Made by a program: the position numbers and the translations under genes. From the IMG/VR virus record IMGVR_UViG_3300028392_000061: a stretch of 64,000 bases of DNA. One strand, written 5' to 3'. Positions 1-64,000 of the stretch are shown piece after piece. The notes beneath the pieces were generated by a model. The model worked only from the letters and a program-made list of their open reading frames with translations, made no database searches and was not told the DNA's origin. Source of the DNA: an uncultured virus (IMG/VR IMGVR_UViG_3300028392_000061). Its lineage: Duplodnaviria > Heunggongvirae > Uroviricota > Caudoviricetes. Numbering within the stretch: position 1 is the stretch's first letter; each line of letters opens with the position of its first letter.

Positions 1-83
1 ATCCGACCCTAATGATTCAAGAATTTCTTGATCTTCATCCATGATTCTTTTTATGTATTTATCAAATCCAGATTTTTCGTTCA

Positions 84-188
84 CTAATCTATTGTATCCC
101 AATCTTCTGGATTTTGTACACCGTATAGCATCCAAGCTTCTTGCTTGGTAATTTCAAATTCATTGTCAAAATCAGATTCAGTACTCAT
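84..188 (-). CDS. small acidic hypothetical protein (34 aa, MSTESDFDNEFEITKQEAW...)
   Basis: Read by hand; ATG at 188, TAG at 84-86, overlaps neighbours in operon fashion. Confidence 0.5.
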   Translation of the reverse strand: MSTESDFDNEFEITKQEAWMLYGVQNPEDWDTID

Positions 189-375
189 CTTTATCTATAT
201 CCTCTTCCATGCTCCACTCAAATGTAGTCCCCCACTTTAAATATTGCATAAGAAATATGTGTGAAATTTTTCCCATAATGTTACTATATGTACGTTTAAA
301 CCAATTAGGATGCTCGTGTTTGATCCAATCAATATCGTTATTTTCTTTTGACAATTTTAGGATTCCTATCTTCAA
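178..375 (-). CDS. hypothetical protein (start uncertain)
   Basis: ORF track; tightly packed with neighbours. Confidence 0.55.
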   Translation of the reverse strand: MKIGILKLSKENNDIDWIKHEHPNWFKRTYSNIMGKISHIFLMQYLKWGTTFEWSMEEDIDKDEY

Positions 376-649
376 TAAATTTTATTACTGCATCAATACC
401 TTCTGAATAAACTAAAGCATCATCCTTAGCCCACATTAAATTTCCTTCTGCATCAAATGATGAGCCTCTATATGCAAGATATTCACCTTTGTATGTTAGT
501 AGTGCATCTATAATTTGATCCCGCTCCCACCTTCTTGATTTAGCACAAGTGTTACATGGACACGGTGGTTTATTATTTATTTTATTTATAATTTGAGGAT
601 CAATATTTGTTGTTTCAATAATATATTCTTCTGCTGCTTTAATGTCCAT
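338..649 (-). CDS. hypothetical protein with CPCxxC motif
   Basis: ORF track; ATG lies 5 nt after a TACACT -10 box. Confidence 0.7.
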   Translation of the reverse strand: MDIKAAEEYIIETTNIDPQIINKINNKPPCPCNTCAKSRRWERDQIIDALLTYKGEYLAYRGSSFDAEGNLMWAKDDALVYSEGIDAVIKFIEDRNPKIVKRK

Positions 650-654
650 AGCTT

Positions 655-699
655 AGTGTATCATTTATCTTATGATTTTGTCAACATAAATGTTATAAT
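655..699. promoter_or_regulatory. divergent SigA-type promoters
   Basis: Minus: TTGACA (684-679)-18 nt-TACACT (660-655). Plus: extended -10 TGTTATAAT (691-699). Confidence 0.7.
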
Positions 700-734
700 T
701 AACTTATTACACATGCTTTACATGGAGGTCAATT

Positions 735-2078
735 GTGACCAGAAAGATTAATCTATCACTTGCTATCCTGCTATCTGTAGGATGGCTTTTTTGTATCCCC
801 GCCCATGCTGATGATCAAATTATTGGAGCACCAACTAACCTAGTTGTTATAGAAAATGATAATTCAATTACACTTTCATGGTCCGCTCCAGATACTGGTA
901 CAGTTCAACCAGAAAGATACGCAATTAGTTTTAATGTTCCAGGAAATGGTTGGGGAATTGCAACAGGCAATGTTGGCGATTCTAATGCTCTTAATACATC
1001 AATTATAATAGACAATTCTTTATTAGATAGCCTCAAACCAGCTGGAACTATTTGGACATTTAATATTAGATCAGATAATGATACATTACATTTTTATTCA
1101 GCAAACTCAAATTCAGTTGTAGCATCTACATATGTTGCACCAATAATAAAACCTTTACCACTACCCTCACCTAGTGAAACTGCAACAATAATATTGCCTA
1201 TTTCTAATCCAGAAACTATTACAACCCCAACCCCACCACCTGCTCCAGAACCAATTCCTACTCCTACACCAACAACATCGCCTAATCCAATTGTTGTTCC
1301 AGAGCCTATGCCTGCTCCAGAACCCGCTCCACAGACCGTTGTAGAGCCCACACAGCCTGCCGTAGAACCAGAGCCACCAGTTGTAGAGCCCACACAGCCT
1401 GCCGTAGAACCAGAGCCACCAGTTGTAGAGCCCACACAGCCTGCCGTAGAACCAGAGCCACCAGTTGTAGAACCAGAGCCACCAGTTGTAGAGCCCACAC
1501 AGCCTGCCGTAGAACCAGAGCCACCAGTTGTAGAGCCAGAGCCACCAGTTGTAGAGCCAGAGCCACCTTTAATAGCAGATAAAAATGCAACCGATAAAGA
1601 AAAAGCTGCTATTGCAATTGAATTAATAGCATCTCTTGATCCAGGTAAATCATTAACAAGTGAACAAATTAAAGAAGCGGGATTAAATTATTCTGATCTT
1701 CCACCAGAAACACCAGTAGATGTAAGAACTGATGAAAATGGTAATGCAGTTATTATTACTGCAGAAATAGCAGCAAACTTAGAGCTATTATCAAGCCCAG
1801 CAGATTTATTGACAGCAGCGTTTACTGATCCAAAAGCAGCATTAGCAGCACTTGGAAGCATTGGTGCTGATATGTCACCAGCAGAAAGAGAAGAAGCAAC
1901 CAAGATGGTTGTTGCAACAGTTGTAGCAACAGGCGCAGCATTAAATGCTGTAGGCGCTGCTGCAGTAACCACTGGAGGATCAACAGGAGGCTCTCGCTCA
2001 GGCGATGGTAATTCTGGTGGGTCAAGTGGTGGAGGAGCTTCTAGCGACTCCAAGGGAATAAGGAGAAGAAAGCCATGA
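735..2078 (+). CDS. surface membrane protein: signal peptide, FN3-like domain, Pro/Glu-rich stalk, C-terminal TM and Gly/basic tail
   Basis: GGAGG SD; hydrophobic N-terminus ending AHA; APTNL..ITLSWSAP FN3 pattern; VVEPEPP repeats. Confidence 0.85.
   Translation: MTRKINLSLAILLSVGWLFCIPAHADDQIIGAPTNLVVIENDNSITLSWSAPDTGTVQPERYAISFNVPGNGWGIATGNVGDSNALNTSIIIDNSLLDSLKPAGTIWTFNIRSDNDTLHFYSANSNSVVASTYVAPIIKPLPLPSPSETATIILPISNPETITTPTPPPAPEPIPTPTPTTSPNPIVVPEPMPAPEPAPQTVVEPTQPAVEPEPPVVEPTQPAVEPEPPVVEPTQPAVEPEPPVVEPEPPVVEPTQPAVEPEPPVVEPEPPVVEPEPPLIADKNATDKEKAAIAIELIASLDPGKSLTSEQIKEAGLNYSDLPPETPVDVRTDENGNAVIITAEIAANLELLSSPADLLTAAFTDPKAALAALGSIGADMSPAEREEATKMVVATVVATGAALNAVGAAAVTTGGSTGGSRSGDGNSGGSSGGGASSDSKGIRRRKP
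1338..1568 (+). repeat. coding tandem repeat: four 42-bp units and three 21-bp half units
   Basis: Unit GTTGTAGAGCCCACACAGCCTGCCGTAGAACCAGAGCCACCA at 1338, 1380, 1422, 1485; half units at 1464, 1527, 1548. Confidence 0.95.
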
Positions 2079-2248
2079 TAAAGAAAATAATGCAAGACAT
2101 GATTGATCAATTATGGACACTTTTAGGTATGTTTATTGCCTGGGTAGTCCTTGATGGATCCGCAAAAACGGTAGTAGGTTATGCAATTATATGTACATTA
2201 ATTGCATGGGCAATTACATATCCAATCAGAAATAAAGGAGACGAATAG
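2075..2248 (+). CDS. small two-TM membrane protein (57 aa, MIKKIMQDMIDQLWTLLGMFIAWVVLDG...)
   Basis: Read by hand; ATGA overlap with upstream stop, AGGAG SD, two hydrophobic stretches. Confidence 0.75.
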   Translation: MIKKIMQDMIDQLWTLLGMFIAWVVLDGSAKTVVGYAIICTLIAWAITYPIRNKGDE

Positions 2249-2249
2249 T

Positions 2250-2546
2250 ATGAACGGTGTAAAAAATATTAAAAACATAGCACTACGCATTATTGCAGTT
2301 TTTGCTGCAAATGGTTTAGCAGTTATAGGAGCAGGAGCAATTGCTGGTATTTCAACAGTTAAAGCAGTAACTATTGCAGGATTAACTGCAGTTGCAGCAG
2401 TAATTGAAAAGCTTGCTCGTGGTTTTATGGATGATGGTAAATTAACCATAGATGAAATAAACTCTGCATTTTCAACAATTGATGCAGCAGAACCATCTGT
2501 TGCAGATGTTGAAGTTGAAACACGTAGAGCAAAAGCAAAAAATTAA
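2250..2546 (+). CDS. membrane protein with DDGKLTIDEIN EF-hand-like loop (holin-like)
   Basis: AAAGGAG SD before ATG 2250; two hydrophobic segments. Confidence 0.75.
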   Translation: MNGVKNIKNIALRIIAVFAANGLAVIGAGAIAGISTVKAVTIAGLTAVAAVIEKLARGFMDDGKLTIDEINSAFSTIDAAEPSVADVEVETRRAKAKN

Positions 2547-2554
2547 ATATAAAT

Positions 2555-2589
2555 AAAAAAGGCTATAGCATAACGCTATAGCCTTTTTT
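2555..2589. terminator. bidirectional intrinsic terminator
   Basis: AAAAAAGGCTATAGC-ATAAC-GCTATAGCCTTTTTT between convergent genes. Confidence 0.9.
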
Positions 2590-2601
2590 TATTGTTAATA
2601 A

Positions 2602-2838
2602 TTATTCTGGTAGGACTAATTTTGTTTGAACTTGTTCTGCCTTGATCATCATGTGATCATTAAAAGCTTCCATAAATCTATTAATAACAAATATAGCGTC
2701 ACTTGCTGCATTTTGTGCTGCTTCAAGTTCTTGCTCTTCTGTAAATCTATCATCAATTGCCCATTGTTCTAGCAATTCTCTTGCTACCTCTGTTGCAATA
2801 TCTTCTAATTCATTCATTGACAATGGAATGTCAGCCAT
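2602..2838 (-). CDS. acidic hypothetical protein
   Basis: AAAGGAG SD before ATG 2838 (MADIPL). Confidence 0.75.
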   Translation of the reverse strand: MADIPLSMNELEDIATEVARELLEQWAIDDRFTEEQELEAAQNAASDAIFVINRFMEAFNDHMMIKAEQVQTKLVLPE

Positions 2839-2861
2839 AATATCTCCTTTAATAAACCAAA

Positions 2862-2890
2862 AGGGACAGGACAATTAAGTTCCCGTCCCT
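2862..2890 (-). terminator. intrinsic terminator
   Basis: AGGGACGGGAAC-TTAATT-GTCCTGTCCCT followed by T run. Confidence 0.7.
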
Positions 2891-2904
2891 CAAGGTGAGT
2901 TTAA

Positions 2905-3990
2905 TTACTTCTTTAGTGCAACCTTAGCCTTTGGATGAGCCTTGTTCCACTTTGTAGCAAGAGCGTTATACTCTGCCTTGTAAGTTGCTGCTGCTGCATC
3001 TGATGCTGCTTTTGCGGAAGTTGCTGCAACTCCAGCTTTTGCTACATCATCAAGTGCTGCATTCTTTTCAGCAACATATTGTGCTGCAAGAGCCTTTGCA
3101 TCTGCAAGTGCCTTATCTGCTGCAACCTTGTCTGCTGCACGTGCAGCCTTTTCTGTTGCTAATGCTGCGTTTGCAATTGACAATTCAGAAACCTTTGATG
3201 CAAGTTCTCCTGCAAGGTCACGAACTGCCACGCTTGCAACTACAGAACCAATTGGCGCTGAAAGGCCAGTTACTGCTGTTGCCACTGTTGCATATGCTGT
3301 AACTACAACTGAACCTGAAGCAGGAAGTGTAACTGTTTGCTCCTTGGTTCCAAGTGTTGATACTGCTGTATCTGTTGTAAGTGCTGTTGCAATTGCTGCA
3401 CCATTTGAACTTACTAGAGTATTAATTGTTGCGCCACCCTTTAGGTTTCCAAATACATCGTATCCCGCTACCTTTAGTGTTGCAATTGTTCCCGCTGCTC
3501 CAGATGCTGGTGCTGTTAGGGCAATTGAATTCAAAGCACCTGCGGTACCTTGTACATAATATACTGTTGTGTTACCAGCAATTGTTACTGATACTGAGCC
3601 AACTGAAGTTGTTTTAGTATAAACATAAAACTCTGCTGTTGTTCCAGTGCCTGTTGAAACTGAAAGTGATGCTGAGCCTGATGTTGAAGTAACTGGTGCT
3701 GACACTGTTGCAAGTGCTGGCACGATTGTTGCATTTGATGCGCTTGCAGATACTACTGTACCTGTGTCAAGCCCTGTCAATGCAAACTTAAGTGCATCTG
3801 CTAGGTCAACAGAATTATCTGCTGGAACTGGCAATGCAATTGCTGTTGCAGAAGTTGCTCCTGATGTTGAAGCAGCTGATCCATTAACAGTTAGTGTTGT
3901 TGCAACTGCAGCCGAAGCTGAAATTGTTGAAAGTGCACCAAATGCTACAACTGTAGCAAGTACTGCACTAATCTTTTGGAACTTATTCAT
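2905..3990 (-). CDS. secreted/surface protein, Ig-like beta domains with Ala-rich coiled-coil C-terminus
   Basis: Signal peptide ending ASA; Thr/Ala/Val-rich; DVFGN motif; AGGAG SD. Confidence 0.8.
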   Translation of the reverse strand: MNKFQKISAVLATVVAFGALSTISASAAVATTLTVNGSAASTSGATSATAIALPVPADNSVDLADALKFALTGLDTGTVVSASASNATIVPALATVSAPVTSTSGSASLSVSTGTGTTAEFYVYTKTTSVGSVSVTIAGNTTVYYVQGTAGALNSIALTAPASGAAGTIATLKVAGYDVFGNLKGGATINTLVSSNGAAIATALTTDTAVSTLGTKEQTVTLPASGSVVVTAYATVATAVTGLSAPIGSVVASVAVRDLAGELASKVSELSIANAALATEKAARAADKVAADKALADAKALAAQYVAEKNAALDDVAKAGVAATSAKAASDAAAATYKAEYNALATKWNKAHPKAKVALKK

Positions 3991-4040
3991 TTTTCTCCTA
4001 TAGTTTAGTTTATCCCTGATCAGGATTATCGTAACGGATG

Positions 4041-4586
4041 TTACGAATTCTTGTTTATTTTCTTGGTTTGTTTTACAATCTGAAATGGTCCAGATGTATA
4101 TATATCATTGTGAGCAGCAATCTCTAAAGATTTCTCTACAGATGCTCCCGCAAATAATGCTCCTATGGCATACTTTGAGCCGTTTCCAACCCCATATATG
4201 CCATCATCATTTAATAATACACTAAAGTCATCGCCTATGTCAAATAATTCTCCATCAAAGGCTATAAGCATACTAAATCCAGAGTCTTCTTTAGGATCCG
4301 CTTTATACCCATTATCCTCCAAGCATTCCCTCATAGCTGGAACAAACTTGGTAATCATAAACTTATACATATTTTTTCTTTCTGCAACAGTTGGCACTGG
4401 AGGAATAAATATGTGTTGTAAAATATCGCATGGTGTAGAATCACCGCTACCTGCAATTAAATAACCATTGTTTTTGGTAATCTTTTCCATGGTTAAACTA
4501 TTATTAGGTCTATCTTCATCACTAACCTGTGAGTCTGCCCCAAGAGTTACCGTTCCATTTTTGCATACGCCAACAATAGTTGTCAT
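4041..4586 (-). CDS. HslV/proteasome beta-subunit-like Ntn protease
   Basis: N-terminal MTTIVG (catalytic Thr), ADSQ, KI, GxGS-like GNGSKYAIGAL. Confidence 0.85.
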   Translation of the reverse strand: MTTIVGVCKNGTVTLGADSQVSDEDRPNNSLTMEKITKNNGYLIAGSGDSTPCDILQHIFIPPVPTVAERKNMYKFMITKFVPAMRECLEDNGYKADPKEDSGFSMLIAFDGELFDIGDDFSVLLNDDGIYGVGNGSKYAIGALFAGASVEKSLEIAAHNDIYTSGPFQIVKQTKKINKNS

Positions 4587-4599
4587 GATTTATCCTTAA

Positions 4600-5148
4600 T
4601 TAGTTGTTAGAATCAACGGGGGCTTTTGCATCCGAAGGGGTTATATACTTATTATACGCTAAAACCCAGTTTGTGGCAATAGCCTTTTGAGCGTCTGCAA
4701 GTTTAACATCTCCTGAACAAACAAGTTTCTTTAATTTAGTTTCAATTACATCTTTTTTACGGGCACCATTTCCCGCATAAGGCTCAGGCCATAGATTTTT
4801 TGGATCTGTAGGATTTCCACCCAATTGCAAACTAATAAGATGATCTTCTTCATATAAAGATAAGTCTTCACCAAATGCTGTTACATATTTTTTGTAATCA
4901 CCAGATAACTGTGCTATTTTAAGTTTGTTTGTGTATGTAGTCGTTGGACGAATAGTTGCTGTCCAACCTGATTTACAAATATTATCTTTAATATTTTCTT
5001 GAGTAACATCTTTATTAATTGATCCAGGTGTCACTTTTTTTGTTGGCAATAACCAATCAGAGGAAAGCTTTTTGGTTGCTGCAAGTGCAGAAGCACTTAT
5101 CATTGTAAAGGCTAGTACTACCGCAAGTATAATCTTTTTACGCTGCAT
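4600..5148 (-). CDS. secreted protein with HNH-like motif
   Basis: Signal peptide ending ALA; EEDHLISLQLGG...NLWPEP motif. Confidence 0.7.
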   Translation of the reverse strand: MQRKKIILAVVLAFTMISASALAATKKLSSDWLLPTKKVTPGSINKDVTQENIKDNICKSGWTATIRPTTTYTNKLKIAQLSGDYKKYVTAFGEDLSLYEEDHLISLQLGGNPTDPKNLWPEPYAGNGARKKDVIETKLKKLVCSGDVKLADAQKAIATNWVLAYNKYITPSDAKAPVDSNN

Positions 5149-5446
5149 TATTTTTTCCTAACTCGTTAAGAATAGCATCTGAAGTTTTGCCCATAATTTT
5201 TTTATTAACAATTCCATGATTCATTTCAAAAACTTGGGGGATGCTTTGAATACCATATTGATTGATATATTCAGATCCAATATTATCTACATCAACTACG
5301 TAATATGGAGTATCTTTATCAATTACCGCTGCTTTAGCAAATTGTGGCTTTAAAGCTTTGCATGGCTGACACCATGAAGCAGTAAATGCAACTACAGCAT
5401 TATCTTGATCAATAATTTCTTGCATGTCATCACTAATTTTCAACAT
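5138..5446 (-). CDS. trxA: thioredoxin
   Basis: FTASWCQPCK active site; YGIQSIP cis-Pro loop. Confidence 0.92.
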   Translation of the reverse strand: MLKISDDMQEIIDQDNAVVAFTASWCQPCKALKPQFAKAAVIDKDTPYYVVDVDNIGSEYINQYGIQSIPQVFEMNHGIVNKKIMGKTSDAILNELGKNNAA

Positions 5447-5458
5447 TTTTTCTTCTTT

Positions 5459-5689
5459 CTAGGCAATTAATTCTTCTGCATTAATAACTTTGCCCACGTA
5501 TCTTCGTTTAATAATATAATCTCTTACTGAATCAACACCATTTTGTCTGCCACTCAAAATAATTACCCATCTGGGCTCAAATTTATCATCTATGCAGGTC
5601 TGACACATTAAAAGTGTTATTCCATTAATTATATCGGACTTTTTAGGGTTAAGCTGATTTTTTTGTTTTCCACAACTAAAACATTGCAT
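5459..5689 (-). CDS. zinc-finger hypothetical protein
   Basis: CxxC...CxxC. Confidence 0.75.
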   Translation of the reverse strand: MQCFSCGKQKNQLNPKKSDIINGITLLMCQTCIDDKFEPRWVIILSGRQNGVDSVRDYIIKRRYVGKVINAEELIA

Positions 5690-5934
5690 TATAAATCTTC
5701 TTCCATTTCTTGATCTTCGTAGTATTCATCATCATAAATTAAGCCAAATTCGTCAACAATAATGAAATCCTGATTATCAACTTCAATGTGATAGCCAACC
5801 CCATTATCAAAATATTCTACTATAGAATAAAAACTATTTTGCGCTATAAGCGTCCCGTAAAGATCTTCATCTGGTATATAAACAGATGTAACAGTTCTTT
5901 CAGGTATTTCTTCGTTGTCTTCGTGCTTGCTCAT
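5689..5934 (-). CDS. acidic hypothetical protein
   Basis: ORF track; operon packing. Confidence 0.7.
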   Translation of the reverse strand: MSKHEDNEEIPERTVTSVYIPDEDLYGTLIAQNSFYSIVEYFDNGVGYHIEVDNQDFIIVDEFGLIYDDEYYEDQEMEEDL

Positions 5935-6178
5935 CAGTATATTTCATCCCCTCTATTTCACATGGTGTTCCATAAGACATGATTAATTGTCTAATTAAAA
6001 GAAGATAATCCATTACAGCGCCCCGCTGATTTTCACTATATTCCATAATATTAGATTCATACACAGTTAAAGCAAGATAATTTGGTCTTGCTCTAACATC
6101 TAAGATGAGGCCTTTAACAGGAACTTTAACATCCCTAATTTTTTTTGCCATATCAATTGTGTACGATATTTTTACCAT
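5900..6178 (-). CDS. hypothetical protein
   Basis: ORF track; operon packing. Confidence 0.7.
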   Translation of the reverse strand: MVKISYTIDMAKKIRDVKVPVKGLILDVRARPNYLALTVYESNIMEYSENQRGAVMDYLLLIRQLIMSYGTPCEIEGMKYTDEQARRQRRNT

Positions 6179-6479
6179 GTGCCTTTTTTAACTGCTTCCA
6201 TATCTCAAGATCTTTATGTGAATTATGTTGTTTGTCTGGTCTTCCAAGATCCATATAGACCCCGCCCCAAACGCCCTTTTCTTTATTTGCCACGCCTTGT
6301 GCGTGACACATTTTAATTACAGGACAATGCAAACATACTTGATCAGCTTGTTTAGCTAATTCTTTATCTGTTTCATAAACATCGTAAAACCAATCAATTG
6401 GCATACCTTTGCATGCTGCTAAATGATACCATTTAACATCTTGCTCGTCTAAGCCTAGTTGACTAAATAAATCTGGCAT
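6153..6479 (-). CDS. whiB: WhiB-family Fe-S transcription factor
   Basis: AAC...CLHCPVIKMC...GVWGG. Confidence 0.93.
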   Translation of the reverse strand: MPDLFSQLGLDEQDVKWYHLAACKGMPIDWFYDVYETDKELAKQADQVCLHCPVIKMCHAQGVANKEKGVWGGVYMDLGRPDKQHNSHKDLEIWKQLKKAHGKNIVHN

Positions 6480-6693
6480 ATTTATCGCTTAATTCCCATG
6501 TGCCAGAGGAAGTGACTTCATATTTTGAGGAATAACCCCATTGATTATTACGAAACATGCCATTTTTTTGCATATAACCATTAGAGCCTGGTGTCCATTT
6601 TACAATGGTATAACCATCCCAGAAGAAGCCATTCTTCTTATTCTTGCTTACAAAATTGTGTGCTTTATTATAATCTAATACTATCTTTGTCAT
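6463..6693 (-). CDS. hypothetical protein
   Basis: ORF track; operon packing. Confidence 0.7.
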   Translation of the reverse strand: MTKIVLDYNKAHNFVSKNKKNGFFWDGYTIVKWTPGSNGYMQKNGMFRNNQWGYSSKYEVTSSGTWELSDKYARFI

Positions 6694-6998
6694 TAGATAC
6701 TGCTTTCTTTTCCAAATAAATGACGCCAGTTAATAAAGTAGTATTTACTTCCTGAAGCATCTGTTACTTCAGTGGCGTTACTTTCATTATATATTACTAC
6801 ATCCCCGAATGTCAAAGGTATTTCATGTTTATTTCCTGCGTTATCGTAATCTCCTGTACCAACAGCAATTACTTTTCCACGCTTTAATTCGCTATCAAGA
6901 ACTGATGCAGATAGTACAAGTCCAGAGGCTGTCTTTCTATCTGCTTGTTCAATTTCTTCAATTAGAAGCAAGCTTCCAAAAGGCTCAATATCTGTCAT
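6693..6998 (-). CDS. groES: co-chaperonin GroES (Cpn10)
   Basis: KTASGLVL mobile loop, GKVIAVGTG, GDVVIY. Confidence 0.92.
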   Translation of the reverse strand: MTDIEPFGSLLLIEEIEQADRKTASGLVLSASVLDSELKRGKVIAVGTGDYDNAGNKHEIPLTFGDVVIYNESNATEVTDASGSKYYFINWRHLFGKESSI

Positions 6999-7032
6999 TT
7001 TATTCCTTTTATAGTAGTTATGTTATTAATCT

Positions 7033-7062
7033 ATTGTATCAGTTTATACACGCTTGTGTCAA
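7033..7062 (-). promoter_or_regulatory. SigA-type promoter for groES-whiB operon
   Basis: TTGACA-18 nt-TACAAT with TG extension. Confidence 0.8.
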
Positions 7063-7064
7063 GC

Positions 7065-7433
7065 TTATTCTTTAATATATCTGTGTGAAATTCCATATAC
7101 TTCTAGTAATTTTAAACATGATCTATTTCTTGAGCTGTCCCCAAAAACAAGAGCAAAATCGGGATTAGATTCTATTAATGAAACATCAGATAATGATGAT
7201 TTATCTCTAACTAATTCTTCTTTGATATTAAAACCTTTTTGTCTAAGAAACTTCTCTGTTTTTCCTATATATTCGGTTACCATATTTTCGGCACCCCGCA
7301 TTCCTGTATGAACAAAAATATACTCTGTATCATCAGGATAGAAATGTTTTCTATCATCAATTAAAACGGTAAGTTGACGAATCAGATCGTTATAATCCGT
7401 CCAATCTTTACTTCCAAAAACCAATACTCTCAT
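7065..7433 (-). CDS. SLOG/DUF2493-like protein
   Basis: MRVLVFGSKDWTD...VHTGMRGAE pattern; SD before ATG 7433. Confidence 0.7.
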   Translation of the reverse strand: MRVLVFGSKDWTDYNDLIRQLTVLIDDRKHFYPDDTEYIFVHTGMRGAENMVTEYIGKTEKFLRQKGFNIKEELVRDKSSLSDVSLIESNPDFALVFGDSSRNRSCLKLLEVYGISHRYIKE

Positions 7434-7449
7434 TTTTTCCTTTCTAAAA

Positions 7450-7480
7450 TGAAAAAGAACGGGGTTACCGTCCTTTTTCA
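7450..7480 (-). terminator. intrinsic terminator-like hairpin
   Basis: TGAAAAAGGACGG-TAAC-CCCGTTCTTTTTCA. Confidence 0.65.
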
Positions 7481-7503
7481 TATATATACGTATATATAAT
7501 TAA

Positions 7504-8127
7504 TTACTTACGTGGTGCAAATGCTCCGCCCCAAAGTGACTTCTTCATTTCTGCTTTCTCGTCATCTGGTGTTGCTGCGCCGTCTGCATCAGCTACTTTA
7601 CCCATGCAATCGCACAAGTTCATAGACTTGCCGCAATCAGCACATGTTTCTGCCTTTGTAATTTCATCTGCCTTAGCTACTGGAAGTGCTTGTCCGCACT
7701 CCTTGCATGTTGCAGCCTTTTCAATCTCTACATTATCAGGTGTATTTACTTCATTTGTTTTAGATGGAGCAATTGCTGTATCTGCAGCACTATCAAGTGT
7801 TTCTTGATCAGGAACAATTGCATCATTATTTGGTGCTGCTGCTACTGAAACCCCATCTGTTGGACGAGTCTCTTGATTAATTAGTGGACCCCCTGTTGCA
7901 TTTGGGAAAGATTTTGTTACCGCAATATCTCCCTGTGGATCTGGTTCTGTTGTGTTTGACACTATACTACCTCCTATATTTGAATTTGTATTTGTGTTAG
8001 AATTTCCTCTAACGTAATTTTCTACAGATCTTTCATCTCGTTCCTCGTTAGCCGAAGATGAAGTACCAATAGCTTTAATTAAATCCTTTACTTCGTCAAA
8101 AAATTTTTTGAAATCTGATGATTCCAT
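7504..8127 (-). CDS. hypothetical protein with CxxC modules and scaffold-like C-terminal KSLWGGAF; probable internal GTG start at 7962
   Basis: ORF track; in-frame AGGAGG-7 nt-GTG. Confidence 0.8.
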   Translation of the reverse strand: MESSDFKKFFDEVKDLIKAIGTSSSANEERDERSVENYVRGNSNTNTNSNIGGSIVSNTTEPDPQGDIAVTKSFPNATGGPLINQETRPTDGVSVAAAPNNDAIVPDQETLDSAADTAIAPSKTNEVNTPDNVEIEKAATCKECGQALPVAKADEITKAETCADCGKSMNLCDCMGKVADADGAATPDDEKAEMKKSLWGGAFAPRK

Positions 8128-8130
8128 TTT

Positions 8131-8367
8131 TTACTTTGATCCAGCCTCTGTTGTTGTAATGTTGCCACCAGCATATTGTGGTGTTGTCATTGAAACATCT
8201 TTGCCTGTGAAAGGAGTTCCTGTATTCATTGTACTTGGGTCGTTTACTCCAATATTAGTAACTGATGGGGCTGCAAGTGTATTTCCTGAGCCTGCTTGTT
8301 CTGTTACTGGAGTTGCTGCTGCTGGTTGTTCTGTTCCTGCACCAGCTACTTGTTGGTTATTATCCAT
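8131..8367 (-). CDS. low-complexity Thr/Ala/Gly-rich protein
   Basis: AAGGCGGTGA SD; GGTATAAT -10 upstream. Confidence 0.75.
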   Translation of the reverse strand: MDNNQQVAGAGTEQPAAATPVTEQAGSGNTLAAPSVTNIGVNDPSTMNTGTPFTGKDVSMTTPQYAGGNITTTEAGSK

Positions 8368-8397
8368 TTAAATCACCGCCTTGTCTATTATTATACC

Positions 8398-8739
8398 TTA
8401 AAACTCTTCTTCTTCGTAATCATTATTATTAAAGTCATCCATGTTAAATCCAGCATCCTCTAAAGCTTGTTTTCCTTCTTGGGATACTGACATTTCAGCG
8501 TTAAGATCTTCATCATAACTTATTTCAATAAGTCCTTTTTTATACAAATCAATAAGAACTTGATCCATATCATCCATAAATACTTGATGCAGCTCGGGAA
8601 GAACTTCTTCTAATACATCCATATCAAACTTGTAAATTGGCTCTCCATCTTCATCAATCCCGTCAAGAATTGCAGCGCCTTCTTCAATAAGACGCTCCAT
8701 TACTTCACGATGTTCTTCGTTTGAAGGATCGTATTCCAT
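8398..8739 (-). CDS. very acidic hypothetical protein
   Basis: ORF track. Confidence 0.75.
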   Translation of the reverse strand: MEYDPSNEEHREVMERLIEEGAAILDGIDEDGEPIYKFDMDVLEEVLPELHQVFMDDMDQVLIDLYKKGLIEISYDEDLNAEMSVSQEGKQALEDAGFNMDDFNNNDYEEEEF

Positions 8740-8742
8740 TTT

Positions 8743-9240
8743 TTATGCAGGCCACTTTGGGCGACCAACACCCATTACAAGAGAATATGCTCTTGTCTTT
8801 TTAAAAGCACCATCACCATTTGCTTGTGATCCTTTTGTATCTCCTGATGTATTTCCTTCATATGTAACTAACTTACCTTTGCCGTCGTTAGAAACCACAA
8901 TTCCAACATGCTCTGTATCTGTTGGTGTCTTATCAAAATTAAAAAATACAACATCTCCTGGTTCTGCTTTTCCTACTGGAACAGTTTGTTTATTTTTAGC
9001 AAACCATTGATATCCAACATCACATGAAGCAAAACCCTTTTTTGTTGAAGCAGCAACTAAACTAACTAATCCTGCATCATCAAAGCATCCCGACACAAAC
9101 ATTGCACACCATGGTTGATGATTCATACCATAGCGTTTTCCAAAAATTGTATCGTTATTTGGTCCTTCTGTGTATTTTTCATCAATATATTTCTTTGCTG
9201 CTGCAAGAACTTTTGCTGCATTTGCATTTACTTCTGCCAT
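8743..9240 (-). CDS. CHAP-domain peptidoglycan hydrolase (endolysin-like)
   Basis: PWCAMFVS, PGDVVFF, HVGIV, EGNT. Confidence 0.9.
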   Translation of the reverse strand: MAEVNANAAKVLAAAKKYIDEKYTEGPNNDTIFGKRYGMNHQPWCAMFVSGCFDDAGLVSLVAASTKKGFASCDVGYQWFAKNKQTVPVGKAEPGDVVFFNFDKTPTDTEHVGIVVSNDGKGKLVTYEGNTSGDTKGSQANGDGAFKKTRAYSLVMGVGRPKWPA

Positions 9241-9241
9241 T

Positions 9242-9697
9242 TTATTTCTCCTTTAATATTTTTACTATTTCATGAAATTTATCAAAATTACAAACGTTTC
9301 TTCCAAAGTTTGCAAATCTTGATGTGATTACTATATTGTCTTTTGTATAATCACCATTTGCATCTATTTTATCAATAGAAGGGGCTAAAGGATGTTTAGG
9401 CATCCAATCAGGGTGATCCTTGTATAGTAGTCCTAAATCTAATTGTACACCAAACCAATAACAACGCCCGTCTTGTTTTTCCCAAATTTCTTTTAATTCT
9501 TCTGGTGTAACTATAATTTTTGCTGGTATCCAAGGTCTTTGATTTTCTCCAGAGGGCCCGCCAACTGATGACCCTTTGCCTTCCATTCTTCTTTTATTTG
9601 TTGAAGAATTTATGACATTCCAATTACCATCTCTATCTTGCCTAACACCATTAGACAAAATAGATGACCATAACTTTTTAAAATAATCTCTTTTCAT
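9242..9697 (-). CDS. HNH-like (beta-beta-alpha-Me) endonuclease
   Basis: QDGRCYW...PSIDKIDANGDYTKDNIV...N motif; AGAAAGG SD before ATG 9697. Confidence 0.75.
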   Translation of the reverse strand: MKRDYFKKLWSSILSNGVRQDRDGNWNVINSSTNKRRMEGKGSSVGGPSGENQRPWIPAKIIVTPEELKEIWEKQDGRCYWFGVQLDLGLLYKDHPDWMPKHPLAPSIDKIDANGDYTKDNIVITSRFANFGRNVCNFDKFHEIVKILKEK

Positions 9698-9709
9698 TTT
9701 ACCTTTCTG

Positions 9710-9780
9710 TACCCCCGACACGATTCGAACGTGCGTCCAACGGGTAGAAACCGTATGCTCATCCACTGAGCTACGGGGGC
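9710..9780 (-). tRNA. tRNA-Arg(TCT)
   Basis: GCCCCCG/CGGGGGT acceptor, GCTC/GAGC D arm, TT-TCT-AC loop, TTCGAAT T loop. Confidence 0.93.
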
Positions 9781-9784
9781 AAAC

Positions 9785-9810
9785 ATAAAAGGCCCCGTAG
9801 GACCTTTTAT
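9785..9810 (-). terminator. terminator-like hairpin downstream of dps
   Basis: ATAAAAGGTCC-TACG-GGGCCTTTTAT. Confidence 0.65.
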
Positions 9811-9835
9811 ATAAATCAAAACATTGACTTATTAA

Positions 9836-10285
9836 TTACATTATAGTTGTTTTAATTGATGCTGTCAATTGCCAATTCCAAAATTCATGCTTTGTTAATC
9901 TATCAGCAAAAAAATTAAGAACTGATTGTTCACGAGATGCATCTGCAACATCGCATGCTACTTTTAATTTTTCAATAATATGATTGTTTGTAGTAATTAA
10001 TTCAAGATACATCTGTGTGGCACTTAGATCAAGCGAATCATTAATTTCAATATCGCTATTTGCTTTTAGTTGAGCTAACCCAAATGGTGCCTTTGCATTT
10101 AATTTACGAATATTTTCTGCATAATCGTCAATTGAATCAAATAGATCTTCGTAAATTTCTAAGAAAAATGCGTGATCTTGCTTAAACATACGACCTTCTA
10201 CATTCCAGTGATAGCCATGTGATTGTGCATACATGTTCATTGAATCTGCTTGCAATTCTTTTAATACTTTAATTAATGCTTCCAT
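9836..10285 (-). CDS. dps: Dps/ferritin-like DNA protection protein
   Basis: HGYHWNVEG..F...H...E...D..AE ferroxidase pattern. Confidence 0.93.
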   Translation of the reverse strand: MEALIKVLKELQADSMNMYAQSHGYHWNVEGRMFKQDHAFFLEIYEDLFDSIDDYAENIRKLNAKAPFGLAQLKANSDIEINDSLDLSATQMYLELITTNNHIIEKLKVACDVADASREQSVLNFFADRLTKHEFWNWQLTASIKTTIM

Positions 10286-10299
10286 GTATTTATTATACC

Positions 10300-10446
10300 C
10301 TAATTGTTAAGAGGGGCAATTTTAACAAACCCCGTTTTTTTCTTGTTCATTGAGCCTGGTTTCTTAAATCCTGGCTTATTTGGAGTCTTAGCAATACGCA
10401 CTTCAAGTGCCGCTTTGATCTTCATTTGATTCTTTTTGCTTCCCAT
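10300..10446 (-). CDS. small Lys-rich protein (48 aa, MGSKKNQMKIKAALEVRIAKTPNKPGFKKPGSMNKKK...)
   Basis: Read by hand; AAAGGAG SD and a consensus promoter upstream. Confidence 0.75.
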   Translation of the reverse strand: MGSKKNQMKIKAALEVRIAKTPNKPGFKKPGSMNKKKTGFVKIAPLNN

Positions 10447-10470
10447 GATTCTCCTTTATTGGTTACTTTT

Positions 10471-10500
10471 ATTATATTACATTTATTATATTTTTGTCAA
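10471..10500 (-). promoter_or_regulatory. consensus SigA promoter
   Basis: TTGACA-18 nt-TATAAT. Confidence 0.85.
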
Positions 10501-10544
10501 CAAATCTTGGTATATGAGATAAATTGTTGTATAATTAGTCTATC

Positions 10545-10841
10545 ATGTCATCTGTTAACATATTACTTATTGTTGGTGCTGCAGCAACTGCAATCGCATC
10601 TATTGGATTTATTTTACATAAAATATACAATTTTATTAAATCTATGACTAGGTTTATGGATGACTGGTACGGTACAGAAGATTATCCAGGTGTTGTAGAA
10701 AGACTAGCACACGGTAATGCGAGATTTGATTATATTGAAAAAGAAATCAGCGTAGTTAAAGCTGAATTATTTAATAACGGCGGATCATCATTGCGTGATT
10801 CAATTGATAGAATTGAAGAAGCCGTAACTAAAAAGAAATAA
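10545..10841 (+). CDS. single-TM membrane protein with C-terminal NGGSSLRD motif
   Basis: N-terminal TM, coiled coil, ELFNNGGSSLRDSIDRIE; TATAAT just upstream. Confidence 0.8.
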   Translation: MSSVNILLIVGAAATAIASIGFILHKIYNFIKSMTRFMDDWYGTEDYPGVVERLAHGNARFDYIEKEISVVKAELFNNGGSSLRDSIDRIEEAVTKKK

Positions 10842-10845
10842 TAAA

Positions 10846-10912
10846 GAGCAGTTTTTGTTTGGGGCTTGCTCAGGCCCCTAATCTGCGACTCCCCGATGAA
10901 GGGGTGCAGATT
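10846..10912 (-). ncRNA. candidate structured RNA: hairpin plus H-type pseudoknot
   Basis: AATCTGC/GCAGATT and CCCC/GGGG stems; GGGGC/GCCCC stem whose loop GAGCA pairs with TGCTC after an A-rich linker; TATAAT at 10921-10916. Confidence 0.55.
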
Positions 10913-10925
10913 TATATTATATACC

Positions 10926-11360
10926 TTATTTTATTTTAATGGTCTTAGGCTTAGCTTCCTCGGGAAGTTCCCGTTCAATATTAATTGAAAGTAATCCATT
11001 ATCAAGTGAAGCAGATTTAACAATCATATATTCGCCTAATGTAAAATGTTGAGTAAAGTTACGTCCAGCAATTCCACGATGCAAGAAATCAGACTTTTCA
11101 TCTTTTTCCTTTTCGCTTTTAATTGTTAATGTATCTTTTTCCACTTTAATTTCAAGGTCTTCACGAGAATATCCCGCAACTGCAAGTTCAATTATATAAT
11201 TGTCCTCGTCAACCTTTTTTACATTATATGGTGGGAATTGAGATGTTGTTTTTTTATTTGATTCCCATCTTACAAATTGATCATTAAATCCTAGAAAGAA
11301 AGGATCATTGAAAATAGATTGAATTTGTACAAATGGGTCTATATATTTTAGATGTGTCAT
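10926..11360 (-). CDS. small heat-shock protein (Hsp20/IbpA family)
   Basis: FPPYNV, IELAVAGY, FLHRGIAGRNF, NGLLSI. Confidence 0.95.
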   Translation of the reverse strand: MTHLKYIDPFVQIQSIFNDPFFLGFNDQFVRWESNKKTTSQFPPYNVKKVDEDNYIIELAVAGYSREDLEIKVEKDTLTIKSEKEKDEKSDFLHRGIAGRNFTQHFTLGEYMIVKSASLDNGLLSINIERELPEEAKPKTIKIK

Positions 11361-11420
11361 TTTTTACTTGCTCCTTTTCAGCGAGTTAGTTAGATTCAGA
11401 ACCCTTACGGCATTCTGTAA
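11361..11420 (-). promoter_or_regulatory. ROSE-like RNA thermometer in hsp20 5' UTR
   Basis: CTCGCT-GAAA-AGGAG pairs the SD with a bulged G; upstream CAGAATGCC-GTAA-GGGTTCTG hairpin; TGATATAAT -10 just upstream. Confidence 0.7.
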
Positions 11421-11437
11421 ATATATTATATCACAAA

Positions 11438-12475
11438 CTATGAATTAGATCTACCGTGTTGATCTGAACGGTTTCCATACCCCGCTGATGGCTGTCCATC
11501 TCTCTGTGGTGGTGAATTATATGTTGATTTCCATCCAGTGTCTCCCATGCGATCACCAAAGTTTGTTCCAGAAACTATATCCCCTGTTGGTTCAAATACG
11601 CCATCCCAAATAGATGTTGAATCTTTTGTTGGAACAGGATCTCCGCCTTTTACAATAGGCTCATTTACTGCAATTGCAGACATAGCTTCTTCTGCATGTG
11701 CTTTAGTTGTATAACAACCAATTACTTGACCAGTTCCTACTTTAGTAATAGCATATCCGCCTTGGCAATCTGGAACATTGTATTCAAGTTTAAATCCATT
11801 GCCCCCGCCTAATCTTCCAGCGCCTGCTGATTCTTTTTCAATTTTATTTTCTCTATTGACTATTGCACGAGACCATGCAAATCCTGCATCTCCGCCCCAA
11901 GCATTCCACATAATCTTTCCATTAGAAGGATCATTCCAGTTCTTTCCTTTTTTATCAACTTCGTGTCTTGAAAAGAAAGAGTACATTCTTTTAACTGTAT
12001 CAAGAGACATTGATCTACCTGCAACAATATCGCTTGCACGACCCCAACCTACGGGTGTTCCTGCTCCAGTTGCTAAACCTGCGTCTCTCCATTTTAATGC
12101 ACGACGTGCTGCTGCTTTCATACCTGCATTTGGTTGATAACCACCATCAGCTTTTTTGACGGGAATACAATTAGGAACAGTCTTCCCATCTTTATCTTTA
12201 GTTCCAGCATATTCATAGCCTTCCCAACATGGGCCTTGACCTTTTTCAATACATGACATACATTTTTCTGTATCTGAAATATAATGATGATCATTTCCTA
12301 AATCATCGCATCCGCAAGTCATACACTTTTTTACGCTTGCTTCTGGTTCATTGGCGTACAAAGCCGCCATTTGTGCTTGTGCTTTTTGCTTGCTTGGGTG
12401 TGTCCCAGCAACGTGTCCAGTATTTTGTGCTACTACTGAAAACTTATCTCCGTGTTGAATAATTTTATATGGCAT
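11438..12475 (-). CDS. modular protein (duplicated small domain, Cys modules, helical domain, SIWDGVF motif); probably head-associated
   Basis: AGGAG SD before ATG 12475 (MPYKII); longer track start overlaps tRNAs. Confidence 0.8.
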   Translation of the reverse strand: MPYKIIQHGDKFSVVAQNTGHVAGTHPSKQKAQAQMAALYANEPEASVKKCMTCGCDDLGNDHHYISDTEKCMSCIEKGQGPCWEGYEYAGTKDKDGKTVPNCIPVKKADGGYQPNAGMKAAARRALKWRDAGLATGAGTPVGWGRASDIVAGRSMSLDTVKRMYSFFSRHEVDKKGKNWNDPSNGKIMWNAWGGDAGFAWSRAIVNRENKIEKESAGAGRLGGGNGFKLEYNVPDCQGGYAITKVGTGQVIGCYTTKAHAEEAMSAIAVNEPIVKGGDPVPTKDSTSIWDGVFEPTGDIVSGTNFGDRMGDTGWKSTYNSPPQRDGQPSAGYGNRSDQHGRSNS

Positions 12476-12499
12476 GATACTCCTATTATAACATATTTG

Positions 12500-12570
12500 C
12501 TCCCTGACCTGGACTCGAACCAAGATACCCGCCTCCAAAGGGCGGTGTCCTACCGTTAGACGATCTGGGA
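12500..12570 (-). tRNA. tRNA-Gln(TTG)
   Basis: TCCCAGA/TCAGGGA acceptor (one mismatch), CCGCC-CTTTGGA-GGCGG, TTCGAGT T loop. Confidence 0.92.
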
Positions 12571-12575
12571 ATATG

Positions 12576-12646
12576 AGCGAATAGCGAGAATTGAACTCGC
12601 ACATTAACCTTGGCAAGGTTACGCACTACCACTATGCAATATTCGC
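12576..12646 (-). tRNA. tRNA-Gly(GCC)
   Basis: GCGAATA/TATTCGC, TAACC-TTGCCAA-GGTTA, GCGAG-TTCAATT-CTCGC. Confidence 0.95.
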
Positions 12647-12649
12647 AGG

Positions 12650-12761
12650 GGCTATAGGTAGTATTCCAGCACCAAATGACGCTGCCCTATCTCACCCAAA
12701 CTCTTACGTATCGGGTCTGTTATATGTAACTATACCATTCTAAGGTGTGCTACCTATAGCC
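12650..12761 (-). ncRNA. unidentified 112-nt multi-stem RNA in tRNA cluster
   Basis: Perfect 12-bp closing stem GGCTATAGGTAG/CTACCTATAGCC enclosing four hairpins; 3 nt from the tRNA on each side. Confidence 0.75.
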
Positions 12762-12764
12762 TTG

Positions 12765-12838
12765 TAGAACAGGTAGGACTCGAACCTACGATTACCGAAT
12801 TATGAGTTCGGGGCTTTAACCAACTAAGCTACTGTTCC
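12765..12838 (-). tRNA. tRNA with CAT anticodon (elongator Met or Ile2)
   Basis: GGAACAG/CTGTTCT, CCGAA-CTCATAA-TTCGG, GTAGG-TTCGAGT-CCTAC; no initiator GGG/CCC anticodon stem. Confidence 0.92.
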
Positions 12839-12848
12839 TAAAAAAATA

Positions 12849-13091
12849 TTAGTAATCTTTGCCTTTTGATTTATTTTCTATTAACTTATCTCTTTCATCA
12901 ATAGTTTCATATGCAAACTTTGATAAAGCTTCTTCATTTTGATTATAGTGGTGTCCGCAAAACATTAGTTGTCCTGTTACACCTTTTACTAAAACCAAAG
13001 CTTCTGCAGAACATTGATCACAACGATCAAGTGGACTTAATAAATATTTTACTTCTTCTACAATTTCTTTAATTTCTGCTGTCATATTCAT
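12849..13091 (-). CDS. small Zn-binding protein (DRCDQC...FCGHH)
   Basis: CxxC...CxHH motif. Confidence 0.8.
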   Translation of the reverse strand: MNMTAEIKEIVEEVKYLLSPLDRCDQCSAEALVLVKGVTGQLMFCGHHYNQNEEALSKFAYETIDERDKLIENKSKGKDY

Positions 13092-13126
13092 AATTATACT
13101 CTTTCTAGTAGTTGGTTAATAATTTG

Positions 13127-13198
13127 CTGGTCTGGCAGGCCTCGATCCTGCGACTTCCGAATTAACAGTTCGGCATTCTACCACTGAATTACAGACCA
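13127..13198 (-). tRNA. tRNA-Asn(GTT)
   Basis: TGGTCTG/CAGACCA, CCGAA-CTGTTAA-TTCGG, atypical T loop ATCGAGG. Confidence 0.9.
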
Positions 13199-13203
13199 AT
13201 GAC

Positions 13204-13491
13204 TTACTCTACTTTACCAAATGGATTCTTGTCAATCATTTTTAACAAATCATCTGGACTATTAATTAAACGACGTTGCGCTTCAAATTTTCCAAGTTGT
13301 ACTATTTCATCAGCAATTGTATGCATCATATCAAGTAAACCTAACGCATATCTTTTATTTTTTGGATCTGCTTCTTCAACTTCTGCTTGCATATTTACAG
13401 CAGATTGTGTAAAATATTCGCAAAGTTGTGTAAGCGAAATATAAATATCTTGATCATCTTCAATTGTTTTCATTGTGCCATTTGCTAGCAT
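13204..13491 (-). CDS. hypothetical protein
   Basis: AAAGGA SD; promoter upstream. Confidence 0.75.
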   Translation of the reverse strand: MLANGTMKTIEDDQDIYISLTQLCEYFTQSAVNMQAEVEEADPKNKRYALGLLDMMHTIADEIVQLGKFEAQRRLINSPDDLLKMIDKNPFGKVE

Positions 13492-13521
13492 ATTTTTCCT
13501 TTGTTAGTAGTTATAGGTGTT

Positions 13522-13550
13522 ATTCTATCAGAGCACACGCATGCTGTCAA
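13522..13550 (-). promoter_or_regulatory. SigA-type promoter upstream of tRNA region
   Basis: TTGACA-17 nt-TAGAAT with TG extension. Confidence 0.7.
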
Positions 13551-15375
13551 TAGGGAATTCATCTTCATCTTCTTCTATTCCTAGATAGTTCCGCAAACTT
13601 GATGGCATCTCTTCCCTATCTGGAAGTTTAATAGTTCTATTTCTAATTAATCTTTCATCTGATTCTTTTCTTAATTGATCAAGTTCATCTGAAAAAACAC
13701 CAGCATAAGTATAAAGTTCTACTTCAGGGTCTATGTCCCTAGGGGTTAGGGCTACCGAGTTGTAGATAGCCCCGCAGACGGCATCTGAGAGGTCCTTAGA
13801 GCCTTTTCTAGGGTGGTCTACCTTATCCTTTACAATGCGTAGTTGAAGCAGTTCATCAACCAGCAGTTGAATTCTGGGCCCATCTACACGTTCTTCGGTA
13901 ATACAAAGAGACATATCTTCATAGTGCTTTTTAGCAACTGATAATGTTTGACAATTCATGCCATGAGCTTTTAACTGTTGCATCATATCGTGTGAATTCC
14001 AACGGTCAAATGTAACCATTTTAATATTAAAACCACGTTCTCTTAAACTAATTATATAATCTTTTACTTCTGTAAAATCTACTGATTTTGATGCTGTTGG
14101 TGTCCAAAATCTGACTGCATCTACTATAATACGTGGGGCAGCTTCTTTCATCTTATCCCCAATTTTCATTGTAACCCAATTATGAACATGTGCCAGTGCG
14201 ACTGCACAGTGGTCATGCTTTTGTGCAAGGTCAACGTGAATGTAATACCATTTTTCTGAATTTGGTTTGAATGTATCAGCAAAGCGTCCATATGAATCTA
14301 CATTTAAATTAGGATTTGAAAATGCTTTTTCAATTACTGCACGATTTTTAAAGAAAGCATCTGTTGCATCTGGTGGCATACATGCAAAACGAGATAGCGC
14401 ATCTGTTGGGTCTGTATAAAAATCAATAGTAAAATCAGTTATTTTACGTGTAGGGTTTACTTCCCATGTTGGTCTTTTAAGTGCATATACTCTCGGAATC
14501 TTGTAGGAAACAATGTGGTCTTCTTCCCATTCCATTTCAAATTCATTGCCTTCCATTCCATCTGGCAGTTCTGGATCTACTTTAAATTTCCAATGACGTA
14601 ATACAACTTCTTTTTCAGCAATAACATCATTATATCTTTGTTGAATGTAATCGTTTTTAAAACGTGGAAATGAAAGCAATATTACTTTACCAAAATCTGG
14701 AAAACGAGAGTTTACGGATGCACGATACATTTTATAAATAGATGATGCTGTTTTTGCTTGTTCATTTCCAGATGTTGATTCCAAATCAAAACCTGAAATT
14801 TCGTCAAGAATAACAACAAGAACGTTATATCCTTCCCAAGCTTCTCTTTCAGAGTGACCTGAGTGAACTGTAACACCTTTATCAAATTCAACCATGTTGG
14901 CCTTTGATATGTATTTGCCTTGAAACCAAGGTGACTTTTCAATACGCTGATTAAAGCCTTTAAAGAATACTCGGTTTGCTTGAACAGCGTTAATAGCAAT
15001 ATTAATAATATCAATTGCATCGCCTGGTGGCTTTCCATAATACCTAGCGGGGTCTGTAAGGCAAAGAAGTAAGTGCACCATATATGCACAAGCAATTGTA
15101 GATGTATAGTCCTTACCAGAACCCTTACCCAGCTGTAGAATAACTTCATTACATGTTTGTTTAAAGATCTTTCGACCTTCATCTTCCCCGTAAATTTTAA
15201 TTAAGGTTTCTAACTTATAAATTTGAGTAGATGCTTTAATCATTGTGTATTGATGTTCTGATAAAGGAGGCAATCCTAAATAATCTTTACCTGTTACAAA
15301 TTCTTCAAGTGGTGCTGGTTTTTCTACAAATTCATCACCTTCAAGTGCATCTAAAAAGATATTGAATTCTGACAT
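13528..15375 (-). CDS. terL: terminase large subunit
   Basis: Walker A GKGSGKD, Walker B VILDE, nuclease HVDLA, DHP..GSKDLSDA. Confidence 0.93.
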   Translation of the reverse strand: MSEFNIFLDALEGDEFVEKPAPLEEFVTGKDYLGLPPLSEHQYTMIKASTQIYKLETLIKIYGEDEGRKIFKQTCNEVILQLGKGSGKDYTSTIACAYMVHLLLCLTDPARYYGKPPGDAIDIINIAINAVQANRVFFKGFNQRIEKSPWFQGKYISKANMVEFDKGVTVHSGHSEREAWEGYNVLVVILDEISGFDLESTSGNEQAKTASSIYKMYRASVNSRFPDFGKVILLSFPRFKNDYIQQRYNDVIAEKEVVLRHWKFKVDPELPDGMEGNEFEMEWEEDHIVSYKIPRVYALKRPTWEVNPTRKITDFTIDFYTDPTDALSRFACMPPDATDAFFKNRAVIEKAFSNPNLNVDSYGRFADTFKPNSEKWYYIHVDLAQKHDHCAVALAHVHNWVTMKIGDKMKEAAPRIIVDAVRFWTPTASKSVDFTEVKDYIISLRERGFNIKMVTFDRWNSHDMMQQLKAHGMNCQTLSVAKKHYEDMSLCITEERVDGPRIQLLVDELLQLRIVKDKVDHPRKGSKDLSDAVCGAIYNSVALTPRDIDPEVELYTYAGVFSDELDQLRKESDERLIRNRTIKLPDREEMPSSLRNYLGIEEDEDEFPIDSMRVL

Positions 15376-15899
15376 TAGTCTACTATTACTGCTTCAATTT
15401 GTCCTGTAACCTGAGATAATCTTTTGGAAACTTCCCACTTACAGTGTTCACATTTTGCAGTAACATCCTTTAATATTCCAACTAACAAATCTTGTTTTCT
15501 TTCTGACTCTAATATCTGATCAGCCATAGAATCACTTTCAAGGACTCCCGCTTTATTAAGCATATCAATACGTTTAGCTTCAATGTCAGCAATAAGTTTT
15601 AATGCTGCATTTTTTGTATTAAGTTCTGATGCAACACCAGCCTCATGAACAACATCCCAAGCTTCTTTAATAAGCATATTGTAATGCTCATCTGCTCCAG
15701 CAAGTGCTTCTTTAGCACGTTCACGGATAACCTTGCTATCTTGCACAAAATTTTTCCAACTTTTTACATGGTTTTCTACTTGAACTCTAGTCAGTCCCAA
15801 GTTGCTTGCAATCTTTGCGGGGGAGTTGCCCTTGAGCAATTCCTCTACAACTTTATTCATCTGATCAAACTGACCAGCAAGTTCTATTGAGTTATCCAT
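15375..15899 (-). CDS. probable terminase small subunit (N-terminal HTH)
   Basis: HTH-like SPAKIASNLGLTRVQV; helical; directly upstream of terL. Confidence 0.65.
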   Translation of the reverse strand: MDNSIELAGQFDQMNKVVEELLKGNSPAKIASNLGLTRVQVENHVKSWKNFVQDSKVIRERAKEALAGADEHYNMLIKEAWDVVHEAGVASELNTKNAALKLIADIEAKRIDMLNKAGVLESDSMADQILESERKQDLLVGILKDVTAKCEHCKWEVSKRLSQVTGQIEAVIVD

Positions 15900-16074
15900 T
15901 ATCTGTTTTATAAAACCCTGACCCTTTAAATTGTATGCCAAAATTTTTAGATATAACTCTGTGCATATATGACCCACATGGGCATGTTAGTGATAAATCT
16001 CTATCATCTATTGATCTATTTTCTTCAATAATGTGAGCTTCATCATCTGAACATTTATACTCATATGTAGGCAT
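15892..16074 (-). CDS. FmdB-family zinc-ribbon protein
   Basis: MPTYEYKC...CPCG...FKGSGFYKTD. Confidence 0.88.
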   Translation of the reverse strand: MPTYEYKCSDDEAHIIEENRSIDDRDLSLTCPCGSYMHRVISKNFGIQFKGSGFYKTDNG

Positions 16075-16079
16075 ATTTA

Positions 16080-16109
16080 ATTATACCTCTTTTACCCTAT
16101 TCTTGTCAA
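16080..16109 (-). promoter_or_regulatory. SigA promoter, leaderless start for FmdB-terminase operon
   Basis: TTGACA-18 nt-TATAAT-5 nt-ATG. Confidence 0.75.
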
Positions 16110-16422
16110 TAGCAATTTTAAGTAAGATTAAATAACCAATCAAATCATCAACATCATTATCTCCTGCAAAGCCTTGATTATTTTGAATACGATTTAATTT
16201 ATCATCAATTCTTACTTTAAGCTGCTCTACATTATCAGATTGAGCAAAGATCCTATTTGGAGATAAAGCAGAATCACCATAAGATATATTTTTATCTATA
16301 AGCAACTTTGCTATTTCATGACAAGCATCCCATATTTTTTTTCCTGAAGGGGCACCTGTAGAATGCAAGTATAAATCTCTACAACTAAATTGTTTTACAT
16401 CAGGATATACTGGATTGAGCAT
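16081..16422 (-). CDS. DUF1599/nucleotide-modification-associated helical protein (MazG-like)
   Basis: KNISYGDS...RIDDKLNRI...DDLIGY. Confidence 0.7.
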   Translation of the reverse strand: MLNPVYPDVKQFSCRDLYLHSTGAPSGKKIWDACHEIAKLLIDKNISYGDSALSPNRIFAQSDNVEQLKVRIDDKLNRIQNNQGFAGDNDVDDLIGYLILLKIAIDKNRVKEV

Positions 16423-17086
16423 TATTTACCTTTATTCTTTCTACATTGTGAATTGTTGTGGTCATACGTAAATCCCCACCAATTGGTTCAACATTTGGTT
16501 TAAAAGTATATGAGTTTAAGCTTCCATGCTTATAAAACATGTATATGTCAATTGGATCTGATATTAAATTTTCTTGTACATTTTTAACAATAGATTCGAC
16601 ACCAGATCTATTCAAAATATATCCTCCAAGCCACTGACCTTGATAAGATTTGCATATAATATCACTACCTATATCATGAATAGACTTTTTATAATATGGT
16701 GGGTTCCAATTTAAAAAGAAAAATGCTTGCCAATCTGATGGTATTTGATTTATTACATCATCAATTCTTTTCCAAAAATCTTGATAGATATAAACATCAT
16801 CTTCAAATAAAACAAGATACTCTTTATCAGTTTTTAAAAAATTAATCCAAGCGTTGTAATTACTTGCCCATACACCAATTTCTGCATATCTAAATTCTAT
16901 ACTTGGATCTAATTTAAATAAAGGATTTTCCAATTTAAATTTTTTTAATTGTTCTTCATTAGATATTTCATATGAAATGCATTCTAATTCTTTAGAATTA
17001 GAAGACATAATGTTATTTATTTTATTTACTACTGGCTTTCTATCAACACTTTTTTCCATATGAATTACTTTATGGGTAAATGACAT
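16400..17086 (-). CDS. glycosyltransferase, GT25-like
   Basis: AEIGVWASN..AW, LVLFEDD, DPID. Confidence 0.8.
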   Translation of the reverse strand: MSFTHKVIHMEKSVDRKPVVNKINNIMSSNSKELECISYEISNEEQLKKFKLENPLFKLDPSIEFRYAEIGVWASNYNAWINFLKTDKEYLVLFEDDVYIYQDFWKRIDDVINQIPSDWQAFFFLNWNPPYYKKSIHDIGSDIICKSYQGQWLGGYILNRSGVESIVKNVQENLISDPIDIYMFYKHGSLNSYTFKPNVEPIGGDLRMTTTIHNVERIKVNNAQSSIS

Positions 17087-18093
17087 TACATAAGCCTTTC
17101 TGACCAAGTTTTAGGAGTTTTATCTGTTATAAATTCTAATGGTAGGTGGTAGCTAAATGGTCTTGCTCCTTTTATTTTAATCCATTCCGCCAATTCTGTC
17201 AAGCCTGATTTAAGAGTTGTAGATGTTTTATAGTTTAATAACTGTCTTGCTTTATCAGCAGAACAATTGGCATGTTTAACTTCTTGAGGTCTGCCTGGCA
17301 TGTATATTGAATTTAATTCAAATCCAAGTATTTCAGCAATTTTTTCAGCTAGTTCATTAATTGTAATAAATTCTTCATCTGGTCCAATATTAACAATTTG
17401 CCCATCAACTGCATCTGTTTCACATGCAATCATTAGTGGATCAATTACATCTTGCATAAATGAAAAAGAACGCATTTGAGAGCCATCACCATAAATAATT
17501 GGTTGATTACCTTGAAGCATACGATTAATCATAATTGATGCTACATTTCTATAAGGATCATCAAACTTTTGACGTGATCCAATTATGTTATGTGGAACCA
17601 AGATTACATATTTCATGCCGTGAGTTTCGCATATATTTTTAATTAAAAGTTCTGCAGAATATTTAGCAATACCATACGGGTCTTGTGGTTTTGGTGTCAT
17701 GTCTTCTGTAAATGGAACTATATCTTGTGTTCCGTATCTAGCCATAGAGGACATATGAACAAACTTTTTGACCCCCGCCCTAATAGATGCGGATACTGCA
17801 ACAGTTGTAATGTGAGATGTATTGCGTGTTACAAGAGCTGGGGAGAATACAGAAAGTCCTTCATAAGCAGTACATGCAGTATGAACAACAAGGTCTACTC
17901 CTTTAAAATGATCTTTGATTGCATCAAAATCTCCCAGATCTTTTGCATAAAATTCTACACCGCTTGGAACATTTTCATAGTAACCACCTATTAAATTATC
18001 AATTCCAATTACTTTGTAGCCTTTTGCAAGAAATTCATCTGCAAGATGACTTCCCATAAATCCTGCTACTCCTGTTATTAATACTTTTTTCAT
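17086..18093 (-). CDS. NAD-dependent nucleotide-sugar epimerase/dehydratase
   Basis: ITGVAGFMGSH, SSMARYG, PYGIAK (YxxxK), IYGDGSQMRSF. Confidence 0.93.
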   Translation of the reverse strand: MKKVLITGVAGFMGSHLADEFLAKGYKVIGIDNLIGGYYENVPSGVEFYAKDLGDFDAIKDHFKGVDLVVHTACTAYEGLSVFSPALVTRNTSHITTVAVSASIRAGVKKFVHMSSMARYGTQDIVPFTEDMTPKPQDPYGIAKYSAELLIKNICETHGMKYVILVPHNIIGSRQKFDDPYRNVASIMINRMLQGNQPIIYGDGSQMRSFSFMQDVIDPLMIACETDAVDGQIVNIGPDEEFITINELAEKIAEILGFELNSIYMPGRPQEVKHANCSADKARQLLNYKTSTTLKSGLTELAEWIKIKGARPFSYHLPLEFITDKTPKTWSERLM

Positions 18094-18623
18094 AATGTTT
18101 TGTAATAATCCTCTCCAAATTGTCCCCAATTGCCTTTCCATTTTTCAAACATTTCATATTCTTCAATTAAATTTTCTCTGTCATGTTTAAAAACTCCCCA
18201 AGTTTCTTTTCTTGGAGTTGGATAGCAAGTAAATTTTTCACAAAGATCAACATATGGTCTTGGAAAAGCTTCTTCATTAAACATTGATTCTGCTTTGTTT
18301 TTTGATTCAGGAATTACCATTTTTGATAAAGTTTTTCTTTCATAAAGTCCAAGATAAGAATTCATATGAAATCCATTATCTGCTAAACAAACAGAACCCT
18401 CAATATCAAACATGCTCATAAGTAAATCATTATTTTTAACCACTATACTATCTTGAAGATAGATAAATCTTTCTATAGATGTATTATCATAAATCCATTT
18501 TATATGACCAACTTCAAATCCTGGAGTTGATACAACAATTGCAGGAACTTTTAAAGATTCCAGGCAGTCGTGCACCCATTTTTCTCTTCCAATATTTGTA
18601 CCTACAACAATTGCATTTTTCAT
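18090..18623 (-). CDS. glycosyltransferase-like protein
   Basis: GFEVG..., FIYLQDS motif; cluster context. Confidence 0.55.
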   Translation of the reverse strand: MKNAIVVGTNIGREKWVHDCLESLKVPAIVVSTPGFEVGHIKWIYDNTSIERFIYLQDSIVVKNNDLLMSMFDIEGSVCLADNGFHMNSYLGLYERKTLSKMVIPESKNKAESMFNEEAFPRPYVDLCEKFTCYPTPRKETWGVFKHDRENLIEEYEMFEKWKGNWGQFGEDYYKTL

Positions 18624-19048
18624 TTGTTTAACCTTTTTTTAATTTCTGTTGATGAAATTGTTTTAGTATATGGGACATAACAAAGCCCTATACTTCTTTC
18701 ATCTAGCCAATCTTGATCAAAATTCATTTGCTTGTAATAATCTTTTTTAGCCCAATCAGATCCTATAACAATATAATCTGGCATTGCTAATTCTATAGAA
18801 ATTTTAGAATCCGACCCGCCAACATTCAAAACAACTTTGTCAACATACATGCAAGATTCAAGAACAGATTTTCTTTCTTCTTGACTACACACTGGAAATT
18901 TACCTTTATATTTATATATAAACTCATCTGTATTTAAAGAAACAACAACAATTCCATTATTACCAGCAATTTCTTTACATCGTTTTAATAAATTTACGTG
19001 ACCAGAATGAAATAAATCAAATGTACCACCAGTATATACAATAGACAA
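18620..19048 (-). CDS. cytidylyltransferase (TagD/RfaE-like)
   Basis: YTGGTFDLFHSGH, ERKSVL, IGSDW, ISSTEIK. Confidence 0.92.
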   Translation of the reverse strand: MSIVYTGGTFDLFHSGHVNLLKRCKEIAGNNGIVVVSLNTDEFIYKYKGKFPVCSQEERKSVLESCMYVDKVVLNVGGSDSKISIELAMPDYIVIGSDWAKKDYYKQMNFDQDWLDERSIGLCYVPYTKTISSTEIKKRLNK

Positions 19049-19822
19049 CTATGCTATCCATTCTGTCAATAAATGTTTATTTTCTTTTATATATTCTGGA
19101 TAAGAATTATCTATGTTAACTATAGATAGATTATTCCAACCTCTTTGCAAAATATCTTCAACATTATCTATTCTACTTTGAAGTATTTCAACAGTGTTAA
19201 AATCATTATTATTAAATTCTTGATGTGAAAAAGCTTCAATTTTTTCTTTAATTTTATCTACTGTTTTTATATAGGAAAAATGCCAGCCACCATTTTGAAT
19301 TCCTGGCATAGATTCATTTTGACGATGTGCATCAAAATTAATAAATTTTCCATAAGAAATATATTTGGGTCTCCAACTATTTTCTGATGTAATTATATTA
19401 AATTTATAATAATAGCAAGGGCCTAGAAAAGAACCTCCGTTTTCATCAAAACCGTTTTTCTTCAAATCTTCAACCACAGATCTTCTTGGAATCTCATCTG
19501 CATCTGCAAAAAGAATAAGATCTCCGTCATCAAGATTTAAAAATTTTAAATTTTCTTTAGATAAGTGATCTTTTTGAAAATATTCTCTTTGCCAAACATC
19601 CTCATATTCGGAGCGTTCTGCTACAATAATTTCAATTTTATCAGAATATTGAGCATATCTTTCTTTATAACACTCTGATAAGTATAAAGGTTTTTCTTTA
19701 CCAGAAAATGTTTCTTTTGCTTCCATAACAACAAATTTATCAACTACATCATACAATTCTCTAAATCTAACATCTAAAATTAAAAATTCATCAAAAAACG
19801 GGAAACAATCAATTACCTTCAT
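19049..19822 (-). CDS. GT17-like N-acetylglucosaminyltransferase
   Basis: IDCFPFFDE, VDKFVVME..TFSG, DADEIP, GGWHFSY, KIEAFSHQE. Confidence 0.85.
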   Translation of the reverse strand: MKVIDCFPFFDEFLILDVRFRELYDVVDKFVVMEAKETFSGKEKPLYLSECYKERYAQYSDKIEIIVAERSEYEDVWQREYFQKDHLSKENLKFLNLDDGDLILFADADEIPRRSVVEDLKKNGFDENGGSFLGPCYYYKFNIITSENSWRPKYISYGKFINFDAHRQNESMPGIQNGGWHFSYIKTVDKIKEKIEAFSHQEFNNNDFNTVEILQSRIDNVEDILQRGWNNLSIVNIDNSYPEYIKENKHLLTEWIA

Positions 19823-20499
19823 TTTATAAGACTCCTAATCTTATTAACATCATCTGCAAAAGATGATTGCTTATAACTATTATACCTTACTTCATCTTCC
19901 TGCATATTACCTGCGGCTTTATATGTATCATCAAAATTATTTTTTCCATTTGTATAATGATTATGCTCAAGATTTACATCAGGAAAATAATGTAATATCC
20001 CAAGCTCTTTGCCTAAATCTTTATAAAAATTATCCATATAAAAATGATTTAAAACTGGTGGAACAAACCATCCTAAAGATTTTATAATTTCAGAATTAAC
20101 TATAAATGTATTAGGTAATCCTTCACCATGATAATAATCGTTGCCATATGAAATGCCAACTTTATTTTTTAATGGTTCTACCAATATACTGTCCCAGCCA
20201 TAAGTATTTACTTTAACATCATCCCCGATAAAACAAATATATTTATATTCATTTACAAATTGATTTGCTATAAAATTAATTTTAGGACATAAACGCATGT
20301 TTTTGTTAACACTATAAATTACATCCTCTTCAATCCCATAGGATTCAAAATCATCATCATCAAGTCCAAAACAAATGTCTGAAATTGTTGAATTTTTTTT
20401 AAATAATTCATAAAAATGTTTAATTTTTTCAGGCCTTCCACGGGATGGCAATATAACTAAAATTTCATTCTTATTCACAATATCAATTAAACCATTCAT
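19819..20499 (-). CDS. GT-A fold glycosyltransferase (GT2-like)
   Basis: LPSRGRP, FIGDD, YGND, HFYMDN, EHNH. Confidence 0.8.
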   Translation of the reverse strand: MNGLIDIVNKNEILVILPSRGRPEKIKHFYELFKKNSTISDICFGLDDDDFESYGIEEDVIYSVNKNMRLCPKINFIANQFVNEYKYICFIGDDVKVNTYGWDSILVEPLKNKVGISYGNDYYHGEGLPNTFIVNSEIIKSLGWFVPPVLNHFYMDNFYKDLGKELGILHYFPDVNLEHNHYTNGKNNFDDTYKAAGNMQEDEVRYNSYKQSSFADDVNKIRSLIK

Positions 20500-21202
20500 T
20501 TTTTCTCCTGCGATCTAAATTCCAGCCTCTATTTATATGATTGTTTTTCTTTTCATAAAAATATTCTCTATTTAAATTATCTGTTATTGAATTTCTTGTC
20601 ATAAACAATTCATTATTTTTATATGATTGTGAACCACCTTCTAAAGCAAAAGCATCAGCATTAATTATATGTATTTTAAAACCTTCATCATAAAATCTAT
20701 CTGTATAATCTTCATCTTCCCAATAAACTGGATAAAAAAATTCATCAAACAATCCAGTTTCCTTAATTATATCTTCTCCCAAACTAAATATATTGTATTG
20801 TTGCGTTTTTGTAAATACAGCTCTATCGCTTTTACTTTGTGCTGCAAACTCTCTAAGTGTTCCTGGTTTTGTTACAGTATCATTAGATCCAAACATCCAA
20901 TATTTTACATGTGGATAAAGTTTAATGCCTAAATTCCAAGAAGCTGCACATCCTAAATTTGATGGCAAATTTAAAATTCGAATATTTAAATTAGGAAATT
21001 TTTCTTTAAGACCTACAGTGTTGTTGTCATTATGACTATTATTAATAATTAAAATTTCATTTATTGGATGATCAATTGCTTCAAGAGATTTTTCAAGTAA
21101 ATCAAATTTATTTATTACAGGATAAATTAAAACTGGTATTGATTCAATATTTTCATCTGTTGTTGAATCTAAATTCACGCAATCATAATTTGGAAAATCC
21201 AC
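20483..21202 (-). CDS. GT2-like glycosyltransferase
   Basis: ILIINN, NLGCAASWNLG, GLFDEFFYPVYWEDEDY. Confidence 0.85.
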   Translation of the reverse strand: MDFPNYDCVNLDSTTDENIESIPVLIYPVINKFDLLEKSLEAIDHPINEILIINNSHNDNNTVGLKEKFPNLNIRILNLPSNLGCAASWNLGIKLYPHVKYWMFGSNDTVTKPGTLREFAAQSKSDRAVFTKTQQYNIFSLGEDIIKETGLFDEFFYPVYWEDEDYTDRFYDEGFKIHIINADAFALEGGSQSYKNNELFMTRNSITDNLNREYFYEKKNNHINRGWNLDRRRKNEWFN

Positions 21203-21363
21203 TACTTAGTCCATTTTCTAGGTTTTTTTATAAAGCCATGTTGTTGCAATACTCTTTGAATAGTCATGTGAGAGCAATTAGCTTCCATTGCCATTTCACG
21301 AATTGTTTTTTTCTCAAGCACATATCTTTTATGTACCCAAGCTTTACTATCATATAATTTCAT
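21202..21363 (-). CDS. small HTH protein (53 aa, MKLYDSKAWVHKRYVLEKKTIREMAMEANCSHMTIQRVL...)
   Basis: Read by hand; HTH-like pattern; fills gap between ruvC and the GT gene. Confidence 0.75.
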   Translation of the reverse strand: MKLYDSKAWVHKRYVLEKKTIREMAMEANCSHMTIQRVLQQHGFIKKPRKWTK

Positions 21364-21907
21364 TGACCGCATACCAAGCTATTCCCGCCGCATCAGCGAC
21401 ATTATCGGACTGAGTTTTAACGCCCAGCGTTCTACTAAATTCAATAGTGCGTTGTTTTCTACGCTCTCTGATTTTTCCTTTGATCCATGTGTCGGATTTT
21501 TCGGGGAACTCATTTTTTATCGCCTGCTTCTCTATTTTGTTAAAGTTTTTATTACCAATATATGATTGCCAGGTTATAGGATGAACTTCAACCACTTGCA
21601 TATTATCACTAAGTAACTCTCCCATTATAGCACCAAATACGTATGCCATCTTAATTCCCGTATGAACAGATTTTACAGATATGGCTGCTTCTATGACAAC
21701 AAAATCTGTATCAAGCTCTTTTTTAAAAGCTTTAATCTTTCTTTTTGCATCAAGTATCCTTTGATAAACATCTAAACCTTCAAACGTAATCTCACCCCAT
21801 TTAATGGCTTTTTTATTTTCCATTAAACAAAAAGCAATACTATTAGTGCTAGCATCTATGCCTAAAACCCTATTTGATCTTGGTTTAATTAATTTTGCCA
21901 GAGACAC
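21350..21907 (-). CDS. ruvC: RuvC-like Holliday junction resolvase
   Basis: VLGIDAST, VVIE, DNVADAAGIA. Confidence 0.85.
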   Translation of the reverse strand: MSLAKLIKPRSNRVLGIDASTNSIAFCLMENKKAIKWGEITFEGLDVYQRILDAKRKIKAFKKELDTDFVVIEAAISVKSVHTGIKMAYVFGAIMGELLSDNMQVVEVHPITWQSYIGNKNFNKIEKQAIKNEFPEKSDTWIKGKIRERRKQRTIEFSRTLGVKTQSDNVADAAGIAWYAVNEII

Positions 21908-22181
21908 TTTTCACCATGTTTACCAAAAATATACGCTCTTTTTCTTTTTCAGCACTAATGCATTTGTCACAAATTCTACCTGAATTGTATCTACTTAAAA
22001 TAACATTACAATCTTTATTTTTACAAATTCTTTCTTTGCCAGATAGTCTATCTTTTTTTTCGTAATAAGCTTCCTTTAATTTTTGATTTGTTGCTATTCT
22101 ACAACATTCATCAGAACAATATTTTTGATTATGTGTTTTTGCTTCAAATTCATTATTGCATTCTTCATAAGCACATATCAT
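21885..22181 (-). CDS. Cys-rich zinc-finger protein
   Basis: QKYCSDEC and further Cys pairs. Confidence 0.75.
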   Translation of the reverse strand: MICAYEECNNEFEAKTHNQKYCSDECCRIATNQKLKEAYYEKKDRLSGKERICKNKDCNVILSRYNSGRICDKCISAEKEKERIFLVNMVKSVSGKIN

Positions 22182-22966
22182 TTTTGAAGCACCAAAGGTT
22201 CAATATAAACATCACCCTCTTCATTTTTCATGTCTTTCCAACATACTGTTTTTACTGGGCATCCTTTACAAGCCCATTGAGACTTAGTAAAAGTTCTTTC
22301 TGGAAGAGTTCCTGCTTCATATGCACCATAAACTTTACGCATCCAATCCCAAACACCGTTAATTAAATTAGTATTCTTTTCATCCATATTAATTGGAACA
22401 ATTAAAAAACTATTGTCATTTTTATTTTCATAAAAAAAGAATCCCTGTTGAGCGCCACGAATTTTCATGTATGTTAAAAGTTGAACTTTATGATATGGCA
22501 AGCCTTCCATTTCTGCTTGTCTAATATCAAATATTTCTTGTTTAGCAGATTTAATTTCTCCTACTACTTCTTTTCCATTCCATTCAATAAAAGTGTCTGC
22601 AAATCCTCTAATCGGTGGATCATCATGGGTAACTTCTGTTTCATTTGCTTTGAATACTGGGATTTTAGCCATGACCTTCTGAATGCGATCATGGACATAC
22701 GTACCATTATCCATATTAACGATACCCATAGCATCGGTTTCATTTGTAAACTCTGCACCATTAAAAGCAATGAACCAATATCTAGGGCAGTTACCGTTAC
22801 CATAACCAACACCACTAGGGCTAAATGTTTTCTTTTGTGTAAATTCGTCTGGTCTTTTTCCACTTAATACTGCCTCCTCATACATTTCTGCAAATTTGAT
22901 TGGATCAAATCCATCTGGATCCGCTATCTTTTTAAACTTTAAATTAGCAATTATATCTCTTCCCAT
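22178..22966 (-). CDS. Cas4-like PD-(D/E)XK exonuclease
   Basis: CPR, GTYVH, GFAD, EIKS, QLLTY, C-terminal CxxC..C. Confidence 0.85.
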   Translation of the reverse strand: MGRDIIANLKFKKIADPDGFDPIKFAEMYEEAVLSGKRPDEFTQKKTFSPSGVGYGNGNCPRYWFIAFNGAEFTNETDAMGIVNMDNGTYVHDRIQKVMAKIPVFKANETEVTHDDPPIRGFADTFIEWNGKEVVGEIKSAKQEIFDIRQAEMEGLPYHKVQLLTYMKIRGAQQGFFFYENKNDNSFLIVPINMDEKNTNLINGVWDWMRKVYGAYEAGTLPERTFTKSQWACKGCPVKTVCWKDMKNEEGDVYIEPLVLQK

Positions 22967-23292
22967 TATGCTCCATATTTTGCTGAATATTTAAGAGCAT
23001 CAACCAGCTTATTGATTGCTTCTTCTGCTGTAAAGTATACGTTCTTTTTCTTTGCATTTTCCCCACCTTTTTCAAAAGTAGTGTAATACCTAGCCATCAA
23101 AGCAAATTTAGCAGACAACGCTTGCATTTTTACAATAAGATCTGGAGCTTTGCTAGATGGAACATCTGGCTTAGCAATAAGTTTAATAATCAAATCAAGA
23201 GCGTAATCAAGATCTGGATCATTCATGTATGTTTTCATATCATTAAACTCTGTAAGTTCGCTGATTAATTCAATAACTGGTTTATCTGTCAT
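22966..23292 (-). CDS. hypothetical helical protein
   Basis: ORF track; operon packing. Confidence 0.75.
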   Translation of the reverse strand: MTDKPVIELISELTEFNDMKTYMNDPDLDYALDLIIKLIAKPDVPSSKAPDLIVKMQALSAKFALMARYYTTFEKGGENAKKKNVYFTAEEAINKLVDALKYSAKYGA

Positions 23293-23471
23293 TCCATTAT
23301 CCTAACACAGAACTGGCAAGGGTCTCCGCCTTCTTCCCATTCATTTTCTTCTTCTTCAGTTAGTGAAGGAACGCCATCATGGGTAGCGCAAAACATTTCA
23401 GTAATCCATTTACGCTCTACGCCATTATTAAACCAAATTTGAAATTCATTTAAATCTTCATCTTTTATCAT
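23289..23471 (-). CDS. small hypothetical protein (CATHDG...GGDPC)
   Basis: ORF track. Confidence 0.7.
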   Translation of the reverse strand: MIKDEDLNEFQIWFNNGVERKWITEMFCATHDGVPSLTEEEENEWEEGGDPCQFCVRIME

Positions 23472-23629
23472 TAAATAAACCTAACTATCAATCCATACCC
23501 AAGCCACAAACCAAAAATTCCCATTAATCCAGCAAATACTGGAGGTGCTGGTACTGGCAATTTAAACAAAGCAAATGCTGCCCCTACACCCATTCCTGTA
23601 ATTGTAGTTTTAATAACTTCACTTATCAT
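23471..23629 (-). CDS. XapX/DUF1427-like small membrane protein
   Basis: G..VG..FA.FKLPVPAPP..AG..GI.G...G. Confidence 0.8.
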   Translation of the reverse strand: MISEVIKTTITGMGVGAAFALFKLPVPAPPVFAGLMGIFGLWLGYGLIVRFI

Positions 23630-23930
23630 TATGCGTCTCCCAACACTCAACCATTTGTTCAAACAATGCCCATTCAATTACTGCAAGTCTAGTTTTTTGA
23701 CCATCCCCGCCTAAAATTAATTTAAGAACTGGATATTTATCACGAGATACTTTAAACGTATCAGTACAAATTTTTGCCCAAATTTCTTTATTAATAGATA
23801 TAGATTTTGCATATTCTTTATAATCAACTAAAAATTGGCCCCAAATTGCATCACCTTTTTGATAGTCACCACGACCAGAATTTTTTTGTCCTTTTGCTCC
23901 ATCACGTTTTATTTCTCCACGTTCTGACAT
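23619..23930 (-). CDS. PD-(D/E)XK resolvase-like nuclease
   Basis: E..., NSGRG..KGD, VDYKE. Confidence 0.7.
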   Translation of the reverse strand: MSERGEIKRDGAKGQKNSGRGDYQKGDAIWGQFLVDYKEYAKSISINKEIWAKICTDTFKVSRDKYPVLKLILGGDGQKTRLAVIEWALFEQMVECWETHNDK

Positions 23931-24121
23931 TAGACAATCACACTTGATTCATGACCGTTTATGCATACCCAATGCAATCTATTATTATATCTATCAATAT
24001 ATCCATCGCTCACGACTTCATTACAGTCTTCATGCTGACAAGAAAAAGATCCACCAGTTGGTTCCTTTTTTATTGGCACTTGCTTTTTTTCATTTTTTAA
24101 AAAATCTTCAAGACTTGTCAT
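23930..24121 (-). CDS. small Zn-ribbon-like protein
   Basis: C....C...C..GH. Confidence 0.65.
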   Translation of the reverse strand: MTSLEDFLKNEKKQVPIKKEPTGGSFSCQHEDCNEVVSDGYIDRYNNRLHWVCINGHESSVIV

Positions 24122-24122
24122 T

Positions 24123-24650
24123 TTATTTAACACATCTCAATTCCCAAACTAAATGATATGGTACATTAACATCCCAATGTTGTGATATTAATTCAAACGC
24201 CCCGTTAAAACCATATTGTCTTCCAAGTCTTATTGAATAATGGTCCCAATTATTAGAATGTGTAGGGTTAACAAAATAATTTACTGTTTTTTCAGTAATA
24301 ACATTAACATGTTGGGGATCTTGAAAAGCTTCAGGGTGAGGATATGCTGGAGTATGAAATCTAGCAATTCCACCTACTTTTAAAACACGAGAAACTTCAC
24401 TCATTAAATCAATAAACGGTTGAGTTCTTTTCCCATTAACATTAAAAATTCTTGGTATATGCTCAATAAAATCATATCCCGTTACATAATCAAATACACT
24501 ATTTTCAAATGGAATTTTTTCAAAAGCAAGGTCGGCAATACGAATGTTATCATTTCCAACATTGGCAATATCAATTCCATAAAACTTATCTGCATTATAA
24601 GGATTTTTTGGTGTTTCTCCGCAACCCAAGTCTAAAGTTTTTGTAATCAT
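24123..24650 (-). CDS. class I SAM-dependent methyltransferase
   Basis: LDLGCG, IPFENSVFD, EH, RVLKVGG, DPQH. Confidence 0.88.
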   Translation of the reverse strand: MITKTLDLGCGETPKNPYNADKFYGIDIANVGNDNIRIADLAFEKIPFENSVFDYVTGYDFIEHIPRIFNVNGKRTQPFIDLMSEVSRVLKVGGIARFHTPAYPHPEAFQDPQHVNVITEKTVNYFVNPTHSNNWDHYSIRLGRQYGFNGAFELISQHWDVNVPYHLVWELRCVK

Positions 24651-25639
24651 TTGTATATACCTTCTTTTAATTTTTCAACAACATCGGGATTGTTTTTTAA
24701 ATACTCTATAGATTTAGCACGTCCTTGAAAACGTTCTCCATTTACAGTATACCAAGCTCCGCCTTTTTGCACAAGGCCCATCATTTCGCTTGTATCAAGT
24801 ACTTCTCCAATAAGATCTACTCCTAAAGTTTCTCCTTGATAATAAAAATCATATTGTCCTGAAAGATTTGGTGGCCCAAGCTTATTATAATCAATAATCC
24901 AATTTACTGGTCGCCCAACCTTTTGTTCAATTATTTTATCACCAACTTGTATACCAGATTTAATTGCATTTGCTTCAGCTTCTGAAGACCATAGTTTAAT
25001 TACAGTTGATGAAAAGAACTTTACAGCCATTCCTCCAGTAGGAATATGAGAAGCATGCATAGAACCAAATTGATTTCTTTGTTGAGAAATTAAAACAAGC
25101 AATGTATTTTTATTAGCATAATTAAGCATTTTAACTGCATGCGTCATATCTTTTGCTTCCGCACCAATTTGTTTAGTGTCTTCTAATTTTTTAAGGTTTG
25201 TACTATCTTTTTCAAAATAAATAGCGGGAAGTAACGCTGAAATAGAATCTACAACAATAATGTCTACTCCTGCTTCCATTAATTGTTGAGCAATATCAAC
25301 CATGTCATTAATAGATTTAGCGGGAGAATAAATTAAAGAATCTGAATCAACACCTAAAGATTTAGCCCAAGCAACATCATATGATGCTTCTGCATCTATC
25401 CAAGCACAAGTTTTTCCATTTTTTTGAGCATCAGCAATCATTTGTAAACAAAAAGAAGATTTACCAGCAGATTTGTTTCCCCATACTAAAACTTGACGAC
25501 CAAAACCTAATCCGCCTTTTAATGCTAAATTTAATCCAATACTAGGAGTTCTTTGTTTTTCTACGCTTATCTTTGTTGCTAGTTGTACTCTTGCTCTTGT
25601 TTTTGGATCCAGCTTCGCCAAGATCTCTTCGGTTATCAT
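24647..25639 (-). CDS. recA: RecA recombinase
   Basis: GNKSAGKS, WIDAE, IVVDSISAL, TGGMAVKF, GGAWY. Confidence 0.95.
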   Translation of the reverse strand: MITEEILAKLDPKTRARVQLATKISVEKQRTPSIGLNLALKGGLGFGRQVLVWGNKSAGKSSFCLQMIADAQKNGKTCAWIDAEASYDVAWAKSLGVDSDSLIYSPAKSINDMVDIAQQLMEAGVDIIVVDSISALLPAIYFEKDSTNLKKLEDTKQIGAEAKDMTHAVKMLNYANKNTLLVLISQQRNQFGSMHASHIPTGGMAVKFFSSTVIKLWSSEAEANAIKSGIQVGDKIIEQKVGRPVNWIIDYNKLGPPNLSGQYDFYYQGETLGVDLIGEVLDTSEMMGLVQKGGAWYTVNGERFQGRAKSIEYLKNNPDVVEKLKEGIYK

Positions 25640-25796
25640 TCATACTCTTTTCTAATTCAATTGCCAGTTCCCTGATTTGTTCACTTCTACTGGTTACTAA
25701 AAAATCTATGATGTTATAGATTATTTTTTCGTCTTCTGCTCTAATTACTAGCAAAAATTCGCTTTCCGTACCTTTAAGTATGTAGGATTTAGCCAT
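25542..25796 (-). CDS. hypothetical protein
   Basis: ORF track; TATAAT 8 nt upstream; 3' end overlaps recA. Confidence 0.6.
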   Translation of the reverse strand: MAKSYILKGTESEFLLVIRAEDEKIIYNIIDFLVTSRSEQIRELAIELEKSMNDNRRDLGEAGSKNKSKSTTSNKDKRRKTKNS

Positions 25797-25812
25797 ATAC
25801 TTATATTATACA

Positions 25813-26028
25813 CTATTTCTCTGATTCTATTTTTTCAATATCTGTCAACTCAAAAATAAAATTTTTGGTTTCTGGATCTTGATTTACAGCAATACTTTTA
25901 TTTGAATAGTCTTCTAGCAATTGTTCTAACGTAACTTCTGTGGGTCCGAATTTTGATAAAATTGATGCTACGATTTGTTCAATACCAATTCTTACGTCAT
26001 TTTCATTTTTAACAACTTTGTCTGTCAT
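25813..26028 (-). CDS. hypothetical protein
   Basis: AGGAGG SD; overlaps dnaE stop. Confidence 0.75.
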   Translation of the reverse strand: MTDKVVKNENDVRIGIEQIVASILSKFGPTEVTLEQLLEDYSNKSIAVNQDPETKNFIFELTDIEKIESEK

Positions 26029-29000
26029 TATCCTACCTCCTTTACATATATCGTTCCATCATCCATTTCAGCAATAGCGGGATCACAAATCATTCCCGCC
26101 TGCATCTTTCCCAACGCTTTTGTATAAAGTTTTGGAAAAGCAATAACTCTTTCTAAAGTCTTATCTGCATCAGATAATATAATATGAGCCATCATTTTAT
26201 TAGCTTTTGTTTTATAATGTGTAAAATCAAGAACTAAACGTTTACCTGAATCAATCTTTAACTTATCTTTGTATAGCCATTGAACAAATGGATCATCAAT
26301 CTTGTTTACTACATCATCAATAGTCACATATTTGTGAATACGGTTATCTCCAACTAAAAAGAAATACATCATTCCTGTTTCAATTTGTGTTTGTTCACTA
26401 TGAAATATACCTACAGAACCAGTATCATCTACAAGCTCTACACGGCTCCATCCCGTCCCTTTTTTAATAGACTTAACCATTGCAAGCAAAACAAAGCATC
26501 CCTCTTCTAGGAACTCCTGGAGGGGGCTTACCTGTGCTTTAATAGATGGGCTTAGCTTTCCAGTATCAAATTTAGGAATGCCAAGATATTCATATAAGTT
26601 TTCATTTTCATTTCCTGTGCGTGGGTTATCAGGAAATGCAGAAGCGCCAATCATATTAAGAGAATCAAGCGCTCTTGAATTAATACCACTACCTTTTTGT
26701 ATTGTTTTATCAGTAAAATCTTTATAATTTTTAAAAGGTCTTAATGCTGTAATTTTACTTCCAATATTATCTGAAATGTATTTAATATTAGATAAACCAA
26801 ATCTTATAGAGTTTCCTTGAATAGTAAAATCGAGTTCAGATTCGTTGATATGCGGGAGCAAGACTTTAATGCCCAGACGCTTGGCTTCGAGTAAATAATC
26901 AGTTCTAGCATCTTTATCTTTTTCGTTCTTGAGAATGGCAAACATAAACTCAAGAGGGTAATAACATTTAAGCCAAGCAGTATAATAGCTAAGCATAGAA
27001 TACGCAATGGCGTGAGAACGGTTAAAAGAATAACCAGCGTGAGCTTCGAAGTCGTGCCATAATTTTGCGGCATCTTCGGGTGTAATATGATTTGAAGCAC
27101 CTGAGATAAACTGGTCTTTATATATATCAAACTCTTTAGCATCTTTTTTCTTTCCAATAATTTTTCTTACTTTATCTGCATCCATCCAAGTCATCCCGCC
27201 CAAATGAACGCAAGCTTGCATAACTTGTTCCTGATAAATAATAACTCCATATGTACGCTCTGTAAATTCGTGCATAATTGGATGAGCATACGTAACCATC
27301 TCATCACCTTTTTTGCGACGTACATAAGATCCGCCCACTGTATTCATAGCGCCTGGACGAACTAATGCGTTAGACGCAGCAAGATCTTCAAACGTGCTTA
27401 CACCCATTTTCATAAGAAGATTTGTATAAGGAGTTGCTTCTGCTTGAAACACACCTTTAGTAAATCCATTTGAAAGCATTTGAAATACTTTAGGATCATC
27501 CAGCGTTAAAGATTTAAGGTCAATCTTTTTCTTACTAATCTTTTCAATAGTTTTTAATGTATCATCAATAACTGATAAAGTTTTAAGTCCAAGTACATCA
27601 AGTTTAATTAAGCCTAAATCTGCTGTTTGTTCCATATCATATGCAACAACTGGGATACGACCAGATACTGAATCGTTTGGGTCTTTACGTGTTTCAATTG
27701 GGACATACTTGCTAATATCATCTTTTGCAACTACAACTCCCGCTGCATGCATTCCATTGCCACGAATTTTTCCACGAAGCATTGAAGCATATTTTGTTAC
27801 TTCAGGATACTTCTTTCTAAACTCTTCTGTGTTAGGGCTTGTTTCATATTCTTCAAAAGTTTCAACATGCTTAAGCGTTCTTTCAACTTCTTTAAGTGGT
27901 ACTAGGAAAGTACGTGCAACGTCTTTAATTACACCTTTATCTTTAAAATACTGAAAGGTAGAAATAGAAGCAACATGTTTAAACTTCTTGCGAAGATATT
28001 CTTTAACCTCACCACGACGACGGTCCATAAAGTCTGTATCAATATCTGGAAAGTCATTACGCTCTGGATTAATAAAACGGAAAAAAAGCAAATCATATTT
28101 AATTGGGTCTACTTCTGTAATACCCATTAAATAACATACTAACGATCCTGCTGCAGATCCTCTTCCTGGTCCAACAAGGATTTCATTTTCTTTTGCCCAA
28201 CCAACCATATCCCCAACAACAAGGAAATAGCTAGCAAAGTTTTTATCGGAAATAACTTGAAGCTCTTCTTTGAGTCTTTCTCTGTATGTCTCATTATCTA
28301 AACCCATTTCTACTAGAGACTTTTCACATAAATCTTTTACTGTTTTTAATGCATTTTTCTTTGGTACTGGAAGCAAATCTAGATTTTCGTGAAAATCATA
28401 TGCTTCAATCTTATTAGCAATCTCTACTGATGATTCATAAATGTCTTTGCGTGTAATCCCCGCTTTGATAAAGTCTTCTTCAATTTCAGTGCGGGATTGA
28501 ATAAAAACGTTAATGTCAGCGAAAGAAATAGGGCGATTGGGATAAAGATGGTCAAACCTATCAATAATATTAGATCGTAAACGACCACTTGTATAATCTG
28601 CTTCTTTGTTTTGTGTTGGTTTGGTAGATAGGATAAGCAAAAGTTCTTCCAAATCCCGTTCTTCTTTAACTGCAAAATGACAATCCCCCGTTGCTACTGG
28701 CTGTATTTTAAATTCATCTGCTAATGCAAGTAAAGCAGTATTTAAACTATCTGGGTTATGTGCTTGAACTTCAATATAAAAATCTTTATCAAAACGATCT
28801 TTTAACATCTTAGTATATTCTCTTGCTTTTTCATTATCCCCACGCTCAATAGCTTTAGAAATAATTCCACCCATGCAACCAGACAATACAATTATACCGT
28901 CACCAAACTCAAAAAGAACTTCCATATCAATTCTTGGTTTATGGTAATAACCTTCTGTCCAAGCAATCTGAGAAAGCTTTTGAAGATTTTTTAAACCTAA

Positions 29001-29303
29001 ATCATTTTTTGCCAATAAAATAATGTGTGAGTAAAGAGAGGTATTATCTTCTCTTTTTGCTACTGCTCTTTTGTCAAAACGATCTGTTTCTGAAATATAA
29101 GCTTCAAGACCAAGAATTGGCTTCATTCCAAGTTCTTTTGCAGCAATCTGCATATCTCTATGAGAAGATAGAGAACCATGATCAGTAATAGCCAAACATG
29201 CCTGACCTTGATTTTTTGCAGCAACGAGTAACTCGTTTGGTGTATTTAAACCATCCATAAGCGAATAATGCGAATGGACATGCAAATGAACAAAGTCAGA
29301 CAT
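26028..29303 (-). CDS. dnaE: DNA polymerase III alpha subunit (family C) with intact-looking PHP domain
   Basis: HLHVHSHYS, TDHG, GRGSAAGSLV, PDIDTD, HAAG, KLDVLGL, YSFNRSH. Confidence 0.97.
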   Translation of the reverse strand: MSDFVHLHVHSHYSLMDGLNTPNELLVAAKNQGQACLAITDHGSLSSHRDMQIAAKELGMKPILGLEAYISETDRFDKRAVAKREDNTSLYSHIILLAKNDLGLKNLQKLSQIAWTEGYYHKPRIDMEVLFEFGDGIIVLSGCMGGIISKAIERGDNEKAREYTKMLKDRFDKDFYIEVQAHNPDSLNTALLALADEFKIQPVATGDCHFAVKEERDLEELLLILSTKPTQNKEADYTSGRLRSNIIDRFDHLYPNRPISFADINVFIQSRTEIEEDFIKAGITRKDIYESSVEIANKIEAYDFHENLDLLPVPKKNALKTVKDLCEKSLVEMGLDNETYRERLKEELQVISDKNFASYFLVVGDMVGWAKENEILVGPGRGSAAGSLVCYLMGITEVDPIKYDLLFFRFINPERNDFPDIDTDFMDRRRGEVKEYLRKKFKHVASISTFQYFKDKGVIKDVARTFLVPLKEVERTLKHVETFEEYETSPNTEEFRKKYPEVTKYASMLRGKIRGNGMHAAGVVVAKDDISKYVPIETRKDPNDSVSGRIPVVAYDMEQTADLGLIKLDVLGLKTLSVIDDTLKTIEKISKKKIDLKSLTLDDPKVFQMLSNGFTKGVFQAEATPYTNLLMKMGVSTFEDLAASNALVRPGAMNTVGGSYVRRKKGDEMVTYAHPIMHEFTERTYGVIIYQEQVMQACVHLGGMTWMDADKVRKIIGKKKDAKEFDIYKDQFISGASNHITPEDAAKLWHDFEAHAGYSFNRSHAIAYSMLSYYTAWLKCYYPLEFMFAILKNEKDKDARTDYLLEAKRLGIKVLLPHINESELDFTIQGNSIRFGLSNIKYISDNIGSKITALRPFKNYKDFTDKTIQKGSGINSRALDSLNMIGASAFPDNPRTGNENENLYEYLGIPKFDTGKLSPSIKAQVSPLQEFLEEGCFVLLAMVKSIKKGTGWSRVELVDDTGSVGIFHSEQTQIETGMMYFFLVGDNRIHKYVTIDDVVNKIDDPFVQWLYKDKLKIDSGKRLVLDFTHYKTKANKMMAHIILSDADKTLERVIAFPKLYTKALGKMQAGMICDPAIAEMDDGTIYVKEVG

Positions 29304-29327
29304 GTTTAACTTTCTATTAGTTAGTTA

Positions 29328-30005
29328 TTACCACTCAACAGCGGATGAAGTGGATGATGATTCTGCACTTGATGATTCAGAAGTAATTCCAAAGTAGAAA
29401 TTTTCTTGCTCTGGATATTGAACATCTCGTACTGCTGTTTTTGAAAGGTCAAGCAATTCATACTTATCAAAATCAATTGCTTCTGCTGATGCAGTTGGAA
29501 GTGGAATAATTGAATAATTTGTATCAGTCTTCTCACCTGTGCGCTTTAGCTTCCAGTTAAGATTTGTGATGCTTCCAGTTTCTCCCGCATATGAAACAAC
29601 TTCTTGAGTTGCTGACTTTGGACCTACGCCCTGTGAAAAGATTGCAACGTATGGCTCTTCTGTACCATCATCAACTAATACATTTGCGTAAAAGCGTTGA
29701 CGGCCTTTCCAGCCAGCCTTCGGGTCACGACGATGCATTTCGCATCCGTAGCAACGACCTTGATCTTCAATAGTACAAAGCGCTTTACGCTTGTAGTCTC
29801 CTGGATTTGTGTGTTCAATTGCAATAAACGCTAGACCAGCTTTTTCAACATATGTTGGTGAGTCTGGATCAATTTCTTGCATGAAGCGGATTTTTAATGA
29901 TTGACCATCTTTAAGTTGTAGCCATCTTCCTTTTTGCGAATCACTTGAATGTGATTTTTGTTCCATTTGAAGGTTCATTGCCTTCAAGCCTGTTACTATA
30001 CCCAT
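29328..30005 (-). CDS. single-stranded DNA-binding protein (gp32-like)
   Basis: LKDGQSLKIRF, Zn ligands, acidic/Ser tail ending in W; between primase and polymerase. Confidence 0.75.
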   Translation of the reverse strand: MGIVTGLKAMNLQMEQKSHSSDSQKGRWLQLKDGQSLKIRFMQEIDPDSPTYVEKAGLAFIAIEHTNPGDYKRKALCTIEDQGRCYGCEMHRRDPKAGWKGRQRFYANVLVDDGTEEPYVAIFSQGVGPKSATQEVVSYAGETGSITNLNWKLKRTGEKTDTNYSIIPLPTASAEAIDFDKYELLDLSKTAVRDVQYPEQENFYFGITSESSSAESSSTSSAVEW

Positions 30006-30078
30006 GTTTTCTCCTTATGTAGTGGACTATATTGTGTCCTATTATTATCATTATATCAGTTTAGACCTGCTTTGTCTA

Positions 30079-31038
30079 CTAGATATTGGCGTATTCAAAA
30101 TGCGGAATAGCATTTTTTATACATTGTTTTATTTCTTCATCCGTCATATCTCCTACATCTTTAGCAGAATTAGGATAGATATTATTGTGGTCATATTTAG
30201 CCCACAAAACATTTTTACTCTTTAATCTATTAGCAATTGTATTGCCTAACGCACGACCTGCTGAATCATTATCTGTCATTAAAATTATTGTAGATGAATA
30301 CTTATTTAAATTTTGTATATTAATGTCTGATATGCTTCCACCTAGTGTGGCTACTGCATTTGGATATCCCGCTTGCCATAAACGAATAGCATCAAAGCTA
30401 GACTCAACAACAATAATAGTTCCGCCCTCACGCTTAGCACGATGTAAATTAAACATAGTCTTATTGCGTGGTAAGTTAACACTATTTTTAAACTTTTTAT
30501 CAGTAATTGATCTGCCAATAATACCTACTGGCAAACCATCTGGTGAATGTAACGGCACTGTAACCATACCCATATTAGAAGAATAGCCAAGTTTAAAATG
30601 TGATATTGCAGATAAACCTATCTGACGTGAATTAAAATATTCTAAAGCAGCTGGCGTTGTTGCAAGTTCATTATATAACTTCTCTAATGTTTCTTTTGGA
30701 AAAGCAACAAACTCTGGCTTTTCATCAAGCAAATCTTTAAGTCCATCTTCAAATGCATCTTCTGCTGTTTGCTTATTTTGAGAAATAAATCTCAAAGCTT
30801 CAAAATCATTTCTATTTGTAAGTAATTTTACAAGGTCTAACACAGTTCCAGATGAATCGCAGTTTTGATTATAACAAATATAAAGACCTTTTGAATAACT
30901 TACTGCAAAAGCTGGAGAATCAACATTATGATGAAAAGGACACAAACATAAAAAGTCTGTACCTGTTTCAGATACAACATCTATATTGCAGGAACGCAGA
31001 ATAGAGCGGAGATCCGCTTTAGTATATGCATCTAACAT
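30079..31038 (-). CDS. dnaG: DNA primase (CHC2 zinc finger + Toprim)
   Basis: CPFH, C....C, VVESSFDA, DNDSAG, KDVGD. Confidence 0.92.
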   Translation of the reverse strand: MLDAYTKADLRSILRSCNIDVVSETGTDFLCLCPFHHNVDSPAFAVSYSKGLYICYNQNCDSSGTVLDLVKLLTNRNDFEALRFISQNKQTAEDAFEDGLKDLLDEKPEFVAFPKETLEKLYNELATTPAALEYFNSRQIGLSAISHFKLGYSSNMGMVTVPLHSPDGLPVGIIGRSITDKKFKNSVNLPRNKTMFNLHRAKREGGTIIVVESSFDAIRLWQAGYPNAVATLGGSISDINIQNLNKYSSTIILMTDNDSAGRALGNTIANRLKSKNVLWAKYDHNNIYPNSAKDVGDMTDEEIKQCIKNAIPHFEYANI

Positions 31039-31041
31039 TTT

Positions 31042-31323
31042 TTATCCTTTAGGTATTAAACTCTGTCCTGAGAAACCTTCATATTTTAGTGCTTTGGCTT
31101 TCCCAAGATACATCCCGTACATAACTAGATTAAAGGTGTAGTGATCTTTATCTTCATTATATTTTATATTAAATTGTGGCTGTATGTCAAGTACAGGAAT
31201 ATAGCCCTTGTCCCGCATCTGCTGGACTAAAAGCCTTTCATAATTCTCTCTAGAAATTTGAAGTTTGGAATCATCAATGATGGTTCCACTTATCCAAAAG
31301 TCATGTATTTTTCTTGGGTACAT
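31042..31323 (-). CDS. hypothetical protein
   Basis: ORF track; TGGTATAAT upstream. Confidence 0.75.
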   Translation of the reverse strand: MYPRKIHDFWISGTIIDDSKLQISRENYERLLVQQMRDKGYIPVLDIQPQFNIKYNEDKDHYTFNLVMYGMYLGKAKALKYEGFSGQSLIPKG

Positions 31324-31373
31324 GGCTGCCTAACTGTCTTGATAATTATACCAAGTTAGCTAGACATTACATA

Positions 31374-32600
31374 TTATCCAATAGGAACATCGTAGACTTC
31401 TTTAACAATTCCCCGATTAAGATCCCAATCCAAATACATTCCAAATTCAGTTCCATGACGGTTCTTACGACTTACAATTTCCATAATATTGCTATCAGGA
31501 TTTTTATGAATTGCCATAGCCATATCAGCATCATACTCAATTGCTTTTGACCAAGCAACTTGACTCAACATTGGTGGTGAATCATGATCTGCTACTTCTT
31601 CTGCGGTTGCAGCAGTAATGTCAATAATTGGAATGTTATTAGACATTGCCAACTTTTTAAAAGATTTAGAAATATTCATGTTACGTTCTGTAGGACCTTT
31701 TGAATTTTGATTATCACTAAATAACTGATGATAATCAAGAATAACAATATCTGGCTTATATTGATCAATCTTTGCTTGAATAACATTTGGAGTTACTTCT
31801 CCCATGCCCTCATTTGATACTAAGATAAATTGATTTTTATCAGCAAACTTCTTTAAACCCCAGTCATTAAATTGATCAATATTAATATCTCCTCTAGCAA
31901 AGTCTGAAGCCTTAAACAATCCCGACCCCATCATAGTATAAATACGATCACGCATATTCTCAGGTGTCATTTCAAGGGATACAATCATTGGTTTAAAGCC
32001 CTGTTCCCAGGCTTTGCAGGCCAAATAAGACGAGAACCAAGTCTTACCCTTACCAGGCCAACCAATCATGACAATAAGGTGTCCTGGAGCCATTCCTGTA
32101 GGATACGCATAATCAATTGCTTTAAAGCCAGTCATTATTCCTGGGCTGCCGCCCATTGCATCTGAACGGTCTTTAATTGCTTGAAAATGTTTACCTGCTT
32201 CTTCATAATCAGTTAAATCAACATCTCTAACATTAGAGGTTAACTTATTAAGTGTTGCAAGTTCTGCTTGCATTTGTGCAATGACTCTACCAGAAGCTTC
32301 TGTTTTTAAGCTTGCTCCAGAGGAAAGTAATAGGTTGCGTAGGCGGGAAGCAAGATATTCGTTTTTAAGTTGATCTAAGTAGTAGGCTGTTTCGCCTTTA
32401 GTTTTTGTAGGTTCAAAATCTTTAAACTTTTCAGTAAGTACGGAAACGTCAGGTACAGCCTTAAACTTTAAATAGTAAGATTTTAAGCCTTCCCACACAT
32501 CTCTGTGTGAAGTAAAGACTTCATCAATATTGCCAGCCATTACAACTGAAATATCTTTGTTCTCACATATTGCTGTTATTACTGCTGACTCTGTATTCAT
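31374..32600 (-). CDS. dnaB: DnaB-like replicative helicase
   Basis: GWPGKGKT, SLEM, ILDY, IEYDAD, KNRHG. Confidence 0.93.
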   Translation of the reverse strand: MNTESAVITAICENKDISVVMAGNIDEVFTSHRDVWEGLKSYYLKFKAVPDVSVLTEKFKDFEPTKTKGETAYYLDQLKNEYLASRLRNLLLSSGASLKTEASGRVIAQMQAELATLNKLTSNVRDVDLTDYEEAGKHFQAIKDRSDAMGGSPGIMTGFKAIDYAYPTGMAPGHLIVMIGWPGKGKTWFSSYLACKAWEQGFKPMIVSLEMTPENMRDRIYTMMGSGLFKASDFARGDINIDQFNDWGLKKFADKNQFILVSNEGMGEVTPNVIQAKIDQYKPDIVILDYHQLFSDNQNSKGPTERNMNISKSFKKLAMSNNIPIIDITAATAEEVADHDSPPMLSQVAWSKAIEYDADMAMAIHKNPDSNIMEIVSRKNRHGTEFGMYLDWDLNRGIVKEVYDVPIG

Positions 32601-32922
32601 TGTCTCTTTCTTCAACCATAGTTTTTGTTTTTGCTCTAATTAATTCACGACGTAATTTGTCTTGCTCAATTTGAGTAAGCGTTAAATCTATTTTTTCAAA
32701 ATTATAAAAGAACCATTGTATTGGATGGCCTGGGCGACTTGTTTTAAAATAATATTCAAGTAGTTCTTTTGATCTATCATATCCAATGCTATCAATAACA
32801 TCTTGCATTGCCCACTTTTCACGATAACGATTTACAACTGGAACTTTGCCATAAGACTGTTTGTATAAAGCACAATAGAACCCAACTAAACCGTAGGCTA
32901 ACCTTGCTTCATCTTTGGTCAT
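32563..32922 (-). CDS. hypothetical protein (possible helicase loader)
   Basis: Directly upstream of helicase. Confidence 0.65.
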   Translation of the reverse strand: MTKDEARLAYGLVGFYCALYKQSYGKVPVVNRYREKWAMQDVIDSIGYDRSKELLEYYFKTSRPGHPIQWFFYNFEKIDLTLTQIEQDKLRRELIRAKTKTMVEERDNEYRVSSNNSNM

Positions 32923-33155
32923 TTCTTTTTAGCCTTTAGCTCTTCCTCTATTTCGTTAACTTTTTCCATTAACTTTTTTTCTACAAAATCATAAACTCTA
33001 TTAGTGGCTTCGTCAATTGTTTCACCATTTCGTTGAAAATCTTCAATACCAATTCCAACTTTAAGACTTTCATAATTACCTAAATTGCGAGTAAATTGTA
33101 AATCAATTTTAACAACAGTTGATTTACCTGATGTACTATTCGTCAAATTGCTCAT
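32919..33155 (-). CDS. hypothetical protein (NLGNYESLKV motif)
   Basis: GAGGA SD before ATG 33155. Confidence 0.75.
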   Translation of the reverse strand: MSNLTNSTSGKSTVVKIDLQFTRNLGNYESLKVGIGIEDFQRNGETIDEATNRVYDFVEKKLMEKVNEIEEELKAKKK

Positions 33156-33378
33156 CTTTTTTATCCTCTTCTCTAGGTGATAAACCAAATCCTGGCTTAA
33201 ACTTTTTTACATTCTTATCAGCCAAATGTTGATAAAGCATCATCAAGCGATCCGATATTGCTATCATAGCATCTAGGTCTTCTTTTTGTCCAGCTATCTC
33301 CATAGCATACTCAAGGACTCTAATTGCAGAATCAAGTGTTTGTTTTGCTTCTTTACTTAATTTATTATTCTCTACCAT
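33136..33378 (-). CDS. hypothetical protein
   Basis: ORF track. Confidence 0.7.
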   Translation of the reverse strand: MVENNKLSKEAKQTLDSAIRVLEYAMEIAGQKEDLDAMIAISDRLMMLYQHLADKNVKKFKPGFGLSPREEDKKDEQFDE

Positions 33379-33887
33379 TCGGGTTGTTTCCAAACTGGAC
33401 TAAATGTCCCATCGTTATTTTTAACATATAAAATGTTTTCCTGTCTCATCATTGCTTCTATTTCCGCTCTGCTAGGCATGTTACCTGGATGAATCTCTCC
33501 ATCATTTCTAGGCCTGCCCCTGTGGACAGTTTTAAAAAATTCATGCATTTCTCTCATATCATCTTCACTCCAATAGTATTTACCTGGAGTTTTTTTTCCA
33601 TTTAAAGAATAAACCTGTTGTGGCTTTTTAATATTACCTGCGTATAAATGTCTTTTGATCGTATCTTCATGTCTTCCTATAATTTTACAAACTTTGGAAA
33701 GAGGGTAAGCGTTTTGCATATTATTTTTAACATCAGTTAATACAAACGCTACACGCTTACCCATCTCGTAATCCCAGGCGACCATAAGATCTTCTGCTCT
33801 TGATTGTCTTAAGACTTTATAAAGCTTGGTATTTAAATAGAAGTACCGTAGTTTTGATGAAGTCTTTCCTCGTTTTTTGACAGCCAT
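33372..33887 (-). CDS. MerR/excisionase-like HTH DNA-binding protein
   Basis: YPLSKVCKIIGRHEDTIKR, YYWSEDD, RGRP. Confidence 0.7.
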   Translation of the reverse strand: MAVKKRGKTSSKLRYFYLNTKLYKVLRQSRAEDLMVAWDYEMGKRVAFVLTDVKNNMQNAYPLSKVCKIIGRHEDTIKRHLYAGNIKKPQQVYSLNGKKTPGKYYWSEDDMREMHEFFKTVHRGRPRNDGEIHPGNMPSRAEIEAMMRQENILYVKNNDGTFSPVWKQPEW

Positions 33888-34015
33888 ATACCGAACCTTG
33901 AATCTCTCTTGATCATCCATCTATTCCCACACATAATGCAATACAGTTCAACACGGATTTTTTGGGAATAAACCCTGTCTACAACAACTCTGCCATTACA
34001 TTTATTACAATACAT
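33833..34015 (-). CDS. zinc-ribbon protein
   Basis: CNKCNG...CIMCG. Confidence 0.75.
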   Translation of the reverse strand: MYCNKCNGRVVVDRVYSQKIRVELYCIMCGNRWMIKRDSRFGIWLSKNEERLHQNYGTSI

Positions 34016-34034
34016 TATTTAGTTTTTCTGTATC

Positions 34035-34337
34035 CTACTTAGAAGCTGGCTTCTTAGCAGTAGCTTTCTTTGGCTTTAAAGCCGCATCTAGCTTTTTAGT
34101 GAAAGCAGAAGTTGCAAGTTCTGCAACTACGCCAAACGCAGGATCCTTTTTGTTAAAATAGCGTAGCGCTACTGGAACAAGGGATGCCCATAGAGAGTTT
34201 GCTACTAGCAACCACTCGTGTCCACCAAAACTTAGAATAGTCAAATTTGTTGTTGCTGCAACAATTGTTGTTGCTCCAATAATTTGACCTACCAAGTTAC
34301 GAACATAAGATTCAATCATTGCTTGATTAATCTTCAT
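34035..34337 (-). CDS. holin-like membrane protein
   Basis: Hydrophobic segments, LRYFNKKDPAFG, basic tail; AAGGAG SD. Confidence 0.65.
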   Translation of the reverse strand: MKINQAMIESYVRNLVGQIIGATTIVAATTNLTILSFGGHEWLLVANSLWASLVPVALRYFNKKDPAFGVVAELATSAFTKKLDAALKPKKATAKKPASK

Positions 34338-34432
34338 TTTTTTTCTCCTTATTGTTAGTGTAGATGTTGTTCTTATGAACAGGATTTGAAACCTTTTTAT
34401 AATTAATTTTTATTACATCTACTATTTATTTC

Positions 34433-35236
34433 CTATACAGAAAATAATTTTCCATCAACTACACAAGTGTAACTGGGGGAAATTTCTACTATCTGCACAT
34501 GAGGATGTTCACCATTCTCAATGTGTGCGATAGCAAAACCTTTTTGCCAATTGTGGTTCTGTGTGTATTTCATACCAGAACTTTTTTCATCACACATATG
34601 TCCAATTTCATATCCACGAATTGTTCTGCCACCAGTGGCTAATGGGAGTTCATATGTTTGAAAGTGTGAGGCAATTCTATGAGAATGTCCTCTAATTAAA
34701 GAAATTTGCAAATCATCAATATCTTTTCTTACTGCACCAGTGTCAGCAATTGAAAGACCATGATGGACGTGAATATCACCAAAACGTTGCTTTGGCAATT
34801 CGTTGTAATAAATATATTCATAACCAAGAGAATCTAAAGACCACAAAGATTCTGGTGTTACGTCTTTGGCATAGTCTGGAAGCTTCTTATCAATATAATC
34901 AAAAATTCTAATATCATGATTTCCTAATGCAGAAAATAATTGTGCGTCTGGAAGCATTTCACGGGTCTTAGCATAAAAATCTCTTGCACCTTTTGCTTCA
35001 TGTCGCATCATAGGAACAATAAGGTCTTTACTATCATCTTTATGCAATTGCATAAATTCTGCAGAACGACCTTCTGTATATTTACTATAGCAAGCTTGAT
35101 CATCTGTATCCCCAAGATAATCTACAACATCTGGCTTAAACCATTTTATAACCTTAAACCATAGCTCAATGGCTTTATCATCTTGATATGGGAATTGCTG
35201 GTCGGATGAAAGCATCCATTTTAAATCATTACTCAT
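34433..35236 (-). CDS. calcineurin-like metallophosphoesterase
   Basis: SDQQ, LGD..D, GNHD, HHG, GHSH. Confidence 0.88.
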   Translation of the reverse strand: MSNDLKWMLSSDQQFPYQDDKAIELWFKVIKWFKPDVVDYLGDTDDQACYSKYTEGRSAEFMQLHKDDSKDLIVPMMRHEAKGARDFYAKTREMLPDAQLFSALGNHDIRIFDYIDKKLPDYAKDVTPESLWSLDSLGYEYIYYNELPKQRFGDIHVHHGLSIADTGAVRKDIDDLQISLIRGHSHRIASHFQTYELPLATGGRTIRGYEIGHMCDEKSSGMKYTQNHNWQKGFAIAHIENGEHPHVQIVEISPSYTCVVDGKLFSV

Positions 35237-35261
35237 GTAATCCTTTTTCTAGGTTTAGTTA

Positions 35262-35291
35262 ATTGTATCGCATGTTATTGTTTTATGTCAA
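35262..35291 (-). promoter_or_regulatory. SigA-type promoter
   Basis: TTGACA-18 nt-TACAAT. Confidence 0.75.
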
Positions 35292-35548
35292 GCAGCGTGT
35301 GCTTTATTATGTTCTTTTCTTGAACAAATAAAAAGATTAATTAATCTATTATCACTTTTATCATTATTGATATGATGAATAGTTTCCCAATCTTCTATAA
35401 TTCTATTTAATTGTTTTTCAATTATGAGGCGGTGTTCATAATACCAGCCTTTAAAATTTTTAGGATGTTCTGGCACTTTAATTAAAATGTAACCATTACA
35501 ACTTATTTTCCTATCACGCTTATTCCAAGCATTGATAGGAATATACAT
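35288..35548 (-). CDS. HNH endonuclease
   Basis: YEHRLI...IHHINNDKSDNRLINL...EH...H. Confidence 0.88.
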   Translation of the reverse strand: MYIPINAWNKRDRKISCNGYILIKVPEHPKNFKGWYYEHRLIIEKQLNRIIEDWETIHHINNDKSDNRLINLFICSRKEHNKAHAA

Positions 35549-35979
35549 TACGCAAAACCTACTGCTACCCAATATAACAATAAGCTTTTTGTATCTTTTG
35601 TAGGCTTTGCATTTCCTACATAGGTAAATGTTGCACTTGTTGCAGTAATTGACTTACTTACATATACATATCCACCTTGAGTTTTGCTAGTTGAAATTAC
35701 AGTTCCAACTACTGAAGATGGCTTTGAATTAAAAGAATATGTAATATCAACAGTTGGCCCTTTTATAGGTTCCCATCCCGCTTCAACTTTTCTAGTTCCT
35801 TGAACTGTTGTAGGCAAACCAGTAGCTGAATCAACTGTTGTAACCGAATGTGTGCCTGCTGCTTGCAAATCTGCAATAGCTTTTTGTTGTTTATTTAAAG
35901 TATCAATAATAACTGAAATGGTTGTGTAATCAATTACTGCATTATCTGATTGAATAATTTGATTGCTATTGTTAGCCAA
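35548..35979 (-). CDS. probable minor tail protein (coiled coil + small beta domain)
   Basis: End of tail module; FNSKPSSV...YWVAVG. Confidence 0.6.
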   Translation of the reverse strand: MANNSNQIIQSDNAVIDYTTISVIIDTLNKQQKAIADLQAAGTHSVTTVDSATGLPTTVQGTRKVEAGWEPIKGPTVDITYSFNSKPSSVVGTVISTSKTQGGYVYVSKSITATSATFTYVGNAKPTKDTKSLLLYWVAVGFA

Positions 35980-36370
35980 TTGGTTCTCCTTCTGTATGGA
36001 CTAGGACTTCTTTCTGTCCCGCCTCTATAATGCTTGTATTAATCCATTCTAGCACATCTGGATCAACCACATGCCTACGTTTTGAATCGCTTATAAGATA
36101 TATTTTACCATCAGAAATGTCCTTGACCAAAGATCCATCTCTAAATCCTAATGTCCCGCCCGATGTTAATTTATTTAAAAATGCAGCATCAATTTTAAGG
36201 GCGGGAAGACACCAAGATTGCATGGCTCTCTCTGAAACAAATTTAAATCTTTTATTTCCTTTTACATAGTAAAAAGAACCAGCGTTTAATCCGATTAATC
36301 CACTGGGTATAAAAGGTGCATCTTTAGTTATCTTTATTTGTTTTTTCTGAAAGACTTTGAGAATATTCAT
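35972..36370 (-). CDS. hypothetical protein with duplicated beta repeat
   Basis: FYYVKGNKRFKF and IYLISDSKRRHV. Confidence 0.7.
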   Translation of the reverse strand: MNILKVFQKKQIKITKDAPFIPSGLIGLNAGSFYYVKGNKRFKFVSERAMQSWCLPALKIDAAFLNKLTSGGTLGFRDGSLVKDISDGKIYLISDSKRRHVVDPDVLEWINTSIIEAGQKEVLVHTEGEPIG

Positions 36371-36512
36371 CTATTGCTTTCTGCTTATCTTCTGCTTGTT
36401 GTGACACTTGTGTAAGTTCTGCTCTAAGTACTGCTACTTGTGTTTCATAATTTGAAACAAGCTCGCCAATACGTTGCTGTAGAGCAGTAATAATTAATTC
36501 TGCTTTTTCCAT
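36324..36512 (-). CDS. small coiled-coil protein
   Basis: AAAGG SD; heptad pattern. Confidence 0.7.
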   Translation of the reverse strand: MEKAELIITALQQRIGELVSNYETQVAVLRAELTQVSQQAEDKQKAIDEYSQSLSEKTNKDN

Positions 36513-36531
36513 TTTAACCTTTTCTATTATT

Positions 36532-36747
36532 TTAATTAAGCTTATCTATTTCTATTTGAAGAGCTTCTATTTGCTTTATTAATTCAGCAATATTACTATT
36601 TAATTTAGCAATAATTATTTCATCAGGAGTTGATTTTGCATTTTCTTGAAGCAAACTCAGCTCAATGTTATATTTATTATACATAACATCTTTTTGATGA
36701 GATTCTATAATATTAATTTTTTCTTCTTTTGCAAGTTCTATAGTCAT
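36532..36747 (-). CDS. small coiled-coil protein (possible fibre chaperone)
   Basis: AAGGAGG SD; TAGACA-18 nt-TATAAT upstream. Confidence 0.75.
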   Translation of the reverse strand: MTIELAKEEKINIIESHQKDVMYNKYNIELSLLQENAKSTPDEIIIAKLNSNIAELIKQIEALQIEIDKLN

Positions 36748-36794
36748 TTTTTCCTCCTTTCCTATTATATCATCCTAAGCTATCTTTTGTCTAA

Positions 36795-36992
36795 TTAATC
36801 TTGCCAAGTCCCGCCAAGACTTTTTAACTCATTAATTAAAGCTTGTTTTTTTATATCACAAGATAATAACTCATCTTGTAAAACATATTTACCTCTTGAA
36901 GCTTCTTCATTTTGAATAAATGATTCTCTGATCGCTTTTAAATTATTAAGTCTATTAATTACAATTTCAATTTTTTCTTCATTAGTAAGCAT
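36795..36992 (-). CDS. small coiled-coil protein (possible fibre chaperone)
   Basis: AAAGGAG SD. Confidence 0.7.
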   Translation of the reverse strand: MLTNEEKIEIVINRLNNLKAIRESFIQNEEASRGKYVLQDELLSCDIKKQALINELKSLGGTWQD

Positions 36993-37018
36993 ATTAAAAT
37001 TCTCCTTTATTTAAATAA

Positions 37019-38740
37019 TTATACATATGTGGTTGATGATGGGTACCATGCTGAATAATTTGAACTTCCAGCAGAGTTTGACGCTAAAACTATTCCGTCA
37101 GCATAGTTACAGTATACACCTGTGCTTGGGTTATTTGCATATGAAATTTGATATGAAGTAACATTTCCAACATTTACGGTTCCCGCATTAAAAGCATTTG
37201 CTCCAGACGCACTACTTGCAAGCCAATAAGTTACAGTATAGCTTGTTGCGCCTGTTGATGCGTTCCAAGACATTAAACCACTTCCAGATATCGTAAGTCC
37301 TGTTGGAGTTGCTGGCACAGAAACCGCATTTGATGCTGGTCCAACTTGAGAAGAAGATGCTTGTGAAGAAGTTCCTGCAGCATTTGAAGCAGTTGCCCAA
37401 GCTTTAAAATAATTTGGAACGTCTGAAGATGTGATTGTATATGTTCCAGATGAACTTGTTGTAGATGCTCTTAATGGATCGCTTGTTAATACAGGATTTG
37501 TTCCATTATGCAATTCAAGATAATAACTTGTTGGCGAATTTGTCCATCCAGCAGTTGAATATGTAATAATACTGCCAACGGCATAAGTTCCAGTATTTGT
37601 AGATATGCTTACAGTGCCGCTAGCTGGTACGCTTAAAGTTGAAGTAATAGTAACAAAATTTGATGTTGCAGTTCCACTTCCACCAGAATTTGTTGCTGTA
37701 ACTATGCAATAAATATCATACCCTACATATGTAGAGCTAGAGGTATAACTGCTACTTGTTGCACCTGAAATAGTTATATACTGGTAGTATGGCGGGGCAG
37801 CCAAAGATCTATAATAATACCATTGATAAGTATAACCAGTCGGGGATCCATTCCAACTACCATTAGTTGTTGAATAAGTATATGTAGATGTTGAATTTCT
37901 TGATACGGTTGGCCCTGCCATAGAAATTATTGTTGGGGGTGATACAGTTGCAGCATTTGTTGTTGTTGTTGCAATATTAGAATCATTACCATAATACCCT
38001 GTATAAGTTCCTGAAGTAGTTCCTGTTGATCCCGTCCAAGGTGTTATTTTAAAGTCATATGCTGTACTATATGATAAACCAGTAACGGTTGCACTTGTTG
38101 CTGACCCTGTTACTCCTCCAAAAGTTGTCCAAGTGCCTCCAGAAGTTCTGTACTGAATTTGTTGTCTTCCAGCATAAACTGATGCTGTCCAAGAAAGATT
38201 TACATTTGAAGAACCTGTCACGGCAGAGGAAGATAAATTTGTTATATCTCTACATGCCTCTATTACTACATAATCTGATGTTGATGTTTGTTCAGTGCTA
38301 TATGTTGAATTTTGAGCCCTAGAAACATACTGATAATAATTTGTTGTATTTGCAACAACATTTGCTTGATTTACAAGATATGTATCATTTGTATTGGGTG
38401 AACCTGTTGCTGGATTAGTTGATGTAGCGTAAGAAGCAATTGCTGTCCAATTTGTAGCATTAGTACTTTTTATAAATTGATAAGAAACGCTTGTTGAATC
38501 ATTCCAATGATACAACGTTCCAGTTAATGTTACCGTATAATTTGGTGAAGTTGGTATTGAAGCAGTTACAGAAACTCTTGTTTCAATAGATGGAGTTAAA
38601 GCAGATAAATAAACTAATCGCCAAGTTCCTCCACTTTTTCTCCATATGTGTTTAATTGTTACCCAAGAACCGTTGTTTTTTCGATAAACGGTTTTTATTT
38701 TAGACCAAGACCCGCTTGTTTTTCTCCATATTGATGGCAT
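37019..38740 (-). CDS. tail fibre/receptor-binding protein with FN3/Ig-like domains
   Basis: Ser/Thr-rich; NLSWTAS..VTGL..STAYDF FN3; YTYQWY Ig-like; N-terminal RKxxGxW x3. Confidence 0.8.
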   Translation of the reverse strand: MPSIWRKTSGSWSKIKTVYRKNNGSWVTIKHIWRKSGGTWRLVYLSALTPSIETRVSVTASIPTSPNYTVTLTGTLYHWNDSTSVSYQFIKSTNATNWTAIASYATSTNPATGSPNTNDTYLVNQANVVANTTNYYQYVSRAQNSTYSTEQTSTSDYVVIEACRDITNLSSSAVTGSSNVNLSWTASVYAGRQQIQYRTSGGTWTTFGGVTGSATSATVTGLSYSTAYDFKITPWTGSTGTTSGTYTGYYGNDSNIATTTTNAATVSPPTIISMAGPTVSRNSTSTYTYSTTNGSWNGSPTGYTYQWYYYRSLAAPPYYQYITISGATSSSYTSSSTYVGYDIYCIVTATNSGGSGTATSNFVTITSTLSVPASGTVSISTNTGTYAVGSIITYSTAGWTNSPTSYYLELHNGTNPVLTSDPLRASTTSSSGTYTITSSDVPNYFKAWATASNAAGTSSQASSSQVGPASNAVSVPATPTGLTISGSGLMSWNASTGATSYTVTYWLASSASGANAFNAGTVNVGNVTSYQISYANNPSTGVYCNYADGIVLASNSAGSSNYSAWYPSSTTYV

Positions 38741-38752
38741 ATTTATATTTCC

Positions 38753-41700
38753 TCACGCAGTACTAAAGAAAAAATCACCATTTACTCCAGTAGTTGTTGA
38801 AGGTGTGGTTGCTTGAGTTGTTGAAAAATAATCTGTACTACCTAAATATTGAGTTCCATCTGTATACACCACAAGAGGTCTTAGGTTTTGCATAGCTGTA
38901 TCAAAAACTGCTGCACTATTTGCTGTTCTTTCTCCTGTTGATGCGTAATTAAACCATCTTGGTTTTACTTGTGAATACCCTCCTGATTGCGTACCACCTA
39001 TCCAATAAAAATTAATAAAATCATCTCCTGGACTTATATTCATTGAAAATGAAGTTGGAGGAATTCCAAAAAGCGTTGTTGTAGATTTAAAACCTATGTA
39101 ACCAGGGCTAATACTAGATTGAGATGTAGTATTTGAAACTGTAAGCAAAGATTGGTCGCCAACTGATAAATACCCTCCTCCACTACTTACAAGATTAATA
39201 TTTCCACTTGCACCCAAGGTTGTTGTTAAAGTAGTTGTACCAAATATTGGATCTGAATACGTAGCAGATTTAGATATAGAATTTGTACTAATAGTCCATC
39301 CCGCAATATTTCCAGTTGAACCAGATATATCTCCTTTAAAATATGCGCTTCCTGCAGTTTGCCCCGTTACTCCCGAACCAACAATTCTAAATGATGGAGA
39401 AGTTATGCTTGAGTTATCAAGATTTATAGACATTCCACTGACAGAGAATCCAGATCCATCTGATGCTTGTGTAGAGCCTGTTCCTGGGAATGATCCATTT
39501 TTAATAGTTCCCGTTGTTATTTGACCACCAGAAATTGAAGTTGATGTTGTTAAATAATTTGAGGGTATAGTTTGTAATGCAGTAGCGCCTGCTGCTGCTC
39601 CAGATGTGACCGTGGATGCAAGAACATTATTAATTGATGCGCCTCCGCCTATCTTAACTGTTCCATCAGCTAATACTGTAAATGCGTTTGCTGTGTTAGC
39701 AACTCCTTGATTTCCCGCCCACAATACAACAGAAGAACTTGCAGTAGGCGCAGCCATACCAACATAATATCCTGTAGTTGATGCTGAAATTCTTGCATTA
39801 GTTGAATCAAGTAAAATTGTTCCTGTGCCAGATGTACTATATATTGTTCCTGGATTTGTAGATGTACTTATTAACCATCCACCAATCTTTGCAGATGTTG
39901 TTTGAAATAATCCTGTTGATGAATCAATAGTTGTAATACCTTTTGTACCACTTGTATTAAATGTAATTCCGCTAGAATTAAGAACATATCCAGTTGTTAT
40001 ATCAATAACTTGTGCAATTGGGGCTGTTGTTGCAATTACAGCAGTCCCCGCAATTCCAGTAATTGTTACATCAAAGCTATTAGCAACTACGTTAACTGCA
40101 GCAATTTTATAAATTCCACTAAATGAGCCAACTGAGGCACCTGTTACCCCTGATATATAAACAGTGCTATTTGTTGTTAAAGAGTGTGATGCTGATAATA
40201 CATATCTTGCTGTATTTGTTGATGGTATAGAAACTGCAGTAATTGTTTGAGTCAATGCTGTTCCTGAATAAGTAGATCCTCCAATAAGAAGGTTTCCTGT
40301 TACAGAACCAGATTGTGCGGTTATAACACCAGTTATATTTGCTGATGTTGCAGTCAAGGCACCTTGACCAGTTACTTTAAATACATTTGCCGCATTAATT
40401 AAATCTGAAGATGAGCCATCTCCAATAATAGAAATCTTTCTAGCCGTTACTTGCCCTGTTGGAGTAACTAAGAAGCTAGCACTTGAATCTCCTCCGCTTG
40501 TTGTAGATCCTGCCCAAAACGAATATGTTCCAGTAGCTGACAGTCCAACATAATTTGATGATGAGCCAAGTGTATTTTGTATTTTTGTATCATTAATTGA
40601 CCAATCTCCAATTTGAGCTGAAGTGGTTTTAAATGTATATCCTCCAGATGCAGCAAGAGTTGGGTTAGCAATAATAGATGTTGTTGCAGCAGCATTTGTT
40701 CCATCAAAAGCAAATATACCAACATAAGGATCTGTTGGAATTGCTTTAATAACTACTCTTTTACCAGAAGATGCTGCGTCTCCTACATAAACCGCTCCCG
40801 ATGTTCCACTTACTTGCACTGCAGTTGAAATAGTACCAATTGCACCTGGATCAACTGGATGAACAGTAACAGAGTTAGAAATTAATGAAGAATTATCATA
40901 ATCATCATAAAATTTACAAATGATATAAAAGTCTTCATACAAGTTGTTTGTTATATCTGCTGGACTTAAACCAGAATATACTAAACCATTAATTTTAAAA
41001 CTACTTCCTGCAGAAGGGGTTGATGTTAAATTATTATTTAAAGTTAATGTAAAATTGGGAGATGTATAAGATACTGCTGTCACATAAGTATTAGGAGCAA
41101 TTCCATTTCCAGTTACTTTATATCCTGTTGGTAATGCTCCATTTATATTTCCCGCCGTTGCTATTGTATTTAAAGCATTGTCTTTGACGCTTGTTATTAC
41201 AAGAGTATTACTTCCACTTGATCCAGATACATAAGTTCCATTAAAATAATCTATTGGACTTGTTATTGATCCCCAAACTGTACGTTTTTGATATATCTCT
41301 CCATAAGTTGCATTTGTTGAAGAAAAATCAAATACAATTTGATATCCATCAGCAACGTTAAATCCTGATATAGAAGGAGTATATGAGGCTAGGCTAGAGG
41401 TTCTAGAAAATGTTGTAATTGATTTTCCAGAACTTCTTACACCTGAAGAGTTAACAGAAATGAGTAAGCCCGAAAAAGATGAATAATGTGTCCCAAATTG
41501 ATTAAATAAATCTGCTTTAGTTATTGTAAATGTTTGAGATGTAATATTTGTTGCTGTTGGAGAAAAATAAAAATATCCAACTTTAGCTGCATTGCCTGTA
41601 TATACTAATTTTACTATATAGCTAATTGATGAATATTGGGCTACTCCACCAGTTCCCGACCCTTGTTGACTTCCTGAAATTGTAAATGTGGTTGTTGATT

Positions 41701-43645
41701 CCGTAGGTACGGTAACAACTCCAGAAACATTGTATCCACTTAATGACATTCCAGCTATTGTTATCTGATCTCCAGTATATAAGCCATGTGCGCCTGTAGT
41801 AGTATAAGTCATTGTTGTGCCGTTTCCAGTTGCAGTGACACCTGTAAGTGAATATACAGTAGTTGAAACATTTATATCTTCACCTGTACCACTAGATGTA
41901 AATGCAGTACTTACTGAGTTTACATCATTTGGAGCATTAACATTTAATGTAACTGGGGAGTTTGGAGTAATTGTTATTACAGATGAATAACCTTGAGAAC
42001 TACCCGTAATATCTAAAAATCTAGCTCTAACATATCTTAAATTTAAATTAGAAGCAAGAACAATTGCAGGATTTAAAGTTCCTGAATACACAACTGAATA
42101 ACCAGTTGAAGATGAAGTTGTTGATTCTGAAATTTCTATTAATGTAAGCGGATCAGTTGGAGCTGTATATGAAATTGTATATCCATTATTAATTGGTGAT
42201 CCTGTAATAACTGGGGGAGTTTGACTTGAAACATATGACGCTACAGATGTTGGACTTGCAGATGTGCTTAAATTGCCAAACGAGTCTTGTACTTTTACAC
42301 TAATTGCAGATATAGATGTTGAAGCTAGTCCAAACAATGCTTGATTTTGCGACCAAGTAAACGCATATGAATTACTAGTTACTGGCACACTTATATTTTT
42401 AGTAACAGAATTTTCAGTAAAAGATATTATAAAATTTTGAGCATATTGATTTGCTGTATCTGCTGAATTCCAAGTCCAAGAAAGATTAAGTGTTGATCCA
42501 GACCATACTGTTCCATACGGGGAAGATGATGAAAATACAACTGGATTTGGAACAATTAAAGTATTACCAGACTTTTTATTAGTAATTGCACCTGCTATAT
42601 CAGAGCTAGTTGCAGAAAATGAACCATCAGAATACCAGTAGTTTTTAGAATCAATGTATAAACCAGTTTTATCAGTGCCATTTATATTAGAACCAATAGT
42701 AACTGTTCCCGCAGTTACAGTTCCCGCAAAATAAGCTTTACCTGTTATAGCATCTATATAAAATTCTTTTGCGCCACTATTAAATCCTGCCAAACCCGTT
42801 TTATTTAATATGACACCTGTACCAGTTGTAGTCCCATTAACAACATCTAGCAATCCTGCATCTGATCCAAAATCTCCCGCAAAAATTGAACCTCCATCTA
42901 ACAATATGTCTCCATTGTTATTGGTTGTTATATGATTTGTTCCTGCTGATGAAAATCCTGGAGTTGTTATATAAATTGGTTCTGAATATTCAGAGTATAC
43001 AGATTGTCCATCAGAATCAATTGTTTTTGCACGAATTTTAATACTATATGTTTGATTTGGATTTAAATTTCTAATTTTTAAAGACGTTCTATTTGATGAA
43101 TTAAGATCAGATGGGATAGGAGCATCTGTTGCACCAGTTGGAGTATTTGACCCAGCGGCAGAAGAATTTTTAATTACTCCACCATCAATTGTTAAGCCAG
43201 AAGGCGAACTTGGTTTTACTGGACCAGAGCCTGCATTTGATGATGTTGAAGTATTTGATGATGTTGAACTATTTGTATTTGATGTAAAACTTGAAAGTGG
43301 ATCATAATATGTTGTTGTTTTTGCTGAAGGCATAACAATAGAATTGACTGGATTTGCAGTAGAATTAGAATAATTTCTTAATGTACCAGCTTCTGAACCA
43401 TTATAAGGTCTTCCAGTTAAATAATATTTTTTACTGGCTGAAAGACCAGTAAATCTGTATGTTATGCTTGCACCAATTGCATATGGCAAAGGTATTGTAT
43501 ATGATTTTTGAATTGGAGCACTAACTAAATCTGTTGCAGTCATTATAAATATAATTTTTGTACAGTTTGTTGGGCGGGTAAAAGTAATATCTACATAAGT
43601 AGTTCCTACTGAACAATGCATTCCAGCTAAAGTACCTACTGCCAT
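38753..43645 (-). CDS. large tail fibre/host-specificity protein
   Basis: 1630 aa, Ser/Thr/Gly-rich; FN3-like segments; three IxxWxI repeats. Confidence 0.85.
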   Translation of the reverse strand: MAVGTLAGMHCSVGTTYVDITFTRPTNCTKIIFIMTATDLVSAPIQKSYTIPLPYAIGASITYRFTGLSASKKYYLTGRPYNGSEAGTLRNYSNSTANPVNSIVMPSAKTTTYYDPLSSFTSNTNSSTSSNTSTSSNAGSGPVKPSSPSGLTIDGGVIKNSSAAGSNTPTGATDAPIPSDLNSSNRTSLKIRNLNPNQTYSIKIRAKTIDSDGQSVYSEYSEPIYITTPGFSSAGTNHITTNNNGDILLDGGSIFAGDFGSDAGLLDVVNGTTTGTGVILNKTGLAGFNSGAKEFYIDAITGKAYFAGTVTAGTVTIGSNINGTDKTGLYIDSKNYWYSDGSFSATSSDIAGAITNKKSGNTLIVPNPVVFSSSSPYGTVWSGSTLNLSWTWNSADTANQYAQNFIISFTENSVTKNISVPVTSNSYAFTWSQNQALFGLASTSISAISVKVQDSFGNLSTSASPTSVASYVSSQTPPVITGSPINNGYTISYTAPTDPLTLIEISESTTSSSTGYSVVYSGTLNPAIVLASNLNLRYVRARFLDITGSSQGYSSVITITPNSPVTLNVNAPNDVNSVSTAFTSSGTGEDINVSTTVYSLTGVTATGNGTTMTYTTTGAHGLYTGDQITIAGMSLSGYNVSGVVTVPTESTTTFTISGSQQGSGTGGVAQYSSISYIVKLVYTGNAAKVGYFYFSPTATNITSQTFTITKADLFNQFGTHYSSFSGLLISVNSSGVRSSGKSITTFSRTSSLASYTPSISGFNVADGYQIVFDFSSTNATYGEIYQKRTVWGSITSPIDYFNGTYVSGSSGSNTLVITSVKDNALNTIATAGNINGALPTGYKVTGNGIAPNTYVTAVSYTSPNFTLTLNNNLTSTPSAGSSFKINGLVYSGLSPADITNNLYEDFYIICKFYDDYDNSSLISNSVTVHPVDPGAIGTISTAVQVSGTSGAVYVGDAASSGKRVVIKAIPTDPYVGIFAFDGTNAAATTSIIANPTLAASGGYTFKTTSAQIGDWSINDTKIQNTLGSSSNYVGLSATGTYSFWAGSTTSGGDSSASFLVTPTGQVTARKISIIGDGSSSDLINAANVFKVTGQGALTATSANITGVITAQSGSVTGNLLIGGSTYSGTALTQTITAVSIPSTNTARYVLSASHSLTTNSTVYISGVTGASVGSFSGIYKIAAVNVVANSFDVTITGIAGTAVIATTAPIAQVIDITTGYVLNSSGITFNTSGTKGITTIDSSTGLFQTTSAKIGGWLISTSTNPGTIYSTSGTGTILLDSTNARISASTTGYYVGMAAPTASSSVVLWAGNQGVANTANAFTVLADGTVKIGGGASINNVLASTVTSGAAAGATALQTIPSNYLTTSTSISGGQITTGTIKNGSFPGTGSTQASDGSGFSVSGMSINLDNSSITSPSFRIVGSGVTGQTAGSAYFKGDISGSTGNIAGWTISTNSISKSATYSDPIFGTTTLTTTLGASGNINLVSSGGGYLSVGDQSLLTVSNTTSQSSISPGYIGFKSTTTLFGIPPTSFSMNISPGDDFINFYWIGGTQSGGYSQVKPRWFNYASTGERTANSAAVFDTAMQNLRPLVVYTDGTQYLGSTDYFSTTQATTPSTTTGVNGDFFFSTA

Positions 43646-43661
43646 TTAATTTACCCCCTTA

Positions 43662-44588
43662 CTATAATATTTGAACGTAATATTCAACATCCAAAGGTGT
43701 TCCATAAATCTTAGCAATTGGTGTTGAAAGTACAGATTTACTAATTAAATAATCTTCACTTGTAAGTTCTGCAGTGGATGATGTTTTTATTGCATCAATT
43801 GTAACTGAAGCTGTATTATCCGTAGTAATTCTGACCGTTTCAATTGTACTATTAAATAAAACATCTGATGGAAAGGGGGCGCTTAAAATTTGATATCCTG
43901 AGTTATCTTCTAGAGTGTAAGTAAAAACAAAAGAATTATTATCTGTATCTACAAGCGTTATTGTTAAAACTCCCGCCACTGTATTATAAGCTAATATTTT
44001 TAATGTATCTAAACTAGAATATCCTAGTAGACTAAAAGCAAATGTGTTGTTTTCATACTTTGTATTTTGTGCAAGATCTACTGAAAACCCTCCAATTCTT
44101 GGAGATGCTTCACCTTGTGGAGAATAACCAGTTAAATATACTGTGCCTTGATTTAAAATATTTTGTGATTGATCATTTATACTTGCAACCCAATTTGAAA
44201 GATCAGAAAATGCAGTAATAATTCTATCATTTCTATTTGCAACATCTGTTATTTTTGAATCTGGATACAATCCAATTTCATAAATATTTGCATATATACT
44301 TTCTGGCAAAGTTCCTCTAACTATAATTAAATCTGGATTATTACTAGTTGCAGATTTGTAAGTTTTTAAAGATACGGGAATCCTCATTGTTTCAAAATTT
44401 AATTCAATATCAGAAACAGATGGCGCAGTATTTATTGCTCCTAGTGCCATATCTGATGCCCAATTAGAACGCACTCCAGAAAGATATTGCAAAAGAACTT
44501 TTCTGCCATTTGTAGTAATAAGATTTTCAGATCTGCCTATTTCTATTCCATTTTGCTTAAATATATAAGTGCCTTTAAAAGTTAACAT
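43662..44588 (-). CDS. minor tail/baseplate protein
   Basis: NLITTNGR...IYEIGLY; position in tail module. Confidence 0.7.
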   Translation of the reverse strand: MLTFKGTYIFKQNGIEIGRSENLITTNGRKVLLQYLSGVRSNWASDMALGAINTAPSVSDIELNFETMRIPVSLKTYKSATSNNPDLIIVRGTLPESIYANIYEIGLYPDSKITDVANRNDRIITAFSDLSNWVASINDQSQNILNQGTVYLTGYSPQGEASPRIGGFSVDLAQNTKYENNTFAFSLLGYSSLDTLKILAYNTVAGVLTITLVDTDNNSFVFTYTLEDNSGYQILSAPFPSDVLFNSTIETVRITTDNTASVTIDAIKTSSTAELTSEDYLISKSVLSTPIAKIYGTPLDVEYYVQIL

Positions 44589-45384
44589 TATAAGTTACCG
44601 TCCCCGATTGTGAATTTGAATACTTTACTGCAATTTTAAAAGAATAAATTCCGCTTAAAGATTTTCCTACTTCTGGAGTTAAATTAAAATAATGCAATCC
44701 ATTTGTTGTACTAATTTCTGCATTAGTATGCCATAACTTGGTTTTTTTCCCATTAGCTTCTTTTTGATTTATTCCAGTTACTGTTACTTCATAACCAATT
44801 GCTTGAGGTACTGGTTTCCATGTTAACTGTATTAAGCTTGATAATTTTTGTCTTGTTTGGATTGTAGATTGAATAACTTTTGCATTTACAGTTGTGCTAG
44901 TAATAGTTTTTGTGGCTGCTGCATTTGTAGTTGAAGCACCACCAGTTGCAGCAATTGCAGAAATTACTTGATGATTAGAAATTAAGGGTTCTGCTTCATA
45001 TTCAATTGTTGAATTTAAATCAATATCACTTATTGTTTTATCAAAACTAATAGTAACATTAATCAACGGTGCACTGCCTGAAGTTATATATTCCGTATCT
45101 GACTTTGAAATAATATCCCAATACAAATTTGTAGGCGGATGCAAGTAATTAACTTCAACTTCATTTGAAGGGTCTTCTACACCGCTGTAATTTACTATAA
45201 AATTTTGTTTACTTAAATACTCTCTATATTTTTCTTCAGATAAGACAGTAACTTCTCCAACATAGTTGGCTATATAAAATGGAGTATTCCTAGGATCTGT
45301 GGCAGAAATAACAAGGGTTTTACGTTTTTGTACGCTTCCCGCCACAGTTGTGGGGGTTCTATTACTTACATATTGGTTTGTCAT
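44575..45384 (-). CDS. minor tail protein with FN3-like C-terminus
   Basis: IQLTWKPVPQAIGYEV; AAGGAGG SD. Confidence 0.7.
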   Translation of the reverse strand: MTNQYVSNRTPTTVAGSVQKRKTLVISATDPRNTPFYIANYVGEVTVLSEEKYREYLSKQNFIVNYSGVEDPSNEVEVNYLHPPTNLYWDIISKSDTEYITSGSAPLINVTISFDKTISDIDLNSTIEYEAEPLISNHQVISAIAATGGASTTNAAATKTITSTTVNAKVIQSTIQTRQKLSSLIQLTWKPVPQAIGYEVTVTGINQKEANGKKTKLWHTNAEISTTNGLHYFNLTPEVGKSLSGIYSFKIAVKYSNSQSGTVTYNVNF

Positions 45385-45409
45385 CTGTCCTCCTTTCCAA
45401 TTATACCAT

Positions 45410-48400
45410 CTAGCTTGTTGCTATCTGGTTTAGCACTAACACTGTTTTTAAGCCTTGATCAAATATTTGATTAACACCTTGAACAAAATATGTTTGATTA
45501 GATATATTCTTTAGTGAATAATTAACCTTAACAACATCTCCAATTTCAAATAATGGATTTCCATATATTGAAACTTGAGTATCTCTGCTAAAGCCATCAA
45601 TAGCTTTAAATATATTTTTTAAAATTCCTAGTGCTGCCCTTTTTGATTGAACCCAGTTAGATCTTATTTCTATTCCCTCATTAATATTTGCGGGGTCAAA
45701 AATTTTTTCTACTGAAATTTCACTACTTAAAGCAATCAAACTACTTGTATTTACTAAAAAATCAACATCTATTGGATTTTTGCCATCTGGACTTTTTTTA
45801 AGCCAAATTGCTGAAGGCGATCCATTTATAATTACAAACCTTCCTCTAAATCCAGAACTGTATATGCTTGAGTATGATAAAGCATCAACTGCAACATTTA
45901 CATTTTGCAATAAATATTCACTAACGCCAACTTTTGCTTTTTCTGGTGTATATTCTGAATTTTTTGTATAGTAAAACCAACGGTACGGTGCTGGTAATGC
46001 ATAAGCATTCATAGCTGGTGCTAATTGATATTGAACATCATAATAATTTATGCCAAATACTTGAGGTTTTGTTTGCATCATATAATTAATTTCAAATATT
46101 TTATGACCGCCTGCAATTGAATTTGCAAAACTAGGTAGTTGCCAATGATAATAAATTGATGCGTCATCTAGTTCTGATTGTGTTGCATATAATTCTGAAA
46201 ACACTATGCTTCCTGTAGTTTCAACTTGTGGATTTGATACACGTGTAAAGATTCCATAATAACCAGTTGTATCAATATCTATGTCTTTTGTTGAAACTTC
46301 TAATCTTTTTTTATTTAAATAAATCTCAAATGAGGGCGATTTAATAGTTTTTCCTTTAACTACAGTGCTTGTTGGATTTTTTATTTTAACAAATTTTAGA
46401 TTAAGAGTTTTACCAAATTCTTCAAATGGAGATTTTAAAGGATATAATTCTACATCATCTAGCAACTTTGAACTTACAACAAGATATTTAATAGAAGCGC
46501 CATCTTTTTCTAGCAGTGAATTAGAATCAGAAACTTGATAAACATATAAACGATATTCAAAACTTGTTGTTGTTTTACCTGAAGAAGACTTTCCTGATCC
46601 AACAACCTTTCTTATTTCTACATATGTTGGATTAACACCAATATTCATTACTATTCCGCCGCCCATTCCAACATTCATTGGATATTCAGAATTTGTTCCA
46701 ATGTGCATCTTAGTTGAAAATGTATAATATGGGTGCGCTGATTCGCTTTGTTCATTATTGTTAGGTTTTAAAACACTATATACCCCCGCAGTTTTTGCTG
46801 GTAAAACAATTTTATTATCTATGATTGAAGGGTATTCTCCAGAGACATAGGACATTCTTGAGTATAAAGAATTTGGATCTGAAGGATTGTTAATGCTGTT
46901 AGATATAATATTGTGTGTTCTTACTGGTGTATTAAAAAGACCTCTAGATACATTAGCTATTTTTCCTGTTGGTTCATATCTAACCGTGCCACCAAAACCA
47001 GATCTTGCAGAAAAATCTGATACCGCCGCACTTAGATCAGCACTATTTCCTACAATAACTCTATAATCGTTATCTGTGTTTGTTGCACTTACAGACCTAG
47101 TATCTAAAATTTGTGTTGAAAATTTAAATTCTTTATCTTTAAAAGATACAATTTCTCCTTCTATAATTCCAAATCCTTCGTGGTCTATGCCAAAAGAATT
47201 GAAATTACTAATTAAATCTTTAGGGTCTAGGCGGAAATAATTTTGAGAATTAGTTGTTATTGATTCACTTAAATAATTAAATGTACAAACATCTTCTTTA
47301 TCTAATTCCCAAACAATATCATATTTATCAATAATACTTGTTGTCAAAGACTGTGTATTTGCAAGACCTTCAATGTCAAAAGTTTTATTAATTTGAGGAA
47401 TTTTAAATTTAAATGTAGCTTTTCCAAGTTTTGTTTTTACATTTTCAGTATATGTGTCTTGAGTAATATTACTTGTTACAGTAAGATTGTCTGTATAGCC
47501 ACCTGCAGTTGTAATAGCTTGTGGATTAGAATTATCATGTAGCAAAAGGTTTGGTTGTGTATTTGAAAGAATATTTTCTAAACTTAAAAATTTCATAACA
47601 CCATATGAATCAATATAAGCCCCAATTTGATAAACTTCAAATAATTCTCTTAAAACATCAAAAACTTTTTGTTGTTGTCCATCAGCATAAAAAAATGAAG
47701 AATCAATTGGTTGTTTATTTTTATGAACAGATCCATCAACCAAAGTTGTATTAGACATTGTAACTTTTCTTAAACTATCATAATCATAATCTGTAAATCC
47801 AGCCATATCTAATATATTAGTTATAATATTAAATACATCTTGAGATTTAGATACATAGTCAGTAGGTGATAGCAATTGAAGGTATTTTGAAATATCAAAT
47901 GCTGTTACTGTTGTTCTTTGTAAGTCTTGTCCGTCCCAGCTTTCTGCATACCATACCCCGCCTGGAATTACTTTATCTGAAGAACTTGCTCCAGGAACGC
48001 CATCTTTAATCACATAGTTAACATAAAATTTTACATTCTTTTTAAACAATCCAGCAAGAGGAGATTTTGAAGAATTATTTGAAAATATACTTAAAACATA
48101 ATTACTAACATTAAATGGAATATTAGAAAGATGTATTAAAGCACTATTAGAAGATATTGCAGAAATTGGTAATGGGTTTTGTTTATTATCTAACTCCGAA
48201 GTTGTTTCTACATTCATTACAAAATTACTTAGATCTAATTCAATTCTTGGAGAAATTTCAACAACTTGCAACCTTTTCATATCTGCTTGATATTGAGTAT
48301 ATCTGCCAGGTACGCTTACTGTTGTATCTTCAAAATATCTAAAATTTCCTGTTACATCTGCAGAAGGAGATGTGTATTCTGTTTTAATCTCTGCCGAATT

Positions 48401-49600
48401 TTGTGTGACTACAATTTTATTAATTGATTGAGAAAGTGTAATTTCACCTTGATTGTTAAATGTTGGCATTACGCTCCAAGGAGTTGTTGTCCAATCTCCG
48501 TTAGACTGTAAATAAAGTATGCATACACCAGCACTTGAAATATTTGCGTTTGTAATAGTAATTGATTTTGAATAACTTGTAATTGTATTATAAAGATTTA
48601 TAGTAACACTTGTTGGAGTTGAATATGATAGATTAAACTTTAATACAAGTTTATTTGTTGACATTAATTTATCATAAAATGCTCCTATTGAATTTGTTGA
48701 TCCATCCGAAACAAAATATTTATATGTTGTATAATCTGAAAGAATTCCATTTTTATACAAGGGGTTACTTTTTGCAGATCCTAAAATTTGTGGATGAAAG
48801 ACTATTGGGCTACATGGCATTTTTTGAGTAGGCCAAAAAACTCCATCTAATCCTTTTGAAAATCTAGTATTAATTTCTCTAAACGCATTTGGCAATGGTG
48901 TTAAAATATTTCCAGATGGCACATAACTTTCTCCAGGTCTAAAAAAACTAAATGCTGAATCTGTTTTCCAAATATTTCCATATTGATAATCAAAGGCTGT
49001 TGATTTAAAAATTTCAAATTGATCAATAAGCACAGTATATGATGAAGGTGCTGTGCCAACTTTTGAAGCAATTGTTGTATCTGTTGAAGTAAAATCAAAA
49101 TTAAAATTAAATGATGAATACGATGTATCAACTGGACGGGAACTGGCATAAAGTTCAAACTTGGTCCATGTTGTACTATCAATAGATAAAGACTTTGAAT
49201 CTGATCTATGACTATCTATGTAAGCTTGTGATGTTAAAGTAACTTCTACATCTTCTAGGGTTTTAGCATAGAATACAATCTTATATGTATTAGCTCCTCC
49301 TGGAGTAGATATCGTTAAATTTCCCGACCCGTTTTGTCCAGTTGCTGCAAATTTTAATACGCTAGCATCTGTATATCCACTTGATCCTCTGCCACCTGTT
49401 GATGTATATGATACTGTGCAATTAGATGTTGTCCAATTTATTGGTTTATTCCAACTGCTCGAAAGAGAAGTACCATCTCCTGCAAATGTTACATATGGTG
49501 CATAAAAAAGATTATAATTCCATTCAGCAGAAACAGCGGGAACCACATAATGTGAATCACCCGTTGAAAAATATTGTTTAACCGCTGATGTACCTAGCAT
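45410..49600 (-). CDS. tail tip/hub protein
   Basis: 1396 aa after Dit-like gene; C-terminal GNPLFEIGDVVKV hub motif. Confidence 0.8.
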   Translation of the reverse strand: MLGTSAVKQYFSTGDSHYVVPAVSAEWNYNLFYAPYVTFAGDGTSLSSSWNKPINWTTSNCTVSYTSTGGRGSSGYTDASVLKFAATGQNGSGNLTISTPGGANTYKIVFYAKTLEDVEVTLTSQAYIDSHRSDSKSLSIDSTTWTKFELYASSRPVDTSYSSFNFNFDFTSTDTTIASKVGTAPSSYTVLIDQFEIFKSTAFDYQYGNIWKTDSAFSFFRPGESYVPSGNILTPLPNAFREINTRFSKGLDGVFWPTQKMPCSPIVFHPQILGSAKSNPLYKNGILSDYTTYKYFVSDGSTNSIGAFYDKLMSTNKLVLKFNLSYSTPTSVTINLYNTITSYSKSITITNANISSAGVCILYLQSNGDWTTTPWSVMPTFNNQGEITLSQSINKIVVTQNSAEIKTEYTSPSADVTGNFRYFEDTTVSVPGRYTQYQADMKRLQVVEISPRIELDLSNFVMNVETTSELDNKQNPLPISAISSNSALIHLSNIPFNVSNYVLSIFSNNSSKSPLAGLFKKNVKFYVNYVIKDGVPGASSSDKVIPGGVWYAESWDGQDLQRTTVTAFDISKYLQLLSPTDYVSKSQDVFNIITNILDMAGFTDYDYDSLRKVTMSNTTLVDGSVHKNKQPIDSSFFYADGQQQKVFDVLRELFEVYQIGAYIDSYGVMKFLSLENILSNTQPNLLLHDNSNPQAITTAGGYTDNLTVTSNITQDTYTENVKTKLGKATFKFKIPQINKTFDIEGLANTQSLTTSIIDKYDIVWELDKEDVCTFNYLSESITTNSQNYFRLDPKDLISNFNSFGIDHEGFGIIEGEIVSFKDKEFKFSTQILDTRSVSATNTDNDYRVIVGNSADLSAAVSDFSARSGFGGTVRYEPTGKIANVSRGLFNTPVRTHNIISNSINNPSDPNSLYSRMSYVSGEYPSIIDNKIVLPAKTAGVYSVLKPNNNEQSESAHPYYTFSTKMHIGTNSEYPMNVGMGGGIVMNIGVNPTYVEIRKVVGSGKSSSGKTTTSFEYRLYVYQVSDSNSLLEKDGASIKYLVVSSKLLDDVELYPLKSPFEEFGKTLNLKFVKIKNPTSTVVKGKTIKSPSFEIYLNKKRLEVSTKDIDIDTTGYYGIFTRVSNPQVETTGSIVFSELYATQSELDDASIYYHWQLPSFANSIAGGHKIFEINYMMQTKPQVFGINYYDVQYQLAPAMNAYALPAPYRWFYYTKNSEYTPEKAKVGVSEYLLQNVNVAVDALSYSSIYSSGFRGRFVIINGSPSAIWLKKSPDGKNPIDVDFLVNTSSLIALSSEISVEKIFDPANINEGIEIRSNWVQSKRAALGILKNIFKAIDGFSRDTQVSIYGNPLFEIGDVVKVNYSLKNISNQTYFVQGVNQIFDQGLKTVLVLNQIATS

Positions 49601-50136
49601 TATACCTCCGTAAATTCTATTGTTATATTTACTAGGTCGTAGCCTTTTCCATTACCGCCTGCATTTCTTTTAACAACCTCATAATCAAAATTTGTTATGT
49701 AAGCAGTATATACGGGATTATCTGTATCAGTAGGTGCTTGAAATGAAGAGTAGTAAGTGTTTTCATCTGGAGGGAATGGATCAGTTGAATTAATATTTTG
49801 TGTATTAATACCTGCACTAATTATTTTAACATAGATAGGTACAAATACATTTGCTTCATAGAATGATTTCATCCATGCTCCCGCTTTACCGCTATAGGAA
49901 TCTCCAGATTTATAATCAACTGTATTTTCAGTAAGTGAAGGAACTAAGCTCCAACTTGATGTAAATTTATGCTTTCTTGCAATAACATAGCGACGAAGTG
50001 TTCCATCTGCCATGCGATTAGTTTTTTCTACAACATCATAAGTAACGTGAATTGGTTGACGATTATGGTCTGTTAATTTATACCATGTTCCATTTTCACC
50101 AGTTAATGATACTTGAATTCCTGTTTGTAATTGCAT
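49600..50136 (-). CDS. distal-tail-like protein
   Basis: Follows tape measure; RMADGTLRRY, C-terminal FTEV. Confidence 0.7.
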   Translation of the reverse strand: MQLQTGIQVSLTGENGTWYKLTDHNRQPIHVTYDVVEKTNRMADGTLRRYVIARKHKFTSSWSLVPSLTENTVDYKSGDSYSGKAGAWMKSFYEANVFVPIYVKIISAGINTQNINSTDPFPPDENTYYSSFQAPTDTDNPVYTAYITNFDYEVVKRNAGGNGKGYDLVNITIEFTEV

Positions 50137-53100
50137 TATCCACCTACCTTACTTTTTGTTCCCGACATACCTAACTGTATTTTTTGATTTTTAACAAAAT
50201 CATTCATAGCTTTAGTTAATTGCTCTGTACTCAAACCACTTCCATTTACAACAATATTAAATGTGGGAGTATATGATGAACCAGCACCAGAACCCATAGA
50301 TGTAGAAGTTCCATATTGAACAGCAGAAGGCATATTAACAGATCCAACTTGATATGTGCCAAGCTTAGGATTATAATTTTTAAGTGCTTGATATTCTTTT
50401 TTTGGGTCAAAGCCACTTGATATTTTGTCTTGTACTGCTGCAGACAGTTCACGTGCCTTATCAATAATTGCAGTATTTTGATTTGATATAACTTTTTGAT
50501 TATATGAATCAGCATTTCCAAGCATTTGTTGACGAAGTAAATTAGCTTGAAGATAATCTCCACTTGCCATAGCTTTTCTAATTTGATTTTGCATATCTGT
50601 TTGTTGTGTAGCATAACCAATCGCTTCTTGTGCAGCAGAATTTTGATCATCCATAAGTTTCTTTTGTTTTTCAAGAGCAGCTATTCTTTTATTTTCTGCG
50701 TCAAGAAGAGGTGCATATTTATTTTGCAAATTTGTTACATTATTTGCTGCAATTTCAGCTTTAGTTAATTTTGGAACAACTGATGGAATAATTCCAGTAA
50801 ATGATTGGGTTTCTTTACTATTAAACAATGCATCTAAAGCTCCTGCTTTCTTTAAAAGTTTATCTAATTCTTCTGGACTTTTAACTAAACCCGAATTTAA
50901 CAATGAAATTGCTTTAACAAGATCAAGTGTTGAATATGCTGTTTTTCCATTTGCATCTTTCATTTTTACTGCATTTTCTAAATATTTTGCTAATGTCGGA
51001 GAATCTTTTTTAAGTGCTCCCATCCAATCCGTAAAAGCTAATTTTGATTTATTAATTTCAGAAACAACTGTAGGGCTTAATCCAGATATTGCTGCTTTAA
51101 CATTTGAAGGCAATGTTGTTGCTACGTTTGTTATTGCAACTCCAACAGCTTTGTTTTGTTGTTCTTTTGTATCGTCAACTGTCCCGCCTGGTAAAAATCT
51201 TTTCCATGTACCCTTTGGTATATCATTTGCTGCATGTGTTAAAGCACTAGTAAAACCTCTTGCTGTTGTTTTTTCATCAACGCCATAATTTGGCAATTTT
51301 GATAAAACTTCATTTTGAGCAATGTTATTTTTTCCAGCAGCTTGCATTATAGCAATTACATCTTCTTTTGCTTTATCTGTTACTACTCCAGTTTTAGCAT
51401 CTTTTTTTGGCCCCATTCCAGCAGCAACATCTGATGCATATTTTTGTTGTATTAATTTTGTTAATTGTTGAGGGTTTGAATTTTTAACTTCAGTTATATA
51501 ATCTTTTGTCATTTGATCTGAAGCATTCATATAAGCTAATGTTAGCTTGTCAACTGCAGCTTTATTTTCTGCTATTGATGATGCGTGAGATTTAACATTT
51601 GACAAAGTACTAGAAAAATCAAATTGTGATAAATTATTTGCTTGTAATCCAAAATGTTGTACTGCTACCGAACTTACGCTAAATGAGGATTGTAATGTAT
51701 TTGATGCAATTCTAGTATCTTCTGCTGTTTTTTTAATGACTCCCGCAAGTGTTCCTAAAGCTGCTCCCGCCAGTGCTCCTTCGGTTCCTAAAAATGCTCC
51801 CATGCTGGCACCTGTTAAAGCAGAGTTTGCAACATCTCCTCCAGGAAGTTTGTCAATATATTGTCCTCCAAACTGTTGTGCCGCTTGTAAACCAAGACCC
51901 ATCCCTAAATTACTGAATCTTCCAGTCATCATTTTTGGCATTCTTGATTGAAGCTTTGCTCTTGCAGCCATTCTTCTAGCATTAAATTTATCAAACCTTG
52001 TGCCGTTTCTTGATGTTGTTGCTAATCCTGGTTCTGTTTCTGAAGCAAGATTTGTGTATTCCCCGCCAGATCCAGAAAGTAAAGACTCTTCCATCATAGA
52101 TTGAGATGCTACTTTAACTTTTGTTTTTGATTCTTTAAGTGTTTCAGTAACACCATCCACCATATTTTTAGCAGCACGTTTTGTTGCTTTTGATGCGGAT
52201 TTAGATTCTGATGCAATATCTATTTGTTTTGCTAATTTTTCTTCTTCTTGTCTTTTAACTTTGTCAAGAATAAGGTTGTGCGTTCTTGTATAACTTCCGC
52301 TACTTCTAGCCATGCTTCCTGATGGTCCAGACAAATCAATTTTTGGTTCAAATTTTGGAGAATTTGCAAATGGTCGGGAGGATGAAGACCCCCTTGGACC
52401 TTCTAATCTATCAACTTCTGCTCTACCTATAATAGATTCTGCGCCCGTAATATTTGCAGATTTTCTTCCAACAAATTTTCTTACAAATCCTGGTAACATT
52501 ACATGAGATTCTGCAGCATTATCATTAAATTCTGCAAGATTTGCTTCTCTAATTGCAGCATAAGAAGGCATACGGCTTTCTGGAGATTTAACAGAAGATG
52601 CTAAGGTTCCACCAGTTGTCCTGTATTCTCCTGATTTATGTAAATATCTTCTTCCCTGTGTTCTTGCTGAACCTACAGCACTTGTTTCAGTTTCCCAACT
52701 TTTTGCTACTTCAGGATTATTTGCAATTGTTTCTTTCATAGCTTTTGAATATGAGCTATCTGCTATTTTTGAAAACTCTCTATCTGAAACTTTTTTACCG
52801 TCAGCAACAAGTGCTTTCATTTGAGATTCAAATTCTTTATGAGCATCTGATAGAATTTTTGCTTTTTCTTCTGGAGTAAGTGTTGATTGTAATTTTAAAA
52901 ATTCATAAAGTCCACTGTGTGATCTAGCGCCTCTTCCGCCTTCTTTTCCTACAAAATCTAACCACTCTTGTGGATTTGCAGTACCAGAAGCTAATTTTGT
53001 ATTATATGAAGCTGAAGGAGTTGCAACTGTTGTTGTTGGTAAATATGTAGCATTTTCTCCACTTTGATATCCTGGAGCTCCTTGAGTTAATCCTAGTTCT

Positions 53101-55307
53101 TTTGAAACCGCTAAATTTGATCCTGTTGCTTGAGCGGTTACATCTCCAGCTCTTGATTTTTTACCATTGGCATGCATAGGAAGTGTTCCATCAATCATTG
53201 CATTAATAAATGATGGATATCTTTGTGCTTGTGCTGTAGGAATTATTGCTTCCCCGCCTTGAAGAAGTGCTGGATAAACATCTCCTGCTGAAGGGCTTCC
53301 TGGAACAATTCCACCAGTTGCCATTTTTGGTGCTCTAAATGGAATTCTTCCTCCCGCAAGTCCAGCTTCTGCGGCAAGTACTTTACCTGCTAATCCAGTA
53401 CCAGATGCGGCAGCCATTCCCATTGCCATTCCTTCAAGGCTTATAGTAAGTTGTTTTACTGCTTGATTAAGGAGCATTACTGCAGATTCATCTTGCATAA
53501 TTTTTTGACTAAATAGTTGTGCTGCGTTTTGAGATGCAATAATTTCGGGAGTAAATAATTGTCCAAACGTTTTAGTTCCATTAATAAGATTTTTCATTGA
53601 GAATAAACCTTTAACTAAATATCCAACAAAGTTAGCAAGTACACCAGTAAACATAATTATTGGACCTGATAATGCTATGCCTGCTGTAATTATTCCAAGG
53701 ACTGTTTTTACTGGGGCTGGAAGTCCACCAAATACTTTTGCAACACTATTTCCAAAATTTAACAAAGCTGTAGCAACTTGCATAATTTTTTCACCAACTG
53801 GTAAAAGATCTGCTTTCATTGTTTCAACTGCTCGTCTAAATTTACCTGTTGTAGATTCAGTAGCGGTTTTTAATTCTCCTGCTGCAATTCCTTTTAATTC
53901 TGCTTCTGAAGAATTCATTAAATTAAAAGCCTGACTTGTTTGACTATTAACTGCACCCAAATTTGTAATAAGTGCTTGAATTCTTGCTTGTTGATATTTT
54001 CCAAAAAGTTTATCAATTAATTGAGCTTGTGCAAGGGGTTGTAATCCTTTTAATGATTCTTGTAACATCATAATCATTTGTATTGGATTTCCACCAGTTT
54101 TTGTAGCAATTGATGATAAATTAATATTATATGCAGCAAATGCATCTTTTGCTGCTGTTGTTGGATTAATAAGTGATGCTAGAGCTGATTTAATAGCGTT
54201 TGCAGATTGAGCTGCTGGAACTCCCGCCTCTTTCATTGCAACCATCATAAGTGCTGTATCTTTAAAAGATCCACCAAGCTGCTGCACAATTGGTCCAACC
54301 TTTGGAATACCTGCTGCTAAATCTTGCATACTTGTTGATGTTTGGTTTTCAACTGCGTTAAGAAAATCTATTGCTCCAGATAATTGGTTTGTGCTTAATT
54401 TATAAACATTTTGTAAAGAAATTGTTGTTTGCATTGCATCTTGTTGATCCATTTCGCCTAATTTTTGAAGACGAATTGCTTCTCTTGTTGCACCAACTAA
54501 TTGAACCCCTTGCAATCCAGTAGCAGCTAAATCAGCAGCCATCGCTGCAGTATCTTTGACTGCAACACCCATGCTAGATGCAAGCTCTTTTGAAAGCGAT
54601 AAAATTTGTCCCCTTATTGCAGATAAAGCTTGTTGTGTTGGTTGTTGAATTCCATTTCCATAAACCTTTTGCATTCTTATCAACTGATCATTAACTTCTT
54701 TAAAAACATTCATAGCGGTACTACCAAAAATTGTAAGTGGTACTGTCATACCAACTGTTAATTGACGACCTGCCCATTGAGTATTTTTACCCCAGTTAAT
54801 AAGAGATTGTGCACCTTTATCTACTGCAATGTTATAAAGATTTTGAGTATTTGCTGCAATTTTTGTAGCATTTGATATAGCATTAATCTTTGTAGGTGTA
54901 AAAACAGAAAGAACACCTTGTTTTGTAGGGTCTGACATAACCATAGAATTTTGGAGTTTTGTTTGTTCCATTGCAAGGGCTCTCATTTGAGCAGTTGCAT
55001 TTGTAGACCCAGCTTTAATTATTCGAAAATATTCTGTAAGTTTTAATTTACCGCCAACTAATGCGTCACCAAATTTATCAGTTTCAGCTTTTAGCCTAAC
55101 AGTTGATGCAGTAAATTGACCAGTAGAAAGTATAGTTGATTTAAAAACAGCATTGGCTTCATTTAATTGTTTTGTTAAATTAGCACTAATGCCAACACTT
55201 GCTACACCCTTATTAAGAAGAGTAACTTGATCTTGGAGCGCTTTGATTTGAGCATTAACAGATTTAAAGTCACCTAGGGCAACTATATTAAGTTCTATTC
55301 TTGCCAT
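50136..55307 (-). CDS. tape measure protein
   Basis: 1723 aa Ala-rich helical; TP901-like core (LNAVENQTSTSMQDL). Confidence 0.93.
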   Translation of the reverse strand: MARIELNIVALGDFKSVNAQIKALQDQVTLLNKGVASVGISANLTKQLNEANAVFKSTILSTGQFTASTVRLKAETDKFGDALVGGKLKLTEYFRIIKAGSTNATAQMRALAMEQTKLQNSMVMSDPTKQGVLSVFTPTKINAISNATKIAANTQNLYNIAVDKGAQSLINWGKNTQWAGRQLTVGMTVPLTIFGSTAMNVFKEVNDQLIRMQKVYGNGIQQPTQQALSAIRGQILSLSKELASSMGVAVKDTAAMAADLAATGLQGVQLVGATREAIRLQKLGEMDQQDAMQTTISLQNVYKLSTNQLSGAIDFLNAVENQTSTSMQDLAAGIPKVGPIVQQLGGSFKDTALMMVAMKEAGVPAAQSANAIKSALASLINPTTAAKDAFAAYNINLSSIATKTGGNPIQMIMMLQESLKGLQPLAQAQLIDKLFGKYQQARIQALITNLGAVNSQTSQAFNLMNSSEAELKGIAAGELKTATESTTGKFRRAVETMKADLLPVGEKIMQVATALLNFGNSVAKVFGGLPAPVKTVLGIITAGIALSGPIIMFTGVLANFVGYLVKGLFSMKNLINGTKTFGQLFTPEIIASQNAAQLFSQKIMQDESAVMLLNQAVKQLTISLEGMAMGMAAASGTGLAGKVLAAEAGLAGGRIPFRAPKMATGGIVPGSPSAGDVYPALLQGGEAIIPTAQAQRYPSFINAMIDGTLPMHANGKKSRAGDVTAQATGSNLAVSKELGLTQGAPGYQSGENATYLPTTTVATPSASYNTKLASGTANPQEWLDFVGKEGGRGARSHSGLYEFLKLQSTLTPEEKAKILSDAHKEFESQMKALVADGKKVSDREFSKIADSSYSKAMKETIANNPEVAKSWETETSAVGSARTQGRRYLHKSGEYRTTGGTLASSVKSPESRMPSYAAIREANLAEFNDNAAESHVMLPGFVRKFVGRKSANITGAESIIGRAEVDRLEGPRGSSSSRPFANSPKFEPKIDLSGPSGSMARSSGSYTRTHNLILDKVKRQEEEKLAKQIDIASESKSASKATKRAAKNMVDGVTETLKESKTKVKVASQSMMEESLLSGSGGEYTNLASETEPGLATTSRNGTRFDKFNARRMAARAKLQSRMPKMMTGRFSNLGMGLGLQAAQQFGGQYIDKLPGGDVANSALTGASMGAFLGTEGALAGAALGTLAGVIKKTAEDTRIASNTLQSSFSVSSVAVQHFGLQANNLSQFDFSSTLSNVKSHASSIAENKAAVDKLTLAYMNASDQMTKDYITEVKNSNPQQLTKLIQQKYASDVAAGMGPKKDAKTGVVTDKAKEDVIAIMQAAGKNNIAQNEVLSKLPNYGVDEKTTARGFTSALTHAANDIPKGTWKRFLPGGTVDDTKEQQNKAVGVAITNVATTLPSNVKAAISGLSPTVVSEINKSKLAFTDWMGALKKDSPTLAKYLENAVKMKDANGKTAYSTLDLVKAISLLNSGLVKSPEELDKLLKKAGALDALFNSKETQSFTGIIPSVVPKLTKAEIAANNVTNLQNKYAPLLDAENKRIAALEKQKKLMDDQNSAAQEAIGYATQQTDMQNQIRKAMASGDYLQANLLRQQMLGNADSYNQKVISNQNTAIIDKARELSAAVQDKISSGFDPKKEYQALKNYNPKLGTYQVGSVNMPSAVQYGTSTSMGSGAGSSYTPTFNIVVNGSGLSTEQLTKAMNDFVKNQKIQLGMSGTKSKVGG

Positions 55308-55633
55308 TCACTCTCCCCCATTTGCATAAAGCCAAGTCCTTCGTTTAATCCAAAGCCTTCGCTACTTGCAACTCTTGCAGAATTTAAATCAGTAATATCA
55401 TTTGATATTTCTTGATCGTTTTCTTCTAAATCTACTCCATTTATTGCTGCAACAAACTTCTTGTCATTGTTATCTTTACTACGAATTGCTTCAACTGTTG
55501 CCATTAATTCTTCTAGTGACAAACTGTTTTCTAATTCTTCGTAATTTTTCCAACGACCAAGCAAAAATACTTCGGACTCCAGGGAGCGTAGGTCTAGTTC
55601 GTCCCAACTAGTGCCGCTCCCAGAAGGTTTGGG
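55295..55633 (-). CDS. tail assembly chaperone, -1 frameshift extension (lambda gpGT-like)
   Basis: -1 frame open from slippery site through SWDELDLRSLESEVFLLGRWKNYEELE; no SD-supported start. Confidence 0.8.
   Translation of the reverse strand, partial: PKPSGSGTSWDELDLRSLESEVFLLGRWKNYEELENSLSLEELMATVEAIRSKDNNDKKFVAAINGVDLEENDQEISNDITDLNSARVASSEGFGLNEGLGFMQMGESEWQE
55582..55633 (-). promoter_or_regulatory. -1 programmed ribosomal frameshift signal
   Basis: C CCA AAC (55633-55627), 5-nt spacer, GGGAGCG/CGCTCCC and CTAGTT/AACTAG hairpin. Confidence 0.85.
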
Positions 55634-55935
55634 TCTGTTAGTTTCAATCCACCAGCGATTTCTAGAATCTTCATCATGGTTGGAATTTCTACAACATCTT
55701 CAAACTTGTCTTTATCTTTACCTAGAGGTGAGTCTGGATAAAGGCCGCTAATGCAAAGCATTGCAGCATCAATAAAAATATCCATTGCTGCGTCTTCAGA
55801 TGCATTTTCTGGCTCGTCCATCTTCTTAATTAGTTCCATGAACTCTCTTAGCTTCTTAATAGGAAGCGGTTTTAAAGTGATTTGTTCACCATTTGAAAGC
55901 TCTACTTCTACTACATCATATACTGTTGTTGCCAA
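55594..55935 (-). CDS. tail assembly chaperone (lambda gpG-like)
   Basis: Between tail tube and tape measure; AAAGGAG SD, TTG start. Confidence 0.85.
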   Translation of the reverse strand: MATTVYDVVEVELSNGEQITLKPLPIKKLREFMELIKKMDEPENASEDAAMDIFIDAAMLCISGLYPDSPLGKDKDKFEDVVEIPTMMKILEIAGGLKLTDPNLLGAALVGTN

Positions 55936-55988
55936 TTTATAGCTCCTTTGTTTAGTTAAATTATACCAACATAATTGGCATACACAAA

Positions 55989-56021
55989 TTCAAAGCCCCG
56001 TCATTTCTGACGGGGCCTGAA
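55989..56021 (-). terminator. terminator after major tail gene
   Basis: TTCAGGCCCCGTCA-GAAA-TGACGGGGCTTTGAA. Confidence 0.85.
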
Positions 56022-56050
56022 TGTTATTAAATTGTTATTGAGTTATGTTA

Positions 56051-56803
56051 TTAAACAGTTCCCCATACACGATCAATTACTATGCCGTACTCAGAACCAG
56101 CATAACCAACCTGAGTATCATCTGGCAAACAGCGGAAACTTACTGGGAATACAGTAGCTGAATCACGCTTTAGACCATGAGCAGTTGTATCCATAGATAC
56201 AACACGACGTGCAACATATACACGCTCTTTATTACGTAAATCACTTGAAACTTGAGCGTTGTTCTTAACTTGAGCTGGAGCATTACCAACTGCAATAAGA
56301 GTACGTTCTACTGGAGCATCTCCAAGAGCGCCCGCTGCCATATTCAAAGTTGTACCAATTTCTGATCCACCAACTGGTGTTACATCAGTCATTGAGTTAA
56401 CTGCAGTAATTGTACTGCCTGTTGAATTTACATAATATGTGTCCATCTGACCCCATGAAAGAGTAAGATTGTCAAGAGTTGCTTCTACCAATTCTGTTTT
56501 AAGTGTAACCTTAAGTGTTTGCTTAAATAGTTTTGCTGCATCTAGCAACTGATCAACCATTACTTCACCATAATTTGGTTCGTAAGAAACTTCTAGACCT
56601 GAATTTGTATAACCAACTTCACGATATTTTGAACCTGTTGCAAGCAAGCCTGTACGGGCTGAAACGCCTGAACTAAGAAAACCACCACTACCTGTTGCAC
56701 CTGTAATAACTGCAGTTGTAGTTAATGGTCTTGCTGTATCTTCTTGAGAGCTTATGAAAAGAGAAGCTGCACCAACAACGATATTTTTTGTATTTGTAGC
56801 CAT
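56051..56803 (-). CDS. major tail (tube) protein
   Basis: VGYTNSGLEVSYEP, VDQLLD; strong SD, own terminator. Confidence 0.88.
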   Translation of the reverse strand: MATNTKNIVVGAASLFISSQEDTARPLTTTAVITGATGSGGFLSSGVSARTGLLATGSKYREVGYTNSGLEVSYEPNYGEVMVDQLLDAAKLFKQTLKVTLKTELVEATLDNLTLSWGQMDTYYVNSTGSTITAVNSMTDVTPVGGSEIGTTLNMAAGALGDAPVERTLIAVGNAPAQVKNNAQVSSDLRNKERVYVARRVVSMDTTAHGLKRDSATVFPVSFRCLPDDTQVGYAGSEYGIVIDRVWGTV

Positions 56804-56907
56804 ATTTTATTTCACCACCTTATTTTATTTTAATTAAAAAATCTAAAAAGATGACAATTTACTTCCTCATGTAAAATCATAGCATTAAAGTCAAATAAAT
56901 CAAACTT

Positions 56908-57423
56908 TTATGAGTATCTACCTGTAACTGAATCTAGCTGTCTGGTGTAAGCGTATCTTATTGAAATTATTCCATTCATAAACCCGCCTTCATTTGCAAA
57001 AGCTTGGACGGGATCTGAAGATTCTACCTTAAAATAATGATACTTATATGGACTTGAAGCAATCAAAGATAGATTAATGTCTTTTGCTGAATCATCATAT
57101 CTTCTAAAAAGGTCTGTAGCAAGGTTAAGAATTGTTTGAATCTCAGATGGATCTCTTGAAACAATATCAAAGGTTATAACATCTTCGCTCATCCACCATT
57201 GAGTGTCCCCGTGACTTTGAGTAATATCATAAATAACATATGTCTTACCTGGGAGCATGTTGTTGAATTCTGGTACCTGCTGTGCGGGTATAATGGGCTC
57301 TAGGGGGCTCGAAAAGCCATCTGCTATGTAATCGTTAAGGTTAATTAATCCCTTGGCTATAAGCTCGTTTAAAAAGGTTTTACGGATATCATATGATGCC
57401 ACGTATTTGTAGTTTACTGTCAT
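56908..57423 (-). CDS. tail terminator/completion protein
   Basis: Synteny; IIPAQQVPE, YVIYD. Confidence 0.65.
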   Translation of the reverse strand: MTVNYKYVASYDIRKTFLNELIAKGLINLNDYIADGFSSPLEPIIPAQQVPEFNNMLPGKTYVIYDITQSHGDTQWWMSEDVITFDIVSRDPSEIQTILNLATDLFRRYDDSAKDINLSLIASSPYKYHYFKVESSDPVQAFANEGGFMNGIISIRYAYTRQLDSVTGRYS

Positions 57424-58151
57424 TTAATTATCTCCCTACCTGCAACAATTGAATTTACAATTTGTTTAGTAATTGCTTGTACATCTGTAATTCCCGCATT
57501 TTTCTTTGATAATACCATAGATGTTTCATTAACTATTCTTTGATATAGCCCTGAAGAATCCATAATTGTTTGAGCATTCTTATTATACCAAGCAGACATG
57601 AAAGTAGCCAAAGAACCTTTTACGTATTTCCCGCCTGGATTATTATTGTTTACTGTAGTTCCAGGCTGTATAAATTTTATTCCTAAATCTGATCCCATAA
57701 ATGCAAGCATTTTTTTAGCTTGATAACGAACTGGCTTGCCAGATTCCATAACTTCAGCTTTATCTCTAAATATATTTCTTTTAGTTACAATCTTGCCTGT
57801 TGGTCCAGGTGATAACAATTCTGGATCAATTGGGACGGGAGTTTTTGATTGTTTAAAATTTGCATTGATTGTCATATTTCCATTTACTAATATCATCCTA
57901 TTTAAAACAAACAATCTTGCTGAAGGATTACCAACTTTATTCCATTCATATATGTGATGCATTCTTTTTGGATTTGTTGCAGAAAATCTATCTACCGCTA
58001 AAACAAATCTTTCACCCAATATAATAAATGCAGCTTTTGAAATTTCATTTAAAAAATCGGGTTGAGTCATATGACCAATAGCTTTTACTTTAAGATCAAT
58101 CTCTCTATTTAAAGCCTCAAGACTTGATTTAGTTATTGATAGTTTTATCAT
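57420..58151 (-). CDS. neck/tail completion protein
   Basis: Synteny in head-tail block. Confidence 0.6.
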   Translation of the reverse strand: MIKLSITKSSLEALNREIDLKVKAIGHMTQPDFLNEISKAAFIILGERFVLAVDRFSATNPKRMHHIYEWNKVGNPSARLFVLNRMILVNGNMTINANFKQSKTPVPIDPELLSPGPTGKIVTKRNIFRDKAEVMESGKPVRYQAKKMLAFMGSDLGIKFIQPGTTVNNNNPGGKYVKGSLATFMSAWYNKNAQTIMDSSGLYQRIVNETSMVLSKKNAGITDVQAITKQIVNSIVAGREIIK

Positions 58152-58590
58152 TGTCTTGGACCTTTACTCTATGGATTGTAGTTTCATAATAAGAAATTTT
58201 TCCAAATGGGTCTAAAACTGCATGTGAAGATGTTACTTCAAAAATAGTATCTGGTTGATCAATTTTATCAATTTCAACAAATACTTGTTTACCATCACTT
58301 GACCTAATATTAACAATTCTCCAACGCTTACTTAAAAGATCAAGAGATTTCATTTTAAGTTGAAACCCTTCATCATACCCGCCAGTTGCATTGTCTGATG
58401 TACCAAAACTTTTATTATCGCCTCTTGTATTAGTTCCTCTTGCTTGAATAGGTTCAATCTTACATTCAACAGTTTTTTTATAAACCCATTGTCTGGATAT
58501 TGCTCCAGTATCTGTATCTTGTACATTTTGTTGAATATAAACTTGAGCGGTCATATTCATAATTGATGCAATAAGTGATGGATTAAACAT
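58129..58590 (-). CDS. head closure (stopper) protein
   Basis: Synteny; beta-rich; DTGAISRQW. Confidence 0.65.
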   Translation of the reverse strand: MFNPSLIASIMNMTAQVYIQQNVQDTDTGAISRQWVYKKTVECKIEPIQARGTNTRGDNKSFGTSDNATGGYDEGFQLKMKSLDLLSKRWRIVNIRSSDGKQVFVEIDKIDQPDTIFEVTSSHAVLDPFGKISYYETTIHRVKVQDNDKTINN

Positions 58591-59540
58591 TAAATAATTA
58601 CAATATTAACGTTTCGGTATTGATCAAGGATATTATCCACAGTCACATTGCCCGTACCGTTAAATGCTCCTCCTGCCATTTCAAATGAAATTTCTGAAAG
58701 GTTTACTTTCTTAAGATACTTGTTGCGCCAGTTATAATCGTTTGCTAAAATATCGCCTACTAAAAGCATTGAAGCAATTTTAATATCTTCTGGAACATAT
58801 TTCCAACCAATTATTCCTTGAAATTTATATCTTGAGCCATCTCTGAATCTTCCATTACCCATTGCAGTTGGATCTACTTGATTATCATATCTAAGATCCC
58901 AGCCTACATTTATAATTCTAATAGCTTTTTTTGTTGGACTTAATTCTATAGGGAAACCAAAATTATTATAAACTGGAGTAATTGTATTATCAATTAACAA
59001 TTCATCGTTTTCCCAAAGCTTATCTATTGACACCATTTTTTCAACAAGCTCTATAGCATCTGATCCAAATCCAAATTGTTCTTGTTGACCATAATATTGA
59101 ATAAACTTTTGTCCTGTATATCCATTAATTATTGTTCTTGCAATTTTTTCAGCTGATTCAATTTCTTTAGGACTTTTATAATTAATCTCTGATGGAGATG
59201 AGCCAAATCCCAAGAAATCTTGAATTTCGCTTACAGTTGAATATGTTGTTTCTATATCATATAGCTGTGTTTCTGATGTACTTACACTATTTAAAGAATA
59301 TGACCAGACAAACTTAAGAACTCTGTTGATTTGAGTAAGTGCTGGGGTTATTGTATAAGAATAAACCCCAGCAGTGTTCTCATCTACTACTGTAATATTA
59401 GAATACCCAGTTAGTGCTGTTGTATCATCATTTGCGTCATATATGCTCAAGGTTGGTATAGATGTTGCTTGTGTTAAAACCCCATCACTATATACGTTAA
59501 GATATATCTTTTGCTTACTTCCCTTGGCTATATTTTGCAA
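58590..59540 (-). CDS. head-tail adaptor
   Basis: ARTIINGYTGQKF, GWKYVPEDIKIA, VDNILDQY. Confidence 0.75.
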   Translation of the reverse strand: MQNIAKGSKQKIYLNVYSDGVLTQATSIPTLSIYDANDDTTALTGYSNITVVDENTAGVYSYTITPALTQINRVLKFVWSYSLNSVSTSETQLYDIETTYSTVSEIQDFLGFGSSPSEINYKSPKEIESAEKIARTIINGYTGQKFIQYYGQQEQFGFGSDAIELVEKMVSIDKLWENDELLIDNTITPVYNNFGFPIELSPTKKAIRIINVGWDLRYDNQVDPTAMGNGRFRDGSRYKFQGIIGWKYVPEDIKIASMLLVGDILANDYNWRNKYLKKVNLSEISFEMAGGAFNGTGNVTVDNILDQYRNVNIVII

Positions 59541-59553
59541 TTAAATGCCTCCG

Positions 59554-59952
59554 TTATGCGTAAAATTCTTGCGCTTCTCTTGGAGTCGCAAGTCTAAACC
59601 CTTCTTGTGAATCAAAAATACGTTGTGCGTCTGATTCAGACATAGCTACAAATGGGTGGTGTTGCGTAAAAGTGTGACCCATTGCTTGATAAGAGAAATT
59701 ACCTCTATCCATCTTTACTAGTACTGAGTTTTCATTTTTCATAATTTTTTTCTCTCTCTGTTTCTTTTCTACTTCTGAAATTTCAATATCCTGCTTTTCA
59801 GTATTATTGAACTTTTCATACATTTGATAAGTTATTCCCTCTTCTTCAAAAAGGGCTGCAATCTCTGTTTTTGTCTTAGATCCCGCAAGATCTACTCCAA
59901 AAGATTCCGCTGCTTTTTTTAACTCGTTTATTTTTAAATCTGAAAATGACAT
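59554..59952 (-). CDS. protein with N-terminal Rho-N/HeH-like domain
   Basis: LKINELKKAAESFGVDL..KTKTEI. Confidence 0.7.
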   Translation of the reverse strand: MSFSDLKINELKKAAESFGVDLAGSKTKTEIAALFEEEGITYQMYEKFNNTEKQDIEISEVEKKQREKKIMKNENSVLVKMDRGNFSYQAMGHTFTQHHPFVAMSESDAQRIFDSQEGFRLATPREAQEFYA

Positions 59953-59999
59953 TATCTTCCTCTCGTTAATGTGTTTTAATTATAGCAGAAAATGATTAA

Positions 60000-60025
60000 G
60001 GGGAATAGTATTTCTACTATTCCCC
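60000..60025 (-). terminator. terminator hairpin after capsid gene
   Basis: GGGGAATAGTA-GAAA-TACTATTCCCC. Confidence 0.8.
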
Positions 60026-60047
60026 CCAATCTTGCAACTAATAGATA

Positions 60048-61175
60048 TTAGTATGTGTAAGTTCCTGAGCCACCAAGTGTACCTGCTCCGTGTGTTACGG
60101 AACCAAAGGATGTACCTGTTGAGCCTGAGATCTTAATGTTCTTTACAATTACGTGTGCATCAAAGTTTTCGACCTGGCAACCAACGCGGATAAATAGAGT
60201 ATACTCAATTGTATCCTTCTTTGGCTGAAACAGACGATAAACAGTAACATCGCGCTTAATACCAATAATAAAGTTCTGAGGGAATGTCAAGTGAAGATCA
60301 CCGTGAAGGCCGCTAGTGCCTGCATAGTCTCCTGCACGTGTTTCATCCATCAATGGAACGTTAATTACTGGAATACCAAATGCGAATGGTGTTACAGTTC
60401 CTGGACCGCCATCGTTAGCAGCAACATCTCCACGAATTACGCCAGAAGCGATATCGAATGGATTGCCGTTACCTGCGTTAGCAGTTAGGTTGTACAAATA
60501 ATCTTGTACCAAGTTTGATCCTGAGAAGAATCGAAGTTGATTACGACGTTGCTTATACTTACGTGGAAGGGTCTTGATTGCCATGTTAAACACAGCCTTG
60601 TCAAGTCCTAGTCCCGCAGCATCCACAACGTGTGCATTTGCAAGTGCAAGTGCTCTGAAGCCCTTAAACGCTGAAAGCAAACCTGTGCTAGTTCCTGTAC
60701 CGTTGATGAGAACATCCTCAATATCGTTACCAGCTTGGGTAGCCATAAGACGTGCAATGTGGTCTTCTAGATCTGGACCCTCAATATTGTCTTCAAGAGA
60801 CTCTGATGAGAGTTCCCAGTCAAGACGAAGCTTGCGTGTTGTCAAAGAAACCTTTGAAAAAGTTGCAGCTGCGTTTGTATATGATGCATTTTCTGTTGCG
60901 CTCACGTAATCACGTGGAGCATCTTCAGAAGCTACAGTCATAATTCTTTGACCGACTGAAACACGATCAATTTCAGTTGTATTGCTACGCATACGGATTG
61001 TACGTGAAGCCTTTGCCAAAATAGTCGCATCCCACATGTAATCTAGGAAACGGTTAGCTTGATCTGGATATAGAAGTCCAGCTCCGCTAAGTGTAGAAGT
61101 GTCTGTTGACGCTTGTACTCCGCTTGCACCGAGATTAGTTGTATCAATTACTTTTTGTAATAGTTCATTACTCAT
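60048..61175 (-). CDS. major capsid protein (HK97 fold)
   Basis: GLLYPDQANRF, SLEDNIEG, INGTG; follows protease/scaffold. Confidence 0.93.
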   Translation of the reverse strand: MSNELLQKVIDTTNLGASGVQASTDTSTLSGAGLLYPDQANRFLDYMWDATILAKASRTIRMRSNTTEIDRVSVGQRIMTVASEDAPRDYVSATENASYTNAAATFSKVSLTTRKLRLDWELSSESLEDNIEGPDLEDHIARLMATQAGNDIEDVLINGTGTSTGLLSAFKGFRALALANAHVVDAAGLGLDKAVFNMAIKTLPRKYKQRRNQLRFFSGSNLVQDYLYNLTANAGNGNPFDIASGVIRGDVAANDGGPGTVTPFAFGIPVINVPLMDETRAGDYAGTSGLHGDLHLTFPQNFIIGIKRDVTVYRLFQPKKDTIEYTLFIRVGCQVENFDAHVIVKNIKISGSTGTSFGSVTHGAGTLGGSGTYTY

Positions 61176-61200
61176 TTTTTATTTCACCACCTTATTTTAT

Positions 61201-62577
61201 TTATAGATTTTTAGTTAAGCTATTAACACCGAGGAAGTGTCCTTGCCATATACTTTTTTGGATATTTTCTTGCTCCAATGAACCGTTAAGATCACTGGAC
61301 TTCTTAACTGCTGTTGCGGATTCAAATCCGTTCAGCTTATTATCAACATATTCAATTTTTCCGTACATTTCCGTAATTGATTTGTTAATTTCTTCATTCT
61401 TAGCCTTGATATCATCAATCGCTTTTGACATTTCTGCCCTTGTTTCCTCAACAATACGATAAACATCTTGAACTGTCGCTGCATGAGTTGCATAATTCTT
61501 TTCAATAGAATCATTAAAGAAGGTCTTAAGGTCAGTTACCATCTTTGTGAAATCAAGTGTATCCTCAACCTCTGAAATAGCAACAGCTTTTTCAATTGCT
61601 TCTCCTGCATCAACCGCTGGTGCTTCTATAACTTCTGTTACTTCTTCAACAACTGGGATTTCAACTTCAGTAACTTCTGTAGCTACCTCTGCGTTTGTTT
61701 CTTCTGTCATTTCATTACCTCCTTCATTTTTCTTAATAGTCGCCTCATCAACTGTGATAGGCGAAACCTTTTTTGTTTTATTTTGATCTGGATAAAGATT
61801 AATTGCTGAACTAGTATCAATTACACTATTTGGTGCTGCTGTTTCTAAAGCAGCATGAGTTGAAGTTGGAGCATCATCTTTCTTAAAATAAGAATCAATT
61901 ACTTTTTCAATTGCTTCAAACTTTTCTGAATCTGCTTGCTCAACCCAACCTACGTTTGTCATTTGATCTCCGCATACTGAGCAATTCTTTTGAATTTCAA
62001 TAGATGTTGATGCAACTTCATCTTCTTTACACCAATAAACATTTTCTAATGTCATACCCTTTGCCATCTTTTGAATAGAAAAGAAATTAGCAAGTGGATT
62101 TGCTGGTGAGTCTACTAGTGATAACTCGTGTAAATCGTAATTATGAATAACTCTACGCTCTTCCGACCCGTCGTCTGCTTTTTCCATTTTTGCATCTATA
62201 ATATTTCCACCAATTGAAAATCCTGAATAAGTTCCATCAAGAACTTTTTCCCATGCATCTTGTGCACCCTTTGAAATGTATGCAGTTACGTAAACACCAT
62301 TATATTTTTTACCAGTTCCCTTTTCATAAAAAGAGTCTTCCTTAAATTCAATCATTTTTCCTACAGCTGATGGCCCGTGCATTTCACGGATATTGCCTCT
62401 AAAGTTTTCAAAAGCATTTTTGCTTGCTTCAGATGTTACAATATCTCCGTGACGATCTACGTTATCTAGGGATGCAAATCCAGAAACAGTCCTTTTTTCC
62501 TTGTTAACTTTCGCAATCGGAAAGGAAAGGGCCATTGATGATTCACTGTTTTGCCAATAAGTTTTTTGTAGTTCCAT
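61201..62577 (-). CDS. prohead protease fused to scaffold; probable internal scaffold start at 61710
   Basis: VSGFAS..D..GD, REMH, GFSIGG, ELSLVDSPAN; acidic coiled-coil C-half; in-frame AGGAGG-7 nt-ATG. Confidence 0.9.
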   Translation of the reverse strand: MELQKTYWQNSESSMALSFPIAKVNKEKRTVSGFASLDNVDRHGDIVTSEASKNAFENFRGNIREMHGPSAVGKMIEFKEDSFYEKGTGKKYNGVYVTAYISKGAQDAWEKVLDGTYSGFSIGGNIIDAKMEKADDGSEERRVIHNYDLHELSLVDSPANPLANFFSIQKMAKGMTLENVYWCKEDEVASTSIEIQKNCSVCGDQMTNVGWVEQADSEKFEAIEKVIDSYFKKDDAPTSTHAALETAAPNSVIDTSSAINLYPDQNKTKKVSPITVDEATIKKNEGGNEMTEETNAEVATEVTEVEIPVVEEVTEVIEAPAVDAGEAIEKAVAISEVEDTLDFTKMVTDLKTFFNDSIEKNYATHAATVQDVYRIVEETRAEMSKAIDDIKAKNEEINKSITEMYGKIEYVDNKLNGFESATAVKKSSDLNGSLEQENIQKSIWQGHFLGVNSLTKNL

Positions 62578-62631
62578 ATGTAATTTAAATAATAGCAGGA
62601 TTTATAATTAACTCATAATTTACAGAGGTTA

Positions 62632-64000
62632 TTATTTTACTTTTCTACCTTCACCTTGTGCATTTCTGCCACCCCCAGATTTATCTGGTGCATTTAAATT
62701 TCTTTGAGTATCACGTTCTCTATTACCATCCATCCTTGCGTCTGCTGCCTGTTGTGGTTTTAGATCTAGAGGCTCGTCTCCGCCTTCAATTGGAGCCAAG
62801 CCTTTTCGTGAACGGACTTCATTTGGAAGAATTACCTTATCTTTGAGATAAGTATCATCAATTCTTGCCATTGTTTCTTCATCTGTAAGAGACAACTCTT
62901 CAAATCTAAGAATAAATGCGTCTGTAAATTCAGCTAAAATTTTGTTAAGTTTATATTCAAGCTCTTCTTGCATTGGGCGACATACCTGCTCTTTAAATGT
63001 CTTATCCGCATCTTTAGCGTTTGCTAGTGATACTCCTGCAGGCATACCAATCTTACTAATAGGGACTCTATGAGCAATAAGAATGCGATCTCTGTTTTCT
63101 ATAGCGTAATTATTAAATGAAGAATCTTGAACTCCCGCCTCAACTGGATCCATCTTAAATTCAACACGACCATTTTCACCATCTGATGGAAGCGGGATAT
63201 AAAGTGTTCTGTGATTACGGCCTTTAAGTCCTGTTTGAAAAAATTCAAGCAGCTTACGCTCAGAATCTGCAGTTAACTTAGCACCCTTAACTGTAATAAT
63301 ATAACGTGGAACAGCTTTGTTTTCAAAATAATCTAGATTAAATCTTTGTGCAAATTCATCTCCAGCTACCGCATTCTTTGCTGATAGAATATCTGGAACT
63401 CCATAATATGTATTTGATGGAGTAAACTTTTTAAAGTGAATAACTTCGTTTGGCTGTGGGTCTGTTCCAATTTGATCTGGAGTTTCTGTATCTCCAAAAT
63501 TTCTAAAGAAGGTGTAGCGATTATAAACAACTTGCACAAAGCCATCACGGTGACGACGAATACGCATAGTTGTTGTAGGAATATGACCTAAATAACCAAT
63601 TTTTCCTGTAGCTGTACGACCAACTTCAAGATAAGCATTTCCTGTTGACTCTAGGTCTGTGTAAACTTTTTTCATATTTTCTGTAAAAGAATCATCTGAA
63701 TTTAATGACTCTAAGTAGTCACGAAGTTCAACTTTTGCAGCTTCAATTTTAGTGCGAAGTCTATCTAGCTTTTTTGGTTCATCAATTACATCTTGTACTT
63801 TTTGAGTAACTTTGTATGTTTCTTCAAATTTATATCCTAGCCCAATTACGTTAGCAACTTTAGCATTAACTGCTGAGTGATGATACGGAGATACGTCATA
63901 AAGTTGTGACAAATAAAGCATATTAAATGGCGGCTGAACAATTTGAAATAATGAATAGCCTGTAAGATCAAGTGGATCAAGCTTCTTTGATTTAGCATCA
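62632..64000 (-). CDS. portal protein (5' end beyond window)
   Basis: TGNAYLEV, EVIHFK, YYGVP, YFENKAVP, PNEVRSRKGLAP; frame open to window edge. Confidence 0.92.
   Translation of the reverse strand, partial: DAKSKKLDPLDLTGYSLFQIVQPPFNMLYLSQLYDVSPYHHSAVNAKVANVIGLGYKFEETYKVTQKVQDVIDEPKKLDRLRTKIEAAKVELRDYLESLNSDDSFTENMKKVYTDLESTGNAYLEVGRTATGKIGYLGHIPTTTMRIRRHRDGFVQVVYNRYTFFRNFGDTETPDQIGTDPQPNEVIHFKKFTPSNTYYGVPDILSAKNAVAGDEFAQRFNLDYFENKAVPRYIITVKGAKLTADSERKLLEFFQTGLKGRNHRTLYIPLPSDGENGRVEFKMDPVEAGVQDSSFNNYAIENRDRILIAHRVPISKIGMPAGVSLANAKDADKTFKEQVCRPMQEELEYKLNKILAEFTDAFILRFEELSLTDEETMARIDDTYLKDKVILPNEVRSRKGLAPIEGGDEPLDLKPQQAADARMDGNRERDTQRNLNAPDKSGGGRNAQGEGRKVK

Follow-up and report, generated by a model that had tools for sequence, protein, structure and literature searches.

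In the 64,000-nt stretch of uncultured viral DNA analysed here, which we call the window, a 112-nt RNA gene lies on the minus strand between a tRNA-Met(CAT) gene on its 5' side and a tRNA-Gly(GCC) gene on its 3' side (Table 1). An earlier note on this DNA, made from the letters alone, had drawn attention to the element and its position between two tRNAs; both the position and the minus-strand sequence that it quoted agree with the window. The spacing of 3 nt that it gave for each side is exact toward tRNA-Gly, which starts at 12646, and is 2-3 nt toward tRNA-Met, whose end is placed at 12764 by ARAGORN and at 12765 by Rfam. The perfect 12-bp closing helix (P1) described in the note was likewise borne out: folded in silico, the RNA has a minimum free energy of -37 kcal/mol (z = -3.15), equalled by none of 200 shuffled sequences, and its G-U pairs favour the minus, tRNA-sense strand, as the note had argued from wobble pairs.

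Table 1. Features of the RNA gene and its surroundings in the window (positions in window numbering, RNA nucleotides counted from the 5' end of the RNA)
Feature	Position	Strand	RNA nt	Basis or remark
Promoter-like TTGACA-18-TAGAGT upstream of tRNA-Asn	13206..13235	minus		consensus scan only
Upstream tRNA-Met(CAT)	12764..12838	minus		ARAGORN, Rfam
5' spacer CAA, tRNA-Met to RNA	12762..12764	minus		flank comparison
Whole RNA gene	12650..12761	minus		112 nt, delimited by closing helix; folded in silico
P1 5' strand GGCUAUAGGUAG	12750..12761	minus	1-12	partner is 12650-12661
Invariant core ACCUUAGAAUGGUAUAGUUAC	12726..12746	minus	16-36	antisense to 23S
P2 hairpin top UAUA-GUUACA-UAUA	12721..12734	minus	28-41	covers part of core
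Hairpin P3, conserved loop GUAAGA	12694..12716	minus	46-68	predicted fold and alignment read by hand
Conserved junction GAGAUAGGG	12685..12693	minus	69-77	conserved columns, alignment A1
Hairpin P4 CAGCGUC-AUUU-GGUGCUG	12667..12684	minus	78-95	
Conserved junction GAAUA, part of GUGCUGGAAU	12662..12666	minus		alignment A1
P1 3' strand CUACCUAUAGCC	12650..12661	minus	101-112	fold and comparative pairing
3' spacer CCU, RNA to tRNA-Gly	12647..12649	minus		flank comparison
Downstream tRNA-Gly(GCC)	12575..12646	minus		ARAGORN, Rfam

The interior of the RNA required more revision. Of four hairpins previously proposed within the closing helix, P3 and P4 have partial comparative support, and the other two are unconserved: ACC-TTAGAAT-GGT belongs to the subtype of the window only, its relatives showing GTT or different letters, and GTTA-CATA-TAAC is one among several registers and is missing from many relatives. 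TTAGAAT, once read as a T-loop, instead belongs to the conserved rRNA-complementary core discussed below, and the supposed GNRA tetraloop GTAA instead falls within the 6-nt loop GUAAGA, which is conserved in one subfamily. Toward the 3' strand of P1, the region of the GAAUA junction holds the invariant positions T94 G95 G96 A97 A98 T99 of alignment A1.

A promoter-like sequence upstream of tRNA-Asn is a candidate start for a transcript carrying the tRNAs and the RNA, and no terminator-like site was found on the minus strand between it and position 12300. A Pfam scan of 75 window ORFs (11 + 64) identified WhiB and DUF7455 genes, which make an actinobacterium the probable host; genes for HNH endonucleases and for RecA are also present.

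A family of structured RNAs in actinophage contigs

The feature is a genuine structured RNA gene. The covariance model R1 scores the window copy at 124.7 bits (E = 2e-33), and the family comprises at least 55 distinct sequences, 77-136 nt long, in related uncultured actinophage contigs, with all members on the tRNA/terminase strand. At E <= 0.001, R1 matches 53 of 80 terminase-related loci, every one on the terminase strand, and 15 of the 27 loci that lack a match have less than 500 nt downstream of the terminase gene, going by locus lengths read by eye. Conservation and covariation in related phages are strong. With 25 members in a sequence-only alignment, 98.6% of P1 cells are paired, 11 of the 12 pairs have changed on both sides, and the covariation score is 0.278 against 0.140 in shuffles, none of 500 being as high. 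With 55 distinct members aligned by the model, 98.9% of cells are paired and all ten modelled pairs are compensatory; a control in which the partners were shifted by 1-3 columns gave at most 50.7% pairing. The 29 distinct closing helices comprise 337 Watson-Crick pairs, 10 G-U, no A-C and one other pair, a count biased by a finder that permitted G-U and not A-C; the model-made alignment has 21 G-U/U-G cells in the closing helix against 6 non-standard ones.

The remaining helices are more uneven. The top of P2 is paired in 93-95% of cells by pairs so nearly invariant that there is little covariation, and the hairpin recurs among the minimum-free-energy folds of family members. In an alignment fitted to the R1 model, only 57-79% of P3 cells are paired, with all eight modelled pairs changed on both sides, and 84.6% of P4 cells are paired, the outer four pairs almost invariant and the inner ones variable. 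The middle modules of the RNA change quickly, even among phages whose terminases are 96-97% identical.

The element does not fall into a described class. Among the 4227 models of Rfam 15, which include self-cleaving ribozymes, 6S, Y RNA and freshwater and phage motifs, none matched the element (12650-12761), either at gathering score or with the limit relaxed to E <= 10, and no family was assigned, a result that together with the conservation and covariation in relatives supports the suggestion of a new RNA class. The one overlapping entry, AbsR25 on the plus strand, reached 19.2 bits (threshold 47, E = 1.2) over a span that is mainly tRNA antisense. The description of the element as something other than a cloverleaf also held: ARAGORN, run over 12641-12770 with introns allowed, tmRNA detection on and a lowered threshold, called no tRNA, intron-containing tRNA or tmRNA, and the Rfam tRNA and tmRNA models gave nothing over the element at E <= 10. 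When the 801-nt region 12450-13250 was compared with cultured phages, only tRNAs matched; no cultured phage carrying either form of the core was found, and a literature search confined to sources outside subscription journals returned no description of such an RNA. The product looks to be a phage RNA, small, stable and non-coding, whose family had not been described before.

Across the family, a tRNA lies within 12 nt upstream at 32 of 48 loci, downstream at 28 and on both sides at 24. The 16 loci with no upstream tRNA, several of which have a promoter-like -10 there, tell against tRNA processing as a required route of release and point to an independent RNA gene and not an appendage of tRNA clusters. 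Among 56 distinct combinations of element and flank, the 5' flank is CAA in 29, with A at -1 in 43, and the 3' flank has C at +1 in 45 and reads CCT in 28. Closing helices run from 11 to 14 bp, with 12 bp in 31 of 47 members, and G is the first base in all 47. The RNA thus shows the features of an RNase P/RNase Z substrate, namely a helix of about 12 bp, a G at +1 and a C as 3' discriminator-like base, and its release through ordinary tRNA processing is plausible. Contigs from four RNA runs (5% of sampled words) carried tRNA genes only; these are the conserved tRNAs of other organisms and so are uninformative on expression of 12650-12761.

Complementarity of the core to helix 69 of 23S rRNA

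The sole invariant stretch of the family RNA is a core complementary to the region of helix 69 (H69). Its consensus, CUUAGGAUG[G/U]UAUAGUUAC, is the reverse complement of 23S nt 1910-1929/31, a target that takes in the last pair of the H69 5' strand, the complete loop and 3' strand of H69, and the 5-7 bases that follow. Set against actinobacterial 23S nt 1910-1931 (E. coli numbering), the window copy has one base missing and one A-C mismatch. The relevant 23S sequence, taken from the rRNA operons of actinobacterial replicons within a plasmid collection, reads GGTGGTAACTATAACCATCCTAAGG in five of five Actinobacteria from five orders, where E. coli has GGCCGTAACTATAACGGTCCTAAGG, and the GGAUGG of the phage core is the complement of the actinobacterial CCAUCC. 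Over 55 members, agreement with the actinobacterial antisense is 0.8-0.99 per column across 20 nt, apart from two indel columns within that span at which it is near 0.5; outside the core it is at most 0.5 on the 5' side and at most 0.2 on the 3' side.

Several comparisons bear on whether such a match could arise by chance. The core scores 32-33 against a shuffle mean of 17 (sd 1.8, maximum 27), a value reached by none of 5000 shuffles, and in 40 of 47 members the best rRNA match is antisense to E. coli 23S 1909/10-1929/31. Scored against E. coli rRNA alone, whole interiors give 20-30, which overlaps the top of the shuffle distribution (mean 20.7, maximum 30). Once the core is masked, rRNA complementarity drops to chance, and the best match lies near H69 in only 2 of 47 members. 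An extended pairing of GCCAUUC.GUGC, GGAAU and ACCCGA with 23S nt 1936-1968 was considered and rejected, as core-masked scores equal those of shuffles. At the level of sequence, the base complementarity of the core to H69 is established as going beyond chance.

In co-folding, the mean net gain is -5.5 kcal/mol with the actinobacterial target and -2.9 kcal/mol with the E. coli target, compared with -0.3 kcal/mol for members with shuffled interiors, and the actinobacterial target is the better of the two for 41 of 47 members. The window copy gains only -2.3 kcal/mol, in a fold that opens part of P1, and the intramolecular pairing probability of the core averages 0.46-0.57. The complement is never perfect in the family, a base being missing or mismatched opposite 1919-1921, and A to G changes at two core positions retain a G-U pair with the target. 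A variant host 23S that would restore a perfect complement was rejected as a general explanation since such variants are very rare, the examples being one 619-nt actinobacterial-like fragment and one metagenome contig.

A second, unrelated set of viral contigs carries the corresponding E. coli-type antisense. A scan of viral contigs returned 61 loci of this kind, only one of them with rDNA flanks; the perfect 20-mer accounts for 8 of them and a C-to-U form, still able to pair there through G-U, for 26. Of 41 distinct contexts, 27 place the 5' half of this core in a stem and 26 place UAUAGUUA in the hairpin loop. At both loci examined, the module starts 6 nt past the stop codon of a major head/virion structural gene. 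The partner strands of these hairpins vary and the core is constant, which argues for a sequence-specific outside target. Among cultured phages, annotated matches to the E. coli-type 20-mer all fall in 23S rRNA, the others in unannotated records or stretches. The actinophage family and the second viral set carry the actinobacterial and the E. coli-type form of H69, respectively, the hosts being presumed ones. Two other readings of the core, as a mini-ORF AUG-NNN-UAG and as an internal extended -10 promoter TGnTATAGT, were rejected because both features are missing from E. coli-type cores (GGACCGUUAUAG).

Possible roles of the RNA

We propose, with a probability of about 0.45 and hence as a tentative reading, that tRNA enzymes release a stable RNA that pairs with H69 of the host large subunit. 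H69 is the central intersubunit bridge and touches the A- and P-site tRNAs. The RNA would be transcribed as part of the tRNA operon, and its 12-bp helix, with G first and C after, may resemble a tRNA acceptor stem stacked on its T stem, by virtue of which RNase P would cut at the 5' end of the RNA. The 3' end could be set by RNase Z or exonucleases, possibly with subsequent CCA addition, or by RNase P acting on the next tRNA. The core, partly exposed by a weak A-U-rich hairpin, would then pair with H69 of the large-subunit rRNA, in free 50S subunits or in newly made 23S, with one target base near A1919/C1920 bulged in the duplex. In the weakest step of the proposal, binding at this bridge and its tRNA contacts would hinder subunit joining or 50S maturation, or would tether the 50S subunit. 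The variable middle hairpins might contribute stability or a second contact. In mature ribosomes H69 carries pseudouridines and methyl groups, and there is structure at bases 1920-1929, so access may be restricted to immature or free 50S subunits; moreover, a phage requires working ribosomes, which makes a purely inhibitory role awkward.

A wider reading, which we hold to be doubtful, joins the two viral sets: phages of different bacterial phyla would make 'anti-H69' RNAs, a class of antisense RNAs aimed at the ribosome, whose 20-nt seed tracks the H69 of the host phylum. In freshwater actinophages the seed would sit on a mimic of the top half of a tRNA, a 12-bp acceptor/T-like minihelix that is perhaps CCA-tailed, in the place of the D arm; tRNA enzymes would excise the RNA, which could then bind the 50S subunit where tRNA and H69 meet. 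Other phages would present the seed as a kissing hairpin within the mRNA for the major capsid protein, in its 3' untranslated region. Late in infection, both arrangements might sequester large subunits or put them out of action, either as an RNA anti-association factor or by retaining subunits on the capsid message.

Pairing with H69 must be weighed against other uses of a conserved core. The core of a structured phage RNA might be kept for a phage or host protein or for an internal tertiary contact, the H69 match being left over from an rDNA fragment captured long ago or a product of convergence. We think this unlikely, even though the core participates in a recurrent local hairpin, one base is always missing or mismatched relative to a perfect complement, and the conserved junctions GAGAUAGGG and GUGCUGGAAU have no rRNA match. 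Against it, two phage groups that are unrelated, neither of them rDNA-flanked, share the same 20-nt limits of the match, and between them they carry the two natural H69 variants. The constancy of the core beside differing hairpin partners, and the A to G changes that preserve G-U pairing with the target, tell against it as well.

It is improbable that the RNA is instead a tRNA-shaped decoy, along the lines of the tRNA mimic or nuclease decoy named in the earlier note. Freed from the tRNA operon, its minihelix would titrate host anticodon nucleases, enzymes that modify tRNA, RNase P/Z or the CCA-adding enzyme, irrespective of rRNA. A 12-bp helix with G as its first base, a C conserved at +1 and the embedding of the gene in tRNA arrays all suit such a function, as does the quick turnover of the middle modules, which is of the kind seen in arms-race loci. 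A decoy would nevertheless leave unexplained why the invariant part is the H69 complement; ARAGORN and the Rfam tRNA model find no cloverleaf, T arm or anticodon-like loop, and the capsid-linked relatives of the core are without the minihelix.

Less probable still is a guide function, in which the core would steer a protein such as a nuclease, a modifying enzyme, RNase III or RNase P to 23S or rDNA, so that, for instance, the ribosomes or chromosome of the host might be cut at a site conserved in all bacteria. Known guides carry their guide at an end of the RNA, whereas the core is internal; it is also without the ACCA tail that an RNase P external guide needs, and an informal look at the loci examined found no gene consistently linked to the RNA. 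These points outweigh, in our judgement, the attraction of a complement of fixed place, 19-21 nt long, to a sequence that is among the most conserved in bacteria, with one target base consistently unpaired, in a window that encodes HNH endonucleases and RecA.

An element acting at the level of DNA, whether a miniature inverted-repeat mobile element, a packaging or attachment site near the terminase gene or an rDNA-like target of a homing endonuclease, is very improbable. Perfect 12-bp terminal inverted repeats, flanking tRNAs that vary between genomes and a location downstream of the terminase gene would suit it. However, the presence of G-U and near-absence of A-C pairs indicate that only one strand folds, the arms covary freely, unlike a protein-bound repeat, and the element always points the same way with respect to tRNAs and promoters. 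The element is also single-copy in the window, its CAA/CCT flanks show no target duplication, and no integrase family was found among the 75 ORFs scanned.

The earlier note's suggestion of a Y-RNA-like scaffold, here a bacterial-type (YrlA-like) RNA organising a Ro60 ring, is essentially refuted. PMC4201824 reports phage-encoded Y RNAs, gives the Ro60-binding motif of Y RNAs as GNCGAAN0-1G and describes M. smegmatis YrlA as cleaved by RNase P and then subject to CCA addition. The long terminal helix and tRNA context of the window RNA are in keeping with this class, but neither YrlA nor any other Y RNA matched at E <= 10, T and D arms are lacking, the absence of CGAA from the 112 nt means that the Ro60-binding motif is missing, and no TROVE (Ro60) family member was found among the 11 + 64 window ORFs compared with Pfam, in a phage genome that may exceed the window.

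Significance and comparison with known systems

If the preferred reading, pairing with H69, is true, the RNA would be the first natural phage RNA to recognise ribosomal RNA by base pairing at helix 69, which is the hub where subunits join, where decoding and recycling take place and where antibiotics act, and would represent a new viral route to handling host translation. It would account for one type of 'orphan' stable RNA found in the tRNA clusters of phages and, since Actinobacteria and other phyla call for different seeds, could serve as a natural model for antisense inhibitors with species selectivity. Read as cautiously as possible, the data still describe a new and well-supported structured RNA family of abundant freshwater phages, with a sharply defined conserved motif.

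Parallels to individual parts of the proposal exist in several systems. RNase P also acts on substrates other than tRNAs, among them 4.5S RNA, tmRNA and the C4 RNA of P1/P7; there a long terminal helix with a 5' leader suffices for cleavage, which supports the 5' maturation proposed here. The analogy is one of processing only, the sequences being unrelated and without an rRNA complement. YrlA resembles the window RNA in its length of about 100 nt and in a terminal stem formed from the ends of the RNA, and differs from it in having GNCGAA, a mimic of the T and D arms and a nearby Ro60 gene. Closer in genomic setting are species 1 and species 2 of T4 (rnaC and rnaD; 139 and 119 nt), which likewise lie directly after a tRNA gene on the tRNA strand, at annotated spacers of 1-6 nt comparable to the few nucleotides seen here, and which mature together with the tRNAs. 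R1 matches neither with filters off, which speaks against homology, and the rnaC fold has a tRNA-type T arm (GGGUUCGAAUCCC) that the window RNA lacks; to our knowledge, the function of rnaC and rnaD is still unexplained.

With respect to the ribosome, tRNA-shaped ribosome-binding elements occur in plant RNA viruses such as turnip crinkle virus, whose 3' element is a viral RNA structure proposed to sit on the large subunit, and the capsid-linked relatives of the core also lie in a 3' untranslated region. That element, likened here by description, belongs to a eukaryotic RNA virus and has no Watson-Crick complement to H69. The kissing-loop antisense RNAs of plasmids and phages, such as CopA/CopT, RNA I/RNA II and Sok/hok, act on mRNAs or primers of their own replicon, whereas the target proposed here is host rRNA and the gene is not antisense-encoded at its target. 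The likeness is therefore one of mechanism only, in which a hairpin loop pairs with a target loop and the adjoining strand extends the duplex, and this is exactly the layout that the capsid-linked relatives of the core display.

The element and its setting in the window

The element is real and belongs to a new family of structured RNAs. Its minus-strand sequence reads as the earlier note gave it, and ARAGORN and Rfam confirm the precise placement between two tRNA genes that had been claimed for it. Folding of the 112 nt gave a minimum free energy of -37 kcal/mol (z = -3.15; 0 of 200 shuffles folded equally well), with the proposed 12-bp closing helix (P1) and three or four inner hairpins; the opposite strand, at -32.8 kcal/mol, is slightly weaker in absolute energy. 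In line with the earlier note, no cloverleaf was detected: ARAGORN, run with introns allowed, the tmRNA search on and a lowered threshold, found nothing in it. Rfam matched it to no family, either at the gathering score across the whole window or at E ≤ 10 within 12400-13300, and its novelty is therefore kept.

The window is phage DNA with a G+C content of 34%. Genes for endolysin, Hsp20, a ferritin-like protein and an HNH endonuclease lie close to the element, and those for portal, capsid and tape-measure proteins, DNA polymerase III alpha, primase, helicase and RecA lie farther off; the WhiB and DUF7455 genes point to an actinobacterial host. A consensus scan placed a promoter-like site directly ahead of tRNA-Asn and, within 12300-13600, showed no terminator-like site after it on the minus strand; on this evidence the element is probably transcribed as part of a multi-gene unit, from which it would have to be processed. 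Elsewhere, an HNH/endonuclease VII-like gene (longest frame 9242-9766, minus) overlaps the tRNA-Arg(TCT) gene (9709-9780, minus); its true start is probably farther downstream, and the arrangement is reminiscent of the T4 tRNA cluster, in which homing endonuclease genes are lodged.

Features of the window, and of other viral contigs carrying the E. coli version of the helix 69 complement
Feature	Coordinates	Strand	Remarks
RNA element	12761-12650	minus	reads GGCUAUAGGUAG...CUACCUAUAGCC
tRNA-Met(CAT)	12764/5-12838	minus	ARAGORN, Rfam
tRNA-Gly(GCC)	12575/6-12646	minus	ARAGORN, Rfam
tRNA-Gln		minus	after tRNA-Gly; ARAGORN, Rfam
tRNA-Asn		minus	upstream of tRNA-Met; ARAGORN, Rfam
DUF7455 gene	12849-13091	minus	80-aa protein, Cys/His pattern; within tRNA cluster, between tRNA-Asn and tRNA-Met
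Terminase large subunit	13528-15375		near element
WhiB gene	6156-6479
E. coli-type elements	viral contigs among L228-L322, e.g. L289:1866-1960, L304 ~695-720		core CTTAGGAC(C/T)GTTATAGTTAC

A modular RNA family

Exact searches with both helix arms recovered seven viral contigs, in all of which the element lies in a tRNA cluster, on the tRNA strand, with differing tRNA neighbours. The terminase served as a handle to fetch 80 related loci (66-100% protein identity); blastn located the element in 42 of 87 loci, and a degenerate scan for the invariant core (12726-12746 in the window) added at least 118 more. Among the matches listed, the 205 loci and the window yielded 64 distinct candidates, 47 of which measure 77-136 nt, close with a helix of 11 bp or more and are counted as members. 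The 17 left out have "helices" of 8-10 bp, most being 143-235 nt long and inside protein-coding sequence; two, L091 and the cut-off L203, are uncertain. Six more core matches lack a helix.

P1 is 98.6% paired in 25 members of the window's subtype that were aligned by sequence alone, and 11 of its 12 pairs vary on both sides there; among 55 distinct sequences aligned to the model it is 98.9% paired, with compensatory change in 10 of 10 modelled pairs. The helix of the earlier note is thus conserved in related phages, and covaries throughout or nearly so. Over the structure as a whole, the same 55 sequences are 88.4% paired, a level that none of 500 shuffles attained (72.9%). With partners slid by 1-3 columns, at most 50.7% is paired. 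This alignment was fitted to the model, and its figures for the inner hairpins P2-P4 therefore lean towards the structure. Helix length among the 47 members is 12 bp in 31, 13 bp in nine, 14 bp in six and 11 bp in one, and the first helix base is always G.

R1, the covariance model built from the 25-member alignment, matched 53 of the 80 terminase loci at E ≤ 0.001, all on the terminase strand, and three others more weakly; judging by locus lengths, 15 of the 27 loci lacking a strong match stop less than 500 nt beyond the terminase gene. The orientation earlier deduced from G-U pairs holds, wobble pairs fitting the tRNA-sense strand only. Neighbours were counted in the 48 of the 53 strong-hit loci whose 3' strand was resolved. 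A tRNA (Leu, Gln, Ile, Met or Asp) lies within 12 nt upstream in 32, a downstream tRNA, mostly Gly, is present in 28, and 24 have both. The upstream tRNA is absent in 16; several of these show a -10-like TATAAT about 7 nt before G1, and some have no tRNA within 1.5 kb. Accordingly, the element is an RNA gene in its own right, usually but not always inside tRNA arrays. Conservation extends to the flanks: among 56 distinct contexts the 5' flank is CAA in 29, position +1 is C in 45 and the 3' flank is CCT in 28. Three loci (L003-L005) carry an extended -10-like TGTATAAT directly after the element (…CCTTTTAATGTATAATTAAGTTATCATG…), about 11 nt before an ATG and with no intervening ribosome-binding site; their downstream mRNA looks leaderless or near-leaderless, as is common in Actinobacteria.

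Three parts alone are universal: P1, the core YUURGRAUG(G/U)UAUAGUUAC and a short linker that often is CAC with 3-4 further nt. All else is built of modules. At 108-125 nt, the window's subtype combines a GUAAGA-loop hairpin with the junction GAGAYAGGG, a hairpin CAGC...GCUG and GGAAU, and other subtypes, of 77-80, 101, 107, 113-120, 124-126 and 136 nt, have differing middles. The first two small hairpins of the earlier note are not conserved; what recurs instead is a weak A-U-rich hairpin, UAUA-GUUACA-UAUA, often lengthened by GGAU...AUCC. Loci L008 and L009 have terminases 96-97% identical to the window's yet a different middle module, and the variable middle seems to be swapped or very fast-evolving. 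L008, L009, L048 and L052 (terminases 83-97% identical) share the helix type and core of the window around a wholly different middle, at 124-126 nt. In variants of 119-120 nt (L001:3001-3119 and relatives), a middle insertion, AAUAUAGGU, repeats part of the P1 5' strand, so the 3' strand could pair with either copy; an alternative fold or a trace of duplication is possible. Two weak R1 matches in the window, at 43611-43710 (minus, E 0.011) and 33945-34039 (minus, E 0.34), lie inside or beside large structural genes and are probably false; no second core match was seen in the window, from which we infer that both are coreless.

Relationship of the core to helix 69 of 23S rRNA

At the level of sequence, the conserved core has a demonstrable relationship to helix 69 (H69), which we take to be 23S nt 1906-1924 (E. 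coli numbering), in a form matching the presumed host lineage. Against E. coli 23S, 16S and 5S on both strands, the best match is antisense at 23S 1907/10-1929/31 in 40 of 47 members (1910-1931 for the window RNA); the scores of 20-30 just reach the top of the shuffle range, and this test alone is weak. A core scan of a genome collection found 11 places. One is a 619-nt 23S fragment whose reverse strand holds the core exactly; its similarity is 94.7% with Tsukamurella, 89% with Streptomyces and Arthrobacter and about 78% with Proteobacteria and Firmicutes, which marks it as actinobacterial. Another is a true family member, L213:383-506 (124 nt, L008/L009 subtype), which adjoins a tRNA; its 23.8-kb contig was binned to a MAG labelled Bacteroidia, is most likely phage DNA swept into that bin and so carries no information on the host.

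Once the targets include an actinobacterial fragment, the score of the core is 32-33, a value reached by 0 of 5000 shuffles (mean 17, sd 1.8, maximum 27). The 23S of five actinobacterial orders always reads GGTGGTAACTATAACCATCCTAAGGTAGCG, that of E. coli GGCCGTAACTATAACGGTCCTAAGGTAGCG, and the family core is the reverse complement of actinobacterial nt 1910-1929 minus one base (G or U of GGAUGGUUAUAG), extending to 1931 in the window's subtype. Among the 55 distinct members, the per-column match is 0.8-0.99 within this 20-nt span, two indel columns excepted, and falls to at most 0.5 on the 5' side and 0.2 on the 3' side. These boundaries correspond to the loop of H69, the 3' strand of that helix and the bases just after it. 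Since 23S variants missing the base, and hence matching perfectly, are very rare, the design appears to include a single bulged or mismatched base opposite A1919-G1921. A MAG labelled Parasphingorhabdus (G002) holds three different 23S fragments on contigs C22, C27 and C40 (L218-L220), the last being actinobacterial by similarity with a one-base deletion in the H69 loop, which points to a contaminated bin and to a rare rRNA variant or assembly error.

When viral contigs were scanned for the antisense of the E. coli type, written as CTTAGGAC and TATAGTTAC separated by 0-3 free bases, 61 loci came up, only one with rDNA flanks. Some of the others probably match by chance or within coding sequence, and most share one architecture, a hairpin whose loop is complementary to the H69 loop. 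Eight loci carry the core as a perfect 20-mer; 26 have a C-to-U change that retains a G-U pair, and ten lack one base. In 41 distinct contexts, its 5' half is paired in a hairpin in 27 and UAUAGUUA lies in the loop in 26. Strong terminators often follow (a crude pattern caught only 16), and in the two loci examined the module starts 6 nt past a gene's stop codon, the gene coding for a major head protein in L289 and for a virion structural protein in L304. Rfam matched none of these elements. Wherever its matches in cultured-phage records are annotated, the 20-mer lies in 23S rRNA, the other matches being in records or stretches without annotation; Salmonella, Acinetobacter and Dickeya-associated records confirm it as an exact reverse complement of 23S. 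Two unrelated sets of phage contigs, with differing hairpin partners, thus share one 20-nt rRNA complement in the two natural H69 flavours, which we read as selection for the complement itself.

A possible function, and known systems

The RNA may first be released from its transcript by tRNA enzymes, because the 12 bp of P1 equal the stacked acceptor (7 bp) and T (5 bp) stems, the length measured by RNase P, RNase Z and the CCA-adding enzyme; T4 stable RNAs and M. smegmatis YrlA offer precedents. The core would then pair with H69 of free or immature large subunits, with some consequence for subunit joining or availability. The mean net gain on co-folding is modest: -5.5 kcal/mol for the actinobacterial and -2.9 for the E. 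coli target, as against -0.3 when interiors are shuffled. The window copy gains only -2.3 kcal/mol. Several points count against this mechanism: the RNA outside the core holds no rRNA complement, part of the core is paired within the RNA itself, mature ribosomes have H69 in a modified and structured state, and impairing ribosomes would be an awkward role for a phage. We put the odds that pairing with H69 is the function slightly below even (about 0.45); the remaining weight is shared by readings with another partner, a decoy or guide role, or an action at the DNA level. The function is accordingly a prediction, yet a sharply testable one.

The Y-RNA-like scaffold suggested in the earlier note is set aside, the element having failed the defining tests of a Y RNA. 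Nothing in the literature searched, which covered journals outside subscription, describes a phage RNA with complementarity to H69. By location, the closest known RNAs are T4 rnaC and rnaD, which are not homologous to the window RNA; by mechanism, the nearest are presumably the kissing-loop antisense RNAs and the tRNA-shaped viral elements that bind ribosomes.
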